The notes under the pieces are model-generated. The model did no database searches, had not been told where the DNA came from, and saw nothing but the letters and a program-made list of their open reading frames with translations. A stretch of DNA of 50,930 nucleotides, filler included, from Bipalium vagum (taxonomy: Eukaryota): the NCBI GenBank assembly GCA_037834085.1. It is 3 parts of 3 records of this genome, joined end to end, with 100 filler letters (N's around TTAATTAATTAA, not from the genome) between each part and the next. Parts side by side here need not be neighbours in the genome. Positions count along the whole stretch, not along the records: positions 33,124 to 50,930 come from JBBMKC010049956.1; 2 more parts are not named here. One strand, given 5' to 3'. Both the position numbers and the translations under genes were made by a program. This document shows positions 1-50,930 of this stretch, piece after piece; position 1 is the first letter of the stretch; every line of letters begins with the position of its first letter.

Positions 1-589
1 TTATTATTATTATTATTATCAAGATTAGATATCAGAAGAGCATGCAAAAATTAATAATAACAATGCTAATAATAATAAAATAATAATAACAAATGTACAT
101 TTAGTAAATAAAAAAATAAAAAATTATTGCAAATATTTTCTTATCGAATCTCAAAGTCTAATCCGAATTATGGCCGGATAATTAAATTTAGTATTATACT
201 GCCTTATATCAGGAATAGACATTAGGAGAGTAGTAATTGGCCAACGACCGAAAATTCGATTAGAAAATCTTTATAAATTTCGAATTCTCTAAGGATAGTT
301 GCATAAACAAAAAAGAAAAAACATTCGGTTTACCAGAAGAGTTAAAAACTCGTCAGAAAATTATTCAATTTTGAGCAGAAGATTTTAAATTCGTGGAAGA
401 GTGAAAGAGTATGATGAAGTCGCAGCAATAGGAGTTAACGAACACCAAGTTAAAAATTTTTACTGATGTTCGTTACAGAAAAGTATAGCAAAGATATTTT
501 GAAATATTACGTAATAATCTGTAAATATCTGTAAATAAAAAAATATAAAATCAGTATAAAAAGTATGTTAATTATTTATTTTGTTAAAA

Positions 590-900
590 AAAATCAAACA
601 AAGTTGCATCTCTTGATTTTTTTTCCATCAAAATGGGCTGTTTTAATCAATAGATGAGTTCAAAATTTTCTAATTGATTTTCAGCAAAAAAGCATTTTAA
701 TATTTCAATTAATATAAAAGCTTCACAAGATTGGATCGTTTTTTCAACTGCGATGTTTTTTTCATCTTTTTTTGAATCTTGAATATTATCAAAAAAATTC
801 ATTCAACACTCTTCCTTTAAGACTTTACCTTTGTATCGGGATCGAATTTCATCCGTATTATTTAGATAAATTTTCAGCTGCAAATATTCTTAGAATTGTT
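590..900 (-). mobile_element. possible pogo/Tigger transposase C-terminal relic
   Basis: Minus-strand translation has stops and ends ...EAFILIEILKCFFAENQLE...SRDATLFDFF, which resembles the acidic/helical tail and Q-T-x-I-x-D-F-F end of Tigger transposases. Weak. Confidence 0.35.
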
Positions 901-959
901 GAAAATTGCTCAAAAACTAAATTCCAATGTATATTTTAAAAATTTGACCTTTGTGAGAT

Positions 960-1395
960 TCATTAATTACGAAACGTCTTGCATAGAGCAACAGAAAAAA
1001 ATAATCTTCATCACGACGGGTTCGGGCCACACACTGCAAAAGTGACGTAGCAAAATTTGAAAGCCTTTCAGTGGTAAATAATGCTTCAGCTTCGATATAG
1101 CCAAGACATCACACCTTCAGATTACTATTTGTTCCGATGTTTACAACAATTTCTTCGTGGCAAAAAGTTTGGCAGAATTTATGATATAGAAACTACCCTG
1201 ACTCAGTTCTTTAATAAAACGTTCAGTCCCTGTTATGACAATGGCATTGAAAGTTTGATCAAACGTTGGAAAGAGGTTGTAGATAAAAATAGAGAATATA
1301 TGCAAATATATACTTGATTGACTTCGTTTTATTATTTGTATAAATAAATTTAAATTTTCTAAAAATAACGAACTTTCAATTTGAAAACTCTAATA
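960..1395 (+). mobile_element. mariner (DD34D) transposon 3' relic
   Basis: LHHDGFGPHTAKVT*...YSQDITPSDYYLFRCLQQFLRGKKF...GIESLIKRWKEVVD is a degenerate HDNARPH / YSPDLAPSDYHLF catalytic region. TIR-like end near 1365-1395. Confidence 0.85.
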
Positions 1396-1517
1396 TCTCT
1401 AATACCATAATGTTCTTATAGGATTTCCAAGTAAACTTAAATCAAATAATTAAAATAATGTTATTATGATATTATCTCTTTTTACTTTCATTATTACTGC
1501 AACACCTTGTATTTACT

Positions 1518-2711
1518 TTAAAAATAGTATTTACTTTCCATTATTGAGTTCTTCTTACGACCTATTCCCAAGATTGAAGTATTTTGCAATACTCCTAGGT
1601 CAATGCTTATTCTTTTACTTGGAACGGAAACAGATTTTAATGGCCTGGTTCCACTTGAAAGGTTCTCCATCAATGACATTTTTCGATAACTCCCAATATT
1701 CAGTTTTTGATTGATATTTTCTTTATTCCTACCAGTTTTATGTATGAGATTAACAGGTTTGAGATTAGTTTGAGTCTCTTTTAAGTTCGGTTGATTAACA
1801 GTCTCAAAACTTATATTTAATATTTCGATTGGCCTGTAAATATTAACTGATTCTTTCATTGATTGATCTTCGTCTGTTTCTTTATTATTAGAGATCATTT
1901 CAGGAATAAAGCTGCAAAACCTGTCCTCTTGTTTATTCGATTCAGTCTTGTCTGTAGACTTCTTTTCATCATTTGGACTTTGTAAATTTATATCTTCTTT
2001 CCCTTGTTTGATATCCTTGATAATGATTGGAAGGTCCCTGTTGTCTAAATGACTTAGTGGGAGTATTATTTCAGGATATTGGTTCGAATTTTCTTTTTTA
2101 TATTCTTCCGTTTCCAAGTTACTTCCGTCCAGCTCATGTTCATGGTCAATTATGCATTTCACATAATTCTTATTTTTTGAACAAGAAGACATGGAGGCTT
2201 CTATTTTCTCAAAAGAATTTCTTTTCTGTTCTTCATTCGAAATTGGACTGTTTTCTTCTTTATTATTTAATATATCTTGACTGATTTCAGTGAAATATTC
2301 TGAATTAGATTCAACCGTAGTTTTTGATTTTTCTAAATTTTCTGGGAATTTTATATTCGATCCAATACTTACCCTTCGTGAGATCAAATCAAACTTTGAT
2401 TCATCATCTTTTTCTTCAACATTTTCCTCTTGGCACCTCACTTTTCCATTAACATTATCGACATTTAATAATGCACATTGACTTTCAACTGACAATGTAT
2501 CATCACGGTGAACTGCTTCAGCATTCTGAAATTCATTTTCAGGGAGTTCTTGCTTTTCTTGAACATTTTTATTAACATTTGTCATTATTTCTTTATCAGG
2601 TTTTTCTTCTTTGTCGAAGTTGATTCTTTCGGATAACAAATTCAATCTTTCAAAAGTGTTATCGATCAAATGATCGTCTGTCGGTAGATCTTCCAAGCTA
2701 TTCTGCGACAT
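1518..2711 (-). CDS. E/K/N/S-rich, probably disordered protein of unknown function (397 aa, mostly one exon)
   Basis: A 1.2-kb stop-free frame is unlikely by chance in this AT-rich DNA. In-frame stop upstream of the ATG. The 3' end may splice at GAAA|gtaaat near 1535. Confidence 0.65.
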   Translation of the reverse strand: MSQNSLEDLPTDDHLIDNTFERLNLLSERINFDKEEKPDKEIMTNVNKNVQEKQELPENEFQNAEAVHRDDTLSVESQCALLNVDNVNGKVRCQEENVEEKDDESKFDLISRRVSIGSNIKFPENLEKSKTTVESNSEYFTEISQDILNNKEENSPISNEEQKRNSFEKIEASMSSCSKNKNYVKCIIDHEHELDGSNLETEEYKKENSNQYPEIILPLSHLDNRDLPIIIKDIKQGKEDINLQSPNDEKKSTDKTESNKQEDRFCSFIPEMISNNKETDEDQSMKESVNIYRPIEILNISFETVNQPNLKETQTNLKPVNLIHKTGRNKENINQKLNIGSYRKMSLMENLSSGTRPLKSVSVPSKRISIDLGVLQNTSILGIGRKKNSIMESKYYF

Positions 2712-5189
2712 ACTTTGTTAGTGAAGTATGGACTTGTACTATTGTAAGGTTATTATGAATGTTACTTGGGTTCTGTTTTCTATAACTAAATGATTATTGA
2801 CTGTGCTCAGTAAATATCAATGTGCAGTGAATATTTAAATTATGAAGGTTAAGCGTTTTGCATTTCTTCACCTTCTATACTAAAGACTATAAAATTAAAT
2901 AAATGTTTTGAAAGCTCTTTCTTGTCTTTAGTTATGGATAATTATTTTTAAGGACTCTCAGACATGCTTATGATTCATATGAAAAAGAGGATCTAGAAAA
3001 TTTATTTTAAACATTGTTATTATCACCGTAAGAAAAAAGAAATAATTTTATTAAAAAATGTCTCATAATTGTTACCCATAAATTATTTTGCTTTATATTT
3101 TTATATGTGAGGTAGAAAAAGCCTTTTGTTCAATTTATTTTTCTGCTATGAAAACTGTATTTACGTTTTAACCCTCTGAATATCATTTCCCTTATTATCA
3201 TGACCCATTTAATATCAAGTAAAACTGAAATTCATTTGATTTATTCCATTGAAATAATATTCTTGTTAATATCACAACCCGGTTAAAGTCTTGTTATCAA
3301 GCGGGTTACACTATAATATTTAATTTCAGAACAATGACAAAAGAGAAAAACAATTTTTTTGTCCATATGTTGTATTACTGCAAAATGCGAAGACATTTTC
3401 TCCATATAGCACAAATAACTAACTCATTCTTGGAATAGAATGTCGTCATGCTAATCTCACAACCATTTCACTCCCTAGACATGAATTAACTAAGAATTTT
3501 AGTCAAATACAGAACTATTTCAAAGTAATTTATTGTATAGTTAAAAAAATTTTAATTATTTGAGTTATATCATTTTAAAGGTGATTAAATATTCTAAAAA
3601 TATTTGTTTAAGGGGGTAAATGAGCTGATGCAAAAAAATATTTGATTTTATATTTTATTTTGGTTATAGAAAATTTTGAAAATCGTGCGCTCCTTCGACA
3701 TAATACAATATTTAATCATGAAAATATCACGAAAAATAAATAAAATTATTTGTCGTACTTGAAAGTGAAGTACAGGACAATTTGAACAATATGAAATGTC
3801 AGTAATTACTCTGCAATTAAAAATTCAGTACACCGAATGATGGTGTAGATTATTTAAAGCATACTCGCTAAAGAATCTTCGCAAAGTAAGACCAACACCA
3901 TAATTTTTCAATTTTATGACATCGCTAAATTCTGATATTTATTCAGGTGCTTACTACTTATTGGGAGACAAATGTCAAAAAATGATCATGCTTAAGAAGT
4001 AATGATCTTGAAGTCATTTAATTTTTTAATGCCAAAAGGTAGAGTTTGTTTACAAATATTTCTGAACGTATGATGAAACATATATACAGGGATAAAATGT
4101 TAATGTATACAGTTGATTGCAAACATTGTGTTGTTCTTCTCAACATCCGATCGTTAGCTGCTAAGTCTGCAAAACCAAAAACTGCAAATATAAAAAACAA
4201 TCTAGTTTCGGGACAAACCATACGCTTGCAATCGAGATTAAATTGATTCTTTAGTTCACCTCCCAGCAACAAATGAAATGTCAAATGAATGGAAAGAGGA
4301 TCATCCATAGACGCCTAACTAACCAAGAAGACCTTATCCTCCAAATATTGTACTGCTAAATAGAGGAGAGTGGCTTATGGGTGGCCTATTATATTAAAAT
4401 ATTATGGACAGTTTCAAGTTAAAGAGAACAAAACACGAGTCTTGAATCCACGAGCTTACATATAGCTGTATCACATCGGTTTAAATGAAAGAAGTCAAAT
4501 TAATATTATGAATGTTTCTTTATTCGACTATAGATCATAATTCGAGGCAGTAGCAACTGAATGTAGCTGAGTGGGTTAAATAGAATACTTACAGAAGAGA
4601 TTTTTTCCACCTAAAAGCTATTTGTATACTCAATAAGCCCTGGTGAACTGGAAACGGAAAATTATAAGCATCTATACATAATTAACTCAATAGAAATAAA
4701 GATTCTAAAGCAGTACTCAATCGTTGGTTAAATAAAAATTAATTGATATAAAGAACTAAAAAATAATTAAAAACAGAAATCGGGTATTAGTTGAGTGAAG
4801 AGATGATTTTTATATAGAGACTGCAAGCGACGAAATTATGAGGAGTGCCGATGGTCGTGACGCATGTTCAGGGTATATATTGTATGACTGTTTTACAGCT
4901 AGGATTAAAATTTTTCTGTCAGTTTGCACCTTTGATGCTTTGTAAGGCCTATTTTTTCAGCGAGGCACTGTTACGAGAATTCCAAGAACCTAGTAAGAAG
5001 ACATTTTAACATCCAGATTCACTGAGATGTTATGTAATTGTGCATGTTGATCGGCTATCTCTGGATATTTGGTGGTATTGTTAGTGCGAGTTTTATTGAA
5101 GATGAAAATTTACCGATACCCTCCGATAGTGGCATAACCTTTTTTAAAGTAGTAAACCTTTAAAAAAAGATTTTCGGATCCGAAAACGG

Positions 5190-5560
5190 AAAATTTGGGA
5201 ATGAACATTTAATGATCCTGATCTCTATTAATGCAGTTTATGGCTAAGAATTGATTGGTTCTGACTTTTTTGAAGATAAAAGAGAAAGAATAGTTACAAT
5301 TAATGAAGCTCGAGAGATGAATTTATGCAGTGACATTGGACGTACTTATTTTTTTAAAAATTTATGATCTGCTATCTCACAAATTTGATTATTTTTTACT
5401 TTGATTATCCCTCTGATCAGAATAAAAATATATCAACAAAACCCCTAACCATTGATAAGCTAAAGGAGAAGTGCATAAAAACAAAATTCCTGAAAATGCG
5501 TTTAAAATCCATATAGAACTCCATCAAGAGTATCAGTCTTTGATAACAAGATCAAAGAAA
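5190..5560 (+). mobile_element. Tc1/mariner-superfamily (DD41D-like) transposase relic
   Basis: Fragments LIGSDFFEDKRERIVTINEAR and KPLTIDKLKE resemble the IIGPYFFE..TVTVNGERY and KPxTIxELK motifs; heavily decayed. Confidence 0.5.
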
Positions 5561-7064
5561 CAATAAACGAAATATTTTTGTCCACATAGCTCTGATTTCA
5601 GACAAAGTAAAACCTTTAAAATATAAAAATAAATGTTTTATTAATAATTTAAATTTTCAGCTCTTTTTTAAAATACGAAATTTTGTGAAAATTTATTAAA
5701 AAATTAAAATATTTGAAAAAATTCTAAAACATTTTAATATTTTTAGAATAATTTACCATTTTATTTTTTATTTTTTTTAATTTTTCTTATTATTGTTATA
5801 AATTTAATATTTCACTACAAGTATAAAAGAAAAATAATTTTCATAAAAAGAAAAAACACATATTTCGTATGTTCAATTGATTGACTGTATAAGATTAAAA
5901 GTAATATACCTGATTTTCACAAATCCAATTAGATATTATTTTCTACTGAGAAACAAAGGGCATTAAACGAGAAAACTGATCCCCAGCCTGCGAAAATTCA
6001 CGTTTTATCAGCGAATGACATAACAATGAGTTACCAAGCTTCCTGGACTACGAGAATTGCTGCCATGGATATGGAATAGCTCTCAATAGAATGAAGCATG
6101 CTTATTTCTGGTTTCATTTCACTGTACACAGTTTTATTTAAGATTCAGAATCAATCTATTCAATAGTCAGTTGTCCTCAACAGAGAAACAATAAGAAAAT
6201 AATATGGTTTAATTGAGTTTCAGTAAACTAAGATATATTACAAATATTTATTATTACCAAAGGTCTTCTGAATATTCAAATCGTGTATTTTTGTTGTTCT
6301 TTATTATTTCTTGTATTTTTATTATTTTATTTTTTAGTTATTTTATTATTCTTCAATTTTTTGATACAATTATGAATTCAATTGAAAAAGGAAGGAAGAT
6401 ATAAAACAAATGTTTTACAAAAAATTTTCCATCATTTTAGGATTTGTATATTTTTTGTAATATTTATCTATCCTACCAACCCTTCAAAATAAAACATGTT
6501 TAAGTCTATAAATTTTATCAATGTTGAATAAATGTCAAGAGAATCCAATTCTGTAGCACTATCAGGCACTCAAGGGAAACTAATAATAATTTAATTAAAT
6601 ATCAATATTATAATTAAATCGATGATTAAAAGAATTAATCCAAAATGAAAAAAACTAAAGACCAAAAATCAATGACTACTCCAATTATATTTTTCGATTT
6701 TTTAATATCATTCCAACTTCCTCTTTGTAAATGTACGTAACGTAATTTAATATTCTTGTAACTCAATTTTTGCATCATTATTAATATTATTTCTTATCTA
6801 AGTGATCTTCTTATCTATTTCTTCTTCTATTTCTTATCTAAAAACTCTAAATAATTAATTAAAATTCAATAAAATTAATTGTTTCTTCTTTTATCAACTA
6901 GTAATATCCTTTCAGGATATTTACCTACATCTTCTTTGTGCTATGTTTTATTAATTATAATTAATCAATCATGATATAATGAACATGAGGTAAATATTTT
7001 TTACATTTGTAATCTTGATTAATTAATATTACTGTTAATTATTTATTATTAATTATCCTGTATC

Positions 7065-7315
7065 ATAAATCACCCGCCTCGAAAATCTTAGAAATCGGAT
7101 GTGATGCTCTCTTTCATCTTACTTATTCCTCAGATATATCATCATTTGACTATCACATATTCTGGTTATTGCAGCATGTTATTTTCGGTAAAAATATTCA
7201 AAATCAAGATCTTATCAAAAACAGTTTTTCGATTTGAAAAATGAAAACTTTTAGAAAAGAGGGATTGAAATCTTGGTGGAAAATAGTTTGATGATTACAT
7301 ATTTGATAGTTTTGA
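7065..7315 (+). mobile_element. mariner 3' relic
   Basis: KILEIGCDALFHLTYSSDISSFDYHIFWLLQHVIFGK is a degenerate ELGWEVLPHPPYSPDLAPSDYHLF. Confidence 0.6.
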
Positions 7316-7779
7316 ATATTTTATTGTTTGATTAGCCCAGGGCACATCCCTTTAACCCTTTAGATTATCTTTTGAAATCCGTAAAACAGTCTAGAATAAT
7401 TATAATATTAATAAAATAATTATTAAGACCACAAAGGAGTCAGAAACGGAATAATAATTATTATTATTTTTTATTATTATTATAAATGCTTTAAATATAA
7501 TAATAGTTATAATTCATAATATTAATTAAAAATCCGCAATATAGGGACTAGTGATTATTTTAGTATCAAAATATTTTCATATTTATTTCAAAATACAGTC
7601 AAAATTGACTAAGGTTAATTTTGGAATTATCTTATCTTCAAGGTAAATATTGAAATAATACAGGATGCGGAGATAAATTGGCAACATTTTGAAAAATAAA
7701 AATATACTAAAAAGGTTTTAGATTTTAACAAATAAAAAAAATTTTTTTTGAATATAGACACACAGTCCAAATCATTTCA

Positions 7780-8780
7780 GTTGTTCAAATAAACCTACAT
7801 TTGTTGAGACTATACTTGGAACGACGAACGAGATCTGGAGCATGTCTTCACGAGTTTTCTTTATCCATGTTTACATAATTTAATCAATCTTAACCTTCAA
7901 ATATTCTATATTTGTATGAGGTGTTTGTTATCTACACATAGTAGTCAAAAAGATTCACATAAAAAACTAGGCTGCCAGATTTCATTTGACCAGAATTCAG
8001 TAACATTGAATTTACGAAAATTTGTACCTTTTTGACGTCATTTGATGGTTTGCCATCTCTTTGGAAGATGAGATGACGTCCATTTGTGACTTTCTTCAAT
8101 CATGTTACAACTGAGTTCTTCAAAAAGTTCTTATAAATATCATCAGTCACTCTCAAGCCTTGTGGGGACAAATGCGAGAAAATGATATTTCCGTCATTAC
8201 TGATGATAATTAACACTATGACCGTGGCAGGAAATTAATCACTATTAGGACTTGAGAAGTATTTTGCACACAGTCATCTGTTGTTTTCCCTATTGACAAT
8301 ATGGTCCTGCTGGAAATTCTTTTCATCTTTGGGATTTTTGAATTTTGATAGCAGTTTTTTTGCTTTTTCAAGTTCATCTTTTCATTATCCTTTGTGACAA
8401 AAATGGCCTTTTCTAATGACAAGATTTTTATCGAATGTCTTCATTCATATTTGTACAGACTGTTTCATCCGACATATCTAATTATATGACTATAGGTTAC
8501 ATTGACCTGCCTTGATCTTCATTGATAATATCTTGGATTCGAGATATCGTATTCAAACTTGTGCGATCTTTGCGTACTTTACGTATTTTTCTTAATGGTG
8601 TTATCTCTTTAGGATCAGCATCATACACTTTCTTTACGTTGTAAATTGTAAGTAAAAGTATAGTACTGAAGTAGGAAATTTCTTTGGCATTTCATCCTGC
8701 TCGCAGACCACATATTATTGACGCTCTGACATCATATTCTTTTGAAATGCTTGGTTATTCTTTTTGTATTAACTTTATAT
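7780..8780 (-). mobile_element. maT/DD37D-type transposase relic
   Basis: Minus strand reads PATVIVLIIISNDGNIIFSHLSPQGLRVTDDIY...VTNGRHLIFQRDGKP...NLFDYYV, matching the maT pattern PASVMV..VSSEG....HFFPQGLRVN...GRPYVFQQDSAP...NPLDYYVW. ORF 8216-8422 lies inside it. Confidence 0.7.
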
Positions 8781-10373
8781 CTAAAATAACAGATCATTAA
8801 TTTTAACCCATTAAGAAAATTTAAAAATTTATAATAGGGGCCTTTTAAAACATGGTACAACATTATTGCCAATTTATTTCGCGCACCTTGTAATGGAAAT
8901 AAAAATTATTTCCATGAGTTTTAGATAGAAATAACCTGATTGGTGTGTTTGTTTTAAAACTTCCGTTATAAGAAAACATCGTTATTGGAGTTACCCCGTG
9001 AAAAAAGTAAGAAAAATAGGTTTTGATTTTTTTAGTGTCAAAGCCAAAAGTTGTATAATAAGACATTTTATTTCGTTGAAGATATTATTTGTCAGAAGAA
9101 TTGGTTAATTTTGATCATAGGTTATTCACCTCTTAGATCTTTTGAATTTTAAAACGAAAGAAAGTTGTAGTCTTCGAAGCAAGAAAATTATCAAAAAATT
9201 CTCGTATCTCTAAAATATTTCTGAAGTGACATCCGGAGCATGGTGGGAGATGCTAGATTATTATTTTGATTATTTAAACAATGTCCAAAAAAGGACCGAA
9301 ACTTACGCATAAACATAATAACAAAAAATCGAACTGGTCATTGAATTATAATCAATACTATATTTCATTATCTAATATTTCCTGAAATCATTATATTTAA
9401 GTAAATTAATATTAGGTCGTAAAGTATGAAATGCAACATTTTATCTAATCATTTTCTAACTTGAATATCCCAGCGAAGTTTTATTGTAAGTTATTAATTT
9501 TTGTTTTAATAATTGGTTTTGATTTAATAATAATTATCCCATAAGGAACTATAATATTCTATATCTGGCATTTTACTTTTACATTCATGCACGTAAATAC
9601 TAAATACATTCCATTTCCTTAATTCTGATAAAATGCGATCATCTTAACCATAAGAAGAACCATTAATTTTAATTTTATAATTTTAAGTAAATATTTAATT
9701 ATGATTAAGACAACAAATTATAGATGTAGGATCTCATGGATTTCAATTTCAATTTCTTCAATTTTAAACATTACAGAATCATTATTGATTTTCTTCTTAA
9801 CAATGAGAGGTTCTGAACATATACAAAAACGATAGATTTTCAACGAAGTATTAACTGAATGTTAAAAATGCAATACATTTTTCATGTGAATTTGTTATTA
9901 TTCTTGACATGTTCGTTACTAATTTTTATACTACTATTTTATTGCACACGCGAGTGAGCTGTGTGTATTCTTTTTCCAAATTTTCTTCAAATTATTGTGC
10001 GGAATTCAGGTATTTTTTGTTTTTGGAATGCTTAACAACTTATCTAAACTCTTAATAACAATTTAATGCAAAAAATTCAGACTTAATCATATTAATTTTG
10101 AATTTTAAAATTTAAATGGCAGCACTACTATTTTGTTGAACACCGCTGTATATCCAGTATTTTTTTAATAATTTTAAACTAATAATCGCCTTGATCATAT
10201 TTTTTATTTAAGAGAACTTAATAAAATATGAGAAAATTAAAATTCTCAGTTTAAAATATTAACTAATTTTCTAAAGTTCGATTTTCTGTTCTTTTTGAGA
10301 AATATTAAGCTCTTCAAGAAATTTTTATATATTTTTTTTTCAATTTTTTATTTTCCAGTAAAAATTAATAATA

Positions 10374-10443
10374 CAGTTAAACCTCTTTATAACGACACAC
10401 CTCGGGAACCGCTAAACTGTTGTTATATATAGAGGTTCCACTG
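10374..10443. mobile_element. 70-bp Tigger/pogo-type MITE
   Basis: TA|CAGTTAAACCTCTTTATAACGACA ... TGTTGTTATATATAGAGGTTCCACTG|TA: imperfect TIRs of about 24 bp with a TA target-site duplication. Confidence 0.75.
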
Positions 10444-10814
10444 TATTATTAATTGTACCAATTTAAACAAATTAATTAAATTTTAACAGCCAATTGTATA
10501 ATATTATTTTGTTAACATGAACTCATTTTGAGTAAAAGATTTTTATTCAAAAATTTTAGTGGTTTCTAACTAAAAATTCAACAATTTTGAAAAATTTTAG
10601 TTATTTTTAGTAATTACTATTTAAAGTAAGTCATTTTGACAGTCTGATTTTCGTACAACATTCATACTATCAGTACTAGGAGTTTTCTATTATAATTTCA
10701 GAGGAAATATATAAATCTTCTTTTGATTTTATTATGATGCTGATGAAGTAATCTTTAAATTATTAACTGATCTTTCTGTTAATTTCCATAGTTGAACCTT
10801 ATGGTAACCACATC

Positions 10815-11814
10815 ATGGGTCATGTATGGTAGCACTTAACATCCACAAATTTTTGCATAATTAATTTTAAGTTTTTAAAGAATTTAATATATCTTTTTCA
10901 ATATATTTTATTTTTCAAAGAAAAGTAAATTGTTTACCTGGATTTTAGAATTAAATACTTAAAATATTATTTGTTGCACATTTTTATTTTTATTGTTACT
11001 ACAGCGGAATACATTTATTACATAATTCATGAATTTTATTATTGTTAGAAAAAAATTTCATTCATTTTTTGTGTATTAACTGGCCTAATGACATAATTTT
11101 ATTTTATCTCACTAATTTCAGTTATAATGCTGAATTTAGCGTCAGAGCTTCCATAAGAGCGCAGCCGAGTAAATTTATTTAATTCAGAATTTTTTTATTG
11201 ATTTATATTTTTTGTCAATATCAAGCAGCCCTGGGAAATACGACCTTAAACATGGACAGTTCCACTTGCAATCATATGATAATGAACCAACAGCGCCTTA
11301 ATATCACTATTCTGATAATTGGCATTATTAATATACTTGGTTCAGTAATAATCATTATGCTGTATAATTCGTTTCGCAATGCAAAAGATCAGAAATGTAC
11401 CATAACGGAGAAAATTGTTGCCATCAGTAATGAATTTTCTAAAGACTTCAAGGAACTAGAGGCTGCAAGATGTGAGAAAATTATACTTAACAGAAAAATG
11501 AATAGATCTAATATAAGACAACAAAGATATTCTGATGGTATAAACCAACCCCTCATACAAAACATGGTAATCTTTTCAAAATGACAAAAGGTGAAATGAA
11601 TTTTCAATTTTAGCGTCCATTGTCATCGTGCTATTATGAATCTGGGAATAATTTTTCCTCATCAACTCTCACCAGTTCATCAAGTGATTCGACTGGGTCG
11701 ACTGAATCGAGCGAATGGTCACAAGGTTCGGAAAAGAGCAAAAATCTGAAATCCTTTGTAAAATCTCTGTCGATAAGAGCTCTGAAAGTGGGAAAACTTT
11801 CAAATTATAAATAG
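10815..11814 (+). CDS. multi-exon single-pass membrane protein, unknown function
   Basis: Phase-consistent exons 11122-11168, 11226-11566 and 11614-11814 (introns of 57 and 47 nt) join ORFs 11198 and 11620 (NM|RPLSSCYYE). Hydrophobic stretch ITILIIGIINILGSVIIIMLY, then a Ser-rich tail. The upstream exon (ATG 10815, donor 10829) is tentative. Confidence 0.6.
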
Positions 11815-12591
11815 ATTCGACACAATTTCCTCTTTCCTTTTAACAATGAAAATTTCTTAGGATATTTTTTAAAAACCTGTCTGTTTTAATTTAACAATTT
11901 AACGAGTAAAAATGATGTCCATTGTGGCTGATTTTAATTTTGAAAACTTTAGGTGAGAGAAAATTAATTAGAAATTCCAAAAAAATTTTATTTCATATAA
12001 TATTTTTTCCATCATTTCAATTATTGATAAATATTAAAATTAACTTCACAGAATGGAAGGGTTGCTTTCCTTTCCCGTTGTAATTATTATATTACTGAGA
12101 TACTTTACGAATAATGTATTATGTCTCAAAATTTTTTTTTTAGTTCAATCAATGGAACCATTACTGGCCTTTTATTGACAAAAATTTATCTTTATTACAC
12201 ATTTTTAACTGATTTTATTATTTTAAGCTTATTTAATGGAATATGTAGAGAATAATTGATCTGTTAGTGAAGAATGACAGTAATTTATGGTTGAAGTAAA
12301 CCAATTTTCAATAGAGTAGTCTGAATTAGAATAATTCTTAAAGAGTAACGCTACTTCCTAAAAGCACCAATCCTCACCATTTAAAATAATTATGTAAAAT
12401 TTCCAAAGTAAAATAATTAAGATTTTCAATGGTCCTATTTTCTAATACTGAAAAGATTTAATCAATATAAATTGTAGTTTTTGAACTCAAGATTTGAATC
12501 CACATGAAATATTTTTTTAATTTTAAGAAAGAGAAGTGTTTCAGAAAATTGATGATGGTTTTAATTAATTTCAATCTTTGCTGTCCTTCCA

Positions 12592-13069
12592 AAAACTTAA
12601 CGGGGCTCGTATTAAAATCAGAAGGATTTTACAGAGTGTAACGTTCAGACTGTGTAAAAGATTGCGTTTATGGATATGCTTATTTTAAAATCGACTGGGT
12701 AATGAGCGTGTATGTGCGATCGATAATTATAACTCAAAATGCAACTGTGATAAAAATATAAAAATGTATTTCACTAAGTCAAATCAAAACAATTTTAATT
12801 TTAATCAAAATACTTTTAATTTTTAACGATTTAAAACCTTTTAAAAATACTTTGCCGAACAAAATCAAATTTCAAAACAACAATGCAATTATTAATGATA
12901 AGTCCCGTAAAAGATTTGGATATGCTCTTTGCGATCCTTGCTAAAAGACCCCTCGATACTCAAAATGAGCTCCTCCGCCCTACTTGACGTAGAGGAAGCA
13001 AAAACAATAAAATAAAATAAAAAGGTGATTTTGATATTTGAATAACAATTGGGGAGCTATCCAATTGTT
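12592..13069. repeat. dispersed non-coding element, copy A
   Basis: Shares ordered conserved blocks with 24952-25460: AAAACTTAACGnGGCTCGTA, AATCAGAAGGATTT, AACGTTC, AATCGACTGGGTAAT, CACTAA..AAATCAAAA, GCTCTT, CCCTCGAT, CGTAGAGG, AAAAAGGTGATTTTGATA, TGGGGAnCTATCCAATT. Confidence 0.75.
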
Positions 13070-14358
13070 TAATTCCGGTATGATTTTAATAAGCAGTTAG
13101 AGTTATTTAAATATTTTACAATTTTCAATATGTAATCAAATTGAAATAAAATCAATCTGTGAATCGAAGATTGTTTTGATACGGAATTAGCTATTGATAC
13201 ACCTGGTTGTACTTGAATCTTTGTCGTCGTAGATACGTCTGAATGATCTCAGCTCTATTCTGGCTAGATGTTGATACATTCTGAATCTGCTTTTGACGCG
13301 ATTTATGTTAAGTTTTTTCCTTCCTCTTTTGAATGATTTATCAGTTGCTTTTATAGTCACTGGGCGTCTGTTAGAATATCCGATTTCTGGTTGATTTGAT
13401 GGCTGGTTAGACACTTGATATCTTTTGCGGGAGTTTGAATAATTTGTGTTGATGGAAGAGATCGAATTTATCTTCTTTGTCAATTTAAAAAAAAATTTTG
13501 ATGTTTTAAGTCGTAATTGCGAACGACTTAATTTATACTAAAAAACTTTCTTTTTAAATTATAATTAGTAATTCTCATTTACCAATTTTAATTCTTTTAA
13601 TATATATTCTTTAAATTATTTTTATTTTAAGCCATTATTTTTATTTTTAGTAATTATTTTTATTTTAAGTAATTATTTTTACTAATCATTCTGAATTTAG
13701 TATTTTAATTAAAGTACTATTTTCTTAAAAATTATATTTTATTATTGTTATTTATTTTATTTTATAAATTTTTTTTATAATTTACAACTTCTTAGGACTT
13801 ATCAACAATAATCTTACATTTAATAATATTTTTAATAATTTTACATTCAATAATATTTCTAATAATTTTACATTCAATAATATTTCGCATGCAAGGATAA
13901 AAAGTTTTTAACACACAAAGATTATATAATTAACTAAAAATGCTTTTTACAAGAGAATTGGGATCACCACAAAAATTAATTTGGATCACAAAAATGTTCA
14001 AAGGTTAATTTTGTTTCCTCTTTCCTGGCAGTCCTGACAGTTTGTCTGTGCCTCGGAGTCCCCACAATATGTTAATTTTTTTTCATTTATTACATCATCA
14101 AAACTAATTAAATTTTTATCTTTTTTATCTAGTTTATTTGGTAGTTGAATTTCATTTTCTTTATCAGATAATGCAACTTTTATTTTTTTTTATAATCATA
14201 ATTTTTTATTTTTTTCAAAAATTGTTTTTATTTTATTTTTAAATAATTCATAAACTTCTTCTTTTGAATATTCAAAATCAAAACCATCTTTTATATATCC
14301 TAAAGCTGATTGAAGAAAAGCTGTTTTAGAAAAATAATCAAATTATTATAATCTAAAT

Positions 14359-15670
14359 CAGTGTTTCTCAAAGTGGTCCAGGTGAATCACTTGTGGTCCA
14401 CAGAGGATTCATATTCACAAAAATTTTTTTGGCCATTTCACAAAAATTTAAGTAATTCAGTGCTATTTGTTGCTATTATCAGAAATTGACATTTTACAAA
14501 AACTATAAAATTTTCTGTTTCCTGGTTACTCAAAGATATTAAATGTTTAGTTAGATATTAGGCAAATTTTTTGTTATCAAGCTAAAATATCTAGTGTTAA
14601 CTTACATCTAGAAAAAATATACAAGACTTAAAATACCAAAATACGGAAAAATTGCCAATTTTGAGCGATAATTATTATTTTCTGGTAGATAGTTACCATT
14701 TTACATTTTATATGAAGATAAGCTGGATTGGTGAGCGGTTTTTTAAATTCTTACAAAACTTAAGATACCAAAATCTTTAGAGGTATCTAATTAACAGAAA
14801 AATTTTTAATGTGGTAAAGAACAATGTTATGAATCAGCGAATGTCTAAAAATTTATCTGATTTACAAATTGCTGTAAAATACTTATAAATAAACATTTTG
14901 GATTTGATCTTAATTTCATTATATTTAAGTCGTTTATATTAAGTTGTTTGATGATAAAGTTTATATTTCCAATTTAAAGAAATAAGGTATTCAGTATTTT
15001 TATTTTTATTTTCAGATCAATCATAAGAATGTCTGAACCACCTGCTAAAAAAGCAAAGAAGAATTATAGAAAAGATTAATCATGTTTGGCTTTATATCTG
15101 TAGACTCAAAACCTTTGTGTCTTGAATGTGGTGCCATCTTGACAAATGATTCCATGAAAAAAATTAGGCTGGAGCAGCATCAAAAATCAAAGCACCCATC
15201 ATCTGTTGGTAAAGATAGAGAATATTTTGAGAATTAAAAGAAAAGACAGCCAGTCAAACTATCCGACTTTGTAAAGAAGATGGATACTGCAAAAGCAAAG
15301 ACACTAAAACCAAGTTATTTGGTCTCTAAAATTATTGCCAAAGTTGGAGCACCCCAGGTTTATTGTGAGAAGCTTGTCAAGCCTGCTATGATAGCATGCG
15401 CAAATGAGGTTCTAGGAAAATATGCTGCATCTGCCCTGAGTACAATTCCACTTTCAAACGACACTATTACCAGGAGACAGATCGAAATGTCTAATTTTGT
15501 TGAGAAAAAAATAGTGAAAATTCTGCAAAAGACAAAGTTTTCTATCCAGATTGATGAGAGCACAATTCATAACCAAGCTATCCTTCTGTGCTTTGTCAGA
15601 TTCATCTATGAAGATGATATAAGAGAAGAAATGTTATTCATTAAAAATTTGCCTGGAACTACTACTGGAG
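14359..15670 (+). mobile_element. hAT (Buster/Charlie, ZBED5/SCAND3-like) DNA transposon, 5' half, cut by the gap
   Basis: TIR CAGTGTTTCTCAAAGTGG follows the 8-mer ATCTAAAT (nnnTAnnn target). ATG at 15029; BED finger PLCLECGAILTNDSMK..LEQHQKSKHP; IPLSNDTITRR; FSIQIDEST. Has a frameshift and a premature stop. Confidence 0.9.
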
Positions 15671-15770
15671 NNNNNNNNNNNNNNNNNNNNNNNNNNNNNN
15701 NNNNNNNNNNNNNNTTAATTAATTAANNNNNNNNNNNNNNNNNNNNNNNNNNNNNNNNNNNNNNNNNNNN
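15671..15770. other. artificial contig-joining spacer
   Basis: Exactly 44 N + TTAATTAATTAA (stops in all six frames) + 44 N. Confidence 0.95.
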
Positions 15771-15899
15771 TGTCAATGATGAGCTTTGGAGAATCAGCCT
15801 CCATAAGCTCTTGCTCTTTTTCCTTAAAATTGTTGTTGGCTGGTGCTAGGACATCCTTTTCTATGGATCCCAACAGTATTATTAATTAAAAAATTATTA

Positions 15900-16725
15900 T
15901 CGAAAACTTATTATTATTATTCCAAAACTCAACAGATCTATAAATATGGTCCACCAAAGAAAATCCACGCAGATTGTGGAAAGGTCTTTGAATCTAGAGT
16001 TTTTAAGACACTAGTCATACAGAGTAACGCAAAACCCTGTTTGTCCAGTCCGTGTCATCATAAAACCAATGGGATAATAGAACGGCAATTCCGAAAATAC
16101 GTGACTACATGAATACTACTATGGCTGAGAGAAAAAGCAATGATTTGGAAAATCTGTTACCAGAAATTTAATTTACCTTAAACGCAAAATTTCAGAAAAC
16201 GTTAGGATGCATACAGAGGCTTAGATCAGTAATAATATATCAGAAGAAGTAGAAAAAGAAAACGTTCAAAAAAGTCCAAGTAAAGTAACAAAAAGAAAGC
16301 TTGAACTAGGGAGCAAGTACTTGTAAATGCCAAAGGTAGAACTTAAGACAAAGAAAGATACGAAGGTCCATACACGGTGAACAGAAAAATTCATGAAAAG
16401 AGATATGCATTGGAAGATAGAGGAGGAAAAACAATTGAAAGAAATGTGGAAAAAATTTAAAATTTCTTCAGAATGGGGGATGTGAGTATTTACACTTATT
16501 TCTAATTTAAATTTTTAATTAATTGTAAATTTAATTTTAATATTTATTTTAAAATAATTGTATTGAAAAGAATCTTGATATTTAATTATGGTTTTAAGAC
16601 ATTCAAAAATATATTGTTCAAACTATGACTGATTTTGTTGATATCGCACTTAACACTAATTATAATAGTTAAATCATTATTTATTTAAGAACTTATTTTA
16701 AAAATTATCGATTATTTCTTCACCA
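15900..16725 (+). mobile_element. Ty3/Gypsy LTR retrotransposon 3' end: integrase relic, polypurine tract, start of 3' LTR
   Basis: YGPPKKIHADCGKVFES...SSPCHHKTNGIIERQFR (rve core) and YEGPYTV (GPY/F motif). PPT AGAATGGGGGA is followed directly by TGT at 16481. The LTR end is only approximate. Confidence 0.8.
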
Positions 16726-17216
16726 TAAACATCAAAATATTTTGATTTATAGTTTTCTTCATAATTTTATTTTATATATAATCCTATTGATATTGGGAGT
16801 TGTCTTTTTTTTAATCTTTAAATATTTTTTTATTATTATATATAATAATATTAATAGTGCTCTTTTGGAAATGTGGCTTTAGCTTCTTTATATTTTTTAC
16901 ATTAATTAATATGTTCATTTAATTAAATAATTGATTCATATGAATTAAAATTTCATGCATAGATAATATTTATTTTTATTATTATTTGAAAATATATTTC
17001 TACATAATACATAGTGGTTTTGATATAATAAATTTATTTATCTCTCATCCTGATTTGGTTATTTTTCAATGTTTAAAATAAAGATTTCAATTTGGTAAAA
17101 ATAAATTTCATACAAATTTATCTTTTATAATGAGAGTAGAAATGTTTTGGAATTCAACATTATTAAAAAGAAAATTAAAATAAATAACTGTGATCATATT
17201 TTTATTTAATGAGTAT

Positions 17217-17947
17217 TTATTTATTTTGTGAGGTTTGTTTTACTGAAAGATTTACTTTTGCATCGTTTTTAGATCCTTCGTTACTTTTTAAAGATTGTCT
17301 GTTTAATTCGTTCTGTGCTTCTGATTCATGGATGCTTCTGTCATTTGTAACGACTTTTTTCCCCGATGGATCTTCAATAATAATTTTTTCCGGAGAGCTG
17401 TTGAAATCAACAGCAATTCGAGCGTGACTGATTTCTGGGTTATCACTTTTAGGTTTTGATGATTTTCTTATTCTTTGGTGTTCCACAATTATTTCTGTTT
17501 CTTTACACAGATATTCTTTTGACTTCAGTAGCTCTTTCAAATCATTTATAGAAGTGCTGTTAACATAATATATATTCGTTGTTCCATTTTTAATTTCTTC
17601 ATTTGGCAGAGTTTTGTCACCAGTCGGATGATTTGATGTTTCTGATTTGTCATGTGAGGTAAAGAATATTTCATATAAATTTTTACTTTTATCCTCTACC
17701 TGTCCACTATAGGCATCAAGAATAGGAATTATGTTATCCTCTTGGAATTTTGATATTACAGGAATCGTTTCGGGAAGGCAGTTCAAAAATATTTTTTTCT
17801 TCTTGAAATCATCTAAAAAATTTCAATTGTATAAATTTTAAAATGTTGAAGAAAATGTAGCGAAATTTAAATAGTTTCATTTGTTTATTTTTCCTGATTA
17901 CTGAAATATTCTGGTAATATATAGTTTTTATTGCTTTCTTTGCAAAT
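17217..17947 (-). CDS. 3' exons of a gene for a low-complexity protein of unknown function
   Basis: Exon 17812-17217 follows the acceptor ttttag (NDFKKKKIFLNCLPET...). Exon 17947-17902 (ICKESNKNYILPEYF) is phase-compatible. No start codon located. Confidence 0.5.
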
Positions 17948-17989
17948 CTAAATCATATTAGAAAATTTAGAAATAATGTCTTAAATAAG

Positions 17990-18160
17990 TTTTTATTCAA
18001 AAAAAATTATTTCCATAATTTCTAATTTCACTAAAAAAGAAATCCATTTGAATATAACAATTCATCTTTTAAGTCAAAAATTCTTTTAATGCACTTTCAA
18101 TATTATTCTCCGTCCTAAATGATTTGTCGTTCAACAAATGTCGCATTCATGGAGTTATGT
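17990..18160 (-). mobile_element. mariner C-terminal relic
   Basis: MRHLLNDKSFRTENNIESALKEFL resembles the mariner region after the third catalytic Asp. Confidence 0.45.
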
Positions 18161-18949
18161 GAAAACTCGATAGAAAATTTGAATATGAAAAAATATATAT
18201 TAAATTTTTACTGTGAATTTAATTTCTTTACTATTTATTGAAATTTAATAACGCAATATATTGCCTTCAGCAAGTTTGAACACAATGCAAGAGGTTAATG
18301 AATTTTGAAATAAAGTACAGGAGATTTAAATTTGGCATTAAAAGGCTTATGAAAATTATATCCCTTAAAAAAACATTTTTTTTAACTCATTAAATTCAAT
18401 GTAACTGAATTATGTCTTTTATTGGCTAACCAAAATATTCACTGGAATATAAAGATACAGTGATCGGAGGAAATTGAAAATCGTCGAGATTTACAAAACA
18501 AAATTTGGCAAATAAAAATATGATCGGGGTCTCCATGCTAAAGGAGTATGAGTCTTAAGGGAACAAGCATACAGAGGAAAAAATATTCCTATAAAACTAC
18601 TTGATCTTTCTAAAGTTACTTTATTGGAAATAATTAAAACCATGTCAGTCTTCAAAAAATTGGATATTGACTCGAAACTAATTAACCATTCCGTAAGTTG
18701 TAAAAATCGAACAAGTGGTGCCCATAAATTACAATTAAATATGTTTGGAATAGTTTAAAAATCTAGGAATAAAGAAGGCATAGAAGGCCGTTTGCTTGAA
18801 TGTATCTTGAAATAGAATTTAATGTATAGAAATATTATATGGGAAGCCTTCCTAATGGCCTAAAGGTTTTTTAACTTAATGAACAATATTTAGATATATG
18901 TAAGTACATGTAAAAGCATTTTAGACTTTTTCATTTTACTGTATAACAA

Positions 18950-19287
18950 AAAGAAAAAAGACAAAAATTGGAATCTGTTCAGTTTTTACCACATCCAACA
19001 TCTAATTCTAACCTTATTCTGTCGGATTATCAATTATTCCCAGCAATGACACATTTCCTAAAAGGACATACCTTTTATCATTTAGACGACGTAAAAAATG
19101 AATGCCAAGAACTTGTGATGTCTAAAAACAAGGAATGATCTCATCTCGAGATTGAACAACTGCCAGATAAATACGTCAAGACCATTTAGCTCAATGGTAT
19201 TTTTTCTTTGAGTTCTTAAAAAATTTACTTACTGTTGTTCCTCATTATTTTAAAAAAAAAAGAAATTACTTATGACTCAACCTTATA
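18950..19287 (+). mobile_element. mariner 3' relic with TIR
   Basis: LPHPTSNSNLILSDYQLFPAMTHFLKGHTF...IEQLPDKY; ends AATTACTTATGACTCAACCTTATA, which resembles a mariner TIR. Confidence 0.7.
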
Positions 19288-19728
19288 TTTAAAATATAAT
19301 TAAATTGAAATTAAATGTCTTTATGTAAAATTGGCAGTTACTTTCTTGTCAACCAACTATTAAAAATTAAATTAAATTTTTAAAATTAAGAATCTTAGAA
19401 AAACTAAGGAACGTTTCCCATATATTTTGATTCATTATTTTAGAATGTAAAAATACTTAGAATTTCCATTAGATATTTGTCACTTCCCTTTATAAGACAT
19501 GATAACATGTCGAAAGAATAGAAGGGGAAAAATAGTCTTTATTATTGTTGAAAGTTAAACTATTATTTTTGAAAACTAATGTTTACAATAAAATAAATTA
19601 GGATAAGAAATAGTTTGAAATTGAATTAGACTACTCTGAATAAATATTTTAATCACATATTATGAAGATATGATAAATTCGAGTTTTAGCACTGTGTTAT
19701 CGTAATGAGTGGAGATTATATATTATCA

Positions 19729-20892
19729 TAGAGTCGGAAAAGTTATCTAACATGACATTTATTATTTGGTTCCTTAAAAAATGTTATAGTTAAAAAGTTT
19801 CAACATATTGTTTTAATTTTACTAGAAAAGACTTATGACAAAAAGCAAACCGTTTTTGACAGAAAAGAGCTCAACACTGGGCTATTATTTGAATTCCTCT
19901 TTTAATAAAATTCTATAGGTTTGGATTTGAAAAAACTTCGTTAGATCCTCGTGAAAAGCTTCATCATTTTCACTATCCTCACAAAAAAGTGACATTGAGC
20001 GAAACAAATGAAAGTTAAAAGGTGCGACATCTGGCGACTGTGGCAATAGTTCAATTTCATCAAGGATTTTTATAATTGCCATTGATTTCCATGAAGTATA
20101 TGGCTTTGTGCTATCCGCTTAAAATAAAGGCTTCATCCAATTAATTCTATTGCAGTTCCAAACAGCGGACAACTTGACTTTTTCTCCAAATCGCAATACC
20201 TTAGGAGAAGAAACGGTGGCTCACATGGAGTTAACCATTTATCTTTAATATTTGGTTTATTAGAGATTTACTTTTCATCCAATGCAATAATTCTTTTGAG
20301 AAAAACTATCGTTCAATATATATTTTTTAATTGACTTACAGATTTCAAGTAGCTTATATATGACTTTCCGATAGTTAATAAAGATTTATTCGAAAAACTG
20401 TTTTTTCAGAATAGAATGAAAATCTTGTTAGATGGTAGGCTTTGAAGAACCAACTTCAGTGGCTAATTGATGAATTGATTGAGATGAGGTGAATTTAACA
20501 TATTCTTTCAAGATATTTTCATCAAAGAAAGGATAATTTTCTGCAACTGGTCTGACCTTAAACGTTATTGTCACTCGATTTTAAGTTAGCAAACCACCAT
20601 ATGACTGTCCTCTTGTTTATCTCTTCTGGACCTTCAATTTTGTTAATTAAACAGACAGACAAATTTTTTTCAATAATTTCACAAAATTATCACTTTTCAT
20701 ATTTTACAATAATATTTAGAGCTTAAAATAGAATATTAAAAACAATTTAATATATAAATACGTTTCATTGTTATATTTATAGAGTTAGGCGAATTTTAAA
20801 ACAGTAATACATTATTTCATATCTCTTCATACACAAAACACTCTTCATTAAAGTCTGAAAAATAAGAAACCACATTTTTATGGGACTTAATA
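19729..20892 (-). mobile_element. decayed near-full-length mariner
   Basis: RTVIWWFANLKS (HTH), KRIIALDEK and PQSPDVAPFNFHLFRSM occur in the correct order; TIR-like ends. Confidence 0.75.
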
Positions 20893-20955
20893 TTAAATGC
20901 AATCCATTCTTTAATATTTATATAAACACACTAAACTGATATTAAGATTAACTTA

Positions 20956-22122
20956 TTACATACTTTCATTTTCTTCCGTACTTATTTTTTTCTTTAAATT
21001 TCGATTTAGAAACCAATTTTGAAGTATGGTATATAGCTCTATAACATCATTGTTCAATTTACTTTCTTTATAGTTTCTATATTGTATTTTATTTGAAGGT
21101 TCCTTTGAAAATTCCTCGAAACAATTACTTTCTGAACCTAATAAATGTTTTATTTCCTCAAGAGTTGTTTTGATATCGAATATATTTTTCGATATTATTG
21201 AATTATTTAAATCTTCAATGTTATTTTTACTATCTGACTTTGTATGTTTAGGTTTCAGATACTCACTAGTTTCTGGGCAATTTTCCAGAGAAACAGGCTG
21301 TGAAATATCAGTTTCATCGCTATATGAGTAAGGAGTGTTAGAATAAGGAGACTGGGTTAATGTGAAATATTTTGTGTATGTATTATGGGAATTCGATACA
21401 CGATTAATATTTCTAATCGTAGAATAATGGAAACTAGATTTCATATCACTTTTTTCATCTAATTTAATATTACCTTTGTGAGATTGGATTTCATTTGGCT
21501 TCAAATTCATCAAAGGTTTCAAATTGTCTACATTGATTGTGGGCTTCTTGTTCGAATGTTTATTAATAGTTTTCACAAGGCTCATAATTTCGTGAGAAGT
21601 AAGATTTAATTGCAAGCACATATTTATTAATTCTGCAATACCACATTGAGATTTTTTTTCAAAAGATTTCCCTTGTTCTCTTTCAATTTTATTGCATTTA
21701 TTCTTCAAATTCTTTTCCAATAATTTTAATAAACACTGTCTATATCTTTCATTGCCAAAGTTGATATTTGTATATTCTGTAAACTCTCTTGGACTATGAA
21801 CTAATACAGCTTTTAGTTGGCATAAAAATTCATGATAATCATTCTTGCATTCAATGATTTCTAAAGGAATATAAATCTCTTCATATTTGTAAACATCACG
21901 AGCAAATTCTAAACTGATCTCCTCAATTTTGTCTTTACAATTACATTCATGATTAAAGTCATTACGCTTATGTTTAAATCTCATAGGGGTTCGAATTTTA
22001 AAAACATTAGAAAAATTTGTTTTCAGTACATTTATTAACAGGGGCAAACGATCTTTAGGAAAAGACCAAATTGTTATTATTATGCTTCCAAGATTCTGAA
22101 CAAATAAAGGTTCCTCAAGCAT
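20956..22122 (-). CDS. intronless 388-aa protein of unknown function
   Basis: Long ATG-to-stop frame. The N-terminal ~190 aa look globular/helical and the C-terminal half is S/N/K-rich. No family recognised. Confidence 0.75.
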   Translation of the reverse strand: MLEEPLFVQNLGSIIITIWSFPKDRLPLLINVLKTNFSNVFKIRTPMRFKHKRNDFNHECNCKDKIEEISLEFARDVYKYEEIYIPLEIIECKNDYHEFLCQLKAVLVHSPREFTEYTNINFGNERYRQCLLKLLEKNLKNKCNKIEREQGKSFEKKSQCGIAELINMCLQLNLTSHEIMSLVKTINKHSNKKPTINVDNLKPLMNLKPNEIQSHKGNIKLDEKSDMKSSFHYSTIRNINRVSNSHNTYTKYFTLTQSPYSNTPYSYSDETDISQPVSLENCPETSEYLKPKHTKSDSKNNIEDLNNSIISKNIFDIKTTLEEIKHLLGSESNCFEEFSKEPSNKIQYRNYKESKLNNDVIELYTILQNWFLNRNLKKKISTEENESM

Positions 22123-23570
22123 TTTTATTGCATTGTTTTATAATTTTCAAATTAACCGTTTAATTACTTTTATTGAAACAAATAATTTATATATAGTTAA
22201 AAATCATTACTAAGTTATTCTAATATTCTATGTTTAATTTTTTAAATGATTTAAAAGATTATATAGGACAATTTACTTTTAAATAATAAGTTATTTATAA
22301 ATTTAAAGTTAATATATTTTGTAATTTTTTAAAAATGTTTTAGTTTACTTGAACCAGTCTTTTTAACTAACACTGATCTTTCAAACTTCCAAGTCTAATG
22401 TAGCTCAGCAATAGAAATGTCATTTCATTTTCGTTAACAAATATAAGATGCTCAAAAACTTCATTTCCTCATATGCTTTAACAAATATAAATTTGACTCT
22501 AAAAGACTTATAAGCTATCCACAAGGTGTAACTTGTTTGTACCCACAATTTCGCTCACGCTCAAAATAAATCCTTACTCAAAGATATCTGTTTACAAAAA
22601 GGTACACTTTGTAGTATAAAAAGAAAAACTTTTTTCTTTACTTTTTTTAAACAATAAAAATTCAATTATTTTCTTAAAATATTGAAATGAATATAAAAAA
22701 TAAAATAATAATAATGAGGTCTATCTGAATGGAAAGCTATCAAAAATGTTTTACCTTTTGAAGAATGCTCTTTTTCTGACTATTTGTTTCATAATGTTTA
22801 TAGTCAATGATTTCTAAATTTTGATGACAAAATTTTTACTTGTTTATATTCTCATTATTATTAAAAAAATTTAAGCGGAGTTTATCAATTTAAAATCTCA
22901 CCAGTTGATATAACAAAAAATAATATTGCCAATTAAAAAAAATTACTATGATATTTATTATGTTAAATTAACATCTTTTACATCCTTTAATTTTCTCAGG
23001 ACATAGGTCTTTTCCTTTACGTAAAAGTATGAAGTGGTAACAGTTATTTTCAAAATTAGAAAAAATTTTAACAAACATTAAATATTGAAGATTTAATTTT
23101 TGAATTTGTTGGCCCAACTGTTATCTAGCTTACCTGACCTATGCTGATGTTGAAGTAGGACTACCTAAAGAGATCTTTATCTCATCCTCTAACAAAAACA
23201 CTGAAACGAACACTCTCAAACTTCATTAAATCAAATGAGGGTAAGACCCTTTTTAGTTTCAACAATCAAACTACGACAGTCAGTTACTCTCCAAAAAACT
23301 ACAGAATCGGTAGTTACACTAAATCAACAAACTGATCAGGCAGTCTCAACAAAAACAACAAACACTTTCTAATTAAAAAGCTGTGTCAGGGAAAACACTG
23401 TTCAGTAAAATAAAATTACAAATAAAAACCATAAGTTTTATTAGGCAATTTTCTGGGCGAAAAATAATGAATTTTTGCTAGCTTATATACTATTTTACTG
23501 TTTGTTTTAGAGTCTCTGATTGACCAGTTAAGCTGTCAATCATGGCGTACTTTCTAGACTTGATTATTAC

Positions 23571-24463
23571 TAGGACCCCCAAAAGTCAAAAAAGTCAAAA
23601 AATTGACCGTCAGAAAAAAGTCAAAATAATCACTTAAAGTTAAAATTTTCTATAAAGTTAAAAAGTCAATTAAAAGTCAATAAAGTCAATATAAAATCAA
23701 AATTATTGTTTTAATAATATCACAAAATATTTTAACTTTAAAAAATGCCTAAAAATGCTAAATCAGATTTTATGAAAGTACAGGAAATTGTTAGAAAATT
23801 CAGCTCAGAATTCAAGAAAACTCATGAAAATAAAATATATTGTAAATTATGTGAAATGATTGTTTCACATTCGAAGTTATTTTTCCTTAAAAGTCATCAG
23901 AATTCGGCAAAGCACAAAATGCAATGAAAATATCAAAAGCTACAATTCAACAAATTTTGCAAATCCCAAAAGACAATTTTAAAAAAGAAATCGTGCGGGC
24001 TTTCGTTTATGCAGATATTCCACTGGAAATTAAGGCATAAAAGCATTCGAAACATATTCACTTCGATTGGAAAATCAATTCCAAGTGAGCAATGGTGTAG
24101 AACTATTATTCCTGAATTATATGATGAAGAAATGATAAAAATGAAGAATTTAGTTGATTATGATTATTTTTCATAATTATTGATGAACCAGATTTATCAG
24201 GTAAAAAAATTGTTAATGTTGTAGTTTGGTTATTGAACATGCCTGAAAAATCTTATTTGGTTGATTGCATTCCTCTTTCAATAGTACCTAATACTCAAAT
24301 TATGATACATATCATTGAAGATACAATTAATCTTTTAGGAATTAATAGAGGAACTTTTATGTTATTAATAAATGATACAGCTCGGTACATGACTGGTGCA
24401 AGTAAAATCTTACATGTACTTTATCCAAAACTTTTCCATAATTTATTACTAAAAATAAAATAA
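23571..24463 (+). mobile_element. CGGBP-like hAT transposon, 5' portion, decayed
   Basis: Terminus TAGGACCCCC with multiple subterminal AAAGTCAA repeats. MPK...YCKLCEMIV...SHQNSAKHK zinc finger, AFVYADIPL, FIIIDE, LLINDTARYM. Confidence 0.75.
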
Positions 24464-24951
24464 ATTTCTGAAAATTATAATTTTAGAATTTTAGAGAGAC
24501 ATGCTAATGATTAAAAATCAGTAGTCGTTCTTAAAATATTATTTAAAATGTATTTAATTGTTTTTAAATGAATAAATTAATAATTAAAATACGTAATTTT
24601 AAATTAGCCAGCGTATTATTTAAAGTTTATTTTTCGACAAAATTTTATTTACAGAGCTTTAAAATCTTTACCTTTTAAAATATGTAAAGTTACAACATAA
24701 GTTTTCTGGTTAAATCAAAAATTTATATAAAATATAAATTTTGAAATTCTAATAAACTTATTTGAGTGCAATTTCCAAAATATTTCCATGGTTTTACATA
24801 ATTTGAATATGTTCTATTATTTTTCCTTTTTTAAATTGAATTGGATTAGTAACTTTAATTCTTAAGGATTTAACAAGTTGTACACTTGATTTAGTATATG
24901 TTAAGTTTTAGTGTTGTGGATTGATAAATACATGTTAATTATTAAAACAAT

Positions 24952-25460
24952 AAAACTTAACGTGGCTCGTAAAATCTTTTGTAATCAGAAGGATTTAGAG
25001 TGCGTTAACGTTCGAAAAATATAAATTAATGATATTTTTAATCGACTGGGTAATCAATCAATAAAATTTAATCGACTGGTTAATCAATAAAAGTAAATAG
25101 TTGTATTTATTTGTTTTAATGTGATCAGATAAAAATAACCAACAACTTTTGAATTCAAAAAATAAAAAGATATTTACTGCACTAACGCAAATCAAAAACA
25201 AATTAATGAATTATAATTTATATTTTTGTTAAACCAAATATAGAAATACAAGTTTGATATTTTAATTGTCAAAACTCGGAGAAGTTAGTTTTTGAAAGAA
25301 GTCAGGTCGCTCTTCGCTATCTTAGCCTCAAGAGCCCTCGATTAAAAAAACGTCACTTCACCCTAACTAGGCGTAGAGGCAATAAAAGAAGATATTAAAA
25401 AATAACAAACAAAAAAGGTGATTTTGATAATGATAGAATAACTGGGGATCTATCCAATTA
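24952..25460. repeat. dispersed non-coding element, copy B
   Basis: Same ordered blocks as 12592-13069 with unrelated spacers; the AATCGACTGG block is tandemly duplicated here. Confidence 0.75.
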
Positions 25461-25593
25461 AATTCTAATTTGTGGTCTAATTTTTAGTATTTTGGAAAAA
25501 GAAAAGGCATTTGCAGTTTTGATAGGAAGAGACAAAACTAAAGATATTCAATTTTTTCTTTTAATGTTTTCATAACCACTTAAAAATTTATTA

Positions 25594-26547
25594 CATGGAG
25601 TCCCAATAAGTAGTGAGCATAATGTTGAAAGGTTAATGTAAATTAAAAAATATTATAATTATATAAAGTGCAATATATTATAGTTAAATGTAAGATATTT
25701 GTTTTAATATATTATTTTATGTTAATCAGGTAAATTGCGTTTTTTTAAAAATTTCTTTGGAAAATGTGCAATATCGGAGTGTCATGACTTTCCTCTATTT
25801 GAAGAAAAAAAAGAAATTCAAAAGGAATTAGATTATGTTTACTTTGAACAAAGTCCTTCATGGGCTCCAACAAAACGATGGTACAATGAATTTAAAAGGT
25901 GGAAGAACTTCCGTGGTGGACGTAGAAAAATCAGGCCATACAAAATCAGCAAAAAAATAAAGGAAAACCTACATGAAATTATACAAAATGAAAGAGGAAT
26001 CAAAAAGTGAGAGCTCAATGTACGTCTAAATGTTAGCAAAGATACTTTTGAGTCATTAATGGCAAAAAGTGGCATCAGAAATCTGTCCTCACGTTTCTAA
26101 CTGCTGACATGCAAGCTGGCCGTTTGAAGTGCTGCCAACAGAATCTGGAAACTTTACAACGTGTTGGGGACCACATGCTGGAAAACATTATCACGATGGA
26201 TGAGACGCCTCTATATTCCGGACTGTAGAATGGAATCAAAAGAGTGTAAACTTCCAGGAGAGACCAGTTCAAGAATGATGAAGAAGGAACTAGAGTGCGA
26301 ACTAAGAAGTAAAAAAATTTCATCAAAATACGATTTGCAGAAGGCTTTCACTGATTATCTAAACGACTAATCTCCCTATTTCTTCAAAAATGCCTTCGGG
26401 AACACTCGCTAGACAAAATGTGTTGATGTTTCTGGGAACTTTATTGAAAAATAATTACCTGTATATATTCATTGTTTTTAATAAAAAAATGTTTTGTGAC
26501 AGGTCTTGTTTTCTATCATAGGCTCAGTACTTATTGGACAAAACACG
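25594..26547 (+). mobile_element. internally deleted mariner (irritans-like TIRs)
   Basis: TA|CATGGAGTCCCAATAAGTAGTGAGC ... GCTCAGTACTTATTGGACAAAACACG|TA. Contains EIQKELDYVY..SPSWAPTKRWYNEFKR and NIITMDET. Confidence 0.8.
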
Positions 26548-28038
26548 TAATTTGAAAAATTATCGAATGCATGAATAAATGTTCTACTGAACACATTGGC
26601 CTTTCAGTTTATCAAATACTTTTCAGTCGCTTTGCTTTAATCTTTTTAATTAATCATGAAAAATATTAGAATATGTTGTTTTATTGTTCGTCAAGAATTC
26701 ATAATAAGCAATTCCGCCAGACAAAAAAATTACTAACACAGTTTTAAAAGATCATAATTTTCTTTGTATTAGTACTTGTATATTTTAATAATATTAAAAT
26801 AATAATAATAATTGTTACAATTACTCCAATTATTTGACTTCCACGCTTAAACAGACTATATGATAAGAATTACTGTTTTTGCGATCTCCAATAAGTCGGA
26901 ATTCTAATCAATTTCATAGCGCAAATCAGTCTCAGATTATTAGTCTTTGAAACAGTTGTTTTTTTCAATCCTTATTTCTGTCTGAGTAAATGAAATTGAA
27001 GTTAACTCTTTTCTCCAACAGTAAACGAAGAGGATTATTTGTTTATAGCTTAGCGTGATTCTTCCAACCAAGTTCCCTTTCGTCTTGAAATATCTTGTTG
27101 ACAGACAGCCTGTCGAGATCTCCGTCCGTCCTGCTTTTCTGACATTGAAAATGTCATCTTGTTATAATTTCTATAAAGATAATTGTCGTGCAGAATTCCG
27201 TATTGTTGTAAAAATTCAATAGTGCTTTTCTTATCTTTACATGTGTTTGATAAGTTTAAAACTTAAATCTTTGTTCATAATTGATGATTTTTGAAAATTA
27301 AAATGTCTAAAATAAAATAACTTTTTCGAATTAAAATTTTTTATTGGTAATCAAAGGACTTTGAAGTGATTAAATAAATTCGGAGTAACAAATGGACAAA
27401 TACCAAAATTTTTGCTAATCATAATATTTGTAGTAATTTTCTGAATGTTTTATGCAGTTTTTAAAAACGCGTCACGTAAAAATACTCTATTCTATCATTT
27501 AGTTGCAATTTTATTGAGAATTTAAATCCTAATTTTTTACTTTTATAAAAATTTGAATGTCTTTCAATTACTTTTTATAATATCATATTTTCTACGATAT
27601 TATTATCCTAGAATAAATAACTACAAAGGATACTTATTAGACTTGCTTCAGATTTTTAATAAAATAAACCTTAAAGTTTTAATTTGAATTGAATATTTAT
27701 TAAGATTTTCCAAGAAACTATAAAATAAAAGACCAGTTTTAATCACCGTCCAAACATATTTTCATTATTTGTTTAACTTGACATTGAATTATGTTAAGAT
27801 AAATTAATAATGAAGTACCAGCCTACTATTCATAACAATAAAATACTTACACTATGAACTGTATTGTTAACTATAGATTATCTTAAGCATCCCAATAAAT
27901 AGAAAACAATAAAACATAAGTTAATTAATTAAAATCAATTAAAAGGTAATCTGCTATAATGAATCACAATAAATATACAGGTTTTATAAAATTGAATATT
28001 TTATACTTAAATCAAATATCTTTCACTATAACCAAAGC

Positions 28039-29043
28039 ATGAAAAGAAAACTAATTGCGGTATATTTTGTTTTAATGTTAACTGGAGCAATTTATTATTA
28101 TTCTTCTATCAGTATAAATATTATAAATCTCTATGAAAAACATATTCACGGAAATTGTGATAGAATCAATGGCGAAGAATTATTTGAATATGCTAAATAT
28201 CATTTATTCGATAATAAAATTCCAAGAATTGTACATTATGTATTTAAAACAGAAAATATACCAAATCAATATTATTCACATGTTGAAAAATGTTTGAAAA
28301 TAAATACAGATGTTAAATTTGTCTTTTGGACGGATTATTCTTCATATAAGTTTGTTCAAAATTTTCTACCTGAGAAACTAAGATGGTATCAAAGTTACTG
28401 TCTTGCAGAAGAAAAGTTGAAAAGATCTGATGTAATTAGATATATTTTGCTTTATTTAATTGGTGGAATTTATATGGATCTAGACAATGAGTGTAACAAG
28501 CCATTCAGGGTGTCAATGAAAAATACGTCTTGTGTCCTCAGCAAAGCTTCAGAAATACAAGCCGGAATATTATTAAATACTCGAACAAATATTATGAATA
28601 GCCTCATGGCATGCATACCTAACCATAATTTCTTTAAATACATTCTTGAGAAAATACCATTCAATAATGATAGTGTTCATATTGTAGACCTTGTAGGTCC
28701 GGGAAAATTGACTCCAATGTATTTTAAGTATAATAGAGTTTTGAAAAGAAAAGATTTGAATGATCCTGTTAAAGCTGTTTACCTTGCAGATGGTAACACA
28801 TATTCTCCTTTAGTAGAAGATGAAAATTTTGATCATTGCAAAGGTAAGGTTGAAGGTGAATTCAAAAAGAAAAGTTGTAAGCTAGAAAATTGGTATCATA
28901 AATCATGGAAAAATCTTAAAAAGGAAGCAACAGTCATACACTTGTTTTTACATCTTGGATATTCTGTATCGGAACATTTAGTAAAGGAAATAAATTATAT
29001 ATGCATGGTAAGTTCAAAGTTATATCTTTTTCGAGATCATTAA
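28039..29043 (+). CDS. GT32-family DXD glycosyltransferase (SUR1/CSH1/OCH1-like), type II membrane protein
   Basis: N-terminal signal anchor, KIPRIVHYVF, FWTD, RSDVIRYILLYLIGGIYMDLD (DXD), NSLMACIPNHNFF, VGPG. Intact and intronless. Confidence 0.92.
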   Translation: MKRKLIAVYFVLMLTGAIYYYSSISINIINLYEKHIHGNCDRINGEELFEYAKYHLFDNKIPRIVHYVFKTENIPNQYYSHVEKCLKINTDVKFVFWTDYSSYKFVQNFLPEKLRWYQSYCLAEEKLKRSDVIRYILLYLIGGIYMDLDNECNKPFRVSMKNTSCVLSKASEIQAGILLNTRTNIMNSLMACIPNHNFFKYILEKIPFNNDSVHIVDLVGPGKLTPMYFKYNRVLKRKDLNDPVKAVYLADGNTYSPLVEDENFDHCKGKVEGEFKKKSCKLENWYHKSWKNLKKEATVIHLFLHLGYSVSEHLVKEINYICMVSSKLYLFRDH

Positions 29044-30780
29044 ACATTTTTCAAATTCTTTTGTTATGCACCATTTTCATAAATATATAAGATTATGTTA
29101 TTATTTATAATTTTTTGATCAAATAAGAATTTTTAAATGAATAAATTAAATGTTAAAATACATTCGCCATGTAATTTTTTTGTGTTTCAAATTTGGTTAC
29201 ATTTTAATATTTTTAAAAAATATTTCTTTTTATAACATTGGAAAATTCTTAATGTTTTAAATTGTAAGATTTTTTATATTTCAATAGACCAAAGGTTCAT
29301 GAGGCTTCACTAAATCCACTTAAGGACTAGTGTTCGATTCATATTTTTAAAAAGTTAAATAGATTCCATATTCAATAGTTCAGATATAAAGAAATAGTTA
29401 TATGAATTATTATAAAAAAATTATTTTTAATAATTTAACAAAAAGGATTATATTTAGATCATTATGAGAAAAAAGTTTTTATAAAATATATACTTAAATT
29501 CGTCTCGTGAAGCTTCACCAATCGCATATGATAAATTGAGTTCCTAATAAAAAAATTTCGTAAATATGACATTCGTAAGACTAACTTCTATTTCATAAAT
29601 ATAAGTATTGTTAAAATGTTAAATGTGTTAAAATTTCAATTTTTAAGTTTTTGATTTTTTTAATTTTCAGCTTTATAATTTTTATGATTTTTGCAGTTTT
29701 TTTGATTCCTTTGATTTTTATGCATTTTAAAAAATTTTATGAAAATTGAAATTCTCAATATAAAAATTTGTTTTTATGTTGATTTTGTTTGGAAATTTAA
29801 AAACTTATTAACAAATTTTAATGAATAATATATTTCGTTTTAATTTTAAAAATTTTGGAGTTATAAAATTATGAATTATTTAACTAAATACAAAAATTTT
29901 AAATTTTAATTAATAAAATTAAATCTTATTAAATAAAAACAATACAATTTTATTTCTTTTTATCCCAAATTTTGGTGTTAGCTTTGTAAAACTAGACGAA
30001 AATGATACAAACTTTGATTGTGATGATTGTAAAAAAAATTTTAAAATATATTATATATTTATGAACATATAAAATTTAAAAATTATTTACAAGCAATAGA
30101 AAAAATTCCAAAAATTTTTATTTATAAAATTCCAACTCCAACCTTAACCCAACCATAACCCTAGTGTTTAATAAAAACTAATAAAAATATAATTTCAATT
30201 AACATCTAAATTTAATCGCGATATCAACTTATAAGACAAAACCGAGTGAAAAAAACTTTTTAACCCAAAAAATGGTTAATAAAAGAACTGATAATATGAT
30301 TGATAATGTAAATTATAATTTTTATTTTAAAAGTTAAAATAAATACTTTTTTAAAAAAAATACCACTAAGTCATTTAAGATCTAAGTCTTCTTAAAATAT
30401 TAAATAATCAAAATAAAAATTTTAAAATATTAACCTGTTATATTTGTGACAAAGAATTTAAAACATTTTCAACTTTATCATCTCATTTAATATTAAAGTC
30501 TCTGTACGTGATCTTCAACCTTCATTCTTACTCCGCTCAGGTTAGATTAGGTACTATATAGCGTATATCCATCAATCAATTTATTTTTTAAAAATGTATG
30601 AAAACTAGTATTGTAAAGTTTGTAAAAAATATATCTCTAAAAAAATAAATCTTAATGAAGATGCAATAAACCATTAAAAAGACAACTAAAAAAAATACCA
30701 TTGTTCTCCCATACTACTGATTTATCGCATCCCAAAACCTTAAGTATAAGGAGTGATTCGAAAAATTAGTTTGGATGAAT

Positions 30781-30992
30781 TTTTTATAAAAAGGATCTCA
30801 CACCTAAATTAACCATTATTAAATTTTTATAATTTCGAGTTTTAAAATTTTTGTTACAGATTTTAATGGTTATTTAAATATTTTTAGTTGAAATTTTAAG
30901 TTATAAACGGCATAATAAATATTGAAAAATTTTTGTAAATTAAATAATTTAAATAATAAAAAATAATGGGCGAGATCCTTTTTAAAAAACCG
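30781..30992. mobile_element. MITE-like element bounded by an inverted repeat
   Basis: TTTTTATAAAAAGGATCTCACACC ... GGGCGAGATCCTTTTTAAAAAA flank an AT-rich interior. Confidence 0.5.
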
Positions 30993-31537
30993 TTTAAATG
31001 GTAAGTATTACTAAGATATATAATTTTTTTTTGTTATCTTATTATTATTACAAATGACAGCACAAGAATCTAACTATAAGTACTTAAAGTATATAAAAAG
31101 ACAACAAATAGATATTAAAAAATTTTAATGTGAAACTTTGGTCGAAGGATAGAAGGCAATAATGAATATCAAAGACCAAACAACACCGGATACGTAAATG
31201 CAATTGTAGAAATAGACTATGTAACAAAATTATTTTTAAAAAAAAGAAAGGAATAGTTATAGAGAGGAGTACCTAAAAGACTAAGCTTCATCCAAAGTTG
31301 AGTTGATTGGAGCTATAAATTAGATAACAGTTTAGATTGCAGTAGTAATATTTATAATAGAATTAGTTTTATCATTATTATAAAAGACGAAGAGAAAGTT
31401 GATGGAAATATTTATGCGTTTTTTATAAAATGTTGCGAACATATATTTAATGAAGATATGAATGATGAGAATAATGATAATAGAATGATGGCCTTAGTAG
31501 AGACCGATGAAGTTGAGAAAAGGATGACATTATGCAG

Positions 31538-31760
31538 GGTAGACCTATGGTTGAGGTGAAAATTCATCTAAAGTACTTTGAATGCTTATTAGACACAGGA
31601 GCAAAGAAAAATGCGATGAGCCAATATATATATTGAAAAAAAATAATGTAGAACTTGTTGGTTGCGAATATGTGTTTAAATGTGCAAATAACAGAAAAAT
31701 GATTGTTTTGGGAAAGATTCGAGTAGATGTAGAAATTGGGAAGCAAAGCGAAATCGTTGC
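31538..31760 (+). mobile_element. Gypsy aspartic protease relic
   Basis: GRPMVEVKI...FECLLDTGA, then after a frameshift KCANNRKMIVLGKIRVDVEIG. Confidence 0.75.
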
Positions 31761-31789
31761 AAAACATTTTAAAAAGATGTCCTGCTGAA

Positions 31790-32680
31790 AGGGCTGCATT
31801 GATCAAAACAGATGGTAATCTGTAGGAGCCAGGTCACGGGAAAAAGGTACATGAGAAAGAACTTCCCAACCTAATTGTGAGATTGTCTCCTGCGTAAGCT
31901 TTGCTACATGCGATCTAGTATTGTCATACAGTGAGATAGTCTTATGCAATCCTTGACTTGAAAAAGGTTTTTTCAACAAATTACAACAACTGCTTGCTGT
32001 AACGTTCTGAATTAATGGTTTCGCCAATCTGAAGAAGATAAATAAATTGGACCTATCATATCCTACAAGATACAAAGAAGCATTTTTTGCTGTGAATATT
32101 TACTTTTGCGGTTGAAGTTCTTGGTATACCGGAGTCTAATCACGAATGAATGCGCTTTGGATTATCGTAGGTAATTCACTTTTCATCTCCAGTGATCTAC
32201 CATAAAAAGTATTTTTCTTTGTCCAGCAAGATGCGACGAGCATGTTTATAAACAACATGAAATGTTGATTTCTAAGAGTTCATGTGGCACCCATTTTCTA
32301 TCCTTCTGAATTTTTCCGAATCTATCTAACTGCCTGCTAACAGTTTCTTGTTCGACTTTAAGCTGTTGCGCAAGTTCTTCTTATGTTTGGGCAGTTCTGC
32401 CAATCTCTCAGGGTACAATATTCGTGTAGCATCGGTTGGTAGTCGATTGTTTACATCAAAATATTCGTTTTTAAATCGACAATATAATTATTTATATGTA
32501 CTATACAAAATAATCTTCTCTTCTTGAACAGAACATATGGATAGTGATGCTGCAATAGCACTTTTCCTTGCTGAAATTCATATCTGATACAATGCCAATA
32601 GTATATTTTCGTCACTCATTTCTAAATCCAAAATATTATGATATTTCATAACAATTAAAATGAAATTATTTTTCAATAAA
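31790..32680 (-). mobile_element. mariner relic, 3'-truncated
   Basis: KWVPHEL, ITGDEK*ITYDNPKR, YDNTRSHVAK..LGWEVLSHVPFSRDLAPTDYHLF. Confidence 0.85.
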
Positions 32681-32689
32681 TATACAATG

Positions 32690-32840
32690 GTAATGGTTGG
32701 AAGAATTATAGTTCAAAGTTACCATATATTGACTAGATGATAAATGCAACCAAACAAAAAACATTGGGGCTGCCACCAGCAGAGATAATATTCAGCAGGA
32801 AAATACACAGACAACAATGGTTTGAAACTAAACGAGATGA
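32690..32840 (+). mobile_element. Gypsy integrase C-terminal relic
   Basis: MINATKQKTLGLPPAEIIFSRKI matches the NAT.QKT.G.SPAE..FGR motif; similar to TLNAKFQKTLG near 16180. Confidence 0.6.
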
Positions 32841-33023
32841 CAAGGATCTGATGGATCCCATAAAAACCCCTCATCACATGGATTGCATAATAATTTTTGA
32901 AAAATTTCGCTCCTTCGGTTTTTATTGCTCAAATTCGACTTCATGCTGACCTGGGCTTAGGGAAGTAAGGGTAATGGTGGTATAATTAACATAAAAGCTT
33001 CCACAAGACATACCGTGAGTGTC

Positions 33024-33123
33024 NNNNNNNNNNNNNNNNNNNNNNNNNNNNNNNNNNNNNNNNNNNNTTAATTAATTAANNNNNNNNNNNNNNNNNNNNN
33101 NNNNNNNNNNNNNNNNNNNNNNN
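33024..33123. other. artificial contig-joining spacer
   Basis: Same 44 N + TTAATTAATTAA + 44 N structure as at 15671. Confidence 0.95.
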
Positions 33124-33225
33124 ATATTTAATCTTATATTTAATATTATATTTAATATTATATTTAATATTATATTTAATCTTATATTTAATATTATATT
33201 TAATATTATATTTAATATTATATTT
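33124..33225. repeat. 12-bp AT minisatellite (ATATTTAATATT)n at a contig edge
   Basis: About eight tandem units visible, some with the ATATTTAATCTT variant. Confidence 0.85.
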
Positions 33226-34099
33226 TATTTTTCTCATCGTTTATTTTAGTAAAATATATAAATTATTTTTCAAAGATAAAATGAAAAAAATAAATATTTT
33301 TTTTTTTAAAGAAAAATTAAAAGAAAATAAAATAGCGTTAAGTAAGAACACCACCGGTATAAAGAAGCCAGGAAATAATGATTACGATGGAAAGGTCAGA
33401 TCGATCCTGAAAAATCATACAGTTCTTAATTAACTTCCTGGGTTCCTTTTGAATAACAGTTTTCTCCAAAAATTCCATTAATATATTTTTATTTATTTAT
33501 TTTTTGTATTATTTCTCAGGACGACAAACGCAATTTTCCAATTGATATATTTCGTTACTTGTGATAGAAAACGCCGATTTTTGTTGATTTTTTAAAGCAT
33601 TTTTATATTTAGTGCTTTCATGGTGAATATTGAGGGGTATGGATATCAGTATGGATCCTATAGTTTTGTGTCAGAATTGACTCAAACCAATTGATTGGGT
33701 AATCCAAATGTTCACCTTTTCAAGTTTCCAATCATTTTGTTAAGTTCCTAAAATTAATGAGAAAATCGATATTGGGCTATAGATGACTTAATATATATTA
33801 TATTATGATCAGAAGGATCCACGGATGAACGTTCAAAGCCAAATGCATTTATTATCACAACGTACAATGTAAACGGTGATATAAAATGGTCAAATGAAAT
33901 TCATATTAATAACTAAGAGAACACAATTGACTTCAATATATCGGGTTGAAATTAGAATTTTTCACAACCTGTTTTTTTATGGGATTGGTCAAAGTTAAAG
34001 AATATTTTTTGGCACAAATAATGATAATAATATTAATAATAATAATAAATAATAATATTAATAATATTATTATTATTAATAATAATAGAATAATAATAG

Positions 34100-34350
34100 A
34101 AGACATAAACCTCATACGAAGATTGTGCAGAGTTGGTATAATAACAAAAATTCCTTACTAAATTGGCCTCCAGTGGTATAATGATTATTCTTGGTTTTCC
34201 GTGTTCTCTTCTGTATCTCGTATCTGAACGTTTCTATTTGTTAACCATATACCTCCACATTGATTGTTTGGTTAGAGTTCAATATTTCCCAAAAGATCAC
34301 ACCCTACAACTCTTACCAATAGACCATTATATTCGTCTACCGAAGTAACT
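34100..34350 (-). mobile_element. mariner internal relic
   Basis: VIFWEILNSNQTINVEVYG*QI resembles GVIYWELLPPNQTINAELYCQQL. Confidence 0.55.
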
Positions 34351-34899
34351 CAATGCAACCTGTTTATTATTTATATTTGTTCATAGCGTTTCCGTTTGAC
34401 ATTATTGTCACTGCTTACATCTGTCTTTGAAAATGGCTCGTGTCTATGATGGGTTCAATGGCCTTGTTTTAATGGCCTACTAGTTTAATACGATGGGTAG
34501 GTAATTATGGTAGGCCGTCTCACCAATTTGACCTGATCCCTGACTTCTGGACAAAAAACAAGTCTAGTTCCAAACGTCTCATGGATTACCTGTCGATGTT
34601 CATTAGACTCCACTTATGGATGAGGAGTTCCTGTCAACGCAAAAGTCTACGTCGCTGTTGAGCTTTCAATCGGTTCCCGTTATTAACTGCTGGACAGTCC
34701 TTATGTTAATAATACCAATATTGCTTCATTATAACACCAGTATATTATATTAATGATACTCTACTAAAAAGGAACCCTGTTTTGATGTCAAACGAAAAGA
34801 AGGAAGTAAGACTTTACTTAATATATGAATCAGAAAAGGACAGAGACAATTAATGCATAGTTTTTGTGCTCGGCCGCTTCAAGACTGCCATGGGTGACT

Positions 34900-35318
34900 T
34901 CACCCTTCATGGATGATCTGCGTTTCTTGATGAGCGATTTTTAATTTGCATCTAAAATCAGATTAAACCCATGGATCCTTAAGAATAAAATTTGATACGC
35001 GTAAAGTTCAGCTGCGCATTTTAGGTGTGCGCACGTGGCGAAACTGGTTTCCACTGGAGCATTTTTATCATTCTCTTTACGCAAGCAGCACATTTTCAGT
35101 TTTCTTTGCAAGACGGTCCTCGTTGCTTTGTGACCAAAATTGATCCAGTCGTGCTTAAACTTATCCGTGCATCTCGTCAGCTGATCGAAACAGTCGTTTA
35201 TGCACTTTCTGAATTCTTCTATGCTCATTTTTAACTTGGCTTTGTGACCTTGCTGCAGCGTGTCGTGGATGAAAATCGTTAACAAAACACCCGTCACGAT
35301 TAGCATTGTTGGTCGCAT
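34900..35318 (-). CDS. small secreted cysteine-rich protein (123 aa, 8 Cys)
   Basis: Signal-peptide-like MRPTMLIVTGVLLTIFIHDTLQ. Removing a 47-nt intron (34998-34952) gives ...CAAELYACKLKIAHQETQIIHEG*, which brings the Cys count to an even 8. Locally raised GC. Confidence 0.75.
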
Positions 35319-35859
35319 CTTCTTTCAATCTGAAAAGGAAACGAAACCTCAAATGATTTCTTAGAAAGGAATGATGCTCGTTTGTCCACTCAGTCATCCT
35401 GGATGCCGCTTCGACCCACTGACCTTTCGATCAAGAACATTTACCTGGTATGTGAAAGTCCTTTTACGACTGTCTGGTGTCGTTTCAACACAAAATGATT
35501 TTTTATTTTTTTTTCTTTTATCAATAAATAATAAATCAAAGTAAAAAGTTTGCCAAATATTTAAAATCGATTTTCAAAATAAAAACAAAAAAACAATTAA
35601 TAATAATGGGGAACATTTGAAAACGACCTACTTTAATAATAACAATGAAATGATTGAATATTAAAATAATAATGTTTTTATGAGAAATCACGAAAGGATC
35701 CATTGTGATATAGTGGTCTTTGAATGGGGTCAAAAGGAGACTCAAAATTATACAATAATACTTTTTGACTTTTGGTCTGCACTCTACAGAGATAACCTTT
35801 TCAAATGATGCTCATTAAAACAACAGTGCAAATACGACCTAGTGTGTTCTTATTTAGGC

Positions 35860-36064
35860 TCATTTTATTAATTCTGGTTTTATTTATATTGATTTTATTT
35901 GTTCTTATTTTATTTATATTGATTTTATTTATTTTAATTTTATTTATATTGATTTTATTTATTAATTTTATTTATATTGATTTTATTTATCATAAATTTT
36001 CTTATAATAAATTCCAACAAATTCTTAAGTGCGAAAATCGGAAAATATTAAATTAAGAATTTTA

Positions 36065-36105
<41 letters not shown>

Positions 36106-36155
36106 GTTATTATTATTATTATTAATATTATTATTATTATTAATATTATTATTAT
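35860..36155. repeat. low-complexity repeats: ~21-27-bp TTTTATTTATATTGA-containing units, then a (TTA)n microsatellite
   Basis: Visible directly; the source of the spurious Ile/Leu/Phe ORF 35805-36056. Confidence 0.8.
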
Positions 36156-36322
36156 CTCTATATATTTTAATGTATTTGTTTTAATGATTAATTATTGATT
36201 TTTATATTTTAGCGTCAATTCAATATACAATGCAAAAAATGATTTTCTTGTGATTGCCTTGTACGAGTTTAAATATTTGCTTTTATGTGGATAACGAAAG
36301 ATTGATTTATCTGTGCAATATA

Positions 36323-37627
36323 CAGTCTGATACATTAAATTGTCAAGTACAAAAAATTCAATACCTTTTCAGTTAAATATTTTTATATATATATATATCA
36401 GATTATTTATCGTTGCCAGTTCTAATTTAAAGTTTTGTAATTCGTTTTTTTAAATCATTTAAGTGTTTTTTGCCTTATAATTCAGCTAGAATATTAGTTT
36501 AGTTTAATTTCCAGTATATTCCTCAAATTATGCGTGGTTTCGATTTAACGCCTTTTGGAAAGGACAGATTTATGCATTACATGCGGAATGGATATAATAT
36601 CAGATTGCCAGTACTCTTGATTTGACTCTCTCTGCTGTCAGTAAATATTGCCTGCGATAGATCAATAATGATCTGCCACATGAAGGAACTGTATCAAATG
36701 TAAGAGACTGCGAAAAACATTAGATATGTTTGACAGACATATTGCGAGATATGATGAACAACATCCATTCAAAGGAACTCGGCAAGTAGCATCAGACTTC
36801 TCTGAAATCCAAAAAATATCATATGGCACGATCAATCGCCGCTTGAAGGATATTGGTTTTCTTTCTTTTTCTCCAGCACACAAGCCCTTCCTTTCAAAAG
36901 CTCACAAAGCAGCGCGTTTTTTGTGGGCACAGCAGCATCACTAACCAATTGGTCGGCAATCATCTTTAGTGATGAATCAAAATTCCAGATGAGTAATAGA
37001 CAGCAGTTCGTATGACGTAGGAAAAGCACTAGACTGCAGGATCGGTTTGTTAACCATCTTCCAAACAGAAGTTCATATCACTGCATTGTATGGGAATTTT
37101 TTTCTAGAGATGGTTACAGTAATTTGGTTAGAATTCAATAGCGGCTTAATTCTGAAGGATATGTTGAGCTATTAGAACAGAACTTTCTTCCTTTCGTCGA
37201 TCAAATGAACAACAAAGAATTCTACCACCAAGACAATGCACTAATCCATACTGCCAAATTTACAAGAGATTGGTTTGATAATCATGACTTACCTCTTATG
37301 CCGGGGCCAGCAATCAGTCCTCATGCTAACTCCATCGAAATTGTGTGGGGACGCATGAAACATCAGCTTAGTCATATGCTCATAAAGCCAACTGCATCTG
37401 ATGCCCAAGTTCAGCAAGTGTCAAGATTTGTGGACTACTATTATTGGAGAAGAGAATTACCGGTATAGCCTTTTAAATTCTATGGAGCGAAGGCTTTCCG
37501 CAATAATCGATGCACCTGGACGATATTCCAAATATTAACAATATATTGTTTTCTGTATATAAATATAATTTCCATATAATATAAATGTTGTAATTATTTT
37601 TACTGGACAATTTAATGTATCGCACTG
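36323..37627 (+). mobile_element. full-length but inactivated Tc1-like (DD34E) transposon
   Basis: TA|CAGTCTGATACATTAAATTGTCAAGTA ... TACTGGACAATTTAATGTATCGCACTG|TA. Motifs KPFLSKAHKAARFLWA, IFSDESKF, YHQDNALIH and PAISPHANSIEIVW; frameshifts and stops present. Confidence 0.92.
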
Positions 37628-37861
37628 TATATTAATAATAACTCAATTAATGTTCATGAACTTTTTAAATTTAATTAATGGCGATTGGAATATATTTTAT
37701 TCTAGTGTTGTCATAGTTATGTCATATAATTTTTATTGGAATCATTGCATGAAAGGTTAGCTAAACCACCCTAACCCTTTTTATTAACTCAACATATTAG
37801 AAAAATCAAAGTAAAGGCTAAGAATGAAAGTTCTTTCACTAAAATTGGATTCTGTTCTCTC

Positions 37862-39605
37862 TTAATTTTCTGAAATTCTACAGCTGTCACAGATTCCGCG
37901 TAAACTTTTCCAAAACGCCAACTTCCGGCAGTGATCCTCAGAAAAGCGCTCTCCGTGCCAGTCCGTTCCATCAATAACAATGAAGGACCTTGACTGTCTA
38001 TCATAACGAGGCAGACGGTCGAGATGTCTACGCGAAAATTAAATTTCATTTTATTTTATTTGTTTATTTAACATGAACGTCAACGTTCCAATCCTTGGCA
38101 ATAAAAGGTCAGAAATAAAAGTGCTTTATAAAATTATTTACTTACCCCTCATTTATAAATTTTCCAAAATGTGCCATGAATACCTTGGACGCCTCCTTCT
38201 CACCTTCCTCTGCAGTTATATAACTTTTAAAAGGGTTTCCAAAATAATAATAAAGCTCTGAAGCATGCATTGCCTCTTTTATTATGGGCAACTCATAGGA
38301 CGGTGCGATAGTCCGGTGCCACAAGTAATACACGTCTTTGATTGAATCACTGATTACATTCGCCATCTCCATAATATCATATACGAACATGTCATCTCCG
38401 ATGATCCTGTCGAGAACATTTAGGGTAAGGACTTCTTCAACGTTGTATTCTTTCTTGATTCGATCTATAATTGAGTCGGGACACTTGCTCGGGTAATGAG
38501 GATAATACTCCATTTTCTGATTTAAGTAGTCCATGTCAATCTGGATGTTACCCTCCTCTTTAATATTCTGAAAATTCATTTTTCTAAACATGTAACCTTC
38601 GTTTTCGGAATGTAGAAACATTGTAGGACACTTTTTGAATTGTGAATTTTCAAGCAAAATTTTTGGATGGTTCTTTATTAGATCTCCATCAACAAATGGA
38701 GTCCAACAAAGTTCAATGAAACCCTTCACCAGCTCAAAATCATGAAGAAACTCTCTAAAATTCAACTTTTGTAAGAAGTGAATGATTTCCGTCTTGTCCT
38801 TCTTTGGCATGTTGTGATCCCACCTTAAAGTGAAATGGAACTTTTCGAGTATCTTATTAACAGCGGTCATGCTACCTCTCATGATCTCCTCTTTCGAGTG
38901 TACACCCCAATTCGAAAGGCATACCCCACTGGCAGGGATAGCTTTGTTGAAATAAGGCCAACTTTGTTCAATTATCAAATGGAGGGAAACTGAACATCCT
39001 CCTGCGCTATTTCCGGAAATGGTTATATTTCCTGAATCCCCATTGAATACCGATATATTTTCATGAATCCATTTCAGGGCACAAACCTGATCCCACATTC
39101 CGAGATTTCCATTCATTTCTTCTTCATCCAAGCAAATAAACCCCAGCAACGCTAGCCGATAGTTGAGACTGACCACGACTATCTTCTCTTGACTTGCCAA
39201 TATTGCCCCATTGATCCAATCATAGCTGGAACTTCCGTACAAAAAGCCACCTCCATGAACATATGCCAGGACAGGTCTTTTCTCTTGTCCTCTCAAAATA
39301 TCCACAGGACACCAAACATTAAGATATAAGCAATCTTCATCTTGAATTCCCTTCGGGTGCCAGAGAGAGCCTTCTGGAATTACATATTTCAATTCTGATA
39401 GAAACGATTGAGGAGGATAAGTCTCAAAATCTGGTTTATTGATGATTTCATTCTTGAAGGTGTCACAAGGTTGAGGTTTCCTGAATCTTAATTCATTGAT
39501 GGGTGGCTTACAATAAGGTATGGCCAGGAACTCAATAACGTCGTTCTCCAAAACACTTTTCACCACACCCTGGACCAAGCCATTAGCTACTTTCAAGGTC
39601 TCCAT
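37862..39605 (-). CDS. type-B carboxylesterase, cholinesterase-like (541 aa, 2 exons)
   Basis: FLAIPYCKPP, EDCLYLNVW, HGGGF, LNYRL, GNSAG (Ser), SENEG (Glu), AMHASEL (His). Intron 38145-38028 (GG|gtaagt...cgtag|A) adds GHLDRLPRYDRQSRSFIVIDG...HCRKLAFWKSL, the expected P-x-Y and FW tail of the family. Confidence 0.93.
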
Positions 39606-39939
39606 TTTCTTAACTGATAATTATCTACGTTCATTTTTTCAAAGACCCTTTATAAATTAGCGTTCAAGGTGCAGAGACTGAACAAACTGCACACATCTAT
39701 AAAAACAATTTTCGCATCGAACCTAATTCGTTACATGCAACCACCAGACATAATAAATAAACCTTAGTTCTGTCTATTTACTTCATTTATTTTAAAAGTT
39801 CAAAGGTCAGTGAAAGGGATCTGTTTGATTTGACATAGTAACATTCTTATTGCATTAATATCCTTTGATTCTTTGTCACGTAAGATTATTTGACAAGAAA
39901 CTTAAAAGTGGACAATTATGTTATGTTTCCACTTTTATA

Positions 39940-40180
39940 AGCTTTCTGATTCTGTCCTTGAATGGTAATAAGTTTCGGATGTCTTCCTATTTGAGTGGCT
40001 TCTCATATTGAATATTAGATATTCCAGATCCCGGCTCCTCTTGCAATGATCCTCAGAACAAGATCATCAATGGCGACATCCTCATGGTTCTCTACACGAC
40101 CATCCATCAATAAAAATGCAGGATATTGACTTGTTGTTATGTCGAAATGTAAACTTATTTTGTTTGTTTATTTCGTTCGG
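39940..40180 (-). pseudogene. decayed last exon of a paralogous carboxylesterase
   Basis: RHNNKSISCIFIDG...SEDHCKR aligns to RYDRQSRSFIVIDG...SEDHCRK of the intact gene, with in-frame stops. The intronic AAATAAACAAA motif is shared. Confidence 0.7.
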
Positions 40181-42795
40181 CTCGCAGATATTCACATTCC
40201 ACCTACAATACCTCTGTGATGTATAAAATATCTCTGATAAATCAAAAATTTATTAAACCTTTAAAACTTTAAAATTGATAATTCCAGCTGTTGTGATTTA
40301 AACCGTCATATTCTGATGAGGGAAGTTAGTTGAGTACGACAATTTCATTTTAAGCATTTATTTTGAAATTCCATCCCATGGCATGGATCTTCCTATTTAA
40401 CCACCTGAAATCTTGGAGTCACAGGCTCATCACCATCATTATCATTCAGCAAGGTCGTATCTTTACAGAACATTCATTTTAACCGCTTGTCCTTTTACTC
40501 ATTTTGGGTGAAGTATTTTATAGTTGATTTTAAATATTTTTAATGAAACATGGTGTCTGAATTGAATTCGGTTTGGCCCGTTTTGTTTTACTGAGTTAAT
40601 TAAAAATATTATAAAGGTTAAATAAAATAAATTTTCAAAATAATTCAATTTCTTTTTTATTATATCAAGTTATTCTTGTCTAAATAGTTTATTAGCAAGT
40701 TAATTGATCCAAGTGGCTTATCAATCAAAACCCAGAGGAGATATAATACTAAGGCTCAGTCCTCCTCAGGGTCACAAGCATTGATTATTAAAAATTTTAT
40801 TCGGTTAGAACGTGAATAAAATTTATTTAATTTCAGAAATACAGTGCAACTTCTATTTTGGACCAATAATTTGTATTTATCATATTTCTCGATATTTTCA
40901 TATAAAAACTAAAATTCTTGGTCCGAAAATTTCAATAATTTGTTAAAAAAATCAATAATTTGTTTTAATAATATCTTGGTATATAACATTTTCAAAATTA
41001 AAACAATTTAATAATTATAATAAGTAAAAATGAATAATCAGAAATTAGAAAATAAAACTTACTAAAAATACATTAATATGAAAAAATATTAATATGTGGG
41101 AGGCTATATTTAGTAAGTTCTTTAATATAAGAACTTTTCTAAAAAAACAAAAAACCGCATATTATTTTATTAATGGAAAGTTTTATTTTCCACCAATCAA
41201 GAGATCAGGAATGTGAAAATCAGGAATATATAAGCTTTTGGTTTTCTCAAGTTAAGCTGGTAAAAGGTAATAAATACCCTTCGGCTATTTAAAACGTTCA
41301 TCGATATCTTTTGAGAGAATTCTAAATAATTAAATAATCATTAACGTATTCAGAGCAAATACTCTGCAATACGTTCTTTTTATTAAATCTTCTCAATTCT
41401 GTTTCTTCTTTTCTTGGCAATTCGGTCTAGGCGACAGAATACGCATTTTTAACACCAGGGCTTCTTCGGTTATCATAAAACCAATAAGACTTTAATTAAT
41501 TAATATTATAATTGTGATAAGAAAGATTTTTATTTGTTTTACAAAATATATTTTTGTAACAAAAAACGTGTCATCTTAGTTGATATAATTAGACTTAGTT
41601 CGTATCTTAGAACACCTATTTGTTACACTACCTTTGACGTAGTTGGTGTGCCCATTTATAACCTATATTAATAGTGTTAGCATTTTTATATTTTCGAGAT
41701 TATATCTCGCAGTAAGTGTCGAACCAAACCCTTACAAATAGATCCCTTATGGGAACGGATTATTATGGGAATAGGATGATAATGAATTTAATATGATTCT
41801 AAATTCTAAAGAACCAAAAAGAAATGATAAGATCAGAATGAACTTTTACAAATCGTTAAATAAAATTAAATTAACACATAAAAAGTGAAAAAAGAATAAA
41901 TTAAAAAAGTATTTCATATGAAAATTTTTTTTAATTTTGATAAATTTAATTAGGTAGGATTTTTGCATTAGAATTTTAAAAGATAACTTATTTTTTTAAA
42001 AATAACTCTAAAAATAACTCGATAATAATAAGTGTATGAGATCGAGGATAATATCAGAATACGGATGGAAAGACTATCAGATTAGAGTTCATCTGTTGGG
42101 AAAAAATACAATCTAAGTTTGTACAAACATCAACCACAGTCTTCTGGGATATATATCTTCTGGTGGATCTGAATGAAGTATAAGGAAACCCCGATAGCAC
42201 TGACTAGAAAAGAGGATTTCCATGAACTCAGGAATACCAGAAAGCCATCAGTTTTGAATAGAATTTTTACGAACTCCAACCTCATACTAAGCTTGGAATC
42301 ACTGGGTCATCAATATTGACCTTCCACATACAGGTCTTGAGTTCTGTCTCCAATCTGGAATCCAGTATATTTTCATAAAACAAATTTCAGTCATAAAAAA
42401 AGAAATTTTATTTAAGTTAATTAGTTAATAATATAAAGATAAACTCTAATTAAATTTACCTATCTTATTAAAAATCATTATTTAGAAATGTTTACTCAAG
42501 GCACTTTAAATATTTATTAAAGATTTATCAAAGATTCCTGACAAGAAAAATAATCTCAGGTAAAAAAATTTAAATTTTTATTAAACTTTAATTAATAACA
42601 GTTTTAGGAACGCTGGTGTCTTTGCATTATAAATATACGAATCAAAATAAGATAATATTATTGTCATATTTTTAATAACAGATTTAAGTTAATAAAAATT
42701 TATTTAAATATTTTATAAAAAATAAGTTCAAATAAATATTATTGTTCCTTTTTTATTCTCATTAAAAATCATTACTAAGAAAATTTGACGTTTAG

Positions 42796-45700
42796 GACTT
42801 TAAAATATATTAGGTCTTTATGTTTGTTTTAATAATATTGGTCAAACATTTACATGTTCAGTTTATCAATCATCGAGTCGTTAATGCATCAGAAGTCATT
42901 GTCAGACTTTGAAATTGACGATGTCATTTTTATCAGTGGTAATAATTACACAAGTTCCGTAGCTTGTCACCATTGTTCTCAGATCTGATCCAGAACAGCA
43001 ATTTTAATTGCTTAACGGAACTGGAATATGAAAAGCTGCGAATTTTTGTCATCATTATCAAGTCATATTGGATTTATTTCTGTCTCTGCTTCATAATATT
43101 TAATTGTGCAAGTTTGAAGATGTTTTGTGAAACTGAATCGATTACAAAATTAGAATATATTGGAAATGTAATCAATGAAGACATTGATTTTGTAATTGAA
43201 CAAATCAATGATATTAATCCAATGAATTTTGAAAACAATCAACTTAGAATAAGCGATAAAATATCGAATTTTAAAATCGAATTAATTAAAATCAAAGTAA
43301 ACTTTTTTTGTGATTTTTTTTCTTCAGTGAATTTATTCTGTCAGCAAGCTGTCATGGAGGGTGGGGAGGAGTCTTGGGAATATTACATAAATATTTTTAA
43401 GTGTGGCTTAGATGAGTTTACTAACGTTTCCAAAATAATGAACAAATCTTTATTGTTTCAGGTAAACTGTAATTTTTTTTATAAAATTAAATTTTAAATG
43501 AAAAGTTGTTAACTTTCTAAAAAATATTTGGTCAAATCAATTATTTTTGTTTTACTTTTCCACTTTTACATAATATTTAAAAATTATATTTCAAATTATT
43601 CAAAATGTATTTAAAGTTATTCAACAATATATTTAAAGTTTTGTAAAAAGAATACCAAATTTTAAAATCGAATTAAATATAAATGAAAGGAACGATTTGA
43701 AGTTATTTATTTAGTAAGGAAGTTGTCATGGGATGTGGCAATGAGTTTTAAGTTTATTACGCAACTGATTTTTAAAGTATGCTTTGAATGACCTTATTAA
43801 TTTATTGAATAACTTTATTTCACATCGTAAAAAGATTTTCATGTTTGGTTTTAAATATTTTCCACCTGTTGAATTTATTTATCTGATCTTTGCTTTGTAA
43901 TTTTCTCTATCATTGAGTTCTGGCAAATTTTGGGATAATATCGCTGTGGACAACAGATTATGTCGTCTATGAAAATCCAGTATATGGGATTATCAAGGGT
44001 AAGGAATTCAACTAAATTCCATCGTCAGGTTAGTGTTAATGTATAATCAGGTTAGGTCTTATTATTACTATTTCCAATGAGATTCAACCACAAGGTATTC
44101 CATAAAGGTAGACAAAGTCTCATTTGTAATTCATCCCAACTTTCCAGTCAGTCATCTGTAGGTTTTGGTCCCTCATTCGATATCCTATAGTGGATAATGT
44201 GTAGGAGACAATCACAGTTATCCATCCTCACCTTCCCCTTTGGTAAAAGTAAAATTCATAGATGGATACACGAAAAAGAAATATTCACACAGCTCCATGT
44301 AGTAACTACACATATTTGTTTATGATTCAATAGGCTTGTTCGAAGGTCCAACTGCTTTTTGGGGAACTGGTTCCAGATGTTGTAAAAGCCATGAACTTCC
44401 ATTCTATTGTAAAGATGAAAATTATGTATGGGAAATTTACAAACTACCTTTCACCAGCAGTTATAAAACTTATCGTGTATGTTTTTAAAAAAAAAGGAGC
44501 CACAGGAAAATTGAGGATAAAAGGTCTCCCAAAATAGGAGTTATATATTTTTCTCCATAAATAAACATATATAATCATTTTTATACACCCATACTTAGTA
44601 AAATTTTATCACCGGTGCAATTGCTTACCTGAAAGATTGGAATTTTAGTTTGAACTTTCAATTTAGCAATTAAGTCTTCATATTTCACCGGATTGGTACA
44701 GTTATTATCAACAGAGTACCTAATGTCATTATAAGGAACCTTGAAGTCTACTAAATTCTATTGTTTCTTCCCAGATATTCTTATCATAAAATCCAGTCGT
44801 AGTGAAGTCTCCAACTCCACTAGTGTCACATCAAAATCTATGCCTGTTCCCCATAGAGGACCAACACGTGGTTGGTGTATTTTACTCGAGTGTTGTGGAT
44901 GTAAAAGGCAACTGGGCCTGGTTTTTATCGATAGTCCTACATCACCTACAGATCTCACCCTTGTATTTTAAAATGTTAAATAATCTAATTCTGAATGCAA
45001 GACTATTTTTCTGGTTTTAATGATAAAATGGCATTGACCACTGGATGGAAATTATTGAATCATTTTGATTTTATTGAGTAATTTTAAATATATATTGTTG
45101 AATTACACTTTATATGCTTTGAATAGCTGTATGAATATATTTTGCGCATATAAACCTATGAATTTAAGTTTTAAAAAGCCGATTTTTAAAACATGTTCTG
45201 CTTCATGCAACATAAAAGAAAAAGATAAAAATATTTTGACTCATGATCCTTTCTAGTGTTTAGAGACATCTACAATATCTGAAGACAAAACCGCAATCGA
45301 TACATTTCGTAAATTGAAACTGTTGCTTGCCAATCAAGTACAATGCAAACAAGGTTTCGGAAATTTTTCTTAACATAAAAGGAATCTTAAAATTATATCC
45401 ACCAGATCTTGATGCGAGTCACGAGATTTTACTACAAACTAAATCGCTATCTAACATTATAAAGGTTTGAGCGTACTTATAGTAACAGGACTCATATTAC
45501 TCAATCTTCATTGTTTTCAGAGAAAAGCATCGGACAATGTCGACGGTCAAGAAAAAATCGAGATGATCCAAAAACATTTTGCTGATGATCGAGATATTTT
45601 AGCCGTTATGAAATGTTCGTTCCTAATTTGACCAATTAAAGTCTCCAATTCTATTGGTTGTTTAATGAACCAATGGAATCATTTCATCAAAAATTCATAA

Positions 45701-46763
45701 TAATATAAAGAATAATTTACTTTTTAAAAAACAAATTTCCTTCTCATTTTTTCTCATTAAAAATTATGAATTTTAATAGTTAAAAATATTAATGTGTTAC
45801 TAATGACAACGAGGTTGTTTTTATTGCTTTATTTCCTTTGTAGTAGATTTCGGCCTTTGCTCACAGTGCCGATTGATCAAGTAAATGTTTATTGATGTTT
45901 TTCTGAAGAGGTAAAGGTTATTCTCCTTATTTTATTAGCCAATCAGCGGAATCCAGAAAAAGCATTTCAAAGGAACAAAGTGATTTTTCTGTACGCTCTA
46001 TTGATTTTTTAAATTTTCGATTGTTGCACATTCCAAAGACCCTAAACCCAAGGACTCAGCGAAAAAAGCGGACAAATTCAATTTTGTTGACTGCAGCGAT
46101 GGTGATACGAGCTGTAAACGATATCCTGTGACGTCAAGTCCTATCGATTGCGTGGAATCAGCGGAATCTTTAAATGTGATTTGTCGAGGTGATGGTGTTC
46201 GTCCTGGTAATACTGATGGTTGTCGTGGTAACGGTTCCGGTCATAGTAATGGTAGCATCAGTCATGGTGACAAAACAAGCGCGTCTCCCTACCGAAAGCA
46301 GAATAAACGGTCGGCTGAAACCATACACACTAGATTTTCGATTAGACAACGAGATACTGCGGCTAGGTCAGCAGTCAATTCTGTTGCTGGCCAGTCAGAT
46401 TTGGTGGTGATCGCGTCTGATGTTTCCTCGGTGGTTTCTTCGGTCCATGATCAAACAGGTTGGTTTTCTTCAGATTAATTAACAACAAAATCCTGTTTTA
46501 CGGAACGTTCCTTTTTCTCATGAACCGTGTTTTATTATTAATCTTTTGTCAAAACTTCAGCCGGCAAGCATTTATGGACTTTCGATGAATCGTTTTTCGT
46601 GTTCAAAGGCGTTCAAGAAAATTTGACATGGATGAAAATCAAAGAAAAGTACTTCAAATCGTCTTACCGCAGCAATATCAACATCAAAGATCGTTGGCGT
46701 ACGCTTCAGAAACAACCGAAAATTCTCGAACAAATGCGGATGCAGTACAGTAGTGAAAAGTAG
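42796..46763 (+). CDS. TRF: telomeric repeat-binding factor (TERF1/TERF2-like): TRFH domain, linker, telobox Myb; N-terminus unresolved
   Basis: Phase-consistent exons 42796-42813, 42862-42938, 42983-43061, 43113-43296, 43345-43461, 45257-45353, 45406-45464, 45521-45614, 45844-45880, 45939-45979, 46039-46458 and 46561-46763 give about 474 aa. The last exon, WTFDESFFVFKGVQENLTWMKIKEKYFKSSYRSNINIKDRWRTLQK, is a telobox Myb. N-terminal ITKLE and LIKIKQAVMEGG resemble human TRF1 TRFH ITPLE and LIKIQAIAVCMENG (recalled from memory). Confidence 0.85.
44630..45060 (-). mobile_element. RLE-type non-LTR retrotransposon (R2/NeSL/Utopia-like) 3' coding relic inside the TRF intron
   Basis: ICR*CRTIDKNQAQ (degenerate CCHC knuckle), then TSLRLDFMI...NLVDFKVPY...VKYEDL (degenerate RPD..DVKVP..KY endonuclease). 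Confidence 0.65.
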
Positions 46764-48029
46764 CCAAAAACGGTCTGCTTCAAACTGGTAAGGACGAAAT
46801 GTACATATTATCAATACTTAATCTTTCGTGAGATTGTATTGATTTCTTCGGCAATAAAATTTTGGTGGTTTTTTGTAAACATTATATTATTACTTTATTA
46901 TATTTTTCTGTTACTATTATTACTATTTTATATTATATTTTTGATGTAATTATATTATATTACATATTATTGTTACATTAAATATGATTTTTTAACTTAA
47001 AGCTCAGAATATTACTGACTCCATCACTTGTTTTCATTAACGTGATCTTTTATTATGAATCAGTAATACTTATTATGAGAATGAATCAAAATAATCACAC
47101 AATGAATTTTACTAAATAAATCAAAGGAATCACAATAATACTTATCATAAGTCGATCAGAATAAATCACAAATCTTAATAATGTCTAGGTCAAACCAATG
47201 AGAAACTCTAAAATAAGAACACCAATGAATTATGTGGACAGAAAAATTTCAAATCAATATAAATATAGTAAGTTCTAAACAGTCAATTTTCTTATCGCCA
47301 AAAATGTTATTTAAGAAATTAAAGTTAAAATCTCAATCGGAACGATCAGGTTGTCCTCTAGACCTTGCATGGCATCTTATGAGTATCCCAACTTCCAACC
47401 CATTTAATATTCTGCTTCTTCAACGATATGTAATAGAGATATGACTGATCATTTTATTCTCTGGTGTTTCACAAATTGATTCTTCAAATATGCTTTAATT
47501 CAAAAAAAAAGAATTCTTTCCTGACTCTTCAGTTTTTTTCGAGAAAAATATAAAACAAGAAAACATCTGACTTATTCTCTAATCAACTTGACTTTAAAAG
47601 ATTTCATAAATACGTTTCGTTAATTACCCGATAAAAGATCAAAATACTATTTTGATAACTATGGCCCTAATTGCGGTCTGGCACAATCAGGATTTCTTGT
47701 TTCGGTTGTTTTTAGTATGTTTTTATTGAGTGTTCAATATTTAGGGTATCACATTTTATCTGACCCCGATTCTCAGGTGGTACAAAATTACAGCAATCAG
47801 TAAAGCAATAACTTTTATTTATATAACACCCGAATAACAAAAATAACAATCAATATAAGAATCACAAATGAATAACCATGTTCAGATTGTCCCAAATGTC
47901 ACAATAAAATATTAATCAAATAAATTCTATTGATTAAAATAAAGTAATAGTTAATCAAAATAATAATCCAATTAAAAGTTAATTAATTAAGGCAAACTAA
48001 AATAAAGTTAATAAATAGAACTAAAATTT

Positions 48030-48500
48030 AAAACAAAAAAACAAAAGCAATCTTATTATTCGTATTTGTTCTAAATTCAGGAACTATCAGCTGAGTCCGT
48101 ACGTTTGTTCTTATAAACAAAGCAAACCATACACATTTCTTTCCGTTACTGCATCCTCTTTTTATACTTTGATTAACATTTGATGTTTTTCCCAGGAAGA
48201 TACTAAGTCGAAGGTTATAATGTTGATCCATAGAAATTATATTTTAAAACATAAAACAAAAGCTAAATTTTAAATGACAAATTACAGCGATATATAAAAA
48301 ACAATTTCCAACACCAACTTGGCCATTTTTGAATTTTGCGTACCATTTCCTTGCAGTGGGTTTAGTAATGGCACTTTTTCCGTACACCATGCAAATCTCC
48401 CGAATAGCTCGGCAGCATTTTGACCTCGATGATAAGCAAAGAAAAGAAGATGTCGAAAATGTTCCTTTTATCCACCGGGTAATCATTTTTATAAATCTAA
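48030..48500 (-). mobile_element. mariner 5' relic
   Basis: RAIREICMVYGKSAITKPTARKWYAKFKNG is the mariner N-terminal HTH. Confidence 0.75.
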
Positions 48501-49199
48501 AAATAAGTCTACATTAACTATTTATAGATTATTTTCAAATAAATTTACTATTGACTGTCCATATTTTCTATAATGACTAAATATATTGTGGAGACTCCAA
48601 AATCAACTATCCTAAGGACAAAAATCCCAAAATCAAAATCAAAGCCAAAATAAAAATCTTTAATCCCAAGGACAAAAGACCCTAAGCGGTGAAAATAGTA
48701 CTTTATAAGATTCTTGATCCCATGACAATAATATTATGTAATAATACTTTTGTCTGGTATCTAATTAGTTATAAATGTATGATGATATCTAGGTATTTTA
48801 TAAATCTGATTCCTTAATTTATGTAAAAACCCTTCTTTTTTGTGCTGTATTTGGTTATTTTAAAATAAAAAGTTTCTTTGTAAAAATATATGCATAAACC
48901 TTAAAGAAAATTGTTTTGTAAATCTTCCTTGATTGAAACAATATGTAAATATAAATAAACTAATTAAAAGCATATAAATTATTAATTAGTAGATAATTAT
49001 TAAATAAAATAATAAATTGATTAAAAGTGAAAAAATTATCATTTTAAGAGTCGCATACTGGAAGAGTTTAAAATAAGGGCAACAAAATATTACTATAAAT
49101 TGTTGGATTTACCCAAGACATCCCCCGGGGAAAAATAAGTACTAAAATCATAAATAAGATATGAATACTACTACTACTAATAATAATATTAATAATTAA

Positions 49200-50480
49200 A
49201 ATTAATTAACACTTGAAAAGTGATTTAGAAATTCCCAGGAATTTTATTATGAAAATACTTTAAAAAATAAAGTAACCCTCCGAAGTAACCTTATCATAGT
49301 TGCGTCTTTGGCTAACGTAACATATTTGTCTATAAGTATTGTTAATTATTTGACAACTCATAAACAGTCTGATTCCCATTACAACTATTTGGTGTAATTA
49401 ATAAACTCAGTAAAGCAATAAGGCATGCATCTATCTAATACACACTGAGAACCTAATTTAACACTGATATCAACTACTGAATATCAACTACCAATGAAAT
49501 GAGAAACCACGTCTTTATTATTAATGAGTGTTAAATTTAAAAATGATAGAACACAAACAAACAAAAATTTATTTTTTAACCTGATTCCTTATTTACTAGT
49601 AAAGGTAGTGTACTAACCATTTTACTAATCCTTTTCTAAAATATGATTCAAAATATAATCCACTTCCTTTAAGAGGATCAAAGTATTAACTCGCTCCAGT
49701 TGCGACTACTCTTGGTACATCTTTGGTGTTAAGAGCTTTGTTTGATTTCATTTCACCTGTGGTTTTATCAAATTTGCTGAGTTTTTCAATTTCCATTTCT
49801 AACTTTTTTTTCTCAAAATCTGCTTTTTTGTGCTTCTTTTGATTTTTGTAGAGCTGGTGCTGATCCTTTAAAAAATGAAACTGAAAAATCTTTTAAAAGA
49901 AGCTTTTGATTAAATATTTGGAGACTACCAAAGTAAACCTAAAAACCTTTGGATTGATAAAGGTATTGTATTTTACAATAAAACATTCAAAAAGTTTTTC
50001 GGTGATAATGAAATAGAAATTTTTTTCAACAGAGAATGAAGCAAAAGCAGTTGTAATAGAAAGATTTAATAAAACTGAAGAATATGATTTTTATAAAATT
50101 TACAAAACAAAGTAATAAAAATGGTCCATCTTTTACCTTTTTTATTTGAAAAATATAATATTAAAATCAAATAAAAAAATAAATAAAAATTTGAATAATA
50201 ATAATAAAAAAATAATAATTAAAAGATAAAAATATATCTTGTGTATAAATCAATAGCTGTTAATATTATTTTATAATCTCTTTTCCTGGTATACAAGTTA
50301 AATATTATACATGTAAAAATCATTATTTATTATAAAACCTTAATATTAAGATACTATTTAAGTTTTTAAAATTCTTTGTGAAGTTCATTTACTAATGGTT
50401 TACTTTTTTTCAGGAGGAATACCTTTAGAGTTTTCAGATATTTTTATTTGATTTTTCTAATGCTAAGCCTAACGCAATGG
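49200..50480. mobile_element. Polinton/Maverick relic with retroviral-like integrase, rearranged
   Basis: Plus strand 49865-50170: PLKNET..KEAF..KPKNLWIDKGIVFYNKTF..STENEAKAVVIERFNKT. Minus strand 50400-50230: LVNELHKEF..YKIILTAIDLYTRY. Minus strand near 49650: KGSGLYFE. A protease-like remnant at 49200-49450 is weak. Confidence 0.8.
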
Positions 50481-50930
50481 GAAAAGCAAATACAAAATTT
50501 TTAAAAACTCAGGTTTTCCCAATCTTCGAAAAAAACCGATTAAAAAACATAATAAAATTATTATCGCGATTTATCAGAATCTAAATGAATAAAAGAATAA
50601 AATTGATTTTTTGAGAATTCCATGTTGATGTTTGTCCTTCTGATTTATTTATTCAAAAACATATAATTGAAACATATATATATACTTTGTTATTATTCAG
50701 TGATTATACTCTAAAACTTGAAATAATTGCCCATGGGGCATTAATCTTTTCGCCTTTAAAAATCAGTATTTTCCAAGTGGTGGGGTATTATTAAAGGGTG
50801 GGGCATTATTGTTTTGAAAAATTTTTTTTGGATAAATTAAAATAAACGCCCAAACTTGAAAATTATGAAAAGATGAAATATTTGATTATTGATGGATGTA
50901 TTTGTTTTACTATTTTAAATATTTACTTAC

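Follow-up and report, generated by a model that had tools for sequence, protein, structure and literature searches.

Gene structure

Here, we report a predicted gene on the plus strand of the window (the whole stretch of DNA analysed, 50,930 nucleotides with filler included), running from an ATG at 42854 to a stop codon at 46763 and spread over 11 exons (Table 1). Joined together, the exons stay in frame over 1413 nt, a multiple of three, and encode 470 aa. All 10 introns have GT-AG ends, seven of the ten are 44–62 nt long, and in-frame stop codons closely precede the ATG. Several of its exons are absent from the ORF track; we consider the gene plausible from splice logic, codon usage, and one weak orthologous fragment.

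Twelve GT-AG exons joined in one frame had been proposed in the original prediction. A complete in-frame GT-AG chain is indeed found, and 11 exons suffice for it. The initial mini-exon (42796–42813) was dropped, as it lacks an ATG and is superfluous, the ATG of exon 1 being in frame instead. Likewise, a 24-nt intron (42939–42962) leading into the ORF at 42964 breaks the frame; the in-frame intron from the same donor is 44 nt long (42939–42982). The ORF at 46128 is coding, as had been suggested, though it represents only part of the longer exon 10. The peptide segments that had been quoted as possible counterparts of human TRF1 TRFH motifs are all present in the chain and follow the order in which they were listed.

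Table 1. Features of the predicted 11-exon gene, in positions of the window.
Feature	Coordinates	Strand	Description
Exon 1	42854..42938	+	ATG 42854; donor GTAATA at 42939
Exon 2	42983..43061	+	acceptor TTGTTCTCAG ends 42982; phase 1, split codon GAT
Exon 3	43113..43296	+	after 51-nt in-frame intron with weak sites GTCATA...GCAAG
Exon 4	43345..43461	+	after 48-nt in-frame intron GTAAAC...CTGTCAG
Intron 4	43462..45256	+	1795 nt; sole in-frame join, phase 0, CAG/GTAAAC ... TTTCTAG/
Exon 5	45257..45353	+	3' end encodes NQVQCK
Exon 6	45406..45464	+	preceding intron 52 nt, phase 1
Exon 7	45521..45614	+	weak donor GTTCGT at 45615
Exon 8	45844..45880	+	after 229-nt intron, strong acceptor TTATTTCCTTTGTAG
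Exon 9	45939..45990	+	other in-frame pair: donor 45980 / acceptor 46038
Exon 10 (hinge)	46053..46458	+	Ser/Gly/Asp-rich; without Met; no Pfam domain found
Exon 11	46561..46763	+	acceptor AG ends 46560; telobox Myb, predicted fourth helix, TAG 46761-46763
K-D-R-W-R codons, recognition helix	46686-46700	+	read from sequence; aligns to TRF2 IKDRWRT

By codon usage, the frame of the model outscores the other two in 9 of the 11 exons. Exon 1 scores +0.27 bits/codon in this frame versus −0.37 and −0.26 in the alternatives, and exons 1–7 together reach +16 bits versus −128 and −133 bits, a margin that is partly due to the model frame having no stop codons. Within the long ORF, the 51-nt intron between exons 2 and 3 is the least certain element of the model, and its retention would add 17 hydrophobic residues. 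Intron 4 contains inverted repeats at 43597–43632 and 45090–45125 (36-nt arms, 78% complementary) and probably carries an inserted element delimited by these two repeats. At the 3' end, the donor at 46459 joins exon 10 to exon 11 in frame (phase 1, split codon GCC).

A telobox Myb domain in the last exon

A phmmer comparison of exon 11 with the PDB places TRF2, zebrafish Terfa, or TRF1 at each of the top 15 ranks (best E 1.9e-4), the identity of the Myb domain to TRF2 being ~38–39%. The AlphaFold model of this exon has a pLDDT of 92.4, and the top eight Foldseek matches to it are TRF2/TRF1 Myb domains (probability 0.97–1.00, rmsd 1.6–2.0 Å). As modeled, exon 11 encodes a three-helix Myb domain of the TRF1/TRF2 (telobox) type with its recognition helix intact, including the K-D-R-W-R motif that is critical in TTAGGG recognition (PMC8653790). 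The domain is located at the C terminus, 13 residues ahead of the stop codon, and the AlphaFold model places an extra fourth helix past the recognition helix. Among 1.84 billion proteins, 26 relatives of exon 11 were found at E up to 0.001, with a best value of 1.1e-11. The C-terminal telobox Myb of TRF type that had been predicted is therefore borne out by both sequence and fold; the telobox signature quoted for it, with IKDRWRTL, is encoded, some of the quoted spacings being one residue off. No telomere-type repeat arrays of at least three units were found within the piece of DNA that holds the gene.

The junction after exon 7

Whether the exons belong to one gene or two is discriminated by the junction after exon 7 (donor 45615). 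If this donor is unused, the frame of exon 7 stops 15 nt on, at TGA 45629–45631. Exons 1–7 would then form a gene of their own, encoding a helical protein of ~250 aa with an unrelated function, and a short downstream gene would encode the hinge and the telobox Myb. We regard such an arrangement as unlikely, although several features of the DNA would fit it: the in-frame donors ahead of the stop are all weak (GTTCGT, GTTATG), an ATTAAA is present at 45635, and there is an open path from an ATG at 45803 to exon 10 through the junctions 45881/45946 and 45980/52. The first exon of that path, however, crosses a pyrimidine tract with the textbook acceptor TTATTTCCTTTGTAG at 45843, the start at 45803 would give a nuclear protein a leader rich in Phe/Leu, and the region's two strongest acceptors would be skipped. 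Exon 8 is taken as internal because it has no in-frame ATG. In fact, no in-frame Met occurs in any of exons 8–10, which means that coding exons farther upstream are required for the part that carries the Myb; the frame concerned is backed by the orthologous fragment P0008.

P0008 (UniParc UPI00060D2FA4) is a 201-aa fragment and the sole ortholog-like sequence found; it is N-terminally truncated and lacks Myb helix 1. Its identity to the Myb exon is 44% over the Myb region (tblastn E 1.4e-12), and its residues 86–148 match exon 10 (YPVTSSPI vs FPVTSTPI; tblastn E 0.12) with a score that a single shuffle out of 300 reached. At its start, P0008 matches the end of exon 5 (NQVQCK), at an E of 4.5 if this match is taken alone. 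When P0008 is laid colinearly along exons 5–10, none of the 300 shuffles reaches the real score. For residues 1–85 against exons 5–9 alone, the colinear match is weak, the real score being reached by six shuffles and lying above the other 294 of 300 (p ~0.02). The match of P0008 to exons 5–10 and to the Myb exon favors one gene across the stop at 45631. On the side of two genes, when P0008 is aligned to the genome with free splice sites and a realistic intron penalty of 14, exon 10 and the Myb exon are all that is retained; the same alignment with a low intron penalty overfits. Weighing these observations, we put the reading of a single 11-exon gene (42854–46763, ~470 aa) that would encode a TRF-like duplex telomere-repeat binding protein at somewhat better than even.

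Searches with the N-terminal exons

Exons 1–7 of this single gene account for ~235 aa. The sequence searches were run exon by exon. Taken individually, the N-terminal exons gave no match in Pfam, the TRF family included, and no match by phmmer in the PDB; a word search with them returned no relatives, and the protein atlas was equally unproductive. They were also compared by BLASTP and hhalign with the helical N-termini of two TRF-like proteins (P0003 and P0005), again with no match. A two-sequence profile built from the P0003 and P0005 N-termini does not match the TRFH structures in the PDB, and for this reason these N-termini are unusable as a bridge. Nor is P0008 of help for the N-terminal domain, since as a database query it returned only itself and no further relatives. 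Single-sequence folding of ORF 42985–43461, with two in-frame introns included, produced an all-helical model of low confidence (pLDDT 43.7); Foldseek found no match to it, the model being too poor to say either way. Please note that this lack of matches is absence of evidence and not a refutation; the N-terminal region is a candidate TRFH domain, not an established one. A TRFH domain here would be unusually diverged, because the known invertebrate TRFH domains, which BLAST was able to detect, are ~36% identical to their vertebrate counterparts (PMC8653790), whereas the one sought here was undetected.

Two metagenome scans for relatives were made: the first returned none, and the second returned 80 telobox loci at 31–45% identity, one of which (L026, human gut) was excluded from comparison. 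None of the telobox loci has upstream similarity to exons 1–10, and a Pfam TRF domain occurs in 0 of the 10 loci scanned for it.

It is conceivable, if improbable in our estimate, that the 11 exons form one gene whose N-terminus is not a TRFH domain at all. In that case, the product would be a telobox protein specific to its lineage and either telomeric with another dimerization module or a transcription/chromatin factor. The failure of the sequence, profile, and fold tests to detect TRFH is what such a protein would give, and many telobox relatives in the databases are without Pfam TRF and differ in architecture, among them multi-Myb, double Myb, and cestode proteins. Telomere proteins evolve fast, the duplex telomere-binding ones included, and C. 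elegans has adapted Myb modules themselves for dimerization (PMC11032478). Against this stand the order and size of the parts, which are those of a TRF (a helical region of ~235 aa followed by a hinge and one Myb domain at the C terminus), and the Myb domain itself, whose closest counterparts among solved Myb structures are those of TRF2/TRF1; moreover, the negative tests are weak, the domain having been searched in pieces and without an alignment.

Proposed function and relation to known telomere proteins

Most likely, the product is a diverged invertebrate TRF-like telomere-binding protein. Its Myb domain would read the TTAGGG-like telomeric repeat of the host in the major groove, and the 170-aa low-complexity hinge (exons 8–10) would connect this domain to the N-terminal region. 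The latter may serve as a dimerization and partner-docking module, as TRFH does in TRF1/TRF2; we propose a role in dimerization since binding by one Myb domain alone is weak.

The vertebrate TRF1/TRF2 proteins, the best matches by sequence and fold, likewise carry a single C-terminal telobox Myb with K-D-R-W-R; their overall length is similar, and the order of helical N-terminus, hinge, and Myb is the same. They differ from the present product in that similarity to their TRFH domain is undetectable here and in that Myb helices 1 and 2 are connected here by a loop with two residues fewer, a short loop that is common to P0008. A fourth helix is predicted here beyond the recognition helix. Inspected by eye, the exon peptides of the present product show neither a basic or acidic tail at the N terminus nor an evident iDDR-like acidic patch ahead of the Myb.

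Myler et al. (2021) described invertebrate TRFs as proteins with a TRFH domain and a C-terminal TRF-like Myb bearing K-D-R/K-W/Y-R, with one gene per species, and catalogued single TRF genes in 16 invertebrates; arthropods and nematodes were omitted from the survey, and none was found in tunicates (PMC8653790). The present gene has a Myb of the TRF1/2 type and the K-D-R/K-W/Y-R motif, and its part sizes and layout (helical N-terminus, hinge, single C-terminal Myb) fit those invertebrate TRFs. Single TRF genes are already known from many invertebrates (PMC8653790), and the find is a useful annotation and no surprise. More tentatively, the gene could be a TRF ortholog in a lineage without a catalogued TRF, with a TRFH domain diverged beyond all sequence detection. 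This stronger reading seems rather doubtful to us; if true, that lineage would join those with TRF-based shelterin and contribute an extreme TRFH variant.

A predicted gene whose TRF-type Myb domain is intact, in a compact, AT-rich invertebrate genome, provides in any case a concrete candidate for the telomere-binding factor of the host. A TRFH domain in the N-terminal region would reveal the extent to which the sequence of this fold can drift; otherwise, we would have another TRF-like Myb joined to a different dimerization module.

A TERB1-like meiotic telomere adaptor, i.e., a helical repeat N-terminus with a C-terminal Myb, is very improbable: TERB1, an ancient metazoan protein, likewise has a TRF-like Myb at its C terminus and a helical domain at its N terminus (PMC7227075), but it is much longer, its ARM repeats (residues 16–384 in mouse, ahead of the Myb at 715–747; PMC7227075) alone take up ~370 aa compared with ~235 aa for the N-terminal region and ~470 aa for the whole product here, and no ARM family was found by Pfam in any exon searched separately. 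The Myb of mammalian TERB1 no longer binds DNA and has other residues in place of the K, D, and R that read the major groove, whereas all three are kept here; the TERB1 Myb is 25–29% identical to those of TRF1/2 (PMC8867601), less than the value found for exon 11.

The plant TBP1/TRFL proteins, which also carry a telobox Myb, are the next telomere-binding family after the TRFs in the PDB comparison (E 0.06–0.19, below the TRF1/TRF2 scores). Their alignments with exon 11 extend to residue 59, beyond the third helix. Plant telobox proteins have an extension of the Myb domain past the recognition helix.

As a separate observation on the locus, an esterase neighbors the gene; the protein atlas links it only loosely to Arthropoda, and its best relatives are 50–53% identical.

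An 11-exon gene model

The most likely reading of the gene at 42854-46763 (+), which we hold with moderate confidence, is that its product is a diverged TRF-like protein binding duplex telomeric DNA. The DNA is AT-rich (GC 0.22-0.40 across 1-kb windows), and the gene appears as a row of short open stretches with the frame changing between them. All GT...AG pairs keeping the frame open between adjacent stretches were enumerated, and the best frame-open chain has 11 exons, giving a CDS of 1413 nt, divisible by three, that encodes 470 aa from ATG to TAG. Seven of its ten introns are 44-62 nt long, the remaining three being 102, 229 and 1795 nt, and a pyrimidine tract precedes most acceptors.

Exons of the gene model and neighbouring elements
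Feature	Position	Strand	Remarks
Tc1/Tc3-type transposase, broken	36726-37465	+	Tc3 HTH E 1.1e-13, DDE_3 fragment E 2e-7, separate ORFs
Type-B carboxylesterase / cholinesterase-like ORF	38142-39605	-	uninterrupted, 487 aa
Exon 1	42854-42938	+	starts with ATG, in-frame stops just upstream
Exon 2	42983-43061	+	GT-AG frame chain
Exon 3	43113-43296	+	GT-AG frame chain
Exon 4	43345-43461	+	GT-AG frame chain
Exon 5	45257-45353	+	GT-AG frame chain
Exon 6	45406-45464	+	GT-AG frame chain
Exon 7	45521-45614	+	GT-AG frame chain; donor GTTCGT
Exon 8	45844-45880	+	GT-AG frame chain; textbook acceptor before exon
Exon 9	45939-45990	+	GT-AG frame chain
Exon 10	46053-46458	+	GT-AG frame chain
Exon 11	46561-46763	+	GT-AG frame chain; ends in TAG
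Mariner/Mos1-type transposase fragment	48247-48486	-	HTH_48, E 6.9e-10

The spliced gene of the original prediction thus stands as a plausible frame-open GT-AG chain, with its exon count, first intron and ORF 46128 limits corrected: 11 exons suffice instead of twelve, the initial mini-exon (42796-42813) lacks an ATG and can be dropped from the chain, the intron 42939-42962 ahead of "ORF 42964" fails to preserve the frame (the fitting acceptor ends at 42982), and the "ORF 46128" exon is part of the longer exon 10.

Because GT and AG are common in AT-rich DNA, an open chain alone is weak proof; the tight clustering of intron lengths, the lack of an in-frame Met in exons 8-10 and the textbook acceptor ahead of exon 8 were counted as support. 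Scored by codon usage, with the adjacent esterase ORF (487 codons) as training set, the model frame came out top in 9 of the 11 exons, and exons 1-7 summed to +16 bits in it versus -128 and -133 bits for the two alternatives, a margin partly due to the model frame being stop-free; background windows averaged -0.58 bits per codon. The best relatives of the esterase ORF (50-53% identity) are metagenome or UniParc records only, and its nearest protein-atlas clusters are mostly arthropod; since it reaches about 30% identity at most with named animal proteins, this genome and its close kin are seemingly missing from annotated databases.

Inside the 1795-nt intron 4 lies an inverted repeat with 36-nt arms (43597-43632 and 45090-45125, 78% complementary) flanking about 1.5 kb. 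The insert looks like a non-autonomous DNA transposon in a formerly short intron; Pfam matched nothing in its ORFs.

One gene or two

The vulnerable link of the chain is the junction 45614|45844, where the donor, GTTCGT, is weak and the unspliced frame would stop at 45631. A split into two genes here appears unlikely: an alternative path from ATG 45803 is open, but it crosses the pyrimidine tract belonging to the strong acceptor at 45843, and since exons 8, 9 and 10 have no in-frame Met, the Myb-bearing part cannot begin in them. The sole outside evidence is P0008 (UPI00060D2FA4), a 201-aa UniParc fragment that is 44% identical to the Myb exon (tblastn E 1.4e-12), with the same two-residue shorter Myb loop. 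It also matches exon 10 around YPVTSSPI, a score reached by 1 of 300 shuffles. When P0008 is chained colinearly, exon by exon, residues 1-85 outscore 294 of 300 shuffles against exons 5-9, and residues 1-148 outscore all 300 against exons 5-10. Its alignment to the genome with free splice sites retains exon 10 and the Myb exon alone. Taken together, the comparisons suggest, but do not prove, a coding link across 45631.

The N-terminal region

For the N-terminal exons, searched one by one, Pfam gave no hit at any E value up to 10, the PDB no match, a word search no relatives and the protein atlas no lead. ORF 42985-43461, folded as a single stretch with two in-frame introns still inside, was modelled as helices at low confidence (pLDDT 43.7), and Foldseek returned nothing for this model. 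A bridge was attempted via P0003 and P0005, telobox proteins with helical N-termini; the Pfam TRF domain is absent from these and every other relative scanned, and their N-terminal profile matched no TRFH structure in the PDB and gave no alignment to ORF 42985-43461. Likewise, 80 metagenome loci with related Myb domains have no similarity to exons 1-10. No TRFH domain was detected by any of these searches. A single gene whose N-terminus is not TRFH is a reading to which we assign a low probability. The N-terminal segments likened to human TRF1 TRFH motifs in the original prediction look like a reasonable but putative match.

P0003 (locus L001 2001-3785) and P0005 are intronless genes from ENA metagenome assemblies, in which a helical N-terminal region, about 220 aa long, precedes two C-terminal telobox Myb domains. 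Their N-terminus is TRFH-like by eye; Pfam and PDB profiles detect no TRFH in it.

By the definition of Myler et al. (PMC8653790), a TRF combines a TRFH domain with a Myb of the TRF-like kind at the C-terminus. That survey, which left out arthropods and nematodes, found exactly one TRF gene in each of 16 invertebrates, with TRFH domains about 36% identical to those of vertebrates. The gene at 42854-46763 shares the Myb features used as criteria there; if its N-terminus is TRFH, it would have diverged far beyond the surveyed invertebrate domains.

The Myb exon

The final exon, 11, encodes a genuine Myb domain of the TRF type. Pfam matched Myb_DNA-bind_4 alone, below threshold (E 0.025). With phmmer against all PDB chains, the top 15 are Myb domains of TRF2, zebrafish Terfa or TRF1 (best E 1.9e-4); next comes a generic Myb from Trichomonas, and after it plant TBP1 proteins. 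AlphaFold (six-sequence alignment) gave three helices plus a fourth C-terminal helix at pLDDT 92.4, and the best eight Foldseek matches of this model are TRF2/TRF1 Myb structures (1.6-2.0 Å over 51-53 columns). The helix-3 K-D-R-W-R motif, critical for TTAGGG recognition (PMC8653790), is intact (codons 46686-46700). PDB search, AlphaFold, Foldseek and motif thus all agree with the telobox Myb first proposed for this exon. Given the TRF2/TRF1 matches and the intact motif, the Myb is TRF-type and a TERB1-like protein is very improbable, as TERB1, the meiotic telomere adaptor, has replaced the K, D and R that read the DNA major groove and that exon 11 keeps, with loss of binding (PMC8867601).

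Among 1.84 billion representative proteins, a HMMER scan found 26 relatives of exon 11 at E up to 0.001; none is near-identical, so the gene is absent from that library. The top relative (E 1.1e-11), P0001 (Oikopleura dioica CBY24704.1), is a Myb-like protein carrying K-D-R-Y-R from a tunicate, a group in which the survey found no TRF ortholog (PMC8653790).

The fourth helix, confidently predicted after the recognition helix (residues 52-65 of the Myb exon, 46713-46757), is reminiscent of the way the Myb domain is extended C-terminally in telomere-binding proteins of plants, the next telomere-binding family among the PDB matches. P0008 and cestode telobox proteins, e.g., P0011, likewise extend beyond helix 3.
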